In this document: positions 1-64,000 of the stretch, piece by piece | Numbering within the stretch: the first letter of the stretch is position 1 | Layout: the number at the start of each line of letters is the position of its first letter | NCBI GenBank assembly: GCA_963667175.2 | Contig: CAXXXF010000006.1 | Coordinates: 608,001 to 672,000, forward strand | DNA length: 64,000 bases | DNA from: Candidatus Latescibacterota bacterium | GTDB lineage: Bacteria; Latescibacterota; UBA2968; GCA-2709665 | Direction: 5' to 3' | Notes under the pieces: generated by a model | What the model saw: the letters and a program-made list of their open reading frames with translations, nothing else | Databases searched by the model: none | Told to the model about the DNA's origin: nothing | Program-made: the position numbers and the translations under genes

Positions 1-2
1 TG

Positions 3-752
3 GACTTCGACCTGCCCAACCAGGGGCATGGGGGAAAGACGATGCTCCGAGTGGACCGGAGCATGTCGCCCCTTGACCCGGGAGCATGGACGCTCTCCAA
101 CATCGTGCGGCAGCCGGAGATCCCGGCCGCGATGACCCGCAATCTCTTTCCCGACGGCAATCGCCCCCAGCTTGCCGGCGGCTGGAGAGACCCTCTGGTC
201 TGGCTGGAACCGAATACCGTTGAGGTCAGCGGCCGCATCCGCGCCTTCTGCCGCTGCGTTTTCGACGAATACGCGGCCGCCCACGTCGCCGCGGTATTCG
301 ACTACGATCCGGAGGCGCATCAACTGAGTTTCACGCAGTTCGCGGCCTGGCCGGGCGCGCAGTGCAAGTTCTACGTCATCCACGATCACACGGAATCCAT
401 GTACTGGATGCTGAGCAACCTCATCACCAACTCCCAGGACCTTCTGGGTTGGGGCGAACGGATGCGCGAGTCCGGATATCACGGAGGACCGGGCAACGAA
501 CGGCGCTGGCTCTACCTGCACTACAGTATCGACTGCCTGAACTGGTTCCCCGCGGGCTGCGTGGCGCGTTGGCCGGACAACGTCTACCGGAGCTTCATGT
601 ATCCCAGCGCGGTCGTGGACGGAGACGATTTCGTTGTGCTATCGCGCACCAGTCGGGATTCGGGCGACCAGCACGACGCCGACCTCTGCACCATCCATCG
701 CATTCAAAACTACCGCAGCCTGGCCATGGACCTCCACGCGGGCGGACTTTAA
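3..752 (+). CDS. 5'-partial hypothetical protein, possible beta-propeller/BNR (sialidase-like) fold
   Basis: Frame is open from base 3 to the stop at 752; Asp-box-like 'YSIDCLNW' near the C-terminus. Confidence 0.6.
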   Translation, partial: DFDLPNQGHGGKTMLRVDRSMSPLDPGAWTLSNIVRQPEIPAAMTRNLFPDGNRPQLAGGWRDPLVWLEPNTVEVSGRIRAFCRCVFDEYAAAHVAAVFDYDPEAHQLSFTQFAAWPGAQCKFYVIHDHTESMYWMLSNLITNSQDLLGWGERMRESGYHGGPGNERRWLYLHYSIDCLNWFPAGCVARWPDNVYRSFMYPSAVVDGDDFVVLSRTSRDSGDQHDADLCTIHRIQNYRSLAMDLHAGGL

Positions 753-762
753 CCGAACGGGT

Positions 763-1494
763 TCAGGTGTTCGCGAGGATCTCGAGATACGCCTTCACCG
801 TGTTCGCCAGCCCCATCTCCAGCGCCTCGCCGATCAGCGCGTGGCCGATGGAGACCTCCAGCACACCCGGGATTGAACAGAACCTGCCCAGGTTCTCCAG
901 GTTCAGATCGTGCCCGGCGTTGACGCCAAGCCCCGCCTCCTGAGCGACGGCCGCCGCCTTTGCATAGCCCTCGAAAACCCCGTCCAGATTCTCGTTCTCC
1001 CGGAATGCCGTCGCATAGGGCTCCGTGTACAGCTCGATCCGGTCGGCGCCGACCATCGCGGCCCTCGGGATCTCATCCGAGCCGTAATCCATAAACAGGC
1101 TCACCCGGCTGCCCAGCGCCTTCAATTCCTGAATGACGGGCTTCAGACGGTCGCCGTCCTTCGACAGATTCCAGCCGTGGTCCGACGTGAACGCGTCCGG
1201 CGAATCCGGCACCAGCGTACATTGGGTGGGTCGGACCGCACGCACGACGTCGAGATACCCCGCCTCGAAGGGATTCCCCTCGATATTGAACTCCACGTCC
1301 GTGACGAGCGCGTTCAGCTCGTACACGTCCGAGGGCCGGATATGCCTCTCATCGGGCCGGGGATGGACCGTGATCCCGTACGCCCCGGCATCGATACAGA
1401 TCCGTGCGGCCCGGGTCACGCTCGGGATGCCGATGGTCCGCGTGTTCCGGAGCAGCGCCACCTTGTTCACGTTCACGCTGAGTCGGGTCATCAC
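763..1494 (-). CDS. pdxJ: pyridoxine 5'-phosphate synthase
   Basis: [37 protein letters not shown] and VSIGHALI motifs. Confidence 0.97.
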
Positions 1495-1780
1495 AATCGC
1501 CTTTCATTGATGCCGGTGAGACGTCAGGTCCGGCAGACAACACAGGGGCTCCAACTCATCGAAATATAGCGTCTGCGAATACTCGTCACAAGAGGCAATC
1601 TTCGGCTCCTATCGGATACGGACAAACCGGCGGAGCCAGAAGATTCGCCGGACGGAGCCAGGTTCTCCGGTGGGCAATTTCCTTGCGGGATGCAAATCCG
1701 CCGCGTTATATTTGGTCTGAAGCTCCAGGTATGGCGAATCAAAGGCAGCACGTCCCTTTTGGATTACCCTGTCCACGGCT

Positions 1781-2359
1781 ATGTCGAATCCGCAGCTTGT
1801 CGTTATCGGAGGACCCAATGGCGCCGGCAAAAGCACGGCCGCGCCGCACCTGTTGCGAGACACTCTGGACGTGGCCGAATTTGTAAACGCCGACGCCATT
1901 GCGTCAGGGCTTTCAGAATTTCACCCGGAGTCGGCCGCTCTTCAGGCGGGCAGGGTCATGTTGCGCCGCCTACGCCAGCTGGCATCGGACCGAACGGACT
2001 TTGCTTTTGAGTCGACGCTCGCGAGCCGCAGCCTGGCCCTCTGGATCCGCCACCTGAAATTCGACGGATACGTCTTCCGCCTGGCTTTTTTGTGGCTGCC
2101 CGGTCCGGAAGTGGCCTTTGCACGCGTGGCAGCGCGGGTTCGCGCAGGAGGACACAACGTTCCGGAATCGACAATCCGGCGACGGTACTACTCCGGGCTT
2201 GGTAACTTTTTCAAACTGTATCGTCCCATTGCGGATGATTGGCGTTTCTACGATAATACCGAAATCTCGGGACCCCGTTTGATCGCATTGGGAAGAAGCA
2301 CTGCAGCTATCGAAGTTCGCAACGTCAATCTATGGACGCACATTGAGGAAGGCATATAG
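1781..2359 (+). CDS. zeta toxin-like / predicted ABC-type ATPase (COG4185-like)
   Basis: GGPNGAGKST Walker A, FVNADAIA, FAFESTL and GGHNVPE..IRRRY motifs. Confidence 0.9.
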   Translation: MSNPQLVVIGGPNGAGKSTAAPHLLRDTLDVAEFVNADAIASGLSEFHPESAALQAGRVMLRRLRQLASDRTDFAFESTLASRSLALWIRHLKFDGYVFRLAFLWLPGPEVAFARVAARVRAGGHNVPESTIRRRYYSGLGNFFKLYRPIADDWRFYDNTEISGPRLIALGRSTAAIEVRNVNLWTHIEEGI

Positions 2360-2573
2360 GGCCGTGCGAAGGTCATCCGGAAAAGACATCGACGAAATCT
2401 TCAGAGAAGGCACACCGATAGACAAAGCCTTGAAGGATGCCGTTCGAGAAGCGATCATACATCATAAGCGCAACGGGAATTCGGTCGTAACCTGGCGAGA
2501 CGGAAAAGTCGTGTGGATCCCTGCCGATCAGATCGAAGTGGACGTGGATGCCGGCGAGGAATCCGTCGGATGA
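2343..2573 (+). CDS. small partner protein of the zeta-like ATPase (putative antitoxin)
   Basis: 76 aa overlapping the ATPase stop; 'AVREAI..HKR.G..VV.WRDGKVVWIP' pattern. Confidence 0.7.
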   Translation: MRKAYRAVRRSSGKDIDEIFREGTPIDKALKDAVREAIIHHKRNGNSVVTWRDGKVVWIPADQIEVDVDAGEESVG

Positions 2574-4011
2574 ATCCAGCCAACCTCCTCTTCATCCTCT
2601 CCGACCAGCACGCGCGGGACATCACGGGCTGCTACGGCCACCCCGTGGTCCGGACGCCGAACATCGACAGCCTCGCCCAACGCGGGACCCGCTTCACCAG
2701 CGCCTATACGAACTGTCCCATCTGCGTGCCGGCCCGCGCCTCCCTGGCCACCGGGCGATACGTCCATCAGACTGGAAACTGGGACAACGCCTTCGCGTAC
2801 GACGGCAGCGTACCGAGTTGGGGGCGCCGTCTCAGGGAGCAGGGATTCCAGGTCGACTCCATCGGGAAACTGCACTTTCGCGCGGCGGATGACGACAATG
2901 GTTTTTCACGGGAAATCGATCCGCTGCACGTGGTGGACGGCGTGGGCGACGTCCTGAGCTGCATTCGGGAACAGCCGCCTTTCCGCAACAAACGTGGCGC
3001 TATCCTCAACGCCGGTCCCGGAGACTCGACCTATCTGCAGTACGACGTTTCGAACGCCGACCGCGCGTGCGCCTGGCTGGCAGAGCATCGCGACGACGAC
3101 AGGCCCTGGGTCCTGTTCCTCTCGTTTGTCTGTCCCCACCCGCCCTACGTCGCGCCGCCGGATCTCTTCGAGTCCTATTCGCCCGATCGGCTTCCCCTGC
3201 CCCCCAGTGGCATCCCGACGACTGGCCCGCCCACCCGGCCATCCGGCGCTTCAGACGGTTCTTCCACTACGACCGGCCTTTTTCCGAATCCGTATTGCGC
3301 AATCTCACCGCTGCCTATTACGGCGCCTGTACTCACCTGGACCGCCAGATCGGTCGCGTATTGAACACGCTCGACGAACAGGACCTTGCCGACACCACGC
3401 GTGTCCTTTACACCTCGGACCACGGGGAATCCCTGGGCGCGCGAGGCCTGTTCGGCAAGTTCACGATGTACGAAGAAGCCGCATCAATCCCGCTCATCCT
3501 CGCCGGCCCGGACGTCCCGCGGGGCCGCGTCGTGGACACGCCGGTATCCCTGGTGGATTGCTTCCCCACCGTTCTGGAATGCGCCGGCGCCGCGCCCGGT
3601 CCACAGCGTCTTCCCGGACGGTCGCTGTGGCAGATCGCACAAAGCGACGACGCGGACCGGACCGTTTTCAGCGAGTACCACGCCGTTGGCTCGCGCAACG
3701 CCATTTATATGCTTCGCGACCGGACCTGGAAATACGTACACTACGTGGAAGATCCGCCGCAACTCTTCAACCTCGAAGAGGACCCGATGGAAACGACGGA
3801 CCTCTCGGGATCTACGGAGCATCAATCCACACTGGTGTCGTTCGAGCGGCGGCTGCGCGAACTTCTGAATCCCGAAACCACGGATGCGCGCGCCAAGGCG
3901 GACCAGCTGGCGAAAATCGCGTCTTTCGGCGGCGCAGAAGCCGTTCGAAGCCGGGGCGCATTCGACAACTCGCCGGTGCCTGGCGAAGCGCCGGCTTTCC
4001 GGGTCCACTGA
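2570..4011 (+). pseudogene. choline-sulfatase-like sulfatase with a single-base frameshift (or sequencing error)
   Basis: SDQH and CVPARASLATG motifs in ORF 2513..3364; C-terminal half (YTSDHGE..G..GK) in ORF 3067..4011; frames switch at the C6 run 3200-3205. Confidence 0.85.
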
Positions 4012-4078
4012 ACGGCGGGCGCGATACGAGCGGCAACCCATCTCTTCAACTTTCAGTTTTCCGAGGGGAGTCCCTACC

Positions 4079-4831
4079 GTGACCGACGAAGAAAAATTCT
4101 GCTTCGATCTCGAGGGCTATCTGGTGGTCCGGAACGTCCTTGACGACGGCGACCTGACACGGCTCAACGCTCGTGCGGAACGGGCCGTGCCGGATTGGGG
4201 CGACTCCGGCATCAGCACCGCCGGTCGGGTTTCTCAATGGGGTCCGGCTTTTCAGGCGCTGATGGACCACGATACGATCGTGCCTTATCTGGTCGAATTG
4301 CTGAGCCCTAAATTCCGCATCGACCACGATTACTGCATCTTCATGAAAAGAGGAGCGACGCGCGGCGGCCTGCACGGCGGCGAGACGGACACCGAGGCGG
4401 ACCACTGGTACACATATCGGGACGGCGTGATGCGCAACGGACTGACCGTGGTCACCTACTTTCTTTCACCTGCAAGGGCCGGTGACGGCGGATTCGCCTG
4501 CATCCCCGGAAGCCATAAATCCAACTTCGTTAACCGGCTGCCCCGGGACGTGCGGCGCTTCGAACGCGACGCCCATTACGTGGTACAGCCCGAAGTGGAC
4601 GCCGGTGACGCCCTCATTTTTACAGAGGCGCTCATCCACGGCACGAAGCCCTGGACGGCCGACCACGATCGGCGCGCCCTGCTCTACAAGTACAGTCCCG
4701 GGCACTCGGCCTGGTCACAGGGATATTACAACCCCGAGGAGTACGCGGACCTGACGGAGCAACAGCGACGCCTGATGGCGCCACCCTCCGTTGGACGACG
4801 CCCGGATACGGTTGGATTGGCGAACGATTAG
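4079..4831 (+). CDS. phytanoyl-CoA dioxygenase (PhyH) family protein
   Basis: FDLEGYLVVRNVL, LHGG, GGFACIPGSHK and AGDALIFTEALIHG motifs; GTG start after GGGGAG. Confidence 0.9.
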   Translation: MTDEEKFCFDLEGYLVVRNVLDDGDLTRLNARAERAVPDWGDSGISTAGRVSQWGPAFQALMDHDTIVPYLVELLSPKFRIDHDYCIFMKRGATRGGLHGGETDTEADHWYTYRDGVMRNGLTVVTYFLSPARAGDGGFACIPGSHKSNFVNRLPRDVRRFERDAHYVVQPEVDAGDALIFTEALIHGTKPWTADHDRRALLYKYSPGHSAWSQGYYNPEEYADLTEQQRRLMAPPSVGRRPDTVGLAND

Positions 4832-4965
4832 CCCCGGTCGCGCCCGTTTCCACCGTCTGTTTCCGGCAGGGAACGGGCGTTAGTATCCGGGAGACACCAC
4901 GTTTCGCGCAACGACCCCGGACCGGCCATTCTTCAGGATTAGTGGAATCGATAGGAGACCCTGCA

Positions 4966-6426
4966 ATGCCCGCGCTCGATCCCTGTCCGCTATTCATCAA
5001 CGGGGAATGGGTCGCGCCCTCCGGGACGGCAACCGAACCGGTCTTCAATCCCTCGGAAGGCACGATCATTTCCGCAACGCCCATGTGCGGCGCCGATGAA
5101 GTAGACCGCGCCGTCAGCGCCGCGAGTGCCGCGTTTCCGGCCTGGGCCGAAACCCCCGCCGTCGATCGCGCCCGCCTCATGTTTCGCTTCAAGGAACTCC
5201 TGGAAAAACACTTCGAGGAACTTTCACGGATCGTCACCCGCGAACACGGCAAGACCCTCGACGAGTCCCGGGGGTCCGTCCGGCGCGGGATCGAAGTCGT
5301 GGAATTCGCCTGCGGGGCGCCCTCCCTGTTGATGGGCGAGGCCCTGGAAAACATCGCGCCCGATATCGACTGCGACACGATCCGGCAGCCGCTCGGCGTA
5401 TGCGCGGGCATCACCCCGTTCAACTTCCCGATTATGGTGCCGCTGTGGACCCTGCCCGTCGCGCTCGCGTGCGGAAATACGTTCGTACTCAAACCCTCCG
5501 AGAAGGTGCCGCTCAGCGCGATTCGAATGGTGGAACTCCTCGAAGAGGCGGGTCTTCCCCAGGGCGTTCTCAACCTGGTCCATGGCGGCCGTGACGCCGC
5601 GGATGCCCTGCTGCATCACCCGGACGTGCGCACCGTGTCCTTTGTCGGTTCCACGCCCGTGGCCCGATACATTTACGAGACGGCCACGCGAAACGGCAAG
5701 CGGGTGCAGTCCGCGGGAGGCGCAAAGAACTATATGGTCGTCCTTCCCGACGCCGAACCGGATGCCACGATAGACGCGGTGATGGGATCCGCGTACGGGT
5801 GCGCCGGCGAGAGGTGCATGGCGGGCAGCGTGCTCGTATGCGCGCACGATGCGGCAGAGCGGTTTCTGCCCAGGCTGAACGACGCGGCGCGCAATTTGCG
5901 CGTGGGCCCTACCGACAGGGACGCCGACGCGGAGATGGGGCCGCTGGTTACCGCCCAACACCTCGAAAGCGTACGAGGCGCCATCCGGACCGGCGTTTCC
6001 GAGGGCGCCGATCTGATCGTAGACGGGCGCGACGTGGTCGTGGACGAGTGTCCCGGCGGTTTCTATCTGGGGCCGACCGTCTTCGACCACGTACAGCCCG
6101 GGATGCGGATTGCCCGGGAGGAAATCTTCGGCCCGGTGCTGTCGGTGATGCGCACGGACGACCTGGATGCCGCCGTCGAGACCTGCAATAACAGCGGTTA
6201 CGGCAATGCCGCCGTGCTCTTTACCGGGAGCGGAGGCGCCGCGCGAACGTTCCGTCACCGCGTCAACGCCGGCATGGTGGGCATCAATACCGGCGTTCCG
6301 GCGCCGATGGCCTTCTTTCCCTTCTCCGGCTGGAACAACTCCTTCTTCGGCGATTTGCACGTCCAGGGTCACGAAGGCGTCTCCTTCTTTACCCGTCAGA
6401 AAGTCACCATCAGCCGCTGGGGATGA
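4966..6426 (+). CDS. mmsA: CoA-acylating methylmalonate-semialdehyde dehydrogenase
   Basis: ITPFNFP, LKPSE, FVGSTPVA, GAKN, AGERCMA and EEIFGPV motifs; AGGAG RBS. Confidence 0.92.
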   Translation: MPALDPCPLFINGEWVAPSGTATEPVFNPSEGTIISATPMCGADEVDRAVSAASAAFPAWAETPAVDRARLMFRFKELLEKHFEELSRIVTREHGKTLDESRGSVRRGIEVVEFACGAPSLLMGEALENIAPDIDCDTIRQPLGVCAGITPFNFPIMVPLWTLPVALACGNTFVLKPSEKVPLSAIRMVELLEEAGLPQGVLNLVHGGRDAADALLHHPDVRTVSFVGSTPVARYIYETATRNGKRVQSAGGAKNYMVVLPDAEPDATIDAVMGSAYGCAGERCMAGSVLVCAHDAAERFLPRLNDAARNLRVGPTDRDADAEMGPLVTAQHLESVRGAIRTGVSEGADLIVDGRDVVVDECPGGFYLGPTVFDHVQPGMRIAREEIFGPVLSVMRTDDLDAAVETCNNSGYGNAAVLFTGSGGAARTFRHRVNAGMVGINTGVPAPMAFFPFSGWNNSFFGDLHVQGHEGVSFFTRQKVTISRWG

Positions 6427-6429
6427 ATC

Positions 6430-6576
6430 TTGAACAAACGCCTTCGGAAAATCATCCGCGACGTCCTCTCTCTGCCCACGGCGCCTTTTTACGAAGACGC
6501 TGTTGCGGCATATATCCGGACCTTCGCCACGCGCTGGCCATCGATTCGCCCTTCGGAGAAACAAGAAACCCTATGA
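6430..6576 (+). pseudogene. N-terminal fragment resembling an M20/M42 metallopeptidase
   Basis: TTG-start reading MNKRLRKIIRDVLSLPTAPFYEDAVAAYIR followed by an early stop; not in the ORF track. Confidence 0.45.
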
Positions 6577-6675
6577 AGAAACGCTTTTCCGCCTCTTTCG
6601 AATCCAGGGAGAAACGCCTGCTCGCATAGCTGAAGTCTCTACCCGCAGACAGCCTGACCGCGGTCCTTAGAATCC

Positions 6676-7941
6676 ATGCAATCCTACCTGCACACCCTGC
6701 GCCTGTTCAACCGCGACGTCCGGCTGCATCTCGCCGCAACGATCCTCTTCGGCTTCAGCCTCTTCGGGGGCATTACCTCCCTTCTGCTCAACCTGTACCT
6801 GCTTCGTCTGGGATACGGACCCACCTTTGTCGGGTGGGTAAACGCCACGGGCGCGTTCTCCTTCGCAGTCTGCAGCCTGCCGGCCGGATTCATGGGGGCC
6901 CGCTGGGACCCGCGTGTTGTCATGATCGCGGGAATCGGCATCGCCATTGTCGGCAATGGCCTTCTTTCTCAGGCCGAACTCGTCTCTCCCGGGGCCAGGG
7001 ACGTATTCATTCTGGCCACCAACGCGCTGGGATTGCTGGGTGTGGCCCTCTACATCGTCAACGGCGCCCCGTACCTGATGGGCGTTAGCGGAGCGCGGGA
7101 ACGAAACCACGTTTTCTCCATGCAGGGCGCCCTCTTTCCGCTGGCCGGTTTTTTCGGAAGCTTCGTCGGGGGCATCCTCCCCGGCCGGATCGCCTGGTTG
7201 CTGAACCTCGCACCCTACAACCCGGCGCCTTTCCGTTACACACTTCTCGTCGCTTCGGCCCTGCTCATTCCGGCTCTGTTCCTCCTCGTCGCCATGCAGA
7301 AACCTCAGATCCGGCAGCCGCGTGAAAGCGCGGATGCATCCGATGCGCCGTTTCCGCTTGGGCTCATCGCTCTGATCGCCCTCAGTTCCCTTCTGCACGT
7401 CGCCGGAGAGGGCGCCGTACGTACCTTCTTCAACGTCTACCTGGACGCCGGGCTGCGCGTACCCACCTCCCTGATCGGCACGATCATGGCCACCGGGCAA
7501 CTACTCGCCGTGCCGGCCGCACTGATGCTGCCGTTCTTCACAAGACGCTTCGGCAATCAGCCGACAGTTGTACTGGCCGCCCTCTGCACCCCCATGATGC
7601 TGATTCCAATGGCCTTAATCCCGCACTGGGTTCCGGCAGGATTCTGCTTCATGAACATTGTGGCTCTGGCCGCCATCCGCCGCCCGGCGTTCGTCGTTTA
7701 CAACCAGGAGATCGTGTCCCCGCGCTGGCGCGCAACCATGTCCGGCGCCTCCTCGATGATGGCGGGCATCGGCTATTCCGTGGTCGCGATGGGCGGCGGC
7801 TACATCATTTCCACCGCCGGGTATCGCGCGCTCTTCCTGACCAGCGCGGCATTTACCGCGCTCGGCACGCTTGTCTTCTGGGTTTATTTCCGTACCCCCC
7901 GGGGCGAATTTGCCCGGCAGCCATCAAAGAATCCATCCTGA
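6676..7941 (+). CDS. MFS transporter
   Basis: 421 aa with about 12 hydrophobic segments in a two-half architecture. Confidence 0.9.
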   Translation: MQSYLHTLRLFNRDVRLHLAATILFGFSLFGGITSLLLNLYLLRLGYGPTFVGWVNATGAFSFAVCSLPAGFMGARWDPRVVMIAGIGIAIVGNGLLSQAELVSPGARDVFILATNALGLLGVALYIVNGAPYLMGVSGARERNHVFSMQGALFPLAGFFGSFVGGILPGRIAWLLNLAPYNPAPFRYTLLVASALLIPALFLLVAMQKPQIRQPRESADASDAPFPLGLIALIALSSLLHVAGEGAVRTFFNVYLDAGLRVPTSLIGTIMATGQLLAVPAALMLPFFTRRFGNQPTVVLAALCTPMMLIPMALIPHWVPAGFCFMNIVALAAIRRPAFVVYNQEIVSPRWRATMSGASSMMAGIGYSVVAMGGGYIISTAGYRALFLTSAAFTALGTLVFWVYFRTPRGEFARQPSKNPS

Positions 7942-7953
7942 AGGAGACCCTTC

Positions 7954-8847
7954 ATGCAATTTCGAACCCTCGGTAAGACCGGGCTGCGCATTTCCGAAAT
8001 CGGATACGGCGCGGCGCAGATCGGCAACGTCAGCCTGCCCGAAGACCGCGTTGAGAAGGTTCTCAACGCCGTTCTGGACGCCGGTATCAACTTCATCGAC
8101 ACGGCCGCCATGTACGGCGTGAGCGAGGAACGGATCGGGAGGACGATCTCCCACAGACGGGACGAGTACATCGTAGCCACGAAATGCGGCGATTACGTGG
8201 GGGAAACCGACGGTCAATATCACATCGTGAGGGACTACAGCCGGGAGGGCATCCTGCGCACGATCGACGAGAGTCGAAAGAAGCTGAACATGGACGTGAT
8301 CGATATCGTCCAGTTTCACGGGTTGCCGGACCCGGACGACGACGATGAGGCGGCTTTCGAGGCCCTTCTGGACGCCAGGGAAAGAGGTTGGACGCGCTTT
8401 GTGGGCGTGTCGGCAGACGGACCGTCGGCCGCGGCGGCGGCGCGGCGCTGGCCTCTGGATACGCAGGAATTCACCTACAACGTCCTCTACCAGGAATCCG
8501 CACGGGATCTCATGCCGACGTTGAAGGCGCAACGGATGGGCGCCATCATCAAGCGGCCCATATCCAATGCCGTGTGGCAGCTGAGCGAACGTCCCCAGGG
8601 CGACTATATGGGCGGACCCTGGGACCGGGCGCAATCCATACCCCTGGCCGACCTGGCAGGCGAGATGCCCATCCTCGAATTCGTCCTGCGTTTCACGCTT
8701 TCGCATCCGGACGTCTGCACCGCCATCATCGGCTCCACCAATCCCGACCATATCCGCGCCAACGTCGACGTCTCCGACGGACGCCGACTGCCCGACGCCG
8801 TCGTGCGGGAAGCCAGGGCGGCGTTTCAACGACAATTCGGCGCGTAA
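7954..8847 (+). CDS. aldo/keto reductase
   Basis: LGKTGLRISEIGYG, GINFIDTAAMYG, IVATKCG and IDIVQFH motifs. Confidence 0.93.
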   Translation: MQFRTLGKTGLRISEIGYGAAQIGNVSLPEDRVEKVLNAVLDAGINFIDTAAMYGVSEERIGRTISHRRDEYIVATKCGDYVGETDGQYHIVRDYSREGILRTIDESRKKLNMDVIDIVQFHGLPDPDDDDEAAFEALLDARERGWTRFVGVSADGPSAAAAARRWPLDTQEFTYNVLYQESARDLMPTLKAQRMGAIIKRPISNAVWQLSERPQGDYMGGPWDRAQSIPLADLAGEMPILEFVLRFTLSHPDVCTAIIGSTNPDHIRANVDVSDGRRLPDAVVREARAAFQRQFGA

Positions 8848-8866
8848 CGGGACGAGACCTGCCCCT

Positions 8867-9012
8867 GAAGGCGGTGAGACGGGAGAGGGTAGACGGTAGA
8901 TGAAGGCATTTTCAGCAGTGTTTCCGCATAGACCATGCCTGCTAATTTACCGTTATCGTAACCACCAAAAGAACCATAGGGCACTCATATCCTCTCCCGT
9001 CTCACCGCCTTC
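8867..9012. repeat. MITE-like unit with a perfect 22-bp terminal inverted repeat
   Basis: GAAGGCGGTGAGACGGGAGAGG (8867-8888) and CCTCTCCCGTCTCACCGCCTTC (8991-9012). Confidence 0.7.
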
Positions 9013-9014
9013 TC

Positions 9015-9192
9015 CTGACCACTGACCACTGATCACTGGCCACTGCTTTTCCGGCCTCCCAGACCTCCCCTCTTCCCCCCTTCCCGGGGGAAGGAGGGAA
9101 CTGTCAACGCTTGATATACGCCCGGTTCTGCTCCCCCTCTCCCCCTGGGAGAGGGGGTTGGGGGGTGAGGGTCTCCCCCGTGGGAGAGGGGG
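9015..9192. repeat. cluster of short tandem (CTGACCA-like) and REP-like G/C palindromes
   Basis: ctgaccactgaccactgatcactggccactg and ctccccctctccccctgggagagggggttggggggtgaggg. Confidence 0.6.
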
Positions 9193-9524
9193 CCTGTCTG
9201 CGCAAGTTATCTGAATATGAGACAATACGCAATTTAAATTTCGCAATATAAAACACGATGCCGCAGGCTTCCGTCGCCACGTCGAGAATGACGTCAGAAA
9301 CTGCAAAACATGCGAAAAAACGAAAAATCCGTGGCTGAAATCAGTTGCCACAATAGGCCTGCATGCAGGGCCCGTCTGCCGTTCCGACGGGACAAACAGG
9401 AACAGACAAGCGCCCTTGCCTTGCTGACTTTTCCTCATGGGGGTCGTGACCCGTGACCTCTTCGACGGGCGGTCTCTCCGCGCCGAAATGATCACGTTTT
9501 CATTGACACGGGGTTATTTTTTCA

Positions 9525-9553
9525 TTGACAACTAAGCATTCGAAATGTATTAT
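9525..9553 (+). promoter_or_regulatory. sigma70 promoter P1 of the iron/heme cluster
   Basis: TTGACA(9525-9530)-17 bp-TATTAT(9548-9553). Confidence 0.8.
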
Positions 9554-9562
9554 AGGGCGGGC

Positions 9563-9581
9563 GATAATTATAGTAATAAAA
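9563..9581 (+). promoter_or_regulatory. Fur box-like operator
   Basis: GATAATTATAGTAATAAAA matches 13/19 of GATAATGATAATCATTATC and lies just downstream of P1. Confidence 0.6.
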
Positions 9582-9703
9582 CATTTATTATATATACGTA
9601 ATATTCGACTGGTTTGCGAATCGGCTCGTGCAGGTAGCGACCGCCGCGCAGCGCGCAGGAACAATCAGGGATCCGTAGCCTACGCACCAGGGAGGGTAAT
9701 CTC

Positions 9704-10099
9704 GTGGATAAATCCCACATTCTGGCACACAGTAACGAGAACGGGCAACCCACGTGCGTCTATCGCTGCGGTAAGGGCGGCGTCCACGTCTTTTACGGAT
9801 ACGTAAACATCGGCATGCCGCCGGAGCACTTTCGTCGGTTTACGGATGCGGTGATTGACGTACTGAATCGCATCACGGACGGCGATTGGGACGGCTACGT
9901 GACCCTCCACTATGGCACGACCTCGCTCATTCTGCCTCAGGAGGAGTTCATCCCGTTCGCCGTTACGATTCGCGTGGCCGCCGAAGCCCTCGAGGTCTCT
10001 GAGGCGGGCGACAAGACGAGGCGCCGCAGACCTGAGGCCCTTCCGGACCCCTTCTGCGACCACATCTTTCAGCCGTACGATGGAGACCGATTGAACTGA
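9704..10099 (+). CDS. small Cys/His-containing hypothetical protein (DUF6686-like)
   Basis: GGAGG RBS; CVYRCGKGGVHVFYG...F..F repeated internally as TLHYG...EEFIPF; first gene after the Fur-boxed promoter. Confidence 0.65.
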   Translation: MDKSHILAHSNENGQPTCVYRCGKGGVHVFYGYVNIGMPPEHFRRFTDAVIDVLNRITDGDWDGYVTLHYGTTSLILPQEEFIPFAVTIRVAAEALEVSEAGDKTRRRRPEALPDPFCDHIFQPYDGDRLN

Positions 10100-10191
10100 A
10101 ACGTCAGAAGTCAGTGGACAAACCCTCGGGCGAAGCCGGACCCGCACCGGAAAAATGTGACGCGCTTCGATGACGTTTGAGGAAATTCCGG

Positions 10192-10220
10192 TTGACACAT
10201 AAGTCATCGAAGTGTATTAT
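10192..10220 (+). promoter_or_regulatory. sigma70 promoter P2 upstream of hmuT
   Basis: TTGACA(10192-10197)-17 bp-TATTAT(10215-10220). Confidence 0.8.
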
Positions 10221-10386
10221 CTTAATTTCATAAATTTTATATATATAACAGATGACATTCTTACAAAATGACCGACGGATATGCTTAATGTTTGCCCGGT
10301 ATGCAAATTATCCGGGGTGTTCATCCAGGCCATTTGCTACGTCAGCAGTCTTGCGCTCCCCTCGCGTGGTTCTGTACGGTTCACCA

Positions 10387-11286
10387 ATGTCTAAGTTCGG
10401 ACGGATCATATTGATTCTGTTGGGGCTTATCCTCACGATAGTCCCATTGGCGCGGGCTGGATTCGATGACGGCGGCGGCAGTCGCTCCACTGCCCCGCGC
10501 ATTGTATCCGTCGGCGGATCGCTGACTGAAATCGTCTATGCCCTGGGCGCGTCTGACGCGCTCGTGGGAACGGACACGTCCAGCGGGTATCCGGAAGCGG
10601 CTACCCGGCTGCCCCAGGTGGGTTATCAACGGCGGCTCTCTGCCGAGGGAGTGCTGTCGCTCAACCCGACGCTGGTGCTGGCCACCGCCGACGCCGGCCC
10701 GCCCGCCGCGATGGAGCAGATCCGCTCTGCCGGAGTGCCGGTATTGACGGCGCCGAGCGCACGAACGCCCGAAGGAATCAAGGAGAAGATCCGCACGGTG
10801 GCCCAGGCGCTCGGACGCGAGGAAAGGGGAGAGGAATTGACGCGGGTCCTGGACGCGGACCTGCTCCTGGCGAAGGCTTTTGTGGCCGGCGCCAACAAGA
10901 AACCGAGGGTTCTCTTCATCTATGCCCGCGGCCAGGGCACAATGATGGTGTCGGGATCCGGCACGTCGGCGCACACGATGATTCAACTCTCCGGAGCGGA
11001 GAATGCGGTTAGCGGATATGACAATTACAAGCCGCTTACCGCCGAGGCTGTGGTGGCCGCCGAGCCCGACGTGATTCTCATGCTTTCGTCGGGTCTCGCA
11101 AGCCTTGGCGGCGTGGACGGCCTCCTGAAAGCGCCCGGGGTCGCGCTTACCCCGGCCGGCATGAATCGCCGGATCGTGGCGATGGACGGACTCTATCTGC
11201 TCGGATTCGGCCCGCGCACGGGAAAGGCGGTGCTGGAACTGGCTCGAGAATTCCATTCGGAGACGTGTGTTTCCAGGGAACAATAA
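10387..11286 (+). CDS. hmuT: heme ABC transporter substrate-binding protein
   Basis: Signal peptide; RIVSVGGSLTEIVYALG, VGYQRRLSAEGVLSL.P (Tyr ligand) and LLGFGPR motifs. Confidence 0.92.
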   Translation: MSKFGRIILILLGLILTIVPLARAGFDDGGGSRSTAPRIVSVGGSLTEIVYALGASDALVGTDTSSGYPEAATRLPQVGYQRRLSAEGVLSLNPTLVLATADAGPPAAMEQIRSAGVPVLTAPSARTPEGIKEKIRTVAQALGREERGEELTRVLDADLLLAKAFVAGANKKPRVLFIYARGQGTMMVSGSGTSAHTMIQLSGAENAVSGYDNYKPLTAEAVVAAEPDVILMLSSGLASLGGVDGLLKAPGVALTPAGMNRRIVAMDGLYLLGFGPRTGKAVLELAREFHSETCVSREQ

Positions 11287-12418
11287 CGTGGGCGCCACCG
11301 GCGAGCTTTCGTCCGGTCCGATACCTGAGCCGTCGGAAGCGGGCATCGATGCAGACCGCCCGGACCGGCGCAAGAAACGCGCGGTTGTGGTTCTTTCGGG
11401 GTTGGGCGTGTTGCTGGCCGGGATGACCGTAGCCTCTGTCGGCGTGGGAGCGGTCGCAGTATCTCCAGGGCAAATCCTGGCTATGTTCGGCGAACGGGTC
11501 GGCGTATGGATGCCCTGGACGTTCCAGCCTCAACAGGAGGCGGTTGTCACGGCAATACGTCTTCCGCGTGTGCTGCTGAACGTGCTGGTCGGCGCCGGGC
11601 TGTCGGTTTCCGGGGCAGCGATGCAGGGACTCTTCCGCAATCCCCTCGCGGACCCGGGCCTGGTGGGCGTGTCCAGCGGCGGCGCTCTGGCAGCGGTCTC
11701 CGTGATCGTGCTTGGCGCCACGGTGCTGGAGGGTCTCACGTCCGCGCTCGGGATGTTTACGCTTCCCCTTGCGGCATTCGCCGGCAGCGTTGTGACCACC
11801 GTGATCGTGTACAGGCTTTCCAGCGCGCGGGGACGTACCATCGTGGCCACGATGCTGCTGGCCGGCATCGCCGTCAATGCGCTGACGGGTTCCGTAACCG
11901 GCCTGCTGACTTTCGCGGCGACGGACGAGCAGCTTCGAAATATCACCTTCTGGAGCCTGGGCAACATGGGCGCGGCCACCTGGACGTCCGTCGCTTCCGT
12001 GACCCCTTTCATCCTGATCGCCGTCAGCCTTCTTGTCCGGTACGCCAGGCCGTTGAACGCATTTCTGCTGGGAGAGGCCGAAGCGGGACATCTCGGCGTG
12101 CCGGTTCAGCGTATGAAACGTGAGATTGTGACCCTGACCGCGCTCGCGGTGGGCGCGTCGGTTGCCGTTACCGGCATCATCGGGTTCGTGGGGCTGGTGG
12201 TACCCCACCTGCTTCGCCTCACCGTGGGCCCGGACCACCGCTACCTGATGCCCGGCGCCGCGTTGCTCGGCGCGTCCCTCCTGATGGGGGCCGACCTCGC
12301 CGCCCGCACCGTCGTATTGCCGGCTGAACTGCCTATCGGAATTGTGACGGCCATCGTCGGAGCGCCTTTCTTTCTCTATCTGCTGCTGCGAAGCAAGCAG
12401 ACGATGCAACTGCTATGA
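11267..12418 (+). CDS. hmuU: heme ABC transporter permease (FecCD family)
   Basis: IRLPR, QGLFRNPLADPG, LGEAEAGHLG and GIIGFVGLVVPH motifs. Confidence 0.93.
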   Translation: MFPGNNNVGATGELSSGPIPEPSEAGIDADRPDRRKKRAVVVLSGLGVLLAGMTVASVGVGAVAVSPGQILAMFGERVGVWMPWTFQPQQEAVVTAIRLPRVLLNVLVGAGLSVSGAAMQGLFRNPLADPGLVGVSSGGALAAVSVIVLGATVLEGLTSALGMFTLPLAAFAGSVVTTVIVYRLSSARGRTIVATMLLAGIAVNALTGSVTGLLTFAATDEQLRNITFWSLGNMGAATWTSVASVTPFILIAVSLLVRYARPLNAFLLGEAEAGHLGVPVQRMKREIVTLTALAVGASVAVTGIIGFVGLVVPHLLRLTVGPDHRYLMPGAALLGASLLMGADLAARTVVLPAELPIGIVTAIVGAPFFLYLLLRSKQTMQLL

Positions 12419-13278
12419 TCGAAGCGGAAGAGGTCTCAGTACACATCGGCCGAAAGGCCCTGCTGAATCGCGTCAGCATCCAGGTCCGGCCGGGTGAAAT
12501 CGTTGCCGTCGTGGGTCCCAACGGATCGGGGAAGACCACGCTCTTCAGGGTGTTGTGCGGCGACCTGTCGCCGTCGACCGGCGCGGTGTGGCTCGAAGGC
12601 TGGCGCCTGGACGATTGGGCCTCGGCCGAACAGGCTCGCAAGCGCGGGGTGCTCCCGCAGTCCGCCACCCTGGATTTCCCTTTTACGGTTCTCGAGGTCG
12701 CGGTGATGGGTCGGATGCCGCACCTGGAGGGCTCGGAGGGATCCACAGACTACGCAATTGCGCGCGCCAGTCTGGGCCTGGCGGGGGTTGGCAATCTGGA
12801 AGACAGGACGTACACGACGCTTTCGGGAGGCGAACGGCAGCGCGTGCAGTTCGCGCGGGTTCTCACACAGATCGGCGAGCATCAGTCTGAAGGCCGGCGA
12901 TACCTTCTGCTGGATGAACCCACCTCAAATCTGGATCTCGCGCACCAGCACCGGATTCTGTCCACGGCACGCGGTTTCGCCCTCGAGTCGACCGGCGTAC
13001 TGGCCGTGCTTCACGATCTGAATCTGGCCGCTCAATACGCGGACCGCGTCCTCGTATTGAAAGAAGGGGAAGAACTCACTTCCGGTGAACCGTCGGTGGT
13101 ATTTACGGAGGGCGTCATCGAACGGGCCTTCGACGTGCGGGTGCGGGTGATTCCCCATCCCGCTATGGAGTGCCCGCTCATTGTCCCGCTGCCCGAGGCT
13201 TCCGAAAAACCGGGAACCGCCCCCACGGTCGGTGGCCTGATGTCCGGTGTCGAACCCGGAAAAGCGTACGGTCACTGA
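12415..13278 (+). CDS. hmuV: heme ABC transporter ATP-binding protein
   Basis: GPNGSGKTT, LSGGERQRVQFARVL, LDEPT and HDLNLAAQYADR motifs. Confidence 0.93.
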   Translation: MIEAEEVSVHIGRKALLNRVSIQVRPGEIVAVVGPNGSGKTTLFRVLCGDLSPSTGAVWLEGWRLDDWASAEQARKRGVLPQSATLDFPFTVLEVAVMGRMPHLEGSEGSTDYAIARASLGLAGVGNLEDRTYTTLSGGERQRVQFARVLTQIGEHQSEGRRYLLLDEPTSNLDLAHQHRILSTARGFALESTGVLAVLHDLNLAAQYADRVLVLKEGEELTSGEPSVVFTEGVIERAFDVRVRVIPHPAMECPLIVPLPEASEKPGTAPTVGGLMSGVEPGKAYGH

Positions 13279-13343
13279 CGCGACCGGCCGGCTTCCGTTT
13301 CGAGAGTCCCCGGACGAACCCGGTGACAGGATGGAGAAAACCA

Positions 13344-15758
13344 ATGTCAAACGCGAATTCCACGGGCAATCGTCGTCAGTCCGGGCGATCGGTAGCGGTC
13401 GACAAACGGGGAGGGTGTCTTGCAAACCGCCGTTTCCTGAAGGGTTTGAATTGGTCCGGATGCTTCGTGTTCCTGATCTGCTTCTGCAACGCCGGCATGG
13501 CGAACGACGCTTCGGGTCGTATTGAGGGCGTGGTGCAAACCACAGGCGGGACGCCGCTGGCCGATGTCAACGTCTCCGTTTCAGATAAGCGATGGGGAGC
13601 GGTGAGTTCCGCCACCGGGCGCTTTTCTCTGATCGGTGTTTCCGGAGGCGAACGTACCGTTGTCGCGAGTCTGGTCGGTTACACGAGTACCCGCCTGCAG
13701 GTCGACGTTGCGGCGAACGCCGTCACCAGGATTCGTATTGTATTGACGCCGGAGACAACGGCGCTCCCCACAATCGTCGTCACCGGCACCAGATCGGCGC
13801 AGCGCATTGAAGACACACCCATCCAGACGCAGGTCATCACCAAACGTGAAATTGACGGCACTGGCGTGGTGGACCTGGGAAGTCTCCTGGCGGAACAGAC
13901 CGGGATTTCCGTGATCTCGGACCACGGCGCCGGCGTACAGATGCAGGGGTTCGATCCTGATTATACGCTCATTCTGGTCGACGGCGAACCCGTTATCGGG
14001 CGTACGGCGGGGACACTCGACCTGGACCGGTTCCTGGTGAGCAATCTCGAGCAGATCGAGATTGTCAAGGGTTCCACGTCCTCTCTTTACGGAAGCGAGG
14101 CCCTGGCAGGCGTGATCAACCTGATTACGCGCCTGCCGGAAAAACCGTTCTCCGCGTCCATTCGACCCCGCTACGGCACCTTCGGCGCCCTGAATCTTAG
14201 CGGCGAACTGGAGTCTCGACAAGATGAAATCGGGATCTCACTTTTCGTGGATCGAAGCCGCAGCAGCGGATTCGATCACACGCCGGAGACGGTCTCGCCT
14301 ACGGCGCCCGAAACCGTCGCCTACACGGTCAGTCCCAAAGTGGTCTACCAGCCGAACGATCGGGTGACGCTTTCGCTGTCCGCAAGGGCATTCCGGGAAC
14401 GCCAGAACAGTCCGGAAGAGATCAGTTCGCGTAGCGGGACCGTGCCCATTCACCGGGACGCGCGCCTGACGGACTGGAATATCAACCCGAGGCTCGTCTT
14501 CCGATGGACGCCCGGTCTTCGGATCGCCGGAAAGCTCTATACTGCCCGATATCAGACCAGAAGCGAACGCACCCGCAGCGATAACGGCGAGGCGTACGAC
14601 CTGGCGACCTTCGACCAGAACTACCACAAAGCCGAATTGCAGGCCCATTCGCTGATCGGCAACGCCAGTATCGTTACTCTCGGCGTGGGCGCGGTGTGGG
14701 AATCGGTCGAGGCGGACCGCATCACCGGCGGGCGTCAGTCCTCGCGCAGCGCATTTGCCTTTCTCCAGGAAGAATGGTTGCCGGCGGCGTGGCTCGACGT
14801 TGTCGTCAGCGCGCGCATCGACGCACACAGCGACTACGCGACCCGCGTGAGCCCGAAGGCCGCGTTGCTTATCAAGCCCCTGCCCTGGTTACGTCTTCGC
14901 GGATCCTTAGGAAGCGGCTTCAAGGCGCCCACGTTTCAGCAGCTGTACCTGGACTTCACCAATCCAACGGTCGGATATTCCGTACTCGGCTCCGCCTACG
15001 TCCGCGAGGGAATGGCTCTGATGCAGGACGAGGGCCGGATTGCCGCCGTGCTGCAGGACGTCGAGACGCTGGAGCAGATTCGCGCCGAAAGTGCGGTTTC
15101 TTACAACACGGGCATCGAGATCGCGCCCGGAGGACGTGCATCCGCCAGGGTCAACGTCTTCCACAACAACGTGCAGGATCTCATCGAGGCTTCGCCGATC
15201 GCACGCAGGAAGAGCGGCCAGAGCGTGTATACGTATTTCAACCTGAGCCGCGTCTTTACCCGAGGTATCGAAAGCGAAGTCAAGATACGCATTTCCGAAG
15301 AGGCCGGACTGTCGGCGGGTTACCAGTACCTGATTACGGGAGACAGGGACGTGCTGGACAGGCTGGAAGACGGCAAAGTCGTGACCGTGGATTCGGAGAC
15401 CAACAAACTTCGCCGCGTCGAGACCCCGGAATACGGCGGCCTCTTCAATCGCTCGACCCACACCGCCACGCTGCGCCTTTTCTATCGGAACGAGGGGACC
15501 GGCCTGGGCGGCAGCCTGCGCGGGGTATACCGGGGTCGATACGGTTACCGGGATCGCAACCTGACCAACGTCCTTGACGCGCCGGAAGAGTACGCGCCGG
15601 GCTACGGCCTCTGGCACGTATCGCTATCCCAGCGGATAGAGGATTTCGCCGCAACGATTCGGCTGGGTGTGCGGAACGTCTTCGACGAAAAACGGCTGGA
15701 CTATGTTCCCTCGCTGCCCGGCCGGATGCTTTACGCGGATCTGACAAGGGACTTCTGA
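13344..15758 (+). CDS. TonB-dependent receptor (HmuR/CirA-like) with an N-terminal carboxypeptidase-regulatory-like domain
   Basis: IVVTGTR TonB box, plug motifs LILVDG and IEIVKG..SSLYGSEALAGVINLIT, C-terminal Phe; start codon uncertain. Confidence 0.92.
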   Translation: MSNANSTGNRRQSGRSVAVDKRGGCLANRRFLKGLNWSGCFVFLICFCNAGMANDASGRIEGVVQTTGGTPLADVNVSVSDKRWGAVSSATGRFSLIGVSGGERTVVASLVGYTSTRLQVDVAANAVTRIRIVLTPETTALPTIVVTGTRSAQRIEDTPIQTQVITKREIDGTGVVDLGSLLAEQTGISVISDHGAGVQMQGFDPDYTLILVDGEPVIGRTAGTLDLDRFLVSNLEQIEIVKGSTSSLYGSEALAGVINLITRLPEKPFSASIRPRYGTFGALNLSGELESRQDEIGISLFVDRSRSSGFDHTPETVSPTAPETVAYTVSPKVVYQPNDRVTLSLSARAFRERQNSPEEISSRSGTVPIHRDARLTDWNINPRLVFRWTPGLRIAGKLYTARYQTRSERTRSDNGEAYDLATFDQNYHKAELQAHSLIGNASIVTLGVGAVWESVEADRITGGRQSSRSAFAFLQEEWLPAAWLDVVVSARIDAHSDYATRVSPKAALLIKPLPWLRLRGSLGSGFKAPTFQQLYLDFTNPTVGYSVLGSAYVREGMALMQDEGRIAAVLQDVETLEQIRAESAVSYNTGIEIAPGGRASARVNVFHNNVQDLIEASPIARRKSGQSVYTYFNLSRVFTRGIESEVKIRISEEAGLSAGYQYLITGDRDVLDRLEDGKVVTVDSETNKLRRVETPEYGGLFNRSTHTATLRLFYRNEGTGLGGSLRGVYRGRYGYRDRNLTNVLDAPEEYAPGYGLWHVSLSQRIEDFAATIRLGVRNVFDEKRLDYVPSLPGRMLYADLTRDF

Positions 15759-15914
15759 GCAAGCCCGGGCCATTTCAGAGAGGACGCCGTATAGACCTGA
15801 CGCGTGATGTGCCGCAGACGTCGAACCGTCCGTGCTTTCAGCCGGAAATTCAGCCGAATCCTCGAACTTCATTGAAACGCGAACAACGTCAACCCTTTAT
15901 GTATCGGGAGGTCT

Positions 15915-17156
15915 ATGAAGCGATTTCACATATGGTGCGTCATTCTGTTGCTCACGCTGCCCGTGAACGCAGCGGGCGAGGACGACGGGTCGGAACCCCG
16001 AATGAAAATCACGGGATACGGCGAACTCATTTATTCCCATTTCGATTACGGCCCCGACCAGAAGAGCAGCCCGGCGGGTTCGCCGCCTGACAGCCGCGCG
16101 ACCATCGACGTCACGCGTCTCGCTCTCGAACTGGAAACCCGCCTGCTTCACGGCGTCGAGCTGGAAGCTGAACTCGAAATCGAACACGGCGGCACCGGGG
16201 GCGCCCTCGAAATCGAATACGAGGAATTCGGCGAATACGAAACCGAAGTGGAAAAAGGCGGCGAAGTCATCCTCGAGGAACTCTACATCCAACGCGAGTT
16301 CAGCGACGCCTTCAACGTCCGCCTCGGCCACTTCTACGTTGCCGTGGGTCTTACCACGGAGCAATACCATCCCACGGACTTTTTCGGAACCCGCCGTCCT
16401 GAGTCGGAAACCTCGGTGATCCCCGCGATATGGCACGAAACCGGCATCGAGGTCAACGGCCGCATGAATCGTCTGAGCTACCAGATTCAACTCGTCAACG
16501 GCCTGGACGCAACGGGTTTCAGTTCTCAGAACTGGATTGTGGGGGGCCATCAGACGCGCTTCGAGGAAGTCCGCGCGTCGAACATGGCGCTTGCGGGTCG
16601 GTTGGACTACCGCGTCGCCGACGGTCTCACGCTTGGCGTATCGGGCTATCGCGGCGACAGCGCCGACAACCGTCCAAAGCCCGATATGAAAGGCGTGGAC
16701 GCCACTGTGTCCATCTTCGACGTCCACGCCGTGCTGCGGTACAATCGTTTTCGCGCGCAGGGGATGTACCTGTATGGAAGTCTGCAGAACGCGGATATCG
16801 TAAGCGAGCGCAACCGTTCGTTGTCGAATAATCTGGACGTGTTGCGCACGCCCGTCGCCAGCGGCGCCTTTGCGTCTTACGTCGAAGTCGGTTGCGACGT
16901 TCTGCCCACGTTTTCTTCACGTCGGCAAGATCAGCTCTACGTGTTCCTGCGATTGGACAGTTACGACACGATGGCGAGTGTGCCGGAGGGTTTCTTCGAC
17001 AATCCTCGCTTCAAACGCAGCGTCTATACGCTCGGACTCAACTACATCATGGACAACGCGGTGGTTCTCAAGGGCGACTATGCGATGCGCCGCCTGGGCG
17101 CCTCGAGATTCAACGGTGAAAACACCGCCAGTTTCGCGTTCGGTTTTCAATTCTGA
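15915..17156 (+). CDS. outer-membrane porin-like beta-barrel of imelysin/di-heme loci
   Basis: Signal peptide; EIEHGGTG...EEFGEYETEVEKGGEV..EE motif; C-terminal GFQF. Confidence 0.75.
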   Translation: MKRFHIWCVILLLTLPVNAAGEDDGSEPRMKITGYGELIYSHFDYGPDQKSSPAGSPPDSRATIDVTRLALELETRLLHGVELEAELEIEHGGTGGALEIEYEEFGEYETEVEKGGEVILEELYIQREFSDAFNVRLGHFYVAVGLTTEQYHPTDFFGTRRPESETSVIPAIWHETGIEVNGRMNRLSYQIQLVNGLDATGFSSQNWIVGGHQTRFEEVRASNMALAGRLDYRVADGLTLGVSGYRGDSADNRPKPDMKGVDATVSIFDVHAVLRYNRFRAQGMYLYGSLQNADIVSERNRSLSNNLDVLRTPVASGAFASYVEVGCDVLPTFSSRRQDQLYVFLRLDSYDTMASVPEGFFDNPRFKRSVYTLGLNYIMDNAVVLKGDYAMRRLGASRFNGENTASFAFGFQF

Positions 17157-17177
17157 ATTCATAAGGAGGAAACACCC

Positions 17178-18254
17178 ATGAGAAACCTAAAAGTACTCTT
17201 CAGTCTCTTGTTTGCCATTTCGCTCGCCGCGTGCGGCGACAACGACGAAAACCCCGTGGCGCCCGACCCGGAACCGGACCCGCGGTTCGATTTCTCACCC
17301 ATTCTAAGCGACTTTGCCGATAAAACCGTAATTCCGATCTACAAGGACCTCTCCGACAAGGCTTCTGAGCTCCTCGTCGCCGTACGCAATCTCAAGGAGA
17401 ATCCATCGCCCGCCACCTTGTCGACCGCTCGGGCGGCGTGGGTGGCCTCGCGCCAGCCATGGGAACGAAGCGAGGCGTTTCTGTTCGGTCCGGTCGACTT
17501 CAAGGGATACGATCCGGCGCTGGATTCCTGGCCCGTCAACCGAGCGGACCTGGAGGCCGTGCTGTCGGGCAGCGATCCCTTGACCAAAACTTCCGTCAAT
17601 AACCTCGAGAACACACTCAAGGGATTTCATACCATTGAATTCCTGCTATATGACGTGGGCGGCAGCAAGACCGTAAGGAATTTCACTCCGCGACAATACG
17701 ACTATCTGATCGCGGCGACGGAATTGCTCGATGAAGCAGCCACTGCGATGCATACGGACTGGAGTGGATCGGGCGGCAACTTCCGCGATCAGGTCGTCAA
17801 TGCGGGCGCGGGCAGCAACACCTACACCACGCGGAAAGCAGCAATTCAGGAAATGATCAACGGTATGGTCGGCATTGCCGACGAAGTTGGAAACGGCAAG
17901 ATTGCCGACCCCTTCAACGAACAGGACACGCGCCTGGTCGAATCGCAGTTCAGCTTCAATTCTCTCCTCGATTTCCAGAACAACATCCGCGGGATCTGGC
18001 ATGTGTACACCGGCGGGTACAACGTTCAGGCAGTCGGCCTCGACTTTTTCGTCAAGACGAAAAACGCGTCTCTCGACCAGCGTCTGCAAAATGAAATCAA
18101 GACGGCCATCGAGGAAATCGGCAAGATCTCCTTCCCCTTCCGGGACGCTCTGGCCACCGATGGGGCGCAGATCACGGCTGCACAGCAGGCCATCGCCAAG
18201 GTACAGGCGACCCTTGAAGGCGACGTGTTGCCCCTCGTCAACGCAGAGCCATAG
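17178..18254 (+). CDS. imelysin family (peptidase M75/IrpA-like) iron-regulated lipoprotein
   Basis: Lipobox LAAC; W..SEAFLFGP, DSWP, GFHTIEFLL and ESQFS.NS motifs. Confidence 0.9.
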   Translation: MRNLKVLFSLLFAISLAACGDNDENPVAPDPEPDPRFDFSPILSDFADKTVIPIYKDLSDKASELLVAVRNLKENPSPATLSTARAAWVASRQPWERSEAFLFGPVDFKGYDPALDSWPVNRADLEAVLSGSDPLTKTSVNNLENTLKGFHTIEFLLYDVGGSKTVRNFTPRQYDYLIAATELLDEAATAMHTDWSGSGGNFRDQVVNAGAGSNTYTTRKAAIQEMINGMVGIADEVGNGKIADPFNEQDTRLVESQFSFNSLLDFQNNIRGIWHVYTGGYNVQAVGLDFFVKTKNASLDQRLQNEIKTAIEEIGKISFPFRDALATDGAQITAAQQAIAKVQATLEGDVLPLVNAEP

Positions 18255-18366
18255 AAGAGACCGCGAGGCTGCCGGAGAGTCGACAGGGCAGGCTGGCAAA
18301 GATGCCCTGTCGACGCGGTGTGCATGTCTCTCCACCTGTTCGAATGAAAATCAAGATCTCCAACTC

Positions 18367-19752
18367 GTGAAACTTCCCTCCAACATTCGGTGTGCCATTG
18401 TCGTCTTGCTGCTCGTTTCGGCATGTGGCAGTGAAGAGACGATTTCTCCCGTTCCCGACGAAACCAGACCCCTGTCCGGCGGGCAGGCGACGGTTTTCGA
18501 CGCATCCAGTCAGGCTTTTGAAATGCCCATCCCGACGCTTTCGGCTAACGAACTGGACAGGTTTCTTGCGGGCGACGCCACCTTCGAACAGGTCTTTGTC
18601 ACACCGCCTGCCGAAGTGAACCCGGGCGCCGGTCCCGTGTTCAGCCACACCTCGTGCGTGGGATGTCATCTGCGAGACGGGCGAGGGCGAGGCGCATTCG
18701 GCGCAGAGCCGCCCTTCGTCGGATCCATGCTTATGCGCGTCAGTCTTCCCGGATTGTCTCCGCATGGCGGCCCCGCGCCCGTTCCCGGTTTCGGCGTACA
18801 ACTCGGTGACCGCGCGAACTACGGTGTTCAGCCCGAGGCGCGGGTCCAGGTCAGCTTTTACGAAACCGTTGAAAGATTGGCCGACGGCGAAGAGGTCACC
18901 ATGAAGCATCCCGTCTTCGATATCGTTGAGCCCTATCGGCCGTTGCCCGCAGGAGTTCTGCTGTCGGCGCGTATGGCGCCGCCCGTATTCGGACGCGGAC
19001 TGCTGGAAGCGATATCCGAGTCTGACATACTCGCACTCTCGGATCCCGCGGATGCCGACGGAGACGGGATTTCCGGGCGGCCCAATTACGTGCACAATTT
19101 CCGAACCGGTCGGACGGAACTCGGGCGCTTCGGCCTGAAAGCCAACAATCCGGACATTCTGCAGCAGGTCGCAAGCGCGTACAACGAGGACATGGGGGTT
19201 ACCAGCCCGTACTTTCCCAGGGAATCCGTATGGGGTCAGCCTCAGCACGACGGCCGCGACGACGATCCGGAAATAACGCAGGAGACATTGGACGTAACGA
19301 CGTTTTATATCCAGACGCTTGCCGTACCCGCACGGCGCAACTGGGACGACCCTCAGGTCATTCGCGGAGAAATCCTCTTTGAATCGACGGGTTGCGCGGG
19401 CTGCCATACCACCACGTTCCGGACGGGGAGCCATGAAATTCCGTCACTATCCGGCCAGGTCATCCATCCCTATACCGATCTGCTGCTGCACGACATGGGC
19501 GAAGCGCTTGCGGACAATCGTCCGGACTTCGAAGCCACGGGGCGCGAGTGGAAAACGCCCGCGCTGTGGGGCCTTGGGCTCACGGAAACCGTCAACGGCT
19601 CGCCTCCGGGGTTCCTTCACGACGGCAGGGCGGCAACCCTGCTCGAAGCCATTATGTTCCACGGTGGTGAAGCGGAGCGGTCGCGTGAAGCCGTACGCAG
19701 ACTTTCCACGGAGAACCGGGAGGCGTTGCTCTCCTTCTTACGATCGCTGTAG
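18367..19752 (+). CDS. di-heme oxidoreductase (DHOR) family lipoprotein
   Basis: Lipobox VSAC; two CxxCH motifs (CVGCH, CAGCH); PYTDLLLHDMG, WKTPALWG and LHDGRA motifs. Confidence 0.92.
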   Translation: MKLPSNIRCAIVVLLLVSACGSEETISPVPDETRPLSGGQATVFDASSQAFEMPIPTLSANELDRFLAGDATFEQVFVTPPAEVNPGAGPVFSHTSCVGCHLRDGRGRGAFGAEPPFVGSMLMRVSLPGLSPHGGPAPVPGFGVQLGDRANYGVQPEARVQVSFYETVERLADGEEVTMKHPVFDIVEPYRPLPAGVLLSARMAPPVFGRGLLEAISESDILALSDPADADGDGISGRPNYVHNFRTGRTELGRFGLKANNPDILQQVASAYNEDMGVTSPYFPRESVWGQPQHDGRDDDPEITQETLDVTTFYIQTLAVPARRNWDDPQVIRGEILFESTGCAGCHTTTFRTGSHEIPSLSGQVIHPYTDLLLHDMGEALADNRPDFEATGREWKTPALWGLGLTETVNGSPPGFLHDGRAATLLEAIMFHGGEAERSREAVRRLSTENREALLSFLRSL

Positions 19753-19876
19753 CACGCCAGACTGGCGCGATGGAAATCGGCTGGACGATGCATCCTCGGC
19801 ACCCTGCCGGACGCTATGCGCCGGGTTGATCGGAAGATTCCGATCGACTTCCACATACCCACGATGGGAGGATGAA

Positions 19877-21154
19877 ATGTGCATGCGACGTCTGTTGTCC
19901 GCCTGTTTTGTCGTCGTTGCAGCCGTACCGCTTTTTGCGCAGATGTCTATCGACCCCGATTTCGACGATAGCGGCACGGTCGACTTTAGCGATTTTGTCA
20001 TGTTCGCCCGTGCGTTCGGGACTACGGACCCCCGGTTCGATCTTGACGACAGCGGCGAAGTCGACTTCCAGGACTTTGTCCTTTTCGCGCGAGCATTCGG
20101 CGGCGCAGCCGACGTCGTCACCAACCCTATAGAGACCTTGACCGAGGTCATTGTCCGAGACCTCCCGGCCGACCCGGACAGACAGGACCTCTTCACCTAT
20201 TACAGCCTGCGGGACAGCGCCATTGTCTCACGGGCCGATTCCAATTCCACGAAGTGGGACCTCGCGTTCAAATCGACGACGGTCCTGATCAACGGCGGCA
20301 ACAGCGGGCCGGGCGAGGGCGGGGCAATCGTGCTGACGGAAACCGAATACGATGCGCTGACGATGGCGCCCGACTCGGAATACCTTGTTGACCAGGAGGG
20401 CCAACCGGCCATTGGACGCGCCTGGTACACGTATACCGGCCCGCCCAACCATCACATCCTGATCAATCCGGGCGTGGTGCTGGTTGTTCGCACGGCCGAC
20501 GGACGATACGCAAAGCTCAGATTCACGAGTTATTATGAAGGCGGCGAGGCGGTTCCTTCGTCGCCGGAGGCGCGCGGGCGCTTCCTGAATTTCACCTACA
20601 CGTTCCAGCCCGACGGCTCGCGGTCGTTTGAGGGACCGTCCCGAGAGATTATGACGCTCACCGAGGTCATGGCCCGCGACGTCGCGGCCGACACGGGAAA
20701 CGTGGGCGCCTTCACGTTCTACAGCTTGCGGGACAGCGCCATTGTCTCACGGGCTGATTCCAATTCCACGAAATGGGATCTCGCGTTCAGATCCACAACC
20801 GTGCTGACCAACAGCGGCGCCAGCGGGCCGGGAGAGGGCGGCGCGATCGTGCTGACGGCGACGGACTACGACACCCTGTCGACGGCCCCGGACGTGGAGT
20901 ATATGGTTGATCAGGAGGGTCAACCCGCGATTTCAAGAGCGTGGTATACGTACACGGGGCCTCCCAGCCACCAGATCCTGATGAATCCGGGCGTCGTGCT
21001 GGTGATTCGCACGGCGGACGGACGATACGCCAAGCTCAAGTTCACGAGTTATTATCAGGGCGGCGAGGCCGTACCTTCTTCCCTGGACTCAAGATCGCGC
21101 TTCTATCATTTCACGTATACGTTCCAACCGGACGGATCGCGCTCGTTTCGTTGA
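19877..21154 (+). CDS. hmuY: secreted protein with a dockerin/EF-hand-like tag and two tandem HmuY hemophore domains
   Basis: Two copies of YSL....V.......WDLAF...N.G.SGPG.GG...WY.Y...H...P.V.V.RTADGRYAKL.F.SYY. Confidence 0.85.
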   Translation: MCMRRLLSACFVVVAAVPLFAQMSIDPDFDDSGTVDFSDFVMFARAFGTTDPRFDLDDSGEVDFQDFVLFARAFGGAADVVTNPIETLTEVIVRDLPADPDRQDLFTYYSLRDSAIVSRADSNSTKWDLAFKSTTVLINGGNSGPGEGGAIVLTETEYDALTMAPDSEYLVDQEGQPAIGRAWYTYTGPPNHHILINPGVVLVVRTADGRYAKLRFTSYYEGGEAVPSSPEARGRFLNFTYTFQPDGSRSFEGPSREIMTLTEVMARDVAADTGNVGAFTFYSLRDSAIVSRADSNSTKWDLAFRSTTVLTNSGASGPGEGGAIVLTATDYDTLSTAPDVEYMVDQEGQPAISRAWYTYTGPPSHQILMNPGVVLVIRTADGRYAKLKFTSYYQGGEAVPSSLDSRSRFYHFTYTFQPDGSRSFR

Positions 21155-21180
21155 ATGACAAGACACACAGGAGGCCCGAC

Positions 21181-21513
21181 ATGATTGCTGTTGCCAATCG
21201 CATCTACATCACTCCGGAGTACGCCGAACGGTTCGAAGATCGGTTTCGCAACCGCGCGCATCTCGTGGACGGCATGCCCGGATTCATCTCCAACAAGGTA
21301 TTGAGACCCACGAAGAGCGACCAGCCTTACGTGGTCCTGACTTTCTGGGAATCCCGGGAGGATTTCAAGAACTGGGTGAATTCGGAGGAATTCCAGAAGG
21401 GCCATGCCAGATCCGGAACGTTGCCGAAAAAAGCGTTCTCGGACTCCAGCCACCTGGAGATTCACGAGGTCTTTCTGGACACCGAACGGGAAGTCGCGGA
21501 AGCGGTTTCGTGA
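21181..21513 (+). CDS. IsdG/HmoB-like heme-degrading monooxygenase (ABM family)
   Basis: N-terminal Asn (VANRI), FEDRF..R...VDGMPGF, WESREDF.NW..SEEF.KGH; GGAGG RBS. Confidence 0.85.
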   Translation: MIAVANRIYITPEYAERFEDRFRNRAHLVDGMPGFISNKVLRPTKSDQPYVVLTFWESREDFKNWVNSEEFQKGHARSGTLPKKAFSDSSHLEIHEVFLDTEREVAEAVS

Positions 21514-21593
21514 AGAGTTACGGGCGCGAATTGAACGAAGGTCGATAGGCGACCCGTCACCCAGCGCACGCACGTGGATGATTCCTGCAAGAC

Positions 21594-21633
21594 AGACAAG
21601 GGGTTACGAGCCATGGCTCGTAACCCCTTGTCT
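21594..21633. terminator. perfect 40-bp palindrome, probably the original tRNA-Pro terminator (possibly bidirectional)
   Basis: AGACAAGGGGTTACGAGCCA|TGGCTCGTAACCCCTTGTCT. Confidence 0.75.
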
Positions 21634-21637
21634 ATTG

Positions 21638-21678
21638 TGGTCGGGGAGGCGGGATTCGAACCCGCGACCCCCTGCTCC
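21638..21678 (-). repeat. att site: duplicated 3' 41 nt of tRNA-Pro
   Basis: Identical to 23739-23779; the repeat ends within the anticodon loop. Confidence 0.93.
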
Positions 21679-22106
21679 GTGTGCCATTGAATCGGCTGAT
21701 CGACGTAAGCTATTTCGTTATTCGGCGTATGTCCTCAAGTCAGTCGTTGCGTTCACCATTGGGATTGAACCTTATCTTGACTAATGTTGGCGTCGCTGGT
21801 CAGAATGTCGTCAGGATAATACCGATGTATCACCCCAGAACAATCCCTCCACAAAGCCCTTCGCTTCAATGCGTATATCTCCACGGGATTTCCAAACATA
21901 TCAGACTGCCGTACTGAACGCGTCGTGGGATTCCTACCCCAAATCTGTGGGCCAAAGGGAAACGCTTCCGGATTAACCACAGTAGATTACAGGGTTTGTT
22001 GACTTGGGGGCACTCGTTACCTACATTCGATCTGAATTTCCACCGAATCAATAGATCTGACTTCGAAATCGATATGGGCCTCGCTGGCTACGATTGGAGG
22101 CAGGCT

Positions 22107-22682
22107 ATGGAAATTAAGGTAACGAAATCATATCTTGACATGGCTCGCTGCTTCCAGGGCGCCGAAGTTTGTCGTGGTTCCGAAGTGGTGTCGGAGAATT
22201 CGGTATTTGATGAGGAATTCGCCAGGGTGAGTTGCGTATACATCTATAATTATTCGGCAATTACGGCATTCGTTAGTGAGCAACTATACGCGATCTGGAA
22301 GAAACCAGGCAACAGACTAAGGGAGGAATTCTCCAGTTTCGGAAATTTCAATGATCTAATGCGGTCGGAATTCCGAGACATAAAACGCGCACTAAAGAAG
22401 CTCGCACGACTAAATGACATCACACCTTTTCACGAAGCAAATCCCAAAGTATGGCAAGAATTGAATAAGTTCCTCCGAGAATACCGCAACTATTTCGCAC
22501 ATCCTGATCCCGAGAGTTTCTCAGATTTCATAAATGGAATAGGCTGTCATCAGTTGAATCTGGGGCCGAGAGTGGCGACTGAGATTATCAAGTACTTCTA
22601 CACAGCAACGGGAACACCGGTTCCTGGCTGGCTTTCAGAGCGAGGGATTTTCGTCCCAAAAATCATAATCGTCGGCACATAG
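22107..22682 (+). CDS. hypothetical protein with a HEPN-like RxxxxH motif
   Basis: LREYRNYFAHP; helical composition; GGAGG RBS. Confidence 0.65.
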   Translation: MEIKVTKSYLDMARCFQGAEVCRGSEVVSENSVFDEEFARVSCVYIYNYSAITAFVSEQLYAIWKKPGNRLREEFSSFGNFNDLMRSEFRDIKRALKKLARLNDITPFHEANPKVWQELNKFLREYRNYFAHPDPESFSDFINGIGCHQLNLGPRVATEIIKYFYTATGTPVPGWLSERGIFVPKIIIVGT

Positions 22683-22762
22683 CAAGGGCTGTTCAGGAAG
22701 ATCAGTCATATGGTTAAATTAGATAGAAGCTGTTTCTCGCAGGATTGAAGGAGTTCTAAGTC

Positions 22763-23554
22763 GTGTATCTGTCTTATTTTGATGAATCGGGTGACGACGG
22801 GAATCCAAGATCGTCACCTCTTTACGTTCAAACTGCGATTTATGTGCAACATCAGCACTGGAATGACACGTTCGAGGCCCTCTATGAATTCCGTAAACGG
22901 CTGATGAAAGACTATCGTCTGCCGGTTCGGCTCGAAATTCACGTCAAGCCGTTCTTACTCAACAAACGTCCGTATCAGCAGCTTAAGTTCAAAGAGAGAA
23001 CGAGGGTGAAGATTATCGACGAATTCTGCGAAGTTCTCGCGACTTTACCTTTGAAGACCTTGAATGTAGTGATCGACAAGGACAAAATCATCCGGCCCAC
23101 GAGCTGTGATATCCTGGAAAGAGCGATGGAGTACACAATTCAAGGGCTTGAGAACGACCTGAATAAGAATGACCCCTCGGCCAGCTTCCTGATCATCACA
23201 GACGAAGGGCGAGTTGGCAAGATGAGGCGAATCGCCAGAAAAGTGAGGCGTATGAACTACATTCCATCGCAATTTCAGCCCGGTTCGTACCTTAACGCCA
23301 GGATCACAAAGCTCATTGAGGATCCGCTACCTAAGAGTTCAGACCAATCGTACTTTATCCAGGCAAGTGACTTCATCGCCACGGTCACCTATTACTATCA
23401 ACTGCACAAATTGGGGAAATTGTCTTTTCCGAGCAGGTTTCCAAGGTCAATCGACCGGGCCAGCATCGAAGGATGGATGAATACTCTGTTGCCAATCCTC
23501 AATACACACGCATCCGATACAGATAAATTCGGTGTTGTGTGCTATCCCAAATAG
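22763..23554 (+). CDS. DUF3800 domain-containing protein
   Basis: N-terminal YFDESG, EIH and C-terminal S..IQASD motifs. Confidence 0.9.
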   Translation: MYLSYFDESGDDGNPRSSPLYVQTAIYVQHQHWNDTFEALYEFRKRLMKDYRLPVRLEIHVKPFLLNKRPYQQLKFKERTRVKIIDEFCEVLATLPLKTLNVVIDKDKIIRPTSCDILERAMEYTIQGLENDLNKNDPSASFLIITDEGRVGKMRRIARKVRRMNYIPSQFQPGSYLNARITKLIEDPLPKSSDQSYFIQASDFIATVTYYYQLHKLGKLSFPSRFPRSIDRASIEGWMNTLLPILNTHASDTDKFGVVCYPK

Positions 23555-23620
23555 GAATCGCCCCCGGTTCCAACCGGGGGCGATTCTCACCACCTAGGCA
23601 CATTCGCGCTTTCAGTGGTT
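23550..23620 (-). ncRNA. putative small RNA convergent with DUF3800
   Basis: Minus-strand TTGACA(23655-23650)-17-TAAATT(23632-23627); nested stems ACCAC/GUGGU and GCGC/GUGC; 15-bp hairpin at 23555-23586. Confidence 0.6.
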
Positions 23621-23738
23621 CAATCAAATTTAGCGTTAATTGACGAGGATGTCAAGCCAAAAGGATGGCAATTGTGACGCTTGGCTAGACCAATAGAACA
23701 AGAGACTGCGCCAATTTGAGGTAACCCCTTGTTTTTTA

Positions 23739-23815
23739 TGGTCGGGGAGGCGGGATTCGAACCCGCGACCCCCTGCTCCCAAAGCAGGTGCTCTGCCGGA
23801 CTGAGCCACTCCCCG
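23739..23815 (-). tRNA. tRNA-Pro(TGG)
   Basis: CGGGGAGTGGCTCAG...cctgc-ttTGGga-gcagg...GGTTCGAATCC...CCCCGACCA; 77 nt with encoded CCA. Confidence 0.97.
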
Positions 23816-24126
23816 TCCAATCGTGCAAAGTCAGAATATCTGTTCGGAATATCCACAAAACCACTGTTTCGAGCAAGAAAAAAGGTGGATCGGACACAGG
23901 AAACTTACCTCGTTGTCCGTCATACTTTACTTGCGTTTGTCGTTGCGAATCGCATCTGCAGTCGGGTCCATTGCCTATGGCGCCAAGACACATTCGACTT
24001 GTAATTTAAGACGAGAGTGATATTCTGGATTTCAATTGTTGGACCGCGCGCCGCGGGTTATATTAGTGAGACAATTCAGCGGTTCAGGTTTATCTGCTGA
24101 AAATTAGAACCCATAGGAGACCACGC

Positions 24127-25938
24127 GTGGAAACCAAAATCCTAACTCCCCTGAAGATTTTTAGCAGTCCTGTTCGATACGAGATACCGCCGTTCCAACG
24201 CCCATATATATGGGAGCAGGAACACCAGTGGGAACCACTCTGGGAAGACGTAAGCAACATCGCACAGGCGATTATTGAGGGGGGTGAACCACCTAGACCT
24301 CATTTCATGGGCGCAGCCGTCTTCCAACCACGTCTCCATCGCAGAGGTAATATCGACTATCCCGGCGTCGTCGATGGCCAGCAACGGTTGATTACTCTGC
24401 AACTGCTGATTGATGCCGTTCAAGAGGTATTCGAACATCAGAACTACAAACAACCTGCTGGTCGTTTGTCTACGCTTGTCGAGAATCAGGAGGATTTTTG
24501 GGACGGAAATCGCGAAAACGGTTTTAAGGTTTGGCCAACCGTTCGCGACCGTGACGCCTTCCAACACGCAATGCAAAACGATCTACATAGTGATAAGTAC
24601 GAACATTCTCGGATTGTCCGAGCCCACAACTATTTCAAGTTTCAGACTGAAACGTGGTTGGACGAGTATCAGCTTGATGAAGAACGCGGTATCCAAGCGG
24701 CAGAGGCTATGGATCAAGTATTGCGCAACGAACTTGAACTTGTCGTAATCGACTTGGGTCCGCACGACGACCCTCATGTCATCTTTGAAACCCTTAACGC
24801 CCGTGGCACGCCTCTGCTTCCGTCGGATATGATCAAGAACGGAATACTACACAAAGCCGGCATTGCTACTGATGGAGACGAAGCGTCTAAGAAAGCCCGA
24901 CAACTGTGGCCCTTCGATGGGGATTGGTGGATGGATGAGATTGGGAGAGGGCATCAGCGTCGACCTCGGATAGATGTGTACGTCAACAACTGGCTTACTC
25001 TACGCAACCGCACCGAGACAAAGGCTCACGACGAATTCAGAGTTTTCACACAATACGCCGACAAACTCGAGCAACAGAAAACAACCATCCAGGAAATTGC
25101 GTCAGATCTTCGCAGGTTAGGTGAAATATATCGAAAGATTGAAGCCATTGAGGACATTCAGCGATCTGACATTAGTGCATTCCTCAACACGCGAAGAGTA
25201 TTGAACGTCGGAGTAATCACGCCTGTCCTCCTATGGCTACTCTCGTCCGACGTTCCACAACCTCAACTCGGTAAAAGCCTTAAAGCGTTGGAGAGCTTTC
25301 TTGTGCGTCGGATGGCCTGTGGATTGAGCGCCAGGGCGTACGGCAGGCTATTTGTACCTTTGATTAGCGAAATGAACAGTTCGGGACCACTAAGTGTCGA
25401 TGAAACCATTGTTGAATACTTGGAAAGGCAGAGTGCACCCGCGAATACATGGCCTAATGACCAAACCCTCTTAAATCAATTCATCAGTGCACCGCTTTAT
25501 TGGAAGTTAACTCAAGGTCGTTTAAGGCTTATTTTGGAAGGAATTGAGGATGAACTTCGTACTTCAAAGGCCGAAACCCAGTCGGTACCAAGAGGCCTTC
25601 ACATTGAGCACATTCTACCACAGGGGTGGCAGCAACACTGGCCGTTGCCACCGCAAGATCACACTGCGGACGAGGATGCGGCCATTGCTACACGTAACGA
25701 AGTAATCCACTCAATCGGCAATCTCACGCTCGTAAACGAAAAATTGAATCCCTCTATGTCCAACCATCCGTGGGAAAAGAAGCAAAAGGTCCTTTTCAAC
25801 AATAGCGTTTTGTTTCTAAATAAATCCATATTGGAGAACCCACCTCCGGTCTGGGATGAATCAGCAATAGTAGAACGGGCGAAAAACCTACATAAGGTAG
25901 CCGTGAGAGTGTGGCCTCATGCCGACGCTTTCCGTTAA
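24127..25938 (+). CDS. DUF262 + DUF1524 (GmrSD/SspE-like) modification-dependent restriction protein
   Basis: IPPFQRPYIW, VVDGQQR, IFETLNARG and EHILPQ...IGNLTL...N motifs. Confidence 0.92.
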   Translation: METKILTPLKIFSSPVRYEIPPFQRPYIWEQEHQWEPLWEDVSNIAQAIIEGGEPPRPHFMGAAVFQPRLHRRGNIDYPGVVDGQQRLITLQLLIDAVQEVFEHQNYKQPAGRLSTLVENQEDFWDGNRENGFKVWPTVRDRDAFQHAMQNDLHSDKYEHSRIVRAHNYFKFQTETWLDEYQLDEERGIQAAEAMDQVLRNELELVVIDLGPHDDPHVIFETLNARGTPLLPSDMIKNGILHKAGIATDGDEASKKARQLWPFDGDWWMDEIGRGHQRRPRIDVYVNNWLTLRNRTETKAHDEFRVFTQYADKLEQQKTTIQEIASDLRRLGEIYRKIEAIEDIQRSDISAFLNTRRVLNVGVITPVLLWLLSSDVPQPQLGKSLKALESFLVRRMACGLSARAYGRLFVPLISEMNSSGPLSVDETIVEYLERQSAPANTWPNDQTLLNQFISAPLYWKLTQGRLRLILEGIEDELRTSKAETQSVPRGLHIEHILPQGWQQHWPLPPQDHTADEDAAIATRNEVIHSIGNLTLVNEKLNPSMSNHPWEKKQKVLFNNSVLFLNKSILENPPPVWDESAIVERAKNLHKVAVRVWPHADAFR

Positions 25939-26258
25939 ATATCAAGGACTTAAGTGAAAATCCGTTTCCCGTTGTGCAGATACGATAAGATCTAGGCGAT
26001 GATGTCTTCGAAATGTGCCGCCCATACTATAAAAATTCGAAGGATACGCAGACGCCGTTGCGAGTTCTGGCACTACTGGTTGCGGGCGATCACTCTCAAT
26101 GAATCATACATAACGCATTCTTAAGTAAGGGTAGCGTGCAGGGCGGGTTTCACTTCATATTCGTTATCTCCGTCTGTATTGACGTTGGGCTCAGAGTGTT
26201 ACTAATGATGTCTCAAGTCGGAACGTGTCAATAGAAATGAGACACCTCCCGTTGGGGT

Positions 26259-27272
26259 TTAGTGTAGCAGTTGTTGGCATTCGATGGTGTTCTGTGGTTG
26301 GTTAATCCAGACTTGGTCCGGAACGTGTGGTGGTCGAGGATGCCCCTTAACAAATCGTTCAGGGTGGTTGTGATAAGCCTGATCCAGCACGGATTGTCTG
26401 TCGGCTTGAACCTGCTGTGTGAGCCCATGGTGGACGGTGTCGGGCGTGAGTAAGCCCAGTCCACTGTGCCGGTGTTGCGTGTTGTACCAGGAAAAGAAGG
26501 TCTGTAAATAGGTGCGGGCTTCTTGCGGACCGGTGAAGCGCCCGGGGTATGAAGGCGCGTATTTGAGCGTTTTGAACTGGCTTTCGGAATACGGGTTGTC
26601 ATCGGAGACGCGGGGTCGAGCGTAGCTGGCCAGGATGTCGAGGTCCATCAGCAACTGCGAAAACGTCTTGGCTGTCATGGGTGCGCCGCGGTCCTGGTGC
26701 AGCGTCAGTTGTCGGGGTTGAATGCCCTGCTTGGTGCAGGCGTTGGTGATCAGGCGCTTGGCGTATGTGGCGCTTTCTCTTGTGGCGACCATCCAGGCCA
26801 CGACATAGCGTGAGAACAGATCCAGTACGACGTAGAGGGGATAGGTTTCCCACTTGCGGGTTCCTGGCAGCCGCGTGATATCCCATGTCCAGACCTGGTT
26901 GGGCGCATCCGCCATCAAGCGGGGCGGTTCCAGACGTGGATGACGCCGCTGGTGTCGCCGCTGGGGCACCTCTCCTGCATCGTGCAGCAGACGGTACATG
27001 GTCCGGATCGAGCAGACATACCGCCCTTCCTCGAGCAGCGCGGCGTAGACTGCCGGTGGCGCCTGGTCTACGAAGCGGTCCTCGTGCAGGATGTCCAGCA
27101 CGGTAGCGCGCTCGTTTTGGGAAAGCGCACGTGGCGACGAGGACCGGGCGCCACGAGGCCCGCGTTGGGCTGGCTGACGCGCACGGTAGACCGATGCCCG
27201 CGCCACACCCAGGGCCCGGCACGCGGAAGCCAACCCGACCTTCGGGGCCAGTTGTTCTGCCGCCCGTATCAT
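26259..27272 (-). CDS. IS3 OrfB DDE transposase (rve domain)
   Basis: WTWDIT, DLFSRY, HQDRG and DNPYSESQFKTLK motifs. Confidence 0.93.
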   Translation of the reverse strand: MIRAAEQLAPKVGLASACRALGVARASVYRARQPAQRGPRGARSSSPRALSQNERATVLDILHEDRFVDQAPPAVYAALLEEGRYVCSIRTMYRLLHDAGEVPQRRHQRRHPRLEPPRLMADAPNQVWTWDITRLPGTRKWETYPLYVVLDLFSRYVVAWMVATRESATYAKRLITNACTKQGIQPRQLTLHQDRGAPMTAKTFSQLLMDLDILASYARPRVSDDNPYSESQFKTLKYAPSYPGRFTGPQEARTYLQTFFSWYNTQHRHSGLGLLTPDTVHHGLTQQVQADRQSVLDQAYHNHPERFVKGHPRPPHVPDQVWINQPQNTIECQQLLH

Positions 27273-27736
27273 ACGTCGTCGTCGCCTGCTGGCGGGTTCA
27301 GGGGGATGCCCAGGATCTCGGAGGCTTTTTTTTGGATCTCGAGGATCGTGTTCGCCTGTTCCAATCGTCGTCGCAAACGGGCGATCTCCTTGCGCAGTTG
27401 CTCGTTCTCGACGGATACCTCGTCGCGGCGACGCCCTTTCGGTCCCCGCAGCTTCAACAGCGCCTTGAGCGACCCCTCGCGACGCGCACGACGCCACTGC
27501 GTCAACTGCGAGGAATACAGACCCTCGCGGCGCAGCAGCGCGCCGACTTCACCAGGGGCACGGCACGCGTCGGCCTCTTCCAAGATGCGAAGCTTGTACT
27601 TTGCCGTGAAACGGCGACGCCGCGCACGCGCCGGCACTTCCGGATTCGGCCTCGTGGTTGTGGAGGTCCCGCGCGGGACCTCCACAACCAGAGACCCCTT
27701 GCTGCCGTTGCCTACAACATCGGTCCTTGACCTCAT
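27269..27736 (-). CDS. IS3 OrfA (HTH + leucine zipper)
   Basis: RRRFTAKYKLRIL, LLRREGLYSSQLTQWR; A8G slippery run at IQKK. Confidence 0.9.
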   Translation of the reverse strand: MRSRTDVVGNGSKGSLVVEVPRGTSTTTRPNPEVPARARRRRFTAKYKLRILEEADACRAPGEVGALLRREGLYSSQLTQWRRARREGSLKALLKLRGPKGRRRDEVSVENEQLRKEIARLRRRLEQANTILEIQKKASEILGIPLNPPAGDDDV

Positions 27737-28121
27737 CTCTTGTTCTCCTCTCCGCCCATGATACGACATTAATCTCGAAGGGGGAGTTGTCTCACTCTAT
27801 ATTGGCACGTAGGGAGTTTCAGGTAGAAATTGGACGGGTGAACTATCTTGCTGCAATGGACAGCTGCCGCATGGCTACCACTCGCCACAAGAAGGAGCCG
27901 TTGGGCGGTTGTTTTCGGCTGACAATATGGTCTGAAGAAATTCCGTGCTAATATGCCTTGCCTGAGATGTTCTCCTTCTTGGTGTGTCGAAAATCAATAG
28001 TTCGCGCTACAAATACCGAGTTCCATGGATTTCGCTTGCAGCTTCCGGCACGTCAAGGTAATTTGACGTGCGGTAAACCTCCGAGGCACATCCCTTTCCC
28101 TGCCTAATGGTGTTTTCGCTT

Positions 28122-29255
28122 ATGCCCGACAAACCAGTACTCATCATCGACGGCCATCTGGATATGGCCTTCAACGCCCTGTTCTACCGGCGGGACCTCA
28201 CGCAGCCGGTGCATGTGCTTCGCGAACGGGAAGACGTCGTCCGCGCGGGCCTCTCGACCCATAAGGATTCTCTCGAAAGACGCGCAGGACTCCAGGACAA
28301 ACGCTACACCGTCACCGTTACGCTGCCTGAAATGCGGGAGGGCCACGTGGGCATCATGCTCTCTACGATCATGGCCCGCGTACAGGCCCCGTCCATTGAC
28401 TCCCACAACTCGGTCCGCGCGCAGTCGGTCGCCTACGCCAGGGGTCAGAGCCACCTGCACTACTACAACGCCCTCGCACGCAGGGGAGAGATCACGTTCA
28501 TCAAGAACGCCGGCGACCTGGATGCCTGTGTTTCGTCCTGGGAGCATCCAACGGATACCACCCCGATCGGCCTGATTCTCAGCGCCGAGAGCGCCGACCC
28601 CATCCTGGGGCCCGACCAGGTGCAGGAATGGCGGGACGCCGGCCTTCGCTCCGTATCGCTTACCCACTTCGGCGCCAACACCTACGGCCACGGCACAGGC
28701 ACCGTCGGCGGGCTCTATCCCCCCGCCTACCCCCTGATGGACGCCTTCAAGGACGCGGGCATGGTGATCGACCTCACCCACGCCTCGGACCTCTCCTTCT
28801 GGCAGATCCTCGACTACTGGGACGGGCCGGTCCACGCCAGCCACTGCAACTGCCGCGCGCTGGTTCCCGGACAGCGGCACCTCAGCGACGACATGATCCG
28901 CGCCATCGTGGAACGCGGCGGCGTCATCGGCATGGTCTTTGCCGAACAGATGCTCAGCCCCGCATGGAACTGGGACGATCCATCGACCCACTACGCCACC
29001 GCCACCCGGCCGATGAAGGCCGTTGTCGAACACGTCGACCACGTCTGCCAGTTGACGGGCAACAGCAACCACGTGGCGATCGGCACGGACCTCGACGGCG
29101 GCTTCGGGCTGGAGCTCTCACCCACGGACTACAACACGATTAGCGACCTCCAGCGGTTCCCCCGCATCCTGGAAGCGCACGGATACGACGCCGAAGACAT
29201 CGACTGCATCTGTCACGGAAACCTGATCAGGTTCTTCAAGGAAGCGTGGTCCTGA
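28122..29255 (+). CDS. membrane dipeptidase (peptidase M19)
   Basis: IIDGHLD, ESAD, IDLTH, ASHCN and IGTDLDGG motifs. Confidence 0.92.
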   Translation: MPDKPVLIIDGHLDMAFNALFYRRDLTQPVHVLREREDVVRAGLSTHKDSLERRAGLQDKRYTVTVTLPEMREGHVGIMLSTIMARVQAPSIDSHNSVRAQSVAYARGQSHLHYYNALARRGEITFIKNAGDLDACVSSWEHPTDTTPIGLILSAESADPILGPDQVQEWRDAGLRSVSLTHFGANTYGHGTGTVGGLYPPAYPLMDAFKDAGMVIDLTHASDLSFWQILDYWDGPVHASHCNCRALVPGQRHLSDDMIRAIVERGGVIGMVFAEQMLSPAWNWDDPSTHYATATRPMKAVVEHVDHVCQLTGNSNHVAIGTDLDGGFGLELSPTDYNTISDLQRFPRILEAHGYDAEDIDCICHGNLIRFFKEAWS

Positions 29256-29320
29256 TGCCGGTCCTTTCACCCGGCGCGCGCCTTTCCCGGCCACCGGGTT
29301 GTTTCTAACCGGGGTTTCGA

Positions 29321-30403
29321 ATGTCGGACATTCCGTACCTCATCGCAGACAGCCACCTGGACCTCGGGTTCAGCGCGATTCAGGTCAACCGCGACCTCAC
29401 GCAACCGGCCGCGACCGTCCGCGTCCACGACGCCGAGCCCGTGATGCGCAGCTTCGGAAGCTGCACCGTCACCTTTCCGGAACTTCGCCGGGGCAACGTG
29501 GGCATCGTCTTCGGCACGATGATGTCCCGGACCGACCCCAATGACCGCTGGACCCGTACGGGTATGTACTGCCAGGACCAGTGCCACGGCGTGGGCAGGG
29601 GCCATCTGGCCTATTACCAGGCGATGGAGCGCGAAGGCGTGATTCGTTTCATCCGCAATTCGCGGGACCTGGACGAAACGGTGGCCGCGTGGGAGAACCC
29701 GGCCCCGGATACGCCCATCGGGCTCGTGGTGGCCATGGAAAGCGCCGACCCCATCCTGGACCCGTCCCAGGTCCCCGAATGGTACGATCTCGGGCTTCGA
29801 ATCGTGAGTATTTCCCACTACGGCGTCAGTTCCTACTGCCACGGAACGGGCACCGAGGGCGGGTTGCTGGAGCGCGCTAAACCCCTGCTCGCCGCCCTGA
29901 AGGAAGCGGGGATTATCGTCGACCTGACCCACACGACGGACCAGGCCTTCTGGGAGATCCTGGACGTGTACGACGGGCCCGTGGCCGCCTCTCACCACAA
30001 CTGCCGCGCGCTAACCCCCGGACAGCGCCAGCTTACGGACGACATGATCGAGGCCATCATCGAACGAGGCGGCGTGATCGGCGCCGCATTCGATGCCTGG
30101 ATGCTGGACCCGGACTGGAACCGGGACGTTCCATGCTGGGCCCAGAACACAACAGCCACGCTGGAAACCGTGGTCAATCACGTCGACCACGTCTGCCAGA
30201 TCGCCGGCAACGCAAGGCACGCCGGCATCGGTACGGATCTGGACGGCGGTTTCGGGCAGGAACAGTCCCCGCGCGACCTCAACACCATTGCCGACCTTCA
30301 GAATCTGGTCGGCATCCTCCAGCGCCGCGGCTACGCCGAGCCCGATATTCGCAACATCCTCTCCGGCAACTGGGTCCGATTCCTGAAGGAGGTGTGGGAG
30401 TAG
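29321..30403 (+). CDS. membrane dipeptidase (peptidase M19), paralog
   Basis: ADSHLD, ESAD, VDLTH, ASHHN and IGTDLDGG motifs. Confidence 0.92.
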   Translation: MSDIPYLIADSHLDLGFSAIQVNRDLTQPAATVRVHDAEPVMRSFGSCTVTFPELRRGNVGIVFGTMMSRTDPNDRWTRTGMYCQDQCHGVGRGHLAYYQAMEREGVIRFIRNSRDLDETVAAWENPAPDTPIGLVVAMESADPILDPSQVPEWYDLGLRIVSISHYGVSSYCHGTGTEGGLLERAKPLLAALKEAGIIVDLTHTTDQAFWEILDVYDGPVAASHHNCRALTPGQRQLTDDMIEAIIERGGVIGAAFDAWMLDPDWNRDVPCWAQNTTATLETVVNHVDHVCQIAGNARHAGIGTDLDGGFGQEQSPRDLNTIADLQNLVGILQRRGYAEPDIRNILSGNWVRFLKEVWE

Positions 30404-30406
30404 GAG

Positions 30407-30446
30407 AACGTGGCAGGGGCCACGCATGCGTCGCCCCTGCCACGTT
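30407..30446. repeat. REP-like palindrome / terminator
   Basis: AACGTGGCAGGGGCCACGCATGCGTCGCCCCTGCCACGTT followed by a T run; resembles GTAG-family REPs. Confidence 0.65.
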
Positions 30447-30466
30447 TTTTTACAAACCTGGACAGT

Positions 30467-31936
30467 ATGCCTCCCAAACCGAACCTTCTCCTGATTACAA
30501 CCGACCAGCAGCGCGGCGACTGCCTCGGGTGCGACGGCCATCCGGTACTGGAGACCCCTTATCTGGATGAGTTGGCCGAAGGCGGGGCGCGATTCAACCA
30601 CGCCTACACTTCCGTGCCCTCCTGCACCCCTGCCCGCGCGGGTATCCTCACCGGGATGGACCAGTGGAACCACGGCCGGCTCACGATGACGGGCGCCGAC
30701 CCGCTCGAGTACCCGGCCACGCTGCCCGGCGAACTCGCCAATGCGGGCTATCACACCCAGGCCGTGGGCAAAATGCACTTCCACCCCCAGCGCAGACTCT
30801 ACGGCTTCCACCATATGGTCCTGGACGAGAGCGGGCGGCGTCTGGGCAACTTCATCAGCGACTACCATCAGTTCTTCGATCGACACAAAGAGGGCGAATA
30901 CGGGTACCGGGACCACAGCGTGGACTGGAACTCCTGGATGGCCCGCCCGTCCCATTTGCCGGAACACCTGCACCCCACCCACTGGACGGCCTCCGAAGGC
31001 ATCCGATTCCTTGAGAATCGAGACCCGACCAAACCCTTCTTCCTCTGGCTGTCTTTCGCCCGCCCCCATTCCCCGTACGACGCGCCGCAGACCTACTACG
31101 ACATGTACATTGACAATCCCGATGTGCCCGAAGCGGTCGTTGGTACGTGGTCGGCCCGATACGACCGGCAAATCGCCGACGTAAACGCCCCGCGTACCCG
31201 CCGCACCGATGCCGAGACCCATCGTGCGCGCGCGGCCTATTACGGCAACGTCACCTTCATCGACCATCAGATCGGCCGCGTCCTGCACGAACTGCGCCGG
31301 CGCGACCCAAAGGCCGCGGCCAACACCCTGATCCTGTTCACGTCCGACCACGGCGACATGATGGGCGACCACCACCACTGGCGAAAGACCTACGCGTATG
31401 AAGGCTCCGCCCGCGTCCCCTTCATTCTCAAATTCCCGGAAACCTGGGAAATTCCCCGCAGCCGGACGCTGGCTCAGCCGGTGGAACTGCGAGACATTAT
31501 GCCCACGTTTCTCGATGCCGCGGGCGTATCCATCCCCGAATCCGTAGACGGCTTCAGCCTGTTGGATTTGTGTCGGGGAAGTACCGACGGATGGCGCCAG
31601 TTCGTACAGGGCGAGCACACCACCTGTTACGACAAAGAACACGGCATGCAATACGTTACGGACGGCCGCGAAAAGTACATCTGGTTCCATCATACCGGGG
31701 CCGAGCAATTCTTCGACCTGGAGGCCGACCCATCGGAGTGCATTGACCTCGCGGCCGATGCCGATCGGCAATCACGCATCGACGACTGGCGGGGACGCCT
31801 GGCAGAACTCAACGAAGAACGCGGCGATCCCAGGGGCCGGAACGGCGAACTGGCGCCTCAACCCGACGGCGCGCTGTCGCTGTCGCCCAACTACGAGAGG
31901 TGGAAACAGCGGGCGAAAGCGCTGGAACGCGGGTAA
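30467..31936 (+). CDS. arylsulfatase family protein
   Basis: TDQQR, CTPARAGILTG, GKMH and TSDHGDM motifs. Confidence 0.93.
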   Translation: MPPKPNLLLITTDQQRGDCLGCDGHPVLETPYLDELAEGGARFNHAYTSVPSCTPARAGILTGMDQWNHGRLTMTGADPLEYPATLPGELANAGYHTQAVGKMHFHPQRRLYGFHHMVLDESGRRLGNFISDYHQFFDRHKEGEYGYRDHSVDWNSWMARPSHLPEHLHPTHWTASEGIRFLENRDPTKPFFLWLSFARPHSPYDAPQTYYDMYIDNPDVPEAVVGTWSARYDRQIADVNAPRTRRTDAETHRARAAYYGNVTFIDHQIGRVLHELRRRDPKAAANTLILFTSDHGDMMGDHHHWRKTYAYEGSARVPFILKFPETWEIPRSRTLAQPVELRDIMPTFLDAAGVSIPESVDGFSLLDLCRGSTDGWRQFVQGEHTTCYDKEHGMQYVTDGREKYIWFHHTGAEQFFDLEADPSECIDLAADADRQSRIDDWRGRLAELNEERGDPRGRNGELAPQPDGALSLSPNYERWKQRAKALERG

Positions 31937-32053
31937 CCCCGGTTCTATGCCGAGGAGGCCGGGCCGGTGATGCTCGAGGAATTCGCAAAAGACGCCTGAT
32001 AGGTAAAAAAGAGGCGCGGGCCGCGTTGCGCGCCAACATTGTGCGAGGAGATC

Positions 32054-32527
32054 ATGCCTGTGAAATACTGGCTGATGAAGTGCGAACTCAACGAATGCAG
32101 CTTCGACGACCTGAAGCATAATCGCCCCGACAGCACGGGCAAATGGCGGGGGGTGCGCAACTACCAGGCGAGAAATTTCATCCGCGACGACATGAGAACC
32201 GGCGACGTCGTCCTCTTCTACCAGTCCAACTGCGACGAACCCGGTATCGCGGGCCTGGCGGAGATTGTGCGGGCGGCCTATCCCGACCCCTCGGCTCTCG
32301 ACCCGGACAGCAACTATTACGACGTCAAATCCACGCCGGACGACCCCCGTTGGTTCTCGGTGGACGTCAAATGGAAAAAGGCCTTCGAGACCTACGTGCA
32401 TCTCAAAGACCTGAAGGCGAACCCCAAACTGAAGGAAATGCTTGTTGTCCGCCGGGGTCAGCGGCTATCCATCCAGCCCGTCAAAAAGCGGGAATTTGAT
32501 ATCGTCCGTGAAATGGGAGGAGTCTGA
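32054..32527 (+). CDS. EVE domain-containing protein
   Basis: YWLMKCE, W.GVRNYQARNF, GD..LFY.S and RLSIQPV motifs. Confidence 0.93.
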   Translation: MPVKYWLMKCELNECSFDDLKHNRPDSTGKWRGVRNYQARNFIRDDMRTGDVVLFYQSNCDEPGIAGLAEIVRAAYPDPSALDPDSNYYDVKSTPDDPRWFSVDVKWKKAFETYVHLKDLKANPKLKEMLVVRRGQRLSIQPVKKREFDIVREMGGV

Positions 32528-32585
32528 TGCGCCTCGCCTCCTGTTGTTTTATCCGCCCGCCCGTCCGTACCACGGCACAATCCGA

Positions 32586-33422
32586 TCAAGGCGCTTCCGG
32601 AACTTCCACCGGCAGATCCAGCCGGTCGCCCCATTCCTTCCACGACCCGATATAGTTGCGCACGTTCTCATATCCCAACAGGCGCAACGCCAGGTACGAA
32701 TGGGAGGAACGGTACCCGCCCTGTCAGTAACACGCCACCGTCTGCTCCGGCGTCACGCCGGCCCGCTCGTACATCGCTCGCAGCTGAGCCCCCGGCTTGA
32801 ACGCGCCGGACTCGTCCAGGTTGTTCAGATACTCGATATGCACGGCATCGGGCACGGCGCCGGCCCGGGCTGAGCGCGCCACCCGCCCGTAATACTCGTC
32901 GTCGCTGCGCGTATCCAGCGGTACGAAATCCGTGCTTCCGAGCGAGTCCCGAATCTCCTCGTAGCCGATATGACGCCCCTCCACCGGCGCGGCTTCGAAC
33001 GTTCCCGCGTTCGGAACCGGGGCCTCCCGCGTCGTCGCATATCCCGCCGCCGTCCAGGCCCCCAGCCCGCCGTCCAGCACATGCACATCCCGGTGACCCA
33101 GGTATTCGCAGATCCAGAAACCCCGCGCCGCCCGCATCCCCGAGTCGTTTTCGTAAAACACGACCATGGCATCGGAGCCGATCCCCCGGCTTCCCATCAG
33201 GTAGGCCAGGGTCCACATGAACGCTTCGAAGGCCTCCTGTCCGGTGTTGTTCAGACTGATTCCGTAGAGGTCCAGGTGCAGCGCCCCCGGAATATGCCCC
33301 GAGACGTATTCGTGGGTGGGCCGGACGTCCACGATGCGCGTCGCTCCGTCGTGGAGGCGCCCATGCAACTGCACGGGCGTCGTCAACAGATCAGGATTCG
33401 CATATCCTTTTTCATTCATCAC
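32586..33422 (-). CDS. two-domain rhodanese/sulfurtransferase with selenocysteine (TGA at 32726-32724)
   Basis: GHIPGA and LDTRS..EY.G motifs; after the TGA the frame continues [31 protein letters not shown] to the stop at 32586. Confidence 0.88.
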
Positions 33423-34483
33423 CGTCCCTCCTGCTCGTAATACGCGCTGACTTCAATACATCGCCCGCCCTGCCGGGCAGAGTCCCATCCCGCAAGGATC
33501 GGCGCCAGCGAATACAGTCCATCGTGATAATCATTCAGGATCCTTCCACGATCACCGGAACGCACCGCCTCCACAAAGACCCGATCCTGCACAAACCAGG
33601 GGTCGAAGTCTCCGGAACGATAGACCGTGTCGCCGTTCAGATCGATCTGATCGTAATTGAATATCTCCAGCCGCCCGCCCTCGAAGAAGAACGTGAACCA
33701 CGGCTGCGGCGTTCCCGACGGGTCCGCACGTACAAACGTCATGGTCATCGTCGCGCCGTTATTCATCAGGAAATGGAAGGAGGACGAAAGCGGTTCGCTG
33801 AAGACCTCCGACCGCTCACAATAAAACGCCTGGACCTTCTCCACCTCCAATCCGGTCATAAACCGGGTGTAATCCACGGCGTGCACACCCCAATCGAGCG
33901 CCGGACCGCCCGACTTGCCCATCTGGTGCCACCAGGACTTCCGGTCCATCCGCGTCTTCAAAGACGGCGCGCGCCCCACGGACCGAAACACGGCGTGCAC
34001 GATCCGCTTCTCCGACAGAATGCGCCGCGCCTCCTGGAACAGCGGCCGATACCGTTCCCGAAAACAGACCGTGCTCAACACGCCTGCCTTCCGAACCGCC
34101 CGGTCGATCTCGAGCGCCACGCACATCCGAATCGCCTGCGGTTTTTCGCTGAACAGATGAATCCCCCGTTCCACGGCTCCGACTTCGACGTCGGTGCGCG
34201 CAAAGGCCGGCACCACGGAAAAGAGCACGTCGAACCGCTCGTTCTCGACCATCTCGCGCCCATCGGCATAGACCGCGGGAATGTCAAAGCGCTCTGCAGT
34301 GCGGCTCAGGGCCTGCACGTCCACGTCACAGGCCGCTACGACGTCCACGCCCAGCTTTTTCAGGTTCGGAATATGGGTCCGGTTCGCCCATGACCCTGTG
34401 CCGTAAATCGCGGCGCGAACCGGCCTTCCGGAAATCCTCGCCGAATCCGTCGGCAGGTCTTCGTCTTCCGGTCTCCCTGCCAC
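33419..34483 (-). CDS. Gfo/Idh/MocA family oxidoreductase
   Basis: AIYGTGSWA, HLFSEKP and GG..LDWGVH..D motifs; start approximate. Confidence 0.9.
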   Translation of the reverse strand: MAGRPEDEDLPTDSARISGRPVRAAIYGTGSWANRTHIPNLKKLGVDVVAACDVDVQALSRTAERFDIPAVYADGREMVENERFDVLFSVVPAFARTDVEVGAVERGIHLFSEKPQAIRMCVALEIDRAVRKAGVLSTVCFRERYRPLFQEARRILSEKRIVHAVFRSVGRAPSLKTRMDRKSWWHQMGKSGGPALDWGVHAVDYTRFMTGLEVEKVQAFYCERSEVFSEPLSSSFHFLMNNGATMTMTFVRADPSGTPQPWFTFFFEGGRLEIFNYDQIDLNGDTVYRSGDFDPWFVQDRVFVEAVRSGDRGRILNDYHDGLYSLAPILAGWDSARQGGRCIEVSAYYEQEGR

Positions 34484-34487
34484 GTCC

Positions 34488-35765
34488 CTACCCCCTGGCA
34501 AGCGACGCCGCCGTCTGTACTATGGTTTGCTCCTCACCCTGGAATCTGGCCGGTTCACCGTAATAGGGGTACGCGTTGGGCTCGTACCCCCCCTCCTCGT
34601 ATTGCCGGTCGGTACAGAGGTATCCGATCTCGTCGTTCGCGTATCCCACGGGCCATATATCATCTGCGTCGACAAGCCCCTTCAGTCGTTTCTCGATCGC
34701 GTGTCCGATTTCCTGAACCGGCTCGCCGGGAATGGTGACGCACGTCAGCGGGCCCACCGCCATCAACTGCATCTCCGTCGCGCGGCTCCCGGGAATGCCG
34801 CCGCGTTCGATCATCTTCAAGACGCCGCTCGCCCACTGCCCGGTCAGCAGGCGGCCTCTCGTGCTTTCGTCGTCCGCCATCTCCCGCAGTTTCTCTATCG
34901 GATCGTGTTCGCCGAATGGAATCGGCACGTCGGAACGCCGCGCGTTCAGCTGCGAGGACCGCCGGGTCTTCAGACTCCCGGCCACGCGCACCACCTCCCG
35001 TCCCAACTCCTCCCCGCACGCATCCAGTTCTGCCTTGCTTGCCGACTTGAAGCGCGCCGTCTCGGGGTCCACCACGGCCGGTCGGATATTTCCGAAACAC
35101 CCCGCCAGATACAAGGCCTTGCATCCGATGGACTCTTCGATCACCCTGCGGGCGATTCCGGCGTAATCCGGCGAAATATAGCCCTCGGACCCGCTCTTTG
35201 TCGTGGTATGGCAGGAATAGTGAAACAGCACCGCCAGCGGCGCCCCATCCTCCGCTTCCACGAGAAGCACACGGGCGCGCCGGTCCACGATACCGCCGAA
35301 GTTCAACGTCATGCTGGACGTGCCGGGCAATGGCCTGCGGCAGATATTGAAATGCGCCGACCCACAGCCCACCCCGAACCGGACCGGCCTCAGACCCGCC
35401 GCCGCCCGCGCGATGCTGTCCGCGGTTGCGATCTCGATCCTCTCCAGCCATCCTTCGGGCGGCTGCATGCCCAGCGATGGCAGCGTGGCCGGCGCCGAAT
35501 GCGTGTGGCTGCACGCCACCATCACGTGATCACCCGGGATACCGCATGCCTCCTGGACCCGCGCGCGGATCCGATCGGTCGTCTCCTTCGTCACCCCGAT
35601 GACGTCGAGGGTGGCGATCGCCGTCCTCACCTCCGCCTCTTCGAACACGATCGCACGGACTTCGAGCGGGTACAGTACCGAATGGGACGGATTCGTACTC
35701 CAGTGCCCCTGAAGCACGGGACCCGGCTCGGGCGTAATATCCGCCGTCGCAACGCCACTTTTCAT
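34488..35765 (-). CDS. neutral/alkaline ceramidase-like hydrolase
   Basis: ADITP, CSHTHSAP, YSCH, ISPDYAG, IPGE and GYAND..GY motifs. Confidence 0.85.
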   Translation of the reverse strand: MKSGVATADITPEPGPVLQGHWSTNPSHSVLYPLEVRAIVFEEAEVRTAIATLDVIGVTKETTDRIRARVQEACGIPGDHVMVACSHTHSAPATLPSLGMQPPEGWLERIEIATADSIARAAAGLRPVRFGVGCGSAHFNICRRPLPGTSSMTLNFGGIVDRRARVLLVEAEDGAPLAVLFHYSCHTTTKSGSEGYISPDYAGIARRVIEESIGCKALYLAGCFGNIRPAVVDPETARFKSASKAELDACGEELGREVVRVAGSLKTRRSSQLNARRSDVPIPFGEHDPIEKLREMADDESTRGRLLTGQWASGVLKMIERGGIPGSRATEMQLMAVGPLTCVTIPGEPVQEIGHAIEKRLKGLVDADDIWPVGYANDEIGYLCTDRQYEEGGYEPNAYPYYGEPARFQGEEQTIVQTAASLARG

Positions 35766-35817
35766 GGTTTTCTCCTCCTTTGACGTGTCGGGATGACGAG
35801 GTTCACGGTCGACACCC

Positions 35818-36168
35818 CTATGGTTGCCAGGAAATTCGCACACGCCCACCCCGAATTGTAACTACGGCCCGGTTTTCCAAGGCAGCACTGTGTCTTTCAA
35901 AAACCTGTGACATTACGGCGATCCGTTGGTCTACCGGCACATCCGGAAGACGCACCAACCCCGCGTGACTGGCCCGTCTGACATAGATGAGCTCTCCGAA
36001 GTCTGTATCGATCGTCAGAAGGATTCTACCAGCAGCCTCGGCTTGTTTCAGCAGTTCCCAGTCGCCTGGATCCTGTCCAAGCTCCCGGGACTCAACCACG
36101 TCGTGTCCCTGGTCTCTCAGCCAAACCGAGAGACGGTGACCAACGCACCTGTCGACGAGGAATTTCAC
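35818..36168 (-). CDS. DUF5615 PIN-like toxin
   Basis: MKFLVD...GHDV...D...A....RILLT.D.DFGEL; overlaps the DUF433 stop. Confidence 0.9.
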   Translation of the reverse strand: MKFLVDRCVGHRLSVWLRDQGHDVVESRELGQDPGDWELLKQAEAAGRILLTIDTDFGELIYVRRASHAGLVRLPDVPVDQRIAVMSQVFERHSAALENRAVVTIRGGRVRISWQP

Positions 36169-36416
36169 GATTCCAAGACCGCAATGGCGTCAAGTGAATC
36201 TCTGGCGATACAGGCGTGCGCATAGGCGGCACATGCCCGAATATCATCCGGTTCCAGTTCGGGGTAATCTTCCAGGATAGCATCAGTCGACACGCCCTTT
36301 GCCAGCAGGCTAAGGACAATCTCGACCGATATTCTCATATCGCGAATAATAGGTTTTCCGCCAAAAACGTCAGGACGAGCAGTAATTCGACTAAGCAGTT
36401 CGTTATTGCTGGTCAT
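36165..36416 (-). CDS. DUF433 antitoxin
   Basis: RIT..P.VFGGKPIIR..RI.V...L...IL.DYP.L...DI.A; GGAGG RBS. Confidence 0.92.
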   Translation of the reverse strand: MTSNNELLSRITARPDVFGGKPIIRDMRISVEIVLSLLAKGVSTDAILEDYPELEPDDIRACAAYAHACIARDSLDAIAVLES

Positions 36417-36757
36417 GTCACCTCCGATGTTGGAACGGAAAAACGGCCTGCGGCTATCGTTTCGGAATATAACACACACGTTGCCAAAAATAGTCCGAGC
36501 GGCCATGATTCTTCCTGTGCAAGCCTCGCTCGAACCCGAAAAAAAGCCAGCCTGTCCAACACCTGACAGGCTCACGCCACATCTGTTTCCGTGGAGGTCT
36601 AGCTCTGGCATGTTCGAAGTCATCAGCCCATAAAACGACGCCGGGGCGAAAGCACTCGCCCCGGCAACGCTAAACCCCTCCCCCGCGGCTTCTTGCCGGT
36701 TACAGGCATTTCCTCGCGCGCGGTATCTTCCCTTACGCTAACTGGTCGCCAGCGCCT

Positions 36758-37483
36758 TCAATACGAGAAACCGAGACTGGCGCCACCCCAGACCCGTGTC
36801 GGCTCGCCTCCGTCTTCAACGATGTCTTCGATCCTCCGAATGACACCGATGGTCGCAGAGGCTGAAAAAAGGCTGCGACTTGCGCTCAGTGAAACCGAAC
36901 CGCCCACGTGGTTGAATTCGAACTTGTCGGTGGCGTCGCTGTATCCGACGTCGCCGGACACCCCAACCGAAACGTCGCCCTCGGAGGTCAGCGGGACGTC
37001 ATGGCCGATGCTGCCGTTGACGTACCAGTAATCGAACTGGCCCAGGTCGCGGTAGAGCGTTAGAGAGGGCGACAGAATTTTATCCAGACTCAGGCCGGCG
37101 AAAAACTCCGTGGTGAGTCTGTCGCCCTTGTCCAGGCTCGGAAACGTGTATTGAATCATGCCCACGGTAAGGCCGACGTCCTGGTACTGTTCTCCCAGGC
37201 TGCGGTCGTAGGTAAGCGTGAAGTCCAGTTCATCTCCCGCGTCCTGAATGCTCCGTTGTTTCAGAGCGGCGGAGCCCCAGACGTTGAACGCGAATCCGGA
37301 TTCCCCAAAGCCGATGGTGAGCGAGGGCTGCGCGGTGGGCTTGTTCGTGAAGCCGATGCCGCGGAAAATATAGTGGGAGACAAGATCCACGCCCCCCTCA
37401 ACGGAGACGTTCCCGATCTGTGCGAACGCCGGACTCGCAAGCAGGCCAAGGCTGAGGACAACAATGATCGTACGGGTTGGCAT
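36758..37483 (-). CDS. outer-membrane protein, TIGR02001/TorF-like putative porin
   Basis: Signal peptide; S.YIFRGI, WGS and ELD motifs; C-terminal aromatic residue. Confidence 0.75.
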   Translation of the reverse strand: MPTRTIIVVLSLGLLASPAFAQIGNVSVEGGVDLVSHYIFRGIGFTNKPTAQPSLTIGFGESGFAFNVWGSAALKQRSIQDAGDELDFTLTYDRSLGEQYQDVGLTVGMIQYTFPSLDKGDRLTTEFFAGLSLDKILSPSLTLYRDLGQFDYWYVNGSIGHDVPLTSEGDVSVGVSGDVGYSDATDKFEFNHVGGSVSLSASRSLFSASATIGVIRRIEDIVEDGGEPTRVWGGASLGFSY

Positions 37484-37684
37484 GGCTTCCATACCTCCAT
37501 TCTGTTTCGGTGATTTCCCCATTGGGTCACGCCAGGACCGAACGTCAATCGTGCTTGCGTGGCGGCACGTCGGGGAAAGAACCCGGGAGAGGTTAGCGGA
37601 TTGGCGTCTGCAATCTGAATGACGCAGATCGCTTTACCGGATCGGAATCAATACACAAGACGCTTTCATGCGCCTAAACGAATA

Positions 37685-37713
37685 ATCTTAGGGCCACGCG
37701 GGTTCAATGTCAA
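37685..37713 (-). promoter_or_regulatory. sigma70 promoter for the TorF-like porin with a ~190-nt leader
   Basis: Minus-strand TTGACA-17-TAAGAT. Confidence 0.65.
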
Positions 37714-37759
37714 GTTGAATTTAAGAAGCTGCTTTTAAGATTGGCGACGCGACCGTACG

Positions 37760-38293
37760 CTATTCGGGCGGGCCGGCCGTTCGAGTGTGTTCCGAACGGA
37801 GATCCAGGAGGACCTTTCCCTGGCCATCCTTCAGGACAAGCGTCGTCTCGTATTTGTCGGCGCCCGCGAACCGGTCGACGATCTTTCCCTCCCACCCCGA
37901 ACCGAAATCCACGTATTCCCACGTCATCGTTTCCGACTTGTCGTCCCACGCGCCAATCCAGAAACTGCTTCCGCCTTCGGAATCGAACGCCCACTTGTGA
38001 TACCTGCCGCTGCTGACTTCGAAGCGGTGGATCTCACGAGTAGTCTCCGTCTTGCCGGTATGGCTGGATATCTGCTGGTATTGGCCGCCCAGTATCCACT
38101 CTCCCGTCGCCGCGCCCGTCATGACACCGTTCACAGGCGTCCAGGCCGCGGGTTTGAAAACGGTGTGATGCTTCCAGTCGCCATGCCACCTGGCGAGGGC
38201 CGTTGCATCCATCGATTCTTCAGCCGCTCCGGAACCAGCGGCCAATGACACCGCGAAACCAATCGCGGTCGCCGCCCGGTATATCGTTCTCAT
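37760..38293 (-). CDS. secreted DUF1579-like protein
   Basis: Signal peptide; L..W.G.W, WILGG and W.FDS.G motifs. Confidence 0.65.
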   Translation of the reverse strand: MRTIYRAATAIGFAVSLAAGSGAAEESMDATALARWHGDWKHHTVFKPAAWTPVNGVMTGAATGEWILGGQYQQISSHTGKTETTREIHRFEVSSGRYHKWAFDSEGGSSFWIGAWDDKSETMTWEYVDFGSGWEGKIVDRFAGADKYETTLVLKDGQGKVLLDLRSEHTRTAGPPE

Positions 38294-38317
38294 ATACCGC
38301 CTCTTTCTGAACAAGAC

Positions 38318-40510
38318 CTACCTCACGAACAGCATGTCGCGGTACGTCGGCAGCGGCCACAGATCGTCCGGAATCACTTTCTCCAATCGGTCCGCCACGT
38401 CGCGCACCGCGTTCATCGCCGGGATCACGTTGTCGCGCATGTGGACCACCTTGGACGACATCTCGTCTCCGCCGAGTTCTTCGTTTTGCGCGTCGAGTTC
38501 GTCCAGCGAATCGCTCAATTCATCGATCAGGCCGGAAACCCGCATGATGGCGCTTTCGATACCCTTTGTGGACCCGCCCGCCTTCTTCGTCCCGTTCCAC
38601 GCCGACGTGAGTTGGTTCAGGTAGGCGACCGCGGCGGGCAGGATCATGCAGCGGGCCACGTGCGCCGCCGTTTCGCCTTCGATGTTGATCTTGATGAAGT
38701 ACTGCTCGGTGAGCACCTCCAGCCTGGCCCCCAGTTCCCGTGGCGTCAGCACGCCGTACTTGTCGAAGAGCTCCTCGTTCGCGGACGAGGCGAGCGCAAC
38801 GAGCGCATCGACCGCCGATCCCGCGTTGTGCAGCCCTCGGCGCGCGGCCTCCTCGACCCACTCGGCCGCGTAATTGTCACCGTTGAAGATGATCCGCTTG
38901 AAGGACGGGATCTCGTTCGCCAACAGTGTCCAGAGCGCATCCTCGAGCGAGGTTCCGGCGTTGACGATCGGCTCCAGCAACTCCGTCCAATTGTCGATCG
39001 CCTCCGCCACGATCGTATTGAGGACGGTTGCCGACAGCGAGATATTCGCCGACGAACCGACCGCGCGGAACTCGAACTTGTTCCCGGTGAAAGCAAATGG
39101 AGACGTGCGGTTGCGGTCTCCGGAATGGCGCGTCAGGTCGGGGAGGACGTTGACTCCCAGGCCGAGGAGGCCGTCGTGTTCCCGCTGCTCCGCCTTTCCG
39201 GATTCCTCAAGCTGATTGAAGATGTCTTCGAGCTGGCTGCCCAGGAACACCGAGATGATCGACGGCGGGGCTTCATTGGCGCCCAAACGGTGATCGTTCC
39301 CGGCGCTTGAGACGCTGGCCAGGAGCAGGTCCTGGTGCTGCTCGACCGCGCTCATCACCGCGGTACAGAAGAACAGGAACATCAGGTTGTCGTGCGGCGT
39401 GTCGCCTGGATCCAACAGGTTACGATCCGAAGTGCCGAAGGACCAGTTCACGTGCTTGCCGCTGCCGTTGATCCCTGCGAAGGGCTTCTCGTGCAGGAGG
39501 CAGATGAATCCATAACTGCGCGCGCTTCGCTCGAGGATCCTCATCACCAGCTGTTGATGGTCCGACGCCACGTTCGCGTTCTCGTAGACCGGCGCCATCT
39601 CGTATTGTCCCGGCGCCACCTCGTTGTGGCGCGTCTTCATCGGCACGCCCAGCCGGTACAGGTCCATCTCGATGGACTGGATGCACGCCAGCACCCGCTC
39701 GTGGATCTGCCCGAAATAGTGGTCGTCGAGTTCCTGCCCCCTCGGTGGCTTTGCCCCGAAGAGCGTTCGGCCCGAGGTCATGAGGTCGGGTCTGCGGTAA
39801 TAGAATTCGCGGTCCACGAGAAAGAACTCCTGCTCGGGACCGAGGCTGGCCGTTACCATCCCGGCGTCGATACCGAAGAGCTTGAGCGCTCGTCGCGTGA
39901 CCCGGTCCAGTGCGTCCATCGACCGGAGCAGCGGGATCTTGGCGTCAAGGCTCTCTCCCGTCCAGCTGGAAAAAGCAGTGGGAATGCACAGGTACGTTGC
40001 CGACTCGCCGCCCATGATGAAAGCGGGAGAGGTAGGATCCCAGGCCGTGTACCCGCGCGCCTCGAAGGTAACCCGTAAGCCGCCCGAGGGGAACGACGAG
40101 GCGTCCGGCTCGCCCTGGACGAGTTCCTCGCCGCCGAACTCCGTGATGGCGCGCGCATCGGCGTCCACCTTCAGGAAGGAGTCGTGCTTTTCGGCCGTGT
40201 GTCCCGTGAGCGGCTGGAACCAGTGGGTATAGTGGGTCGCGCCCTTCGAGAGCGCCCAGTCTTTCATCGACGCAGCCACGGTGTCCGCGATATTGGAATC
40301 GAGTTGCTTTCCTTCTTGAATCGTCTGGACGAGTTGCTTGAAGACGTTCTCCGGAAGCCTGGACTGCATTTCGCTCAGTCCGAACGTGTCTTTGCCGAAG
40401 ATGTCAGGCAGGAGGTCTCGGTCGCCCGATCGGGATTCCGGCTTGCGGTCCCAGGTCTTGGCGGCACTGACGGAATCGAAACGTCTCTGGATCCTCATCG
40501 TGAAAGCCAT
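38318..40510 (-). CDS. glnA: glutamine synthetase type III
   Basis: 730 aa; GATHYTHWFQPLTG.TAEKHD, GEPDASSFPSGGLR, HNEVAP, NGSGKH and DRNRTSPFAFTGNKFEFR motifs. Confidence 0.96.
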   Translation of the reverse strand: MAFTMRIQRRFDSVSAAKTWDRKPESRSGDRDLLPDIFGKDTFGLSEMQSRLPENVFKQLVQTIQEGKQLDSNIADTVAASMKDWALSKGATHYTHWFQPLTGHTAEKHDSFLKVDADARAITEFGGEELVQGEPDASSFPSGGLRVTFEARGYTAWDPTSPAFIMGGESATYLCIPTAFSSWTGESLDAKIPLLRSMDALDRVTRRALKLFGIDAGMVTASLGPEQEFFLVDREFYYRRPDLMTSGRTLFGAKPPRGQELDDHYFGQIHERVLACIQSIEMDLYRLGVPMKTRHNEVAPGQYEMAPVYENANVASDHQQLVMRILERSARSYGFICLLHEKPFAGINGSGKHVNWSFGTSDRNLLDPGDTPHDNLMFLFFCTAVMSAVEQHQDLLLASVSSAGNDHRLGANEAPPSIISVFLGSQLEDIFNQLEESGKAEQREHDGLLGLGVNVLPDLTRHSGDRNRTSPFAFTGNKFEFRAVGSSANISLSATVLNTIVAEAIDNWTELLEPIVNAGTSLEDALWTLLANEIPSFKRIIFNGDNYAAEWVEEAARRGLHNAGSAVDALVALASSANEELFDKYGVLTPRELGARLEVLTEQYFIKINIEGETAAHVARCMILPAAVAYLNQLTSAWNGTKKAGGSTKGIESAIMRVSGLIDELSDSLDELDAQNEELGGDEMSSKVVHMRDNVIPAMNAVRDVADRLEKVIPDDLWPLPTYRDMLFVR

Positions 40511-40616
40511 CCTATATGAAATGGTGAGGGTGCGCGCATAACGAACCTATCGGACATGAATACGACGGAATTGTCGGTTTCGCAACTCTTAAACGACCGC
40601 GTGCCTCTGAAAACGT

Positions 40617-42080
40617 CTATTCGAACCAGTACGAAAAGAGGGACGCCTGTCTGAGGTAGAACTTGAGACGGACTTCCCTGCCCTTCAGTTCATTCAGGTC
40701 CGCCCGCTCCATCCAGGTCAACTGGCGGGCCATCGCGTCGTCGTCGAGCCTGGCGCACCGGACCATGGCGTATTCAGGCGCGTGATACCCGTCCCGTTCG
40801 ATCACGGACGCCGACAGTTCCCCGCCCGCGGCATCCGCGTTCACGTAGAGGCGTCCGCCGGGACACACGAACGGCGCCGTCACCACCCATCCGGCCTGCT
40901 CTCCCGCGCAAAGACTCCCGAATCCGTCTCGCCTCAGCCGGGCAAGCCCCGGAAGCTTCACGTAGGACAGCCCATGGCTGTGCACGCTCATCCCGTAATA
41001 GAACCAGAGCTCGTCTCCCACGGACACGGGCGAGTTGGATGGCCAGACAATTCCCGAGTCCAGGCCGCCGGGCGTCGTGTCCAGAAAAGGCGCACGACCC
41101 TCCGGCCGGTTCCAGTGAACGCCGTCCCGGCTGGTTACCAGTTCGATGTAACAACGGCCCAGCATCGCGGAATGGGCAGGCCAATCGGGCAGCCGGTAGG
41201 GAAACCGCTTGGGTCGTTCTTCCGCAAATCCTTCGTGTACGCACAACAACCCGACGTACATCCCTTCGTAGAAGAACACGCCGATCGTCTGAAACTCCGT
41301 ACCCTCCGGATCGTCGCCGTCCGGCTCGAGCACGGTTTCCAGTTCCGTCCACTCGGTCAGGTCCTCGCTCTCGCTCCGCGCGATCAGTCGAACCGAGACG
41401 CCTTCCGGATCGATCTCCTCGTCCGGACGGGCGATCTGGGGGCGAAAATAGGCGACGTATTTCCCGATCTCCGCATCCCAACCCGCCAGGCAGTTCAGCC
41501 CGTCGGAATGTCCGATCCGGCTCGGCACGCGAACTTTCTTCGGATCCGACCACCGTACGCCGTCCGGTGAAAAGCTGATGCTGGAAGGATAATATATCAT
41601 CTTGTACCTTCTGGCGTCATCTTTTTCGCAATCGTCGATGACAACGCACGGCAAAGACCCCGGCGGTTCGAATAAGACGTTGTTTTCAGTGCTTCCGTTG
41701 ATTTCGATCCGCCCCAACGCCGGAAGCCGCCAGTGAATTCCGTTATGCGACTCCGCGTAGGCCACCACCGGCGTCCCGCCCCCGTACCCGAAGTCCTCTA
41801 TCCCCGGCGGCTTCATCTGATAATACATCTGAAAGCACCCGGAGGGGCCGCGGACCACCGACGTGGGCGTCAGGTTGTCGTTCGGTTTCTCAACGCCGCC
41901 CTCTCGCGGAACCTGGTCCTCCTCGTACCGCACGCCCTCCCGCGCGTCGTGAAAGCGGTTCCCCACCAGCAGCGGATTCCCCACGTATTTGACCGGGGAG
42001 TGGTATCTGCGGCAAACGCGAAACGTCTCCGCGACCCCCTCGTCATCCAGAAACAACTGTCGATTGGCGTCAACCTGCAT
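40617..42080 (-). CDS. GH32/GH43-like beta-propeller hypothetical protein
   Basis: RQLFLDD, Asp-boxes (S.NGIHW, SRDGVHW), GLARLRRDGF, LYVNA and LFSYWF motifs. Confidence 0.75.
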   Translation of the reverse strand: MQVDANRQLFLDDEGVAETFRVCRRYHSPVKYVGNPLLVGNRFHDAREGVRYEEDQVPREGGVEKPNDNLTPTSVVRGPSGCFQMYYQMKPPGIEDFGYGGGTPVVAYAESHNGIHWRLPALGRIEINGSTENNVLFEPPGSLPCVVIDDCEKDDARRYKMIYYPSSISFSPDGVRWSDPKKVRVPSRIGHSDGLNCLAGWDAEIGKYVAYFRPQIARPDEEIDPEGVSVRLIARSESEDLTEWTELETVLEPDGDDPEGTEFQTIGVFFYEGMYVGLLCVHEGFAEERPKRFPYRLPDWPAHSAMLGRCYIELVTSRDGVHWNRPEGRAPFLDTTPGGLDSGIVWPSNSPVSVGDELWFYYGMSVHSHGLSYVKLPGLARLRRDGFGSLCAGEQAGWVVTAPFVCPGGRLYVNADAAGGELSASVIERDGYHAPEYAMVRCARLDDDAMARQLTWMERADLNELKGREVRLKFYLRQASLFSYWFE

Positions 42081-42223
42081 CGGGGATCGCATTGGGAATC
42101 CTTCGGATCTGGAAATTGGGACGAGAAGACGCCAATTCTCCTAGGGCCTGGGCGAAATGGACAGTCGGATGTACGTATTGAGCGGGGCCGGCCGATAGCT
42201 AAACATCTCGTCAAACAGCAACT

Positions 42224-43510
42224 TCACGCCGCAGATCCGGATTCAGGCTGAAGTTCATGCGCCTCGGAAAAATCCCGCGCAGCGCGGAGTTGTTGCCTTG
42301 TGAGAGCCGGGAAATCTTTCAGAAGTTCGACATCGGACATTCCCCCATCCATGTAATCCAACACGTCATACACAGTTATGCGAGTACCCTTGAAGCAGGG
42401 TTTGCCGCCGCGAACGCCAGGACGGGTTTCAATGTAGTCTTCATAGGTCATACCGTGATACTCTGCTGCATCTTCCTTAACGCGGTTCGGTTCCCCGGCC
42501 AGCGAGATATCAAAATCCTCTTCAAAGTTCATCTCGCGATACCTTTCAGCATCACGCATGATTCGATTCCTCGCGGAGTCTACATCCGAACTCTCGCGGC
42601 TCTTGGCCAGTGAACCGTCGCCCGAACCGCCTCCGTAAGTACGGATCCGCCGTCTGAATCCCGCGACGTCCGCAAGTCTTATCCATTGTCTCTCATTGGT
42701 CGCGAGAACGTGGTTGTCGTCTGTCGAGTAGAGAAAGAAATCGATGTCCCCGCTGTCGTTCTTTCGGGGCAAGAGGCCCTCGGTCATCAGGCGAATCAGG
42801 TAGTGGGTGTAAATACTGGCGTAGCACTCTACCCTGGGAATTGCTGCAGTTATCGCGTTCACTCTCTTCCTGGTGATTGCGCCGATCTTTTCCTTGTCCG
42901 CTTTGAAGAAGGAACGCATTTGGCAACCGGCGATAACCTGAGCGAACCATTCTCTCGACCTCATTCCCGCCAGGAATCTCTTTTTCTCGTCGCCTCGGAG
43001 TTTTGGCACGGCCCCGGATCGACGATCAGAATTGGTGGCATACCATTTGCGAAACCCGGGAATATTCCCGGCCATCAGGCGAATGAGTGAATCAACCCAT
43101 TCCTGCTCGCCCTTATCGCGCCATGTCGCCGCGAACGGTACATTTAAGGTCCTGCGGACTAAATTCTCGTAATCAGGTACGCCTCTCCTGACCTCTTCAA
43201 GGCTCCGGCCTTCCGCCAGTGCGAGAACGGCGTCTCCATAGGAAGGAGCAGGTTCCGCCAACGGATAACCAAACGTCCCGGTCAGAAATGACTCGGGATC
43301 CGGGAGTTCATCGATCCCATGATGGAGTATTGCGCCTGCCGCCGCCTTACGGTCTTCAAATGACCGGCCATCGAGTTTAGATACCAGCTCAATGACTGAG
43401 ATTGGAGAATAACAGAGACGATCTCGGGGTTGCCAGAAGTCTTCTATTCTGATGTGACCTGAGCCCAGGTCGTATAACACGTGCGTCTCAAGAATTACCA
43501 TCCGTGCCAT
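42224..43510 (-). CDS. PIN-like domain protein fused in frame to a C-terminal DUF433
   Basis: VILETHVLY, SPISVIEL and ND..D...LATNE motifs; last 75 aa are DUF433 (ATG at 42451 may be a separate start). Confidence 0.7.
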   Translation of the reverse strand: MARMVILETHVLYDLGSGHIRIEDFWQPRDRLCYSPISVIELVSKLDGRSFEDRKAAAGAILHHGIDELPDPESFLTGTFGYPLAEPAPSYGDAVLALAEGRSLEEVRRGVPDYENLVRRTLNVPFAATWRDKGEQEWVDSLIRLMAGNIPGFRKWYATNSDRRSGAVPKLRGDEKKRFLAGMRSREWFAQVIAGCQMRSFFKADKEKIGAITRKRVNAITAAIPRVECYASIYTHYLIRLMTEGLLPRKNDSGDIDFFLYSTDDNHVLATNERQWIRLADVAGFRRRIRTYGGGSGDGSLAKSRESSDVDSARNRIMRDAERYREMNFEEDFDISLAGEPNRVKEDAAEYHGMTYEDYIETRPGVRGGKPCFKGTRITVYDVLDYMDGGMSDVELLKDFPALTRQQLRAARDFSEAHELQPESGSAA

Positions 43511-43796
43511 GGTCCGCTCCACTCTACACTGCGCCAGTGTCGAATCATAAGTTCATCGCGATTACTATCCGATTCTCTGTGCCGTAGCATGGCGCCAACT
43601 CCCACACAATAAACAACACCATCGTTATCCAGAATGTCAACTACATTTTCGTCTCAATCGTAGGCTCAAACGCAGATTCGCGGACCTTGGGGCGTCCGAC
43701 GCCGTGCAGGGGCGAGGCCCCATTCAGAAGATCCCGATCCCGGTTTTCAAAGTGGGCTGATCGCCGTGCATCACTCAATCTGTAGCTGATGTCCAG

Positions 43797-46700
43797 TCAA
43801 AGCAACAGCCTCTTCCATTTCTCCGCCTCCGCATCCTCCATTTCGGCTTCCATGTTGTAGATTCGGGCAATCTGCTCCAATAGGCCTGCGACATAGGGGT
43901 ATACATCCACAAGTTCGTCTGCCCATTCGCCGTAACGCTTGGCCAAGTCCCGCTCCTGATCACCGTTTCCTTTCGTGTAAACGCCGCGACGATTCAACGC
44001 ACCTTCAATAAATGCTTGGCCGACATCCTCCAAAGACATCAATTCTAAGGCTTCGCAAACCGGTCGGCACGGCCAGACTCCACTCGCTTCTGGAGCGTGA
44101 GCCAACAAAGCGCCAATCTTACGCTCGCAGATCTTGGAAAGATCATGACGGTCACACCATGAGCGAAGCTTGTCAAGCCAAGCCTTCAAGTAGTCTGCAT
44201 CTATTTTACCGTTCTTGTCGGTACCAGGAATGTAGCGGATTCGGTTGAGAAGCCAATGAGCCCGCCGTGCGATTCCCAATTGTTGTTCACGGTTGTCCGA
44301 CCAAAATCCGGGCGGGTCCTCCCCGCCATCCGCACGTTCGTAAACGCATGCGATTACTCTCGCGAAGAGTTCAGGCGACGCGGCGATGTGCTTTTCGATA
44401 TTCGGAATGCCATGTTTCGTCCTGTCGAGACGCACAAGGTGGAGGTACTCAAGCTGGGCTTTTTCCTCTACGGTCACCCCAGACCGTCTGTCGAGTTCAT
44501 CAAACGCGGTTGAAAGATGATGGTTGTCAATCATTGGATCATCTCGAGAATCATCCGAAAATGCGGCAGGCAAGAAATAAAGTAGCCGTTTCAGTATTGA
44601 TGTCTCTACATGGTTCCACGCCACATACGCTGCACGAAATGCTGCGTTGGGACGACCCACTCCAAGCAGTCTATCCACAGATTCGTTGATTTCTTCAGCA
44701 GGGGAATCTTTCCACGTTCGCGGTTTGATTTTTTTCCAGTATGCATCCCGAACGTCTGGCGGTTTGTCGTCGAGCCTTCGCCATGTCGATGCTGCGAACG
44801 GCATACACAGGAGCAACGTGGCGAAGTGGTCCGGCTTCTTCAGGTTTTCAGTTCGGGAAATCTGCTCGTCGAGCAGGCCAGAGTCAGTCTTTCTCATAAA
44901 TCCGGCCAGGCAGGAACTTAGCGCCATTGAATTTTCGCTCGTCGCCGCTTGAAGACACGACTGAAAGAACTCGTCTGCATCGTGACGATCTGCCAGGATC
45001 CCCGCTATCAGTTCGCCGATCAAATCCGACGTGGTTTCATTTCCCCTGAGTAACCCAACTACGCCCTGGAAACCACGCTCCTCCCATATCTCACGTAACG
45101 CCTCTATCCGCAATTCGTTGAGCCGTCGCTCGTCTTCATCTCCGCACTCACTGTCATCGGCTTCCCGTGGCGGTAGTTCGACCCAATGTGTTGTGAATAG
45201 CCACCCATGGCGCAAGATGGAATCGCCTGGCAGCAGTATCTTAAGTACTTCGCGTTCCTTTTCTGGATGCGCAATTGACTCTTCCCGTACGTGTCGCATA
45301 CGTGCGGACGAATGGACACGCTGGCGCAGACTCGCCTTCTCATCGTCTGAGGGCTTCGAATTTGCCCAATTCGCGATGTGTTCCCATATCCTGAGTTGCT
45401 GCCGTTCATTAAATCGTCCAAGCCGCTCAACGAGGTCGCCCAGGTTGGCTTCATCGCGCACGTCACAATCCAAGAGCGATTTGGCACATTCGTGTATAAA
45501 CCTACGCTGTTCGGTCGTGGGAACCTCTATTACCGTCTTTACGCCGTCGTCCCGCCACCGTGGGCGGCGATTGGGGACCGCAATTTCGCACCCATCCAAT
45601 TCGCCGATACGTACAAACCAACCCAGAGACGGGTGGCGCCGGGAGAGAGCTTCCAAGGCTTTCAATCTTATATCAAGTGTGGCGGCGGTTTGTGGCATCC
45701 AGGAACGGAAAAATGACGCCAGCGTATCCCTGGGGCTGGGCGACCAGTTATCATCACTTTCGATTGCCGACATCTCACACAGCTTCGCTAAAAGCTCGAC
45801 GACACGTGGAAATCGTTTCGGGTTCCACGCAAGTACTTGCAGCGTCCATAGCAAGGGAGTCCTGAGCGAATGACTTAAGAAACTATGTCGCGGTATTTTC
45901 ATGAGTTCGCATATGACGGGATTGGGCTTCCGAACATCTGTCTCGATCAACGAAAGTATGACCTCGGGTGCTGCTTCCGCAAAATCAGGAAGGGCTATGC
46001 CGTATGACGTAATCTGGTCCTGTTCGAAAGGGCTTAGGAGCTTCTTGACGAAGGACGCCACTTCGGATTCAGCGTCGAAACCCATGCGCTTATGAAATAG
46101 ACGATTTCCGAAGACTGCCAGGAGTATGAGCGTCTCGCGAATTCCTCTTCGCAGTGCGTCGGAATGACTTGGCGCGTTTTCGAGAGGTTTCGCCGACAGT
46201 TCGTATTCTGGTGTCGAATTAGTGGAAGTCTCGTCTTTGCACAGGACGTCAATTGCAACCGCAAGAAAGTTATCCAGGTCAGTCCTGGTTACGAACGGAG
46301 AAATTCCGAACAGGGCATCAATCCTTGATACAACCCCCTGATGATCTCCTGCTGACCAGAGCGGCGGATCCTCAAGATCAAGCAGTTGCGCCAAGTCAAC
46401 CTCAACTCTGGCATAGTCGTCCTGGCTCCAGAGACGCTGAACTACCTCGCGGTCGCCAGGGGCCGCTGAGTTCCAGGCGCCTACCATTGCAGCCGGTATG
46501 AGTTTCCGGCCGATTTCAGCATCCACGGCCCAGCATGGCGTCTGCACTTCAGGTAATTTGGAAAGGCGACGCCGCAGGATCGTCAGCGAACAAGCGGATT
46601 CCCGAGCCAGCCTCTCGATCTTCTCGTAAGCATACCCGCTCGACTCAAGAGCTTTGTGAAAATCAAGAAAGTGCAGACGATCCAGTTCGATATCGGGGTC

Positions 46701-47885
46701 GCCGTAGACGCTGTTGCGAGGCCGTATAATCACCCGGCGGCAACGGCGCCGCAGGAAACCGATTCTCCGTTCGACCTCCGGCGTGGTTGCGATGGCGATA
46801 ATCGGTAATCTGTCCACGCTTTTCAATCGTTCCAGTGCGTTCGGCGTGTCAAACACTATCATCTGATGATCTAATCCGGGGATTCCAATCTTGGCGGAAC
46901 CCGCTAGACACCGCAGAAAAGCGAGCGCTTCATCCCGTGAATCAGCCGCAACAATTAGAGGACGATCGAGTTCCTCGTTGTGCCAATCTACAAATGGCTT
47001 CGCGAATCGACTGACGGTCGGCGCGATGAGGGCTGGCCATATTGGTGGTTCGCAGTCTTCGATCCATTCGCACCAGCATTGTTCGATCGATCGAAAGCCG
47101 TCGACCCGTCGGCTGAGACGTTCAGCGAACCAGATCTGAACCGCAGCGGATTGCTCGATCCATTGCTCCAGGTCACTCGCGTCGTATACCCTGACGTCCT
47201 TCCAATGGCCAGCGGCGGTTTTTTCCTTTGCCCAGTCTTGCTTCTGCTTCCAATCTCGCGCAGTCACAAAGACAAACGTCGTGTCATGCCGTTCCTTGGG
47301 TTGCACTGCTTTCAAGCTCTTCACATAGTCGATCTCGGCTTTACCCCTAATATCTCGTCTGCAACTGAGTTCCCATCCTGATTTTCCTGCCGGTATCCAG
47401 GGGGTAGGCACTGAGGTCTCAATTATGCCGTCCCACCCTTTACGTTCCGCATTGTCATAAGCAGGGAAATCTACACGTGTAAGATCCTGTCCGGTCGTGT
47501 GAACGAGCCTGCGCACTAATGCCGGGAGTTCCCGGCGGGCGCAGTTCCTCTGAGCCCATTTATGAATTTCAATTGCCCTGATTGGTGCCAGATGCGGAGC
47601 GTAAAGGCCGGCAGTAATGGACCCTACGTCCACATCGTCCTCGCTCTTGTCGAACTGAAATTGACGCTCCATCAGCATATCACGGTCCGCACCAAAGGTC
47701 CGCTCAAGCCGCATCGCCATCTCCGGCGAAAGATCCGCATTACCGTTCAGGAAATTTGAAAGCGCCGGGCGCCCGACGCCAAGGAGCTTTGCCGCCTTTG
47801 TGACAGTCATACGTTCGGGAATGACGTGACGCCTGACGTAAGCTCCAGGATGATTCCTATCATTTTTCCCATAATTCTGAGCCAT
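43797..47885 (-). CDS. 1362-aa protein: HigA-type HTH + putative nuclease-like domain + degenerate NTPase + helical repeats
   Basis: HPG.Y.R..V...MTVT.AA..LGV.R.ALS..LNG...LS.EMA.RL; GWDG...WELS; GGAGG RBS. Confidence 0.8.
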   Translation of the reverse strand: MAQNYGKNDRNHPGAYVRRHVIPERMTVTKAAKLLGVGRPALSNFLNGNADLSPEMAMRLERTFGADRDMLMERQFQFDKSEDDVDVGSITAGLYAPHLAPIRAIEIHKWAQRNCARRELPALVRRLVHTTGQDLTRVDFPAYDNAERKGWDGIIETSVPTPWIPAGKSGWELSCRRDIRGKAEIDYVKSLKAVQPKERHDTTFVFVTARDWKQKQDWAKEKTAAGHWKDVRVYDASDLEQWIEQSAAVQIWFAERLSRRVDGFRSIEQCWCEWIEDCEPPIWPALIAPTVSRFAKPFVDWHNEELDRPLIVAADSRDEALAFLRCLAGSAKIGIPGLDHQMIVFDTPNALERLKSVDRLPIIAIATTPEVERRIGFLRRRCRRVIIRPRNSVYGDPDIELDRLHFLDFHKALESSGYAYEKIERLARESACSLTILRRRLSKLPEVQTPCWAVDAEIGRKLIPAAMVGAWNSAAPGDREVVQRLWSQDDYARVEVDLAQLLDLEDPPLWSAGDHQGVVSRIDALFGISPFVTRTDLDNFLAVAIDVLCKDETSTNSTPEYELSAKPLENAPSHSDALRRGIRETLILLAVFGNRLFHKRMGFDAESEVASFVKKLLSPFEQDQITSYGIALPDFAEAAPEVILSLIETDVRKPNPVICELMKIPRHSFLSHSLRTPLLWTLQVLAWNPKRFPRVVELLAKLCEMSAIESDDNWSPSPRDTLASFFRSWMPQTAATLDIRLKALEALSRRHPSLGWFVRIGELDGCEIAVPNRRPRWRDDGVKTVIEVPTTEQRRFIHECAKSLLDCDVRDEANLGDLVERLGRFNERQQLRIWEHIANWANSKPSDDEKASLRQRVHSSARMRHVREESIAHPEKEREVLKILLPGDSILRHGWLFTTHWVELPPREADDSECGDEDERRLNELRIEALREIWEERGFQGVVGLLRGNETTSDLIGELIAGILADRHDADEFFQSCLQAATSENSMALSSCLAGFMRKTDSGLLDEQISRTENLKKPDHFATLLLCMPFAASTWRRLDDKPPDVRDAYWKKIKPRTWKDSPAEEINESVDRLLGVGRPNAAFRAAYVAWNHVETSILKRLLYFLPAAFSDDSRDDPMIDNHHLSTAFDELDRRSGVTVEEKAQLEYLHLVRLDRTKHGIPNIEKHIAASPELFARVIACVYERADGGEDPPGFWSDNREQQLGIARRAHWLLNRIRYIPGTDKNGKIDADYLKAWLDKLRSWCDRHDLSKICERKIGALLAHAPEASGVWPCRPVCEALELMSLEDVGQAFIEGALNRRGVYTKGNGDQERDLAKRYGEWADELVDVYPYVAGLLEQIARIYNMEAEMEDAEAEKWKRLLL

Positions 47886-47925
47886 GGTCTCACCTCCAAT
47901 CCGATGGTCTCCTGACCTCCATCAA

Positions 47926-47957
47926 ATATACTGTATTGCGTTACGCAACGCAATACA
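47926..47957 (-). promoter_or_regulatory. promoter overlapped by a palindromic operator
   Basis: TGTATTGCGTT-acgc-AACGCAATACA (47932-47957); minus-strand TTGCGT-17-TATATT. Confidence 0.75.
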
Positions 47958-48298
47958 TTTTCTCTCATTCTCGCAGGAGGCGTTTCCGTACGCATCCTCA
48001 ACAATCCTTGTTCCGAAGGAATCCGTCGCGACCGCTACCGCAGCATCCATCGATACACAGACAACAAAAATCCCGCTGCGAAATTTGTGCAGCGGGTCTG
48101 TCAATGTCCTCTGTCAGGCCCGACTCTTCAGGCTGAGTCCTCACAAAAGTGGTGTTCGTCGAAATTCCGGCAAGGCCTGTTGCAGAGTCTGCCGGTCGCC
48201 ACAATGCGCGTGAGGCCGGTGCTATAGATGGCGTGGATTGTGCGGTAAATGATCGATAAGCTGCTGAAGGTTGTGGAGTTGCCCGGTTAGAGAGGCTG

Positions 48299-48646
48299 TT
48301 ATTTCGTATGTTCTTGGAGTTCTCTTACGAGTTTGGAATCTGGTGAATGCGCGTCTGCGTTTTCTTCAAGGTCTTCTCTCAAGAGGTTGGCAAGTCTCTC
48401 GCGTTCTTCCTTTATTGCCTCTTGTTTGATGGCTTGTTTGAGAAACATATCCGCACTCTCCAGGAAGAAGATTGTGATAATGACGGAAAAAATGCCGATG
48501 TCTGTGATATCTTAGATAGTTTCGATTGGAGGTTTTGGAGTATCGGGCGCGAGGTACCATACGGTACCGATCATAAATACAGAGACGGCAATAGCTATGA
48601 ACTGAAAAGGTGTCTGTCTTGTGCGCCCCAAATAGGTGAAATCATT
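48299..48646 (-). pseudogene. two-TM + coiled-coil small protein with an internal TAA
   Basis: ...FIAIAVSVFMIGTVWYL...ETI*DITDIGIFSVIITIFFLE...EAIKEERERL...; stop at 48514-48512. Confidence 0.5.
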
Positions 48647-48857
48647 TCGTGAGATTTAACAACTCAACTTGGCATGTCAAGGGATCACTATGCGTCACAA
48701 CGAGATACTTCATCTGTTCCGATCGAATCCTTATGGGATCGGGTGAGGGTCCATTCTGAGGATAACTGTGCTTGTATGCGGGTCAACGTCACGACAACGT
48801 CCATTCCTCGCCCGATATGATAACAAGGAGGGCATCAACCATTCCAGAAAGGAAGGT

Positions 48858-49115
48858 TTAGGGCGAAGGATCGGTCGCACGCCTTTGTCTGTCTGCCTCG
48901 GAATAGTCCCTCGCAGCACGGATGTGATCCGGCGTCAATTGGGGAAAATCAACCAACAATTCAGCCTCGGTCATTCCACCCGCCAAGTAGTCCAATACTT
49001 CATAGACTGTAATCCGAGTACCAATGATGCAGGGTTTGCCGCTACGTACACCCGGTCGGATTTCAATGTAGTCTTCAAAGCGCCTGAGCAGTTCCTTTCT
49101 CAAGGAATCGCACAA
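48858..49115 (-). CDS. DUF433 protein (start uncertain, overlaps the upstream gene)
   Basis: FEDYIEIRPGVRSGKPCIIGTRITVYEVLDYLAGGM...DFPQLT. Confidence 0.8.
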   Translation of the reverse strand: MCDSLRKELLRRFEDYIEIRPGVRSGKPCIIGTRITVYEVLDYLAGGMTEAELLVDFPQLTPDHIRAARDYSEADRQRRATDPSP

Positions 49116-49878
49116 ACGCTTCCCCGAGTTCGGTTACTTCCAGGAATTGAAGTGGACCAAGGTCGCCACGCCCTGCCGCGTGTGTATACAAAAGTGACTT
49201 GGCAAGTAAATCCTGGACAAGGAACCGATAGTTCGAATCCGAAATTTCGTAATGACCCGGCCGGCGATGCTCGCTGCTCGCGTCAGAGATATCCGTGTTC
49301 GATTCTTCCCTTTTCTTTGCTGCACGAAGATGTTCATCCAAAATGCGGATCTGCATTTCAGTTAACGATATCAGCAGGTCCAAGAAGCGATCGTCGAAGG
49401 GCGTACCTCCTCCATCCTGAATTCGGCCTGCGAGCACTCCCGCCAGTTTTTTCCGCTTTTCTTCCGCTTTGATTTTGGTGGCTCGTACCAGGACGTCTTC
49501 CAGAAAATCGACGAATTCTTCGCTTCGAATATACGCGGTATCGATCATCTCAGTTTCAAGAGCATGTACGTCTTTCGCCAGATCCTCGACGAATTTCTCG
49601 AGACGTTCGTGCTTAAGCCGTGCGCGCAGGTCGAAAAATGCCTCGTTTAGCACCGTCCCAACAATGGGTGTTGCACCCAATATCGAGCGAACTATGGACT
49701 CGGTCTCCTTCATCACGTAGATCTTTGCAGGTAACGGAGTATTCGCGACCACTCGACTGTGATCATCTTTTTCGCCAGCCTTTATACGGTCCATCAATCG
49801 GTCCAGATCGCCACCGCACTCTTTCAACAGTCTCTGCCTGGTCTGATGGACTTCCTCTGCAACTGGGTCACGATCCAT
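49075..49878 (-). CDS. hypothetical protein: small 'DPV.EEV...R' module fused to an Abi-alpha/DUF4393-like helical-wHTH domain
   Basis: GGGAG RBS before ATG 49878; second Met (MKETES) begins a domain ending in VTELGEAFVRF. Confidence 0.6.
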   Translation of the reverse strand: MDRDPVAEEVHQTRQRLLKECGGDLDRLMDRIKAGEKDDHSRVVANTPLPAKIYVMKETESIVRSILGATPIVGTVLNEAFFDLRARLKHERLEKFVEDLAKDVHALETEMIDTAYIRSEEFVDFLEDVLVRATKIKAEEKRKKLAGVLAGRIQDGGGTPFDDRFLDLLISLTEMQIRILDEHLRAAKKREESNTDISDASSEHRRPGHYEISDSNYRFLVQDLLAKSLLYTHAAGRGDLGPLQFLEVTELGEAFVRFLEKGTAQAL

Positions 49879-49890
49879 TATTCTCCCTAA

Positions 49891-51592
49891 GGCGGCTTCG
49901 CTTTGCTCAGCCGCAACCAAAAAGGTGGTAGTCAAGAGCAGTTTGTTTTGTGGTATGAAAAACGGCGTTCGTCCTTTATGATGGTGGTCCCAACCGCCAT
50001 CAACCCAAGGAGGAACGCCGTGAACGACTTCGTGGACCAATATAATGAAAAAATCAGTGGCGTGGTATCGTGTTTTGATCGGGTTTTGTTCAAGGGGTAC
50101 CTGCCGCTGGGATTTGGCAATGCGATGGAGCGTTTCATGGGTAATCAGGGTTTTTTGTTGAAGGACTTCAAGCGTTTTGTGACGTCGCATTCCAAAACGA
50201 TCAAAGCCCACGCGGAGGCGGTGGCGAGCAGGCACAAGCGCCCGTTCCTCTATCTCGACCGCAACACCGTCAGGAAAGAGGAGGAAGCGCGACGCATCGC
50301 CCAACGAGATGGGATCACCCGCGGCCTGGTCTGTGTGTTCCGCGCCGTGGAAGGCTGTCAGAGTTTCAAGCTGGTTCCAGGGGAAGGAAGGCCTCGCCTG
50401 CTCAACGCCCGGCGGAAGTGCCTGTGCTACTACTTCTACTATATCGACCGTGAGTTCGGGTTGCTGCATATCCGCATCCAGTCCTGGTTCCCCCTGGTGG
50501 TGCAGGTCTGTCTCAATGGCCACGAATACCTGGCGCGCAAGCTCGATAAAAACGGCATTGCCTATGAAAAAGCAGACAACGCGTTTCTATGGATCGACGA
50601 CGTGGCCCGGGCGCAACGCTTTGCCGATCGTTTTGTCGAGAAGAATTGGCCGCGCATTCTCTCCGGGCTTGCCCGCAGGGTCAACCCCCTGCTCAAAGAC
50701 CTGCTTTCGGGAATGGACTATTACTGGGTCGTTGACCAGGCTGAGTTCGCCACCGACGTGATGTTCACAAGCCCCCACGCCCTGAAGGTGCTGTATGAAA
50801 ATCTGCTCAGACATACGGTGCTGTGCTTCTCCCCCCAGGACATCCTGACCTTCCTGGGACGCAAACTCCACGGCAACTTTCAGGGCGAAGTCCTCACGGA
50901 CTTCAAAAACAAACGCCAACCCGGCGCACGGGTCAAACACCGGATGTGTGAGAACTGGATAAAAATGTACGACAAACACGGGCGCGTACTACGCATAGAG
51001 ACAGTGATCAACCATCCAAGGCAGTTCAAGGTCCGCCGCTGGGGCATACGCCAAGGACAACGCGTGATGGGCTGGTATCCCATGGCCAAAGGCGTGGCCA
51101 ACCTCTACCGCTATCGGGAAATCTCATTGAAGGCCAACCAACACTACCTTCATGCGCTGGCAGCAGCACCAGACACCGCGAAGAGCCGTCACAGCCTCAC
51201 CACACTTGCCCGACCACGCAGGCACAGGGGGCGTACCTATCGGGGCTTCAATCCCGCCGACACCCGCGACCTCGACCTCTTCACCGCCGTCCTGAAAGGC
51301 GAACACGCCCTGATGGGCTTCCGCAATCGGGACATCCGAAAACACCTCTTCAAACAACCCAGAACCCTCGACCAGCGCCGACGGCAGGCCAACGCCGTCA
51401 GCCGACTTCTCAAACGCCTACACGTCCGAGGCCTGATCGCCAAAATCCCACGGTCCAGAAGATGGCGCGTCACACAGGCCGGACACGTCACACTCGCGAC
51501 TTCACTGACACTATACCACAAGCACACAAACCCTATCCAAGCAGCATGAACAAACTTCTACGCATCTTGCGTTGAAGTCTTACTGTAAGACT
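49891..51592 (+). mobile_element. putative transposable element with hairpin ends and a single Rep_trans-like gene
   Basis: Left hairpin GCGGCT..AGCCGC-AACCAAA; right palindrome AGTCTTAC-T-GTAAGACT; opposite strand to the surrounding array. Confidence 0.6.
50020..51549 (+). CDS. putative transposase: Rep_trans/CRI-like catalytic core + C-terminal wHTH
   Basis: AAGGAGG RBS; QAEFATD, IKMYDK and LRIET motifs; C-terminal FRNRDIR...RLLKRLHVRGLIAKI...WRVT..G. Confidence 0.7.
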   Translation: MNDFVDQYNEKISGVVSCFDRVLFKGYLPLGFGNAMERFMGNQGFLLKDFKRFVTSHSKTIKAHAEAVASRHKRPFLYLDRNTVRKEEEARRIAQRDGITRGLVCVFRAVEGCQSFKLVPGEGRPRLLNARRKCLCYYFYYIDREFGLLHIRIQSWFPLVVQVCLNGHEYLARKLDKNGIAYEKADNAFLWIDDVARAQRFADRFVEKNWPRILSGLARRVNPLLKDLLSGMDYYWVVDQAEFATDVMFTSPHALKVLYENLLRHTVLCFSPQDILTFLGRKLHGNFQGEVLTDFKNKRQPGARVKHRMCENWIKMYDKHGRVLRIETVINHPRQFKVRRWGIRQGQRVMGWYPMAKGVANLYRYREISLKANQHYLHALAAAPDTAKSRHSLTTLARPRRHRGRTYRGFNPADTRDLDLFTAVLKGEHALMGFRNRDIRKHLFKQPRTLDQRRRQANAVSRLLKRLHVRGLIAKIPRSRRWRVTQAGHVTLATSLTLYHKHTNPIQAA

Positions 51593-51596
51593 CTAA

Positions 51597-51775
51597 CAGT
51601 CCGTTGAAAAAGTCGCTCTGCAGGCGAGGCCAAGTCATTGAGGCCGAAGAGAAGGCGCGCGACCGACTCGAATCCTCGGACTCGGTGAGGGAGCGCCTGC
51701 CTGCTGCAGGCAGGCAACGGCGTAGTTCGGTCACAAGGGCCGGACCCAGCCCGGATTGACTTGTCCAACGGGCTG
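51597..51775. mobile_element. MITE with IS5/IS1182-like terminal inverted repeats
   Basis: CAGTCCGTTGAAAAAGTC versus GACTTGTCCAACGGGCTG (15/18 complementary); non-coding. Confidence 0.7.
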
Positions 51776-51816
51776 CCAAGGCTGTTCCGGGGGTTCCTCC
51801 GACCTGGACAGGCGGG

Positions 51817-52023
51817 TCAGAGTTTCACGAGAATCAGCGTACCAAGGGCAATCAGCGTGGTAAACTGGATGCCGATAATCCATCGAAATCCGCTATCCAG
51901 GCGCGATTCGAGGTTCGCAAGGCGCGATTCAATGGCCGTGAGGCGGGCGTTCATCTGATCGACCGTGCCCTCGAGGCGGGAAATTCGGGCATCGAAATCG
52001 GCTTGTTGCGTTGCGGCGTTCAC
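51817..52023 (-). CDS. small coiled-coil protein with a C-terminal TM helix (XhlA/DUF1640-like)
   Basis: Heptads RISRLEG..DQMNARL..IESRL..LESRL, then FRWIIGIQFTTLIAL. Confidence 0.75.
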   Translation of the reverse strand: MNAATQQADFDARISRLEGTVDQMNARLTAIESRLANLESRLDSGFRWIIGIQFTTLIALGTLILVKL

Positions 52024-52263
52024 GTATGGGTTCCCTTCGGTCTGGGTTGTCGGTTGGCCCGTCACTGTGTGTATGGACAAAATACGTCAAGTTCTTCCTG
52101 AAACAAAATCGTGCTGATTCATTGCCGTTACAAACCGACTGTACGTGCGGATACCGCCGAATTCGAAGCGGCGAGAACGCAATCCGGCGAACCGCCGAGC
52201 GCTTTGAGCACGTCAACGGCCTTGCCTTCGGTGGACCCGGCATGTCTTGTCTGGAATGCGCTG

Positions 52264-52548
52264 CTACGATGTGAAACGAAGCTTGATGCCGCAAGCCGCA
52301 GACACTTTCGCTAGTGTATCGAGCCGTGGATTTCTTCGGCCGGACAGAACTCGGGAAAGGGCCACACGATCCAGATTCGCCTGGCGTGCGAGCGCGGACA
52401 CGCCGCCCCGTGCCTCGGCAACGTTACGAAACGCCTTCATAAGAAAGCGCGGATCGTCGCCCATTTCCTCAATCGCCGCGTTCAGATAGGCAGCCGCGTC
52501 CTCTGGCGTCTTGAGATAGTCGCTGGCTTTATGTTCTCTAGCGGGCAT
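52264..52548 (-). CDS. addiction module antidote protein (XRE HTH), orphan
   Basis: DYLKTPE..AAYLNAA.E.....F..A...VAEARGG...LAR...L.R..L...LS....P.L.T. Confidence 0.9.
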   Translation of the reverse strand: MPAREHKASDYLKTPEDAAAYLNAAIEEMGDDPRFLMKAFRNVAEARGGVSALARQANLDRVALSRVLSGRRNPRLDTLAKVSAACGIKLRFTS

Positions 52549-52622
52549 CCCATTGATCCTGTTTGATGGCATTCCAGCGCTTACGCGCGTTTGCAAAGCC
52601 ACGAACTCAATTCATACACGAA

Positions 52623-52651
52623 AGCGTAGCCAATTGACTACGCAGTGTCAA
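52623..52651 (-). promoter_or_regulatory. TA promoter with operator palindrome
   Basis: Minus-strand TTGACA-17-TACGCT overlapping GCGTAGCCAATTGACTACGC. Confidence 0.75.
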
Positions 52652-52771
52652 GTGTTTTACAGTAGATCGAAAAGTAGAAACGGGTTGGGCTCCCGATTAG
52701 TGCGGGGGCCTGTCCACCGCGTCGTGCTTGCACGTACAGTGTCACGTCATTGTGCCGCGTTTCATTTCCTT

Positions 52772-52956
52772 TCATTCAGCCGGTATCGTCTCCAAATCCT
52801 TCTCGACGTCGGGATAGACAGTATCGAGCTCTTTCTGTATCTCCATGGTCTTCCCCTAGCCGTTACGATCTTGCAGTAGGTTCGGGAGTCGTCGAATGGA
52901 CGATCTCTACGATCCTTCGACCACTTCTCGCAAACCTCGTAGCCGAGGATCTGATA
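52772..52956 (-). pseudogene. C-terminal remnant of a type ISP/IIG-like RM gene
   Basis: YQILGYEVCEKWSKDR...CKIVTA/..TMEIQKELDTVYPDVEKDL; 52797-52843 matches 55933-55979 at 45/47. Confidence 0.85.
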
Positions 52957-52989
52957 TGGGCACACACACCCCCCCGAATCTGCACCTGG

Positions 52990-53373
52990 TCAGGTTATCG
53001 CAATCCGTCCCGTTCGAAATTCAACGGTCAGGCTCGATCCGCGAAAAAAATCTAGCCCAAGAAGACCATCTACACCTGCACTGGGCGGCAACGTATGACC
53101 CAGCACTGGAAAACGAGTAGTCCTTCGACCCAGGGCCATAATTGCGTCGAGTGTGACGAGGGGCGCGAATTCGACCCCGCTGCCCGTAGTCACCTGCACA
53201 CGGTTCGGTGACAACGCCGGATCGTACCCAAGAGCAACCATCATCCCCACGTTCACCAATGTTCCGGTCGCACCAGTATCAAGCGCCAAACGGAGAACGG
53301 CACTACCGTTCGGCCCCCACAGTTCGGCAGACACGATGATCAAGCCCTGATGTGGATGGAATGGCAAACTCAT
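52990..53373 (-). CDS. retropepsin-like (clan AA) aspartic protease
   Basis: ALDTGAT and DGLLGLDFF motifs. Confidence 0.88.
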   Translation of the reverse strand: MSLPFHPHQGLIIVSAELWGPNGSAVLRLALDTGATGTLVNVGMMVALGYDPALSPNRVQVTTGSGVEFAPLVTLDAIMALGRRTTRFPVLGHTLPPSAGVDGLLGLDFFRGSSLTVEFRTGRIAIT

Positions 53374-53597
53374 AGGACGATCGCGGTGTCCTCAGGCATC
53401 TGCCCGGTGTACAAAATGGCAAACCGGTCAGGGTGCAACGCCACTGCCTGGCGATAGACCTCGTCCCGATCCTTACTGTGGAAGCGAACTTTGCCGCTCT
53501 TCACTTCCAGGGCATCGTCAGTCCGCGGGGCTTCAACGAGCACCCACTCTGAGGAGTACTTCGTGTGTATCTGGGAAATTGTCAGAACTTCGTCCAT
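53370..53597 (-). CDS. DUF5678-like small protein
   Basis: I...Y..EWVLV.......G.V.FHS.DRDEVY; overlaps the protease start. Confidence 0.8.
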   Translation of the reverse strand: MDEVLTISQIHTKYSSEWVLVEAPRTDDALEVKSGKVRFHSKDRDEVYRQAVALHPDRFAILYTGQMPEDTAIVL

Positions 53598-53898
53598 CTC
53601 TCTGATCCTCCTGTCGGTCAATGCGAGTACAAATTGGACCCTTTTCGAACAGTGAGCTGAGGATACCTGCAGCATTCGCAATGGCATTCGTTTTCGGAAA
53701 CCTATACCAATCCAGTCGTGCGTAATCTGCTGATGTACCTCTGCGATGGGGTTCCGCGTGGGCGTCCTGCCATCTGGCATTTTGATATATGGAATCAGGC
53801 TTTGGATACCCCGCCCAAACCCTACGTGCCAATATAGAGTGAGACAACTCCCCCTTCGAGATTAATGTCGTATTAATGGGCGGAGAGGAGAGCACGAG

Positions 53899-54372
53899 AT
53901 GCGGTCAAGAACCGATGTTGGAGACAACGGCAGCAGCAGCAAGGGGTCTCTGGTTGTGGAGGTCCCGCGCGGGACCTCCACAACCACGAAGCCGGATCCG
54001 GAAGTGCCGGCGCGTGCGCAGCGTCGCCGTTTCACGGCAAAGTACAAGCTTCGCATCCTGGAAGCGGCGGATGCTTGTCGCGCTCCTGGTGAAGTCGGCG
54101 CGCTGCTGCGCCGCGAGGGACTGTATTCCTCGCAGTTGACGCAGTGGCGTCGTGCGCGTCGCGAGGGGTCGCTCAAGGCGCTGTCGAAGCTGCGGGGACC
54201 GAAAGGGCGTCGCCGCGACGAGGTGGCCGTCGAGAACGAGCAACTGCGCAAGGAGATCGCCCGTTTGCGACGACGATTGGAACAGGCGAACACGATCCTC
54301 GAGATCCAAAAAAAAGCCTCCGAGATCCTGGGCATCCCCCTGAACCCGCCAGCAGGCGACGACGACGTATGA
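53899..54372 (+). CDS. IS3 OrfA
   Basis: Near-identical to the copy 1 OrfA. Confidence 0.9.
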   Translation: MRSRTDVGDNGSSSKGSLVVEVPRGTSTTTKPDPEVPARAQRRRFTAKYKLRILEAADACRAPGEVGALLRREGLYSSQLTQWRRARREGSLKALSKLRGPKGRRRDEVAVENEQLRKEIARLRRRLEQANTILEIQKKASEILGIPLNPPAGDDDV

Positions 54373-55415
54373 TCCGTGCCTGCCTGCGCCGAGCCCCGCG
54401 CGGCAGGCAGGCGGCAGAACAACTGGCCCCGAAGGTCGGGTTGGCTTCCGCGTGCCGGGCGCTGGGTGTGGCGCGGGCATCGGTCTACCGTGCGCGTCAG
54501 CCAGCCCAACGCGGGCCTCGTGGCGCCCGGTCCTCGTCGCCACGTGCGCTTTCCCAAAACGAGCGCGCTACCGTGCTGGACATCCTGCACGAGGACCGCT
54601 TCGTAGACCAGGCGCCACCGGCAGTCTACGCCGCGTTGCTCGAGGAAGGGCGGTATGTCTGCTCGATCCGGACCATGTACCGTCTGCTGCACGATGCAGG
54701 AGAGGTGCCCCAGCGGCGACACCAGCGGCGTCATCCACGTCTGGAACCGCCCCGCTTGATGGCGGATGCGCCCAACCAGGTCTGGACATGGGATATCACG
54801 CGGCTGCCAGGAACCCGCAAGTGGGAAACCTATCCCCTCTACGTCGTACTGGATCTGTTCTCACGCTATGTCGTGGCCTGGATGGTCGCCACAAGGGAGA
54901 GCGCCACATACGCCAAGCGCCTGATCACCAACGCCTGCACCAAGCAGGGCATTCAACCCCGACAACTGACGCTGCACCAGGACCGCGGCGCACCCATGAC
55001 GGCCAAGACCTTTTCGCAGTTGCTGATGGACCTCGACATCCTGGCCAGCTACTCTCGACCCCGTGTGTCCGATGACAACCCGTATTCCGAAAGCCAATTC
55101 AAGACGCTCAAATACGCGCCTTCATACCCCGGGCGCTTCACCAACCCGCAAGAAGCACGCACCTATTTACAGGCCTTCTTTCCCTGGTACAACACACAAC
55201 ACCGGCACAGCGGACTGGGCTTACTCACGCCCGACACCGTCCACCATGGGCTGACACAGCAGTTTCAAGCCGCCAGACAATCGGTGCTGGACCAGGCCTA
55301 TCACAACCACCCTGAACGATTTGTTAAGGGGCATCCTCGTCCACCACGCGTTCCAGACCAAGTCTGGATTAACCAACCACAGAACACCATCGAATGCCAT
55401 CAGTTGCTTCACTAA
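54369..55415 (+). CDS. IS3 OrfB DDE transposase with an 11-aa in-frame insertion
   Basis: Same DDE motifs as copy 1; MIR-ACLRRAPRGRQ-AAEQ versus MIR-AAEQ. Confidence 0.92.
   Translation: MIRACLRRAPRGRQAAEQLAPKVGLASACRALGVARASVYRARQPAQRGPRGARSSSPRALSQNERATVLDILHEDRFVDQAPPAVYAALLEEGRYVCSIRTMYRLLHDAGEVPQRRHQRRHPRLEPPRLMADAPNQVWTWDITRLPGTRKWETYPLYVVLDLFSRYVVAWMVATRESATYAKRLITNACTKQGIQPRQLTLHQDRGAPMTAKTFSQLLMDLDILASYSRPRVSDDNPYSESQFKTLKYAPSYPGRFTNPQEARTYLQAFFPWYNTQHRHSGLGLLTPDTVHHGLTQQFQAARQSVLDQAYHNHPERFVKGHPRPPRVPDQVWINQPQNTIECHQLLH
54378..54412. repeat. 35-bp palindromic micro-element (GCCTGCCTGC...GCAGGCAGGC)
   Basis: Absent from IS copy 1; relatives at 60085-60119 and 51695-51715. Confidence 0.85.
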
Positions 55416-55455
55416 ATTCCAACGGGAGGTGTCTCATTTCTATTGACACGTTCCG

Positions 55456-55671
55456 AATCGTCAATTTGTAATCCACGAAGCCACTACCGGCTTGTTCTTC
55501 AGTACTTATCTCCGCTAAGGGCCATCCCAGAACTCTTGTTAGAATTGGGTCAATAACCTTTAGACGTGTGTCCTGTTCTGTGACTATAGTTCCCTTGGCG
55601 CTGTCCACCTGTTCGAGAATTCGCTGAAAGCTCTCGAATGCGGTGTCAATATTCACGTCATTCCGCCCCAT
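55456..55671 (-). pseudogene. HsdR_N-like restriction nuclease gene truncated by IS3
   Basis: TEQDTRLKVIDPIL..VLGW....I..E......FVDY, then the IS end. Confidence 0.75.
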
Positions 55672-55907
55672 CGCGATATCTCCGTGTTTTTGTTTGCGAT
55701 ATCTCCATGATTCGCGAGTCAATATAGGCTAGCTGAGTTCGTCAAGGAACGGGTTGAATAGATGTAAGAGACGATCAGCAAAGCATTTAAATCCAAACTC
55801 AAAAGCTACAGTTCATCTCGAACTCTGTCGAGATCTGCTGTGTTTTTTCCTGAGTATAGATACTACTCCACCGCATTGATTCGGATCTGGATACGTCTCG
55901 CCTTCGC

Positions 55908-64000: not shown

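Follow-up and report, generated by a model that had tools for sequence, protein, structure and literature searches.

Positions 49887-51596 of the window, by which we mean the whole 64,000-nucleotide stretch of DNA analyzed, are a copy of a mobile element, as demonstrated by its multiple copies, an empty site and derivatives that retain only its ends. We consider it to be an autonomous insertion sequence (IS) of an undescribed family, whose transposase would be a Rep_trans-like tyrosine nickase ending in a winged-helix region, and put the probability of this reading at roughly 0.6. The prokaryotic transposase classes comprise DDE, DEDD, HUH (Y1 and Y2), tyrosine and serine recombinases, and Cas1. 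Slightly better than even, in our estimate, are the odds that the element represents a new mechanistic class, in which a TBP-fold Rep_trans-like tyrosine nickase cuts and rejoins single strands at YTA^N, directed by hairpins and possibly using tyrosines of both lobes (Y138/Y140 and Y317).

The genome to which the window belongs holds 12 full or partial copies of the 1.7-kb element. Six of these are 100% identical, and all six together with the 97% copies share exactly the same ends amid unrelated flanks, an agreement far outside what chance would give; every copy that was read has identical ends. At least nine copies are present in a second genome, G007, and the 19 full copies whose ends were read, spread over G000, G007 and G009, are all chromosomal with distinct flanks. 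In the sister genome G009 an empty site was found, a single CTAA between matching flanks that are identical at 79 of 80 positions. The same genome as the window and its relatives also carry non-autonomous derivatives of ~240 bp, in which ~45 bp remain from the left end and ~67 bp from the right; 12 were retrieved from six relatives, and at least six pairs of left and right ends spaced 210-290 bp apart are candidate derivatives in the window's own genome. The genomes hosting these ORF-less derivatives either hold full copies or are close relatives of genomes that do. An earlier reading, made from the sequence only, had proposed an IS-like element outside the standard IS families and a search for non-autonomous copies; the multiple copies, the G009 empty site, the end-only derivatives and the lack of any match to a known transposase agree with the proposal, and the search succeeded. 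No capture of flanking DNA was seen.

Several loci carry junctions between ends. At L222 a right end meets a left end via a single CTAA, at L213 a right-end/left-end junction resembles that of L222, and at L195 the right end is duplicated. The L222 and L213 junctions, along with the many homologs found on contigs of 1.66-2.3 kb, might indicate a minimal rolling-circle replicon or satellite, whose Rep-like protein replicates a free 1.7-kb circle and, acting as the nickase, secondarily integrates it to give the chromosomal copies. The nearest structural relatives of the protein are indeed replication initiators, and double-strand origins are likewise laid out as a hairpin and a nick sequence beside the gene. 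However, the chromosomal location and distinct flanks of 19 of 19 full copies speak against this, short contigs are to be expected from the collapse of IS repeats, and the L213 contig is not a simple circle because the left end following its right end differs from its own left end. Logan contigs of sponge and marine metagenomes, the public run data covered, contained no circle or excision joint, a result of little weight because contigs are unable to demonstrate absence. The scattered chromosomal 240-bp derivatives likewise fit transposition, and we judge the replicon reading to be unlikely. It overlaps with the preferred explanation, an autonomous IS, and puts replication first.

The geometry of insertion is target YTA^N and element R...CTA, and no target duplication arises on insertion. 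The four bases before the left hairpin unit are NTAR in 37 of 48 family loci. The first element base is A or G and follows sub-lineage in G007, where four identical copies and one pair have G and another pair has A. The right CTA is constant and the base after it varies family-wide (A30, T13, C8, G3; n = 54); for all 19 full copies of the genus the target is CTAA. Left and right tetranucleotides are unequal in 7 of these 19 copies (CTAG versus CTAA), the carriers being six of the nine G007 copies and the G009 copy. Because of this inequality, and because the differing base is inherited, we rejected a 4-bp CTAA target duplication of the IS5-like kind. CTAA had previously been placed outside both ends of the element. 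Of these bases, only CTA on the left and the last A stem from the target; base 49890 and the right CTA at 51593-51595 travel with the element (Table 1).

Table 1. Coordinates of the element and of its observed, predicted and putative features in the window.
Feature	Position	Strand	Description
Whole insertion including flanking target bases	49887-51596	ORF on +	One copy of the 1.7-kb mobile element
Target-derived CTA, left junction	49887..49889	+	Target read as YTA^N; G009 empty site
Element proper	49890..51595	+	1706 bp, starting with R (A here) and ending in CTA
Left subterminal GC-rich hairpin	49892..49914	+	GCGGCT, 11-nt loop, AGCCGC (49892-49897 with 49909-49914)
AACCAAA box	49915..49921	+	Directly after left hairpin; conserved
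5' leader stem	49964..50019	+	GGCGTTC (49964-49970) pairs with GAACGCC (50013-50019), abutting the start codon
Single gene	50020..51549	+	GTG start, 509 aa; homologs align from residue 1 of the GTG form
Predicted protein domains			Residues 1-357, two-lobed TBP-like / Rep_trans-like domain; ~359-509, helical with winged helix (model)
Putative active site	50968-50970 (Y317 codon)		D20, E242, D246, K315, Y317, K319, R325, E327
Right inner hairpin	51554..51578	+	CTTC-T-ACGCA, loop, TGCGT-T-GAAG
Terminal palindrome	51576..51592	+	AGTCTTAC-T-GTAAGACT; present in genus; then CTAA 51593-51596
Conserved right terminus	51586..51595	+	TAAGACTCTA; putative cleavage site after CTA
Target-derived base after insertion	51596..51596	+	N of YTA^N; A here

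The two ends share nothing in inverted orientation, so that the sequence-only reading was right to describe an element with no terminal inverted repeats, with a hairpin and an AACCAAA box at its left. The left hairpin folds as DNA at -9 kcal/mol (z -1.9), and a perfect hairpin of at least 5 bp ending exactly at the anchor motif was found at 38 of 47 anchor-motif loci, versus 1 of 47 random-position controls. Variant stems still pair (GCGGGC/GCCCGC four times, GTGGCC/GGCCAC, CCGGCC/GGCCGG) and the loops vary freely. AACC follows the left hairpin in nearly all family loci listed, and the box may serve as a protein-binding or guide element. Between it and the gene, a leader stem of six pairs is predicted with compensatory double changes in each (RNAalifold, 40 sequences), a count that leans toward structure because 39 of the 56 eligible loci were chosen by eye. 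The stem's role is likely to be the sequestering of the ribosome site and start codon.

At the right end, the DNA fold of 51546-51600 reaches -11.2 kcal/mol (z -4.3), equaled by none of 200 shuffles. Across 56 aligned right ends the inner helix has 61.7% paired cells against 55.9% when shuffled (0/500) and a covariation of 0.241 against 0.154 (0/500), with slid controls giving 28-49% paired cells, although the register was fixed from the window copy and the test is thereby biased toward the helix. The perfect-hairpin test was weak here (26/54 versus 14/54 controls) and RNAalifold gave no consensus structure for the aligned right ends. Among 45 loci matching the strict pattern of the right terminus, AAGACTCTA occurs in 17 and AAGAATCTA in seven, and alignment columns A43, G44, C48, T49 and A50 are at least 90% conserved over the 56 ends. 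The right palindrome reported earlier does exist, but it is particular to the lineage: distant relatives in the alignment do not keep it, and of its sequence TAAGACT alone, the 3' half, falls within the conserved terminus. What the family keeps is the inner hairpin and the terminal ...AAGACTCTA. Both ends, the left GC hairpin with AACCAAA and the right ...AAGACTCTA, are kept across 80 distant metagenome relatives (43-63% protein identity). These come from many environments, and in them the gene travels together with its two ends.

Strict target choice and seamless joining would also be expected of a new conservative site-specific recombinase, one exchanging double-stranded DNA at a CTAR core between circle and target in the manner of IS110 or IS607. 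One short sequence adjoins the element on either side and occurs a single time in the empty site, the L222 junction has its single CTAA, and the CTAA target recurs in 19 of 19 full copies of the genus. Yet the fourth base of the core is retained by the element, with no homogenization between left and right junctions, and the protein bears no likeness to DEDD/RuvC, serine-recombinase or tyrosine-recombinase folds or families. In the hairpins, moreover, it is structure and not the sequence of the loop that is conserved, as would suit a protein recognizing extruded or single-stranded DNA. We hold such a recombinase to be quite unlikely.

The element's only gene, the 509-aa ORF already singled out from the sequence, belongs to a very large unannotated family of 7408 cluster representatives, with thousands of 50%-identity clusters in many phyla and absent from Pfam, NCBIfam and genome annotation; one homolog is named as an ArsR-family regulator in RefSeq. 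Whether queried with the protein itself or with the family profile, Pfam, NCBIfam and PDB yielded by sequence nothing beyond weak winged-helix matches (MksE wHTH, E 0.024; HVO_A0261_N, 31 of 79 members; HTH_45, 13 of 79), including a MarR match of the family profile in PDB (E 0.026). These are consistent with the wHTH that had been placed after the catalytic motifs. No NCBIfam family matched the protein at E<=1, the nearest ESM Atlas clusters were all unnamed 'hypothetical protein', and residues 1-359 had no usable match among named ESM Atlas clusters. In line with the sequence-only reading, which saw no DDE, HUH or Tyr/Ser recombinase motifs, we found no DDE, HUH, DEDD, tyrosine-recombinase or serine-recombinase signal by Pfam, NCBIfam or Foldseek, and no RNase H-like structure among the top 50 Foldseek matches.

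AlphaFold2 models the whole protein with pLDDT 92.3 and pTM 0.87 (93.7 and 0.90 for residues 1-359), and residues 1-359 are predicted to form two strand-helix-strands lobes. The motifs that the sequence-only reading had picked out, QAEFATD, MYDK and LRIE, are real and conserved: in a 79-sequence alignment (30-83% identity), R325 and E327 are found in 79/79, E242 and Y317 in 78/79, and D246, K315 and K319 in 77/79. Within the 359-residue sheet domain, nine positions are invariant, and another five keep their residue in 77-78 of the 79 sequences. The candidate carboxylates D20, E242 and E327 are each invariant or found in 78 of 79. The invariant residues R21, E111, Y138, Y140, N166 and N187 lie outside the Rep_trans motifs, Y138 and Y140 being in the first lobe.

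Structural comparison points to Rep_trans, if weakly. The only PDB matches with a Foldseek probability of at least 0.85 were Rep_trans chains (4cij_A, E 1.7e-3, 0.93; 4cwe_A, 0.92; 4cwc_A, 0.85), with TBP next (probability 0.77, TMt 0.42); the Rep_trans matches, at E 1.7e-3 to 7.6e-3, TM 0.22-0.31 and rmsd 11-14 Å, are weak ones, and over all PDB matches none had E<=1e-3 and TM-scores were 0.18-0.31. Among the best BFVD matches were TBPs and the Inoviridae protein A0A345MNV4 (probability 0.99), identified as Rep_trans by Wang 2026 (PMC13107129). By sequence, profile searches of the genome with PF02486, PF05144 and PF25227 gave nothing at E<=10, the 509-aa protein did not match PF02486 at E<=1, and PF02486 and its companions were absent from the 25 families listed of the 61 matched by the 79 members at E<=10. 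Comparison of the family profile by hhalign gave E 0.2 with RepC and 0.11 with a 16-sequence pT181-family profile, neither of them significant, the latter profile being narrow (48-100% identity) because both searches for RepC relatives yielded close ones only. The earlier likening of the protein to Rep_trans thus stands as far as the three motifs in matching order and the Foldseek probabilities of 0.85-0.93 go, but it finds no sequence match (PF02486, PF05144) and only low TM-scores.

The motif correspondence can be followed residue by residue, using the Rep_trans motifs and residue roles described by Carr 2016 and Wawrzyniak 2017. The N' D would be FD20, against FD46 of RepC, and hhalign pairs D20 with D46. 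Motif I corresponds to E242-x-A-x-D246 (D142-x-A-x-D146 in RepC), motif III to K315-M-Y317-D-K319 on a predicted strand (R189-x-Y191-x-K193, in RepC R-I-Y191-N-K), and motif IV to L-R325-x-E327 (W-R-x-E214). For motif II (T/S-x-Y/E-x-G) the sole candidate in the family consensus is R299-x-(E)-G302, an unconvincing fit. Order and placement on predicted strands (D20 on 12-27, E242 on 235-249, Y317 on 312-319, E327 on 323-330) agree with Rep_trans at four of the five motifs. The Rep_trans metal ligands are described as three carboxylates on separate strands (N' D46, motif I D142 and motif IV E214), and RepC requires R189 and K193 for religation according to Carr 2016. From alignment and model, D20, E242, Y317 and E327 are candidate residues for a Rep_trans-type active site. 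Since Y138 and Y140 are invariant too, Y317 need not be the nucleophile, or the sole one.

It also should be considered that the modeled fold likeness could reflect a shared TBP-like topology without shared chemistry. The protein would then be a transposase working by some other, unfamiliar chemistry, such as hydrolytic cleavage by its acidic residues with no covalent tyrosine link. The low TM-scores, the non-significant profile comparisons and the extra invariant residues outside the Rep_trans motifs would be in keeping with this. Against it, motif order, R/K-x-Y-x-K spacing and strand placement coincide at four of five Rep_trans motifs, and the ends resemble those of tyrosine-nuclease transposons. 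We regard a separate chemistry as improbable.

Comparison with the characterized Rep_trans/MOB_T proteins (PF02486: pT181 RepC, pC221 RepD and RepSTK1; ICEBs1 NicK and Tn916 Orf20) brings out both sides of the relationship. A curved two-lobed beta-sheet of TBP topology may be shared, going by the model and its weak matches, and so are the candidate catalytic order D, D/E-x-A-x-D, R/K-x-Y-x-K, R-x-E, a helical DNA-binding domain after the catalytic domain, and a hairpin adjoining the presumed nick sequence; the loop of pT181 ICRII contains ACTCTAA, the same seven letters as at the element's right junction. In contrast, the catalytic domain of the element protein is ~100 residues larger with long helical insertions, and the element is chromosomal, multi-copy and 1.7 kb long with two unlike ends, not a plasmid, phage or conjugative element. 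Its presumed nick lies beside the hairpin, whereas that of the pT181 origin lies in the hairpin loop. In the literature we found Rep_trans described for replication and conjugation only, with no role in transposition. Rep-Arvir (DUF7845, PF25227), as presented by Wang et al. 2026 (PMC13107129), is a close parallel in its architecture: a TBP-like catalytic domain of ~300 residues makes up the N-terminal part, and a MarR-like wHTH comes after it. Its relation to Rep_trans is likewise seen by structure only, and it has the Foldseek neighbors A0A2N9QVX7 and A0A345MNV4 in common with the element protein. It differs in being reported there as exclusive to archaea, a replication protein of viruses and plasmids with the tyrosine motif KHYYM. 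PF25227 also had no match in the element's genome at E<=10, while the control search matched in Haloferax.

Taken together, we infer that the 509-aa protein is the transposase, with a two-lobed TBP-like catalytic domain of the Rep_trans kind, a metal-dependent tyrosine nickase, joined to a winged-helix DNA-binding region. It would first recognize the subterminal hairpins. One strand, the choice of which is part of the proposal, would then be nicked at two places, 3' of ...YTA (left junction) and 3' of ...CTA (right terminus), the 5' phosphate becoming bound via Y317 as nucleophile, with D20, E242 and E327 holding the metal and K315 and K319 aiding religation. Joining of the 3' CTA-OH to the element's own 5' R would produce a single-stranded circular intermediate with one CTAR junction. 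This could follow strand displacement synthesis (copy-out, in the manner of pT181 or IS91) or come about through single-strand excision like that of IS200/IS605. Reversal of the reaction at a target YTA^N would insert the element with nothing duplicated.

Should this prove correct, an abundant cross-phylum IS family with a Rep_trans-like nickase would constitute a new transposase class, giving the Rep_trans superfamily a third career on top of plasmid/phage replication and conjugative relaxation. Rolling-circle initiators would then have been taken up for transposition a second time, independently of the HUH enzymes, with a bearing on the interconversion of replicons and transposons. A function could be assigned to thousands of proteins that are listed as 'hypothetical' or 'ArsR regulator', a good part of the 'hypothetical' repeats in bacteria would be accounted for, and genome annotation could draw on an IS model whose ends are well defined. 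With its short target YTA^N, seamless insertion and small hairpin ends, the element would also be a candidate tool for single-strand DNA insertion.

Among known transposons the element resembles IS200/IS605 (Y1 HUH TnpA; IS608, ISDra2) in organization. Like these, the element lacks inverted repeats and target duplication, has different subterminal hairpins at its two ends and hairpin-ended non-autonomous derivatives, inserts directly 3' of a short specific sequence resembling its own right terminus, and has a leader structure over the ribosome site. Its protein differs, being 509 aa with a predicted TBP-like fold and without an HUH/Y1_Tnp (PF01797) match. Lagging-strand targeting of the IS608 kind predicts an orientation bias. 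The element showed no bias relative to replication in G007 (4 co-oriented and 6 anti-oriented, dnaA taken as origin), ten copies being too few to weigh heavily. IS91, ISCR and Helitrons (Y2 HUH) are alike in that their transposase is akin to rolling-circle initiators, their 'ori' and 'ter' ends differ from each other, and a short target is used without duplication. The head-to-tail junctions at L222 and L213 and the duplicated right end at L195 recall their read-through products, and the invariant tyrosines in both lobes (Y138/Y140 and Y317) would allow a two-tyrosine mechanism. The transposases of IS91, ISCR and Helitrons nevertheless belong to another protein superfamily, the element protein having no match to a Y2 HUH family or fold. 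From DDE elements (the ISfinder families covered by NCBIfam) it is set apart by the lack of a DDE fold match, inverted repeats and target duplication, and from IS110/IS1111 (DEDD) and IS607 (serine recombinase) by the lack of any such Pfam, NCBIfam or fold match.

Since Y1 HUH genes are present in G000, G007 and G009 (in the window's own genome the Y1_Tnp matches lie elsewhere, on contigs C3 and C7), their absence is no argument against mobilization in trans. Even so, it is very improbable that the ORF is a passenger DNA-binding regulator in an element moved in trans, for instance by a Y1 HUH transposase: the winged helix is the only part recognized by sequence tools, one homolog bears the ArsR-family name, Y1_Tnp-like genes are at hand and the end architecture resembles IS200/IS605, but gene and both ends remain together down to 43% protein identity in many environments, the sheet domain carries its nine invariant and five nearly invariant residues (77-78/79), and the ORF-less derivatives sit in genomes with full copies or in their close relatives.

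Two further observations concern the surroundings and rearrangements of the copies. A fused copy pair on contig C15, considered as a rolling-circle product, was rejected as such, position ~1410 of the first copy being joined to ~33 of the following one at a 4-base microhomology, as in a deletion. A 57-bp repeat in the right flank, considered as part of the element, was found instead to belong to an unrelated ~180-bp MITE, whose end it forms and which has inverted repeats and NTAN duplications.

The stretch at window 49887-51596 is a copy of a mobile element. Twelve full or partial copies are found in its own 5.52-Mb genome (six at 100% identity, five at 97% and one at 91%), and all of them begin and end on identical bases while their flanks are unrelated. 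For the copy on contig C15 of this genome, the sister genome G009 has an orthologous empty site whose flanks match at 79 of 80 bases and which shows just one CTAA in place of the element; three further relatives carry CGAA and no element there. Among relatives, G007 has nine or more copies that are 87% identical, and one in G009 is 91% identical. An IS-like element had been proposed from the sequence alone, and the copy and empty-site checks both uphold this. The search for non-autonomous copies suggested at the same time was also productive, yielding derivatives of ~240 bp with both ends in six relatives, from which 12 were fetched, and in the own genome, where at least six left/right end pairs are spaced 210-290 bp apart. 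In those of the relatives, ~45 bp of left end and ~67 bp of right end enclose an unrelated, GC-rich core. The core of the fetched derivatives is common to them, palindromic (…CACTCCCCCCTTGAGGGGGAGTCGC…) and unrelated to the full element, with extra inserts in some. Also on contig C15 (527095-530190), a pair of 97% copies forms a head-to-tail fusion in which position ~1410 of one copy runs into ~33 of the following copy across a microhomology of 4 bases; a deletion between the neighbouring copies would seem to account for it.

Features of the element, its neighbour and its miniature derivatives, and motifs of the 509-aa protein beside those of RepC of plasmid pT181 (nucleotide positions are those of the window)
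Feature	Position	Strand or side	Remarks
Single gene	50020-51549	+	GTG start, 509 aa
Left end	hairpin 49892-49914	left of gene	CTAA, then GC-rich hairpin, then AACCAAA
Right hairpin	51554-51578	right of gene	
Terminal palindrome	51576-51592	right of gene	CTAA next
Unrelated MITE, ~180 bp	51597-51776		inverted repeats CAGTCCGTTGAAAAAGTC... and complement at its ends; NTAN duplications of 4 bp on both sides
Miniature derivatives L017-L028			genomes G002, G005, G006, G008, G012, G013
Motif N'	FD20; predicted strand 12-27		RepC FD46
Motif I	E242-x-A-x-D246; predicted strand 235-249		RepC D142-x-A-x-D146
Motif III	K315-x-Y317-x-K319; predicted strand 312-319		RepC R189-x-Y191-x-K193
Motif IV	L-R325-x-E327; predicted strand 323-330		RepC W-R-x-E214

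The anatomy described in the sequence-only reading, namely one gene against the array, a left hairpin with AACCAAA, a right palindrome and CTAA on both sides, proved accurate: the neighbouring genes run on the minus strand, opposite to the 509-aa gene, and the two ends of the window copy show no inverted-repeat relation to one another, as that reading had also said. The element is inserted 8 nt ahead of a minus-strand ORF's ATG (on its upstream side), precisely at the left target duplication of the unrelated MITE, of which the genome contains 30 near-full copies and, by blast, 172 pieces. Two genes to the left, a minus-strand ORF of 1362 aa (43797-47885) begins with a putative HTH of antitoxin (HigA-like) type followed by a long uncharacterised body. 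On the plus strand at 53899-55415, two overlapping ORFs of 157 and 423 aa appear to resemble OrfA/OrfB of an IS3-family element, with DDE integrase-like sequence recognised by eye.

Junctions were read at both ends in 19 full copies (nine from the own genome, nine from G007 and one from G009). The CTAA pair as a target duplication is ruled out: the right tetranucleotide is CTAA in 19/19, whereas the left is CTAG in 7. The fourth left base tracks sub-lineage in G007 (four identical copies G, a pair G, its sister pair A, a singleton A), and thus this base moves with the element. The conserved right terminus of 54 distant relatives ends in CTA, the next base being A in 30, T in 13, C in 8 and G in 3; NTAR is the 4-mer preceding the left hairpin unit in 37 of 48 loci, a regex set that contains a few doubtful long-loop matches. 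On the most economical interpretation the target would be ...YTA^N... and the element R...CTA, and target, left junction and right terminus would all be cut in the same manner; such a uniform cut would regenerate CTAR at a circle junction and restore the donor. In the metagenome locus L222 the right end meets the left end via a single CTAA, and L213 has a similar junction; either may stem from tandem copies or from a circle.

Conservation of the ends was assessed in 80 metagenome loci encoding proteins with 43-63% identity to the 509-aa protein. The family left end consists of YTAR, one base, a GC hairpin and AACCAAA. Among the 47 loci with the AAC anchor and sufficient upstream sequence, a perfect hairpin of at least 5 bp ends exactly at the anchor in 38, against 1/47 random-position controls, and the stems vary with compensation (GCGGGC/GCCCGC four times, GTGGCC/GGCCAC, CCGGCC/GGCCGG, CCGGC/GCCGG) while the loops vary freely. 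The right end consists of a hairpin, GAAGTnAC, a few bases and AAGAnTCTA; its hairpin is less regular, being perfect in 26/54 vs 14/54 controls, and RNAalifold gave no consensus structure for right ends. A right helix in fixed register scored above 500/500 shuffles and slid controls, its register being derived from the window copy, one of the sequences scored. In L195 (1822-1950) the right-end module (hairpin + ...AAGAATCTA) is tandemly repeated directly after the first copy, which could be a product of termination read-through. In the leader, GGCGTTC pairs with the GAACGCC that immediately precedes the start codon, with compensatory changes in 6/6 pairs (39/56 eligible loci, picked by eye), and this leader helix probably masks the ribosome site. 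In five loci (L183, L185, L187, L189, L199) the short leader typical of these elements is replaced by conserved sequence that resembles a small opposite-strand ORF upstream of the main gene; no left end was found within 330 nt upstream of the ORF in this sub-family.

The protein belongs to a very large family: 3594 of the 8000 candidates scored were matches, and at E<=1e-3 the family takes in 7408 representatives of clusters formed at 50% identity. Members are nearly all ~510 aa and annotated 'hypothetical' almost throughout; plasmid homologues from Burkholderia, Rhodococcus and Mycobacterium are labelled 'hypothetical' or 'ArsR family regulator'. Its distribution across the phylum is patchy, with 9/168 genomes carrying it, as expected for an IS. 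Pfam and NCBIfam gave no family match except weak winged-helix matches at the C-terminus. The confident AlphaFold2 model (pLDDT 92.3 overall, 93.7 for residues 1-359) consists of two pseudo-symmetric lobes, built from long antiparallel strands plus helices, and a helical winged-helix region after them, in keeping with the wHTH placed after the motifs by the sequence-only reading. That reading had seen no DDE, HUH or Tyr/Ser recombinase, and rightly: the Foldseek matches include no RNase H/DDE, HUH, RuvC-like or recombinase fold.

Its further proposal, a nickase like Rep_trans (the rolling-circle initiator superfamily that includes RepC), is supported, with caveats. Foldseek against the PDB gave no match at E<=1e-3; its high-probability matches are limited to Rep_trans, namely RepSTK1 (4cij_A, E 1.7e-3, probability 0.93) and RepDE/RepDN (4cwe_A 0.92, 4cwc_A 0.85), with TBP next at 0.77, and TM-scores to the Rep proteins are only 0.22-0.31. 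The BFVD list holds viral TBPs and an Inoviridae protein identified as Rep_trans by Wang et al. 2026 (PMC13107129), where the same neighbours were obtained for the archaeal Rep-Arvir initiators. Profile methods detected no relation of the family to Rep_trans, though both hhalign runs align D20 with D46.

Motifs were compared with RepC from the pT181 plasmid record, using residue roles from Carr 2016 and the motif list of Wawrzyniak 2017. Their order is that of RepC, as claimed earlier for three of them, and every motif residue is either invariant or conserved in 77-78 of 79 sequences, the sole one without Y317 being locally aberrant. Each lies on its own predicted strand, in agreement with Carr 2016, which puts all catalytic residues of Rep_trans in the sheet, on strands separate from one another. 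No clear equivalent of motif II is present in the 509-aa protein. Y138 and Y140 of the first lobe are as invariant as the motif residues; together with invariant E111 and near-invariant R152 they sit (window 50350-50478) on strands pseudo-symmetric to that lobe and could form a second active centre.

The element is a genuine insertion sequence that looks active and belongs to an undescribed family; no description of a Rep_trans-like or TBP-fold transposase was found in the literature, in which subscription journals were thinly covered. It resembles IS200/IS605 and IS91 in its asymmetric hairpin ends, absence of duplication and insertion beside a short sequence like its own terminus, but its enzyme is of another superfamily and was negative in their defining protein test. 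In fold class, motifs and domain order the protein resembles Rep_trans and Rep-Arvir, yet it is negative in the sequence tests of both. A weak fold match and a striking motif correspondence make a Rep_trans-like nickase the best supported reading, to which we give a probability of about 0.6; fold class and motif order favour it, while profile methods, motif II and the equally invariant Y138 and Y140 do not. Since the anatomy is that of a tyrosine-nuclease single-strand transposon, we propose nicking and a single-stranded circle. Y317 would nick after YTA/CTA with a 5' covalent link, a single-stranded circle would form with or without displacement synthesis, and the reaction would be reversed at the target. 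Ten G007 copies are oriented 4 against 6 relative to replication, dnaA taken as origin; this absence of bias, in a small sample, argues against strict lagging-strand targeting.

The loop of the pT181 ICRII origin hairpin (L033, 4355-4385), inside which RepC presumably nicks, contains ACTCTAA, seven letters of the element's right junction (window 51589-51596), which may be coincidence.
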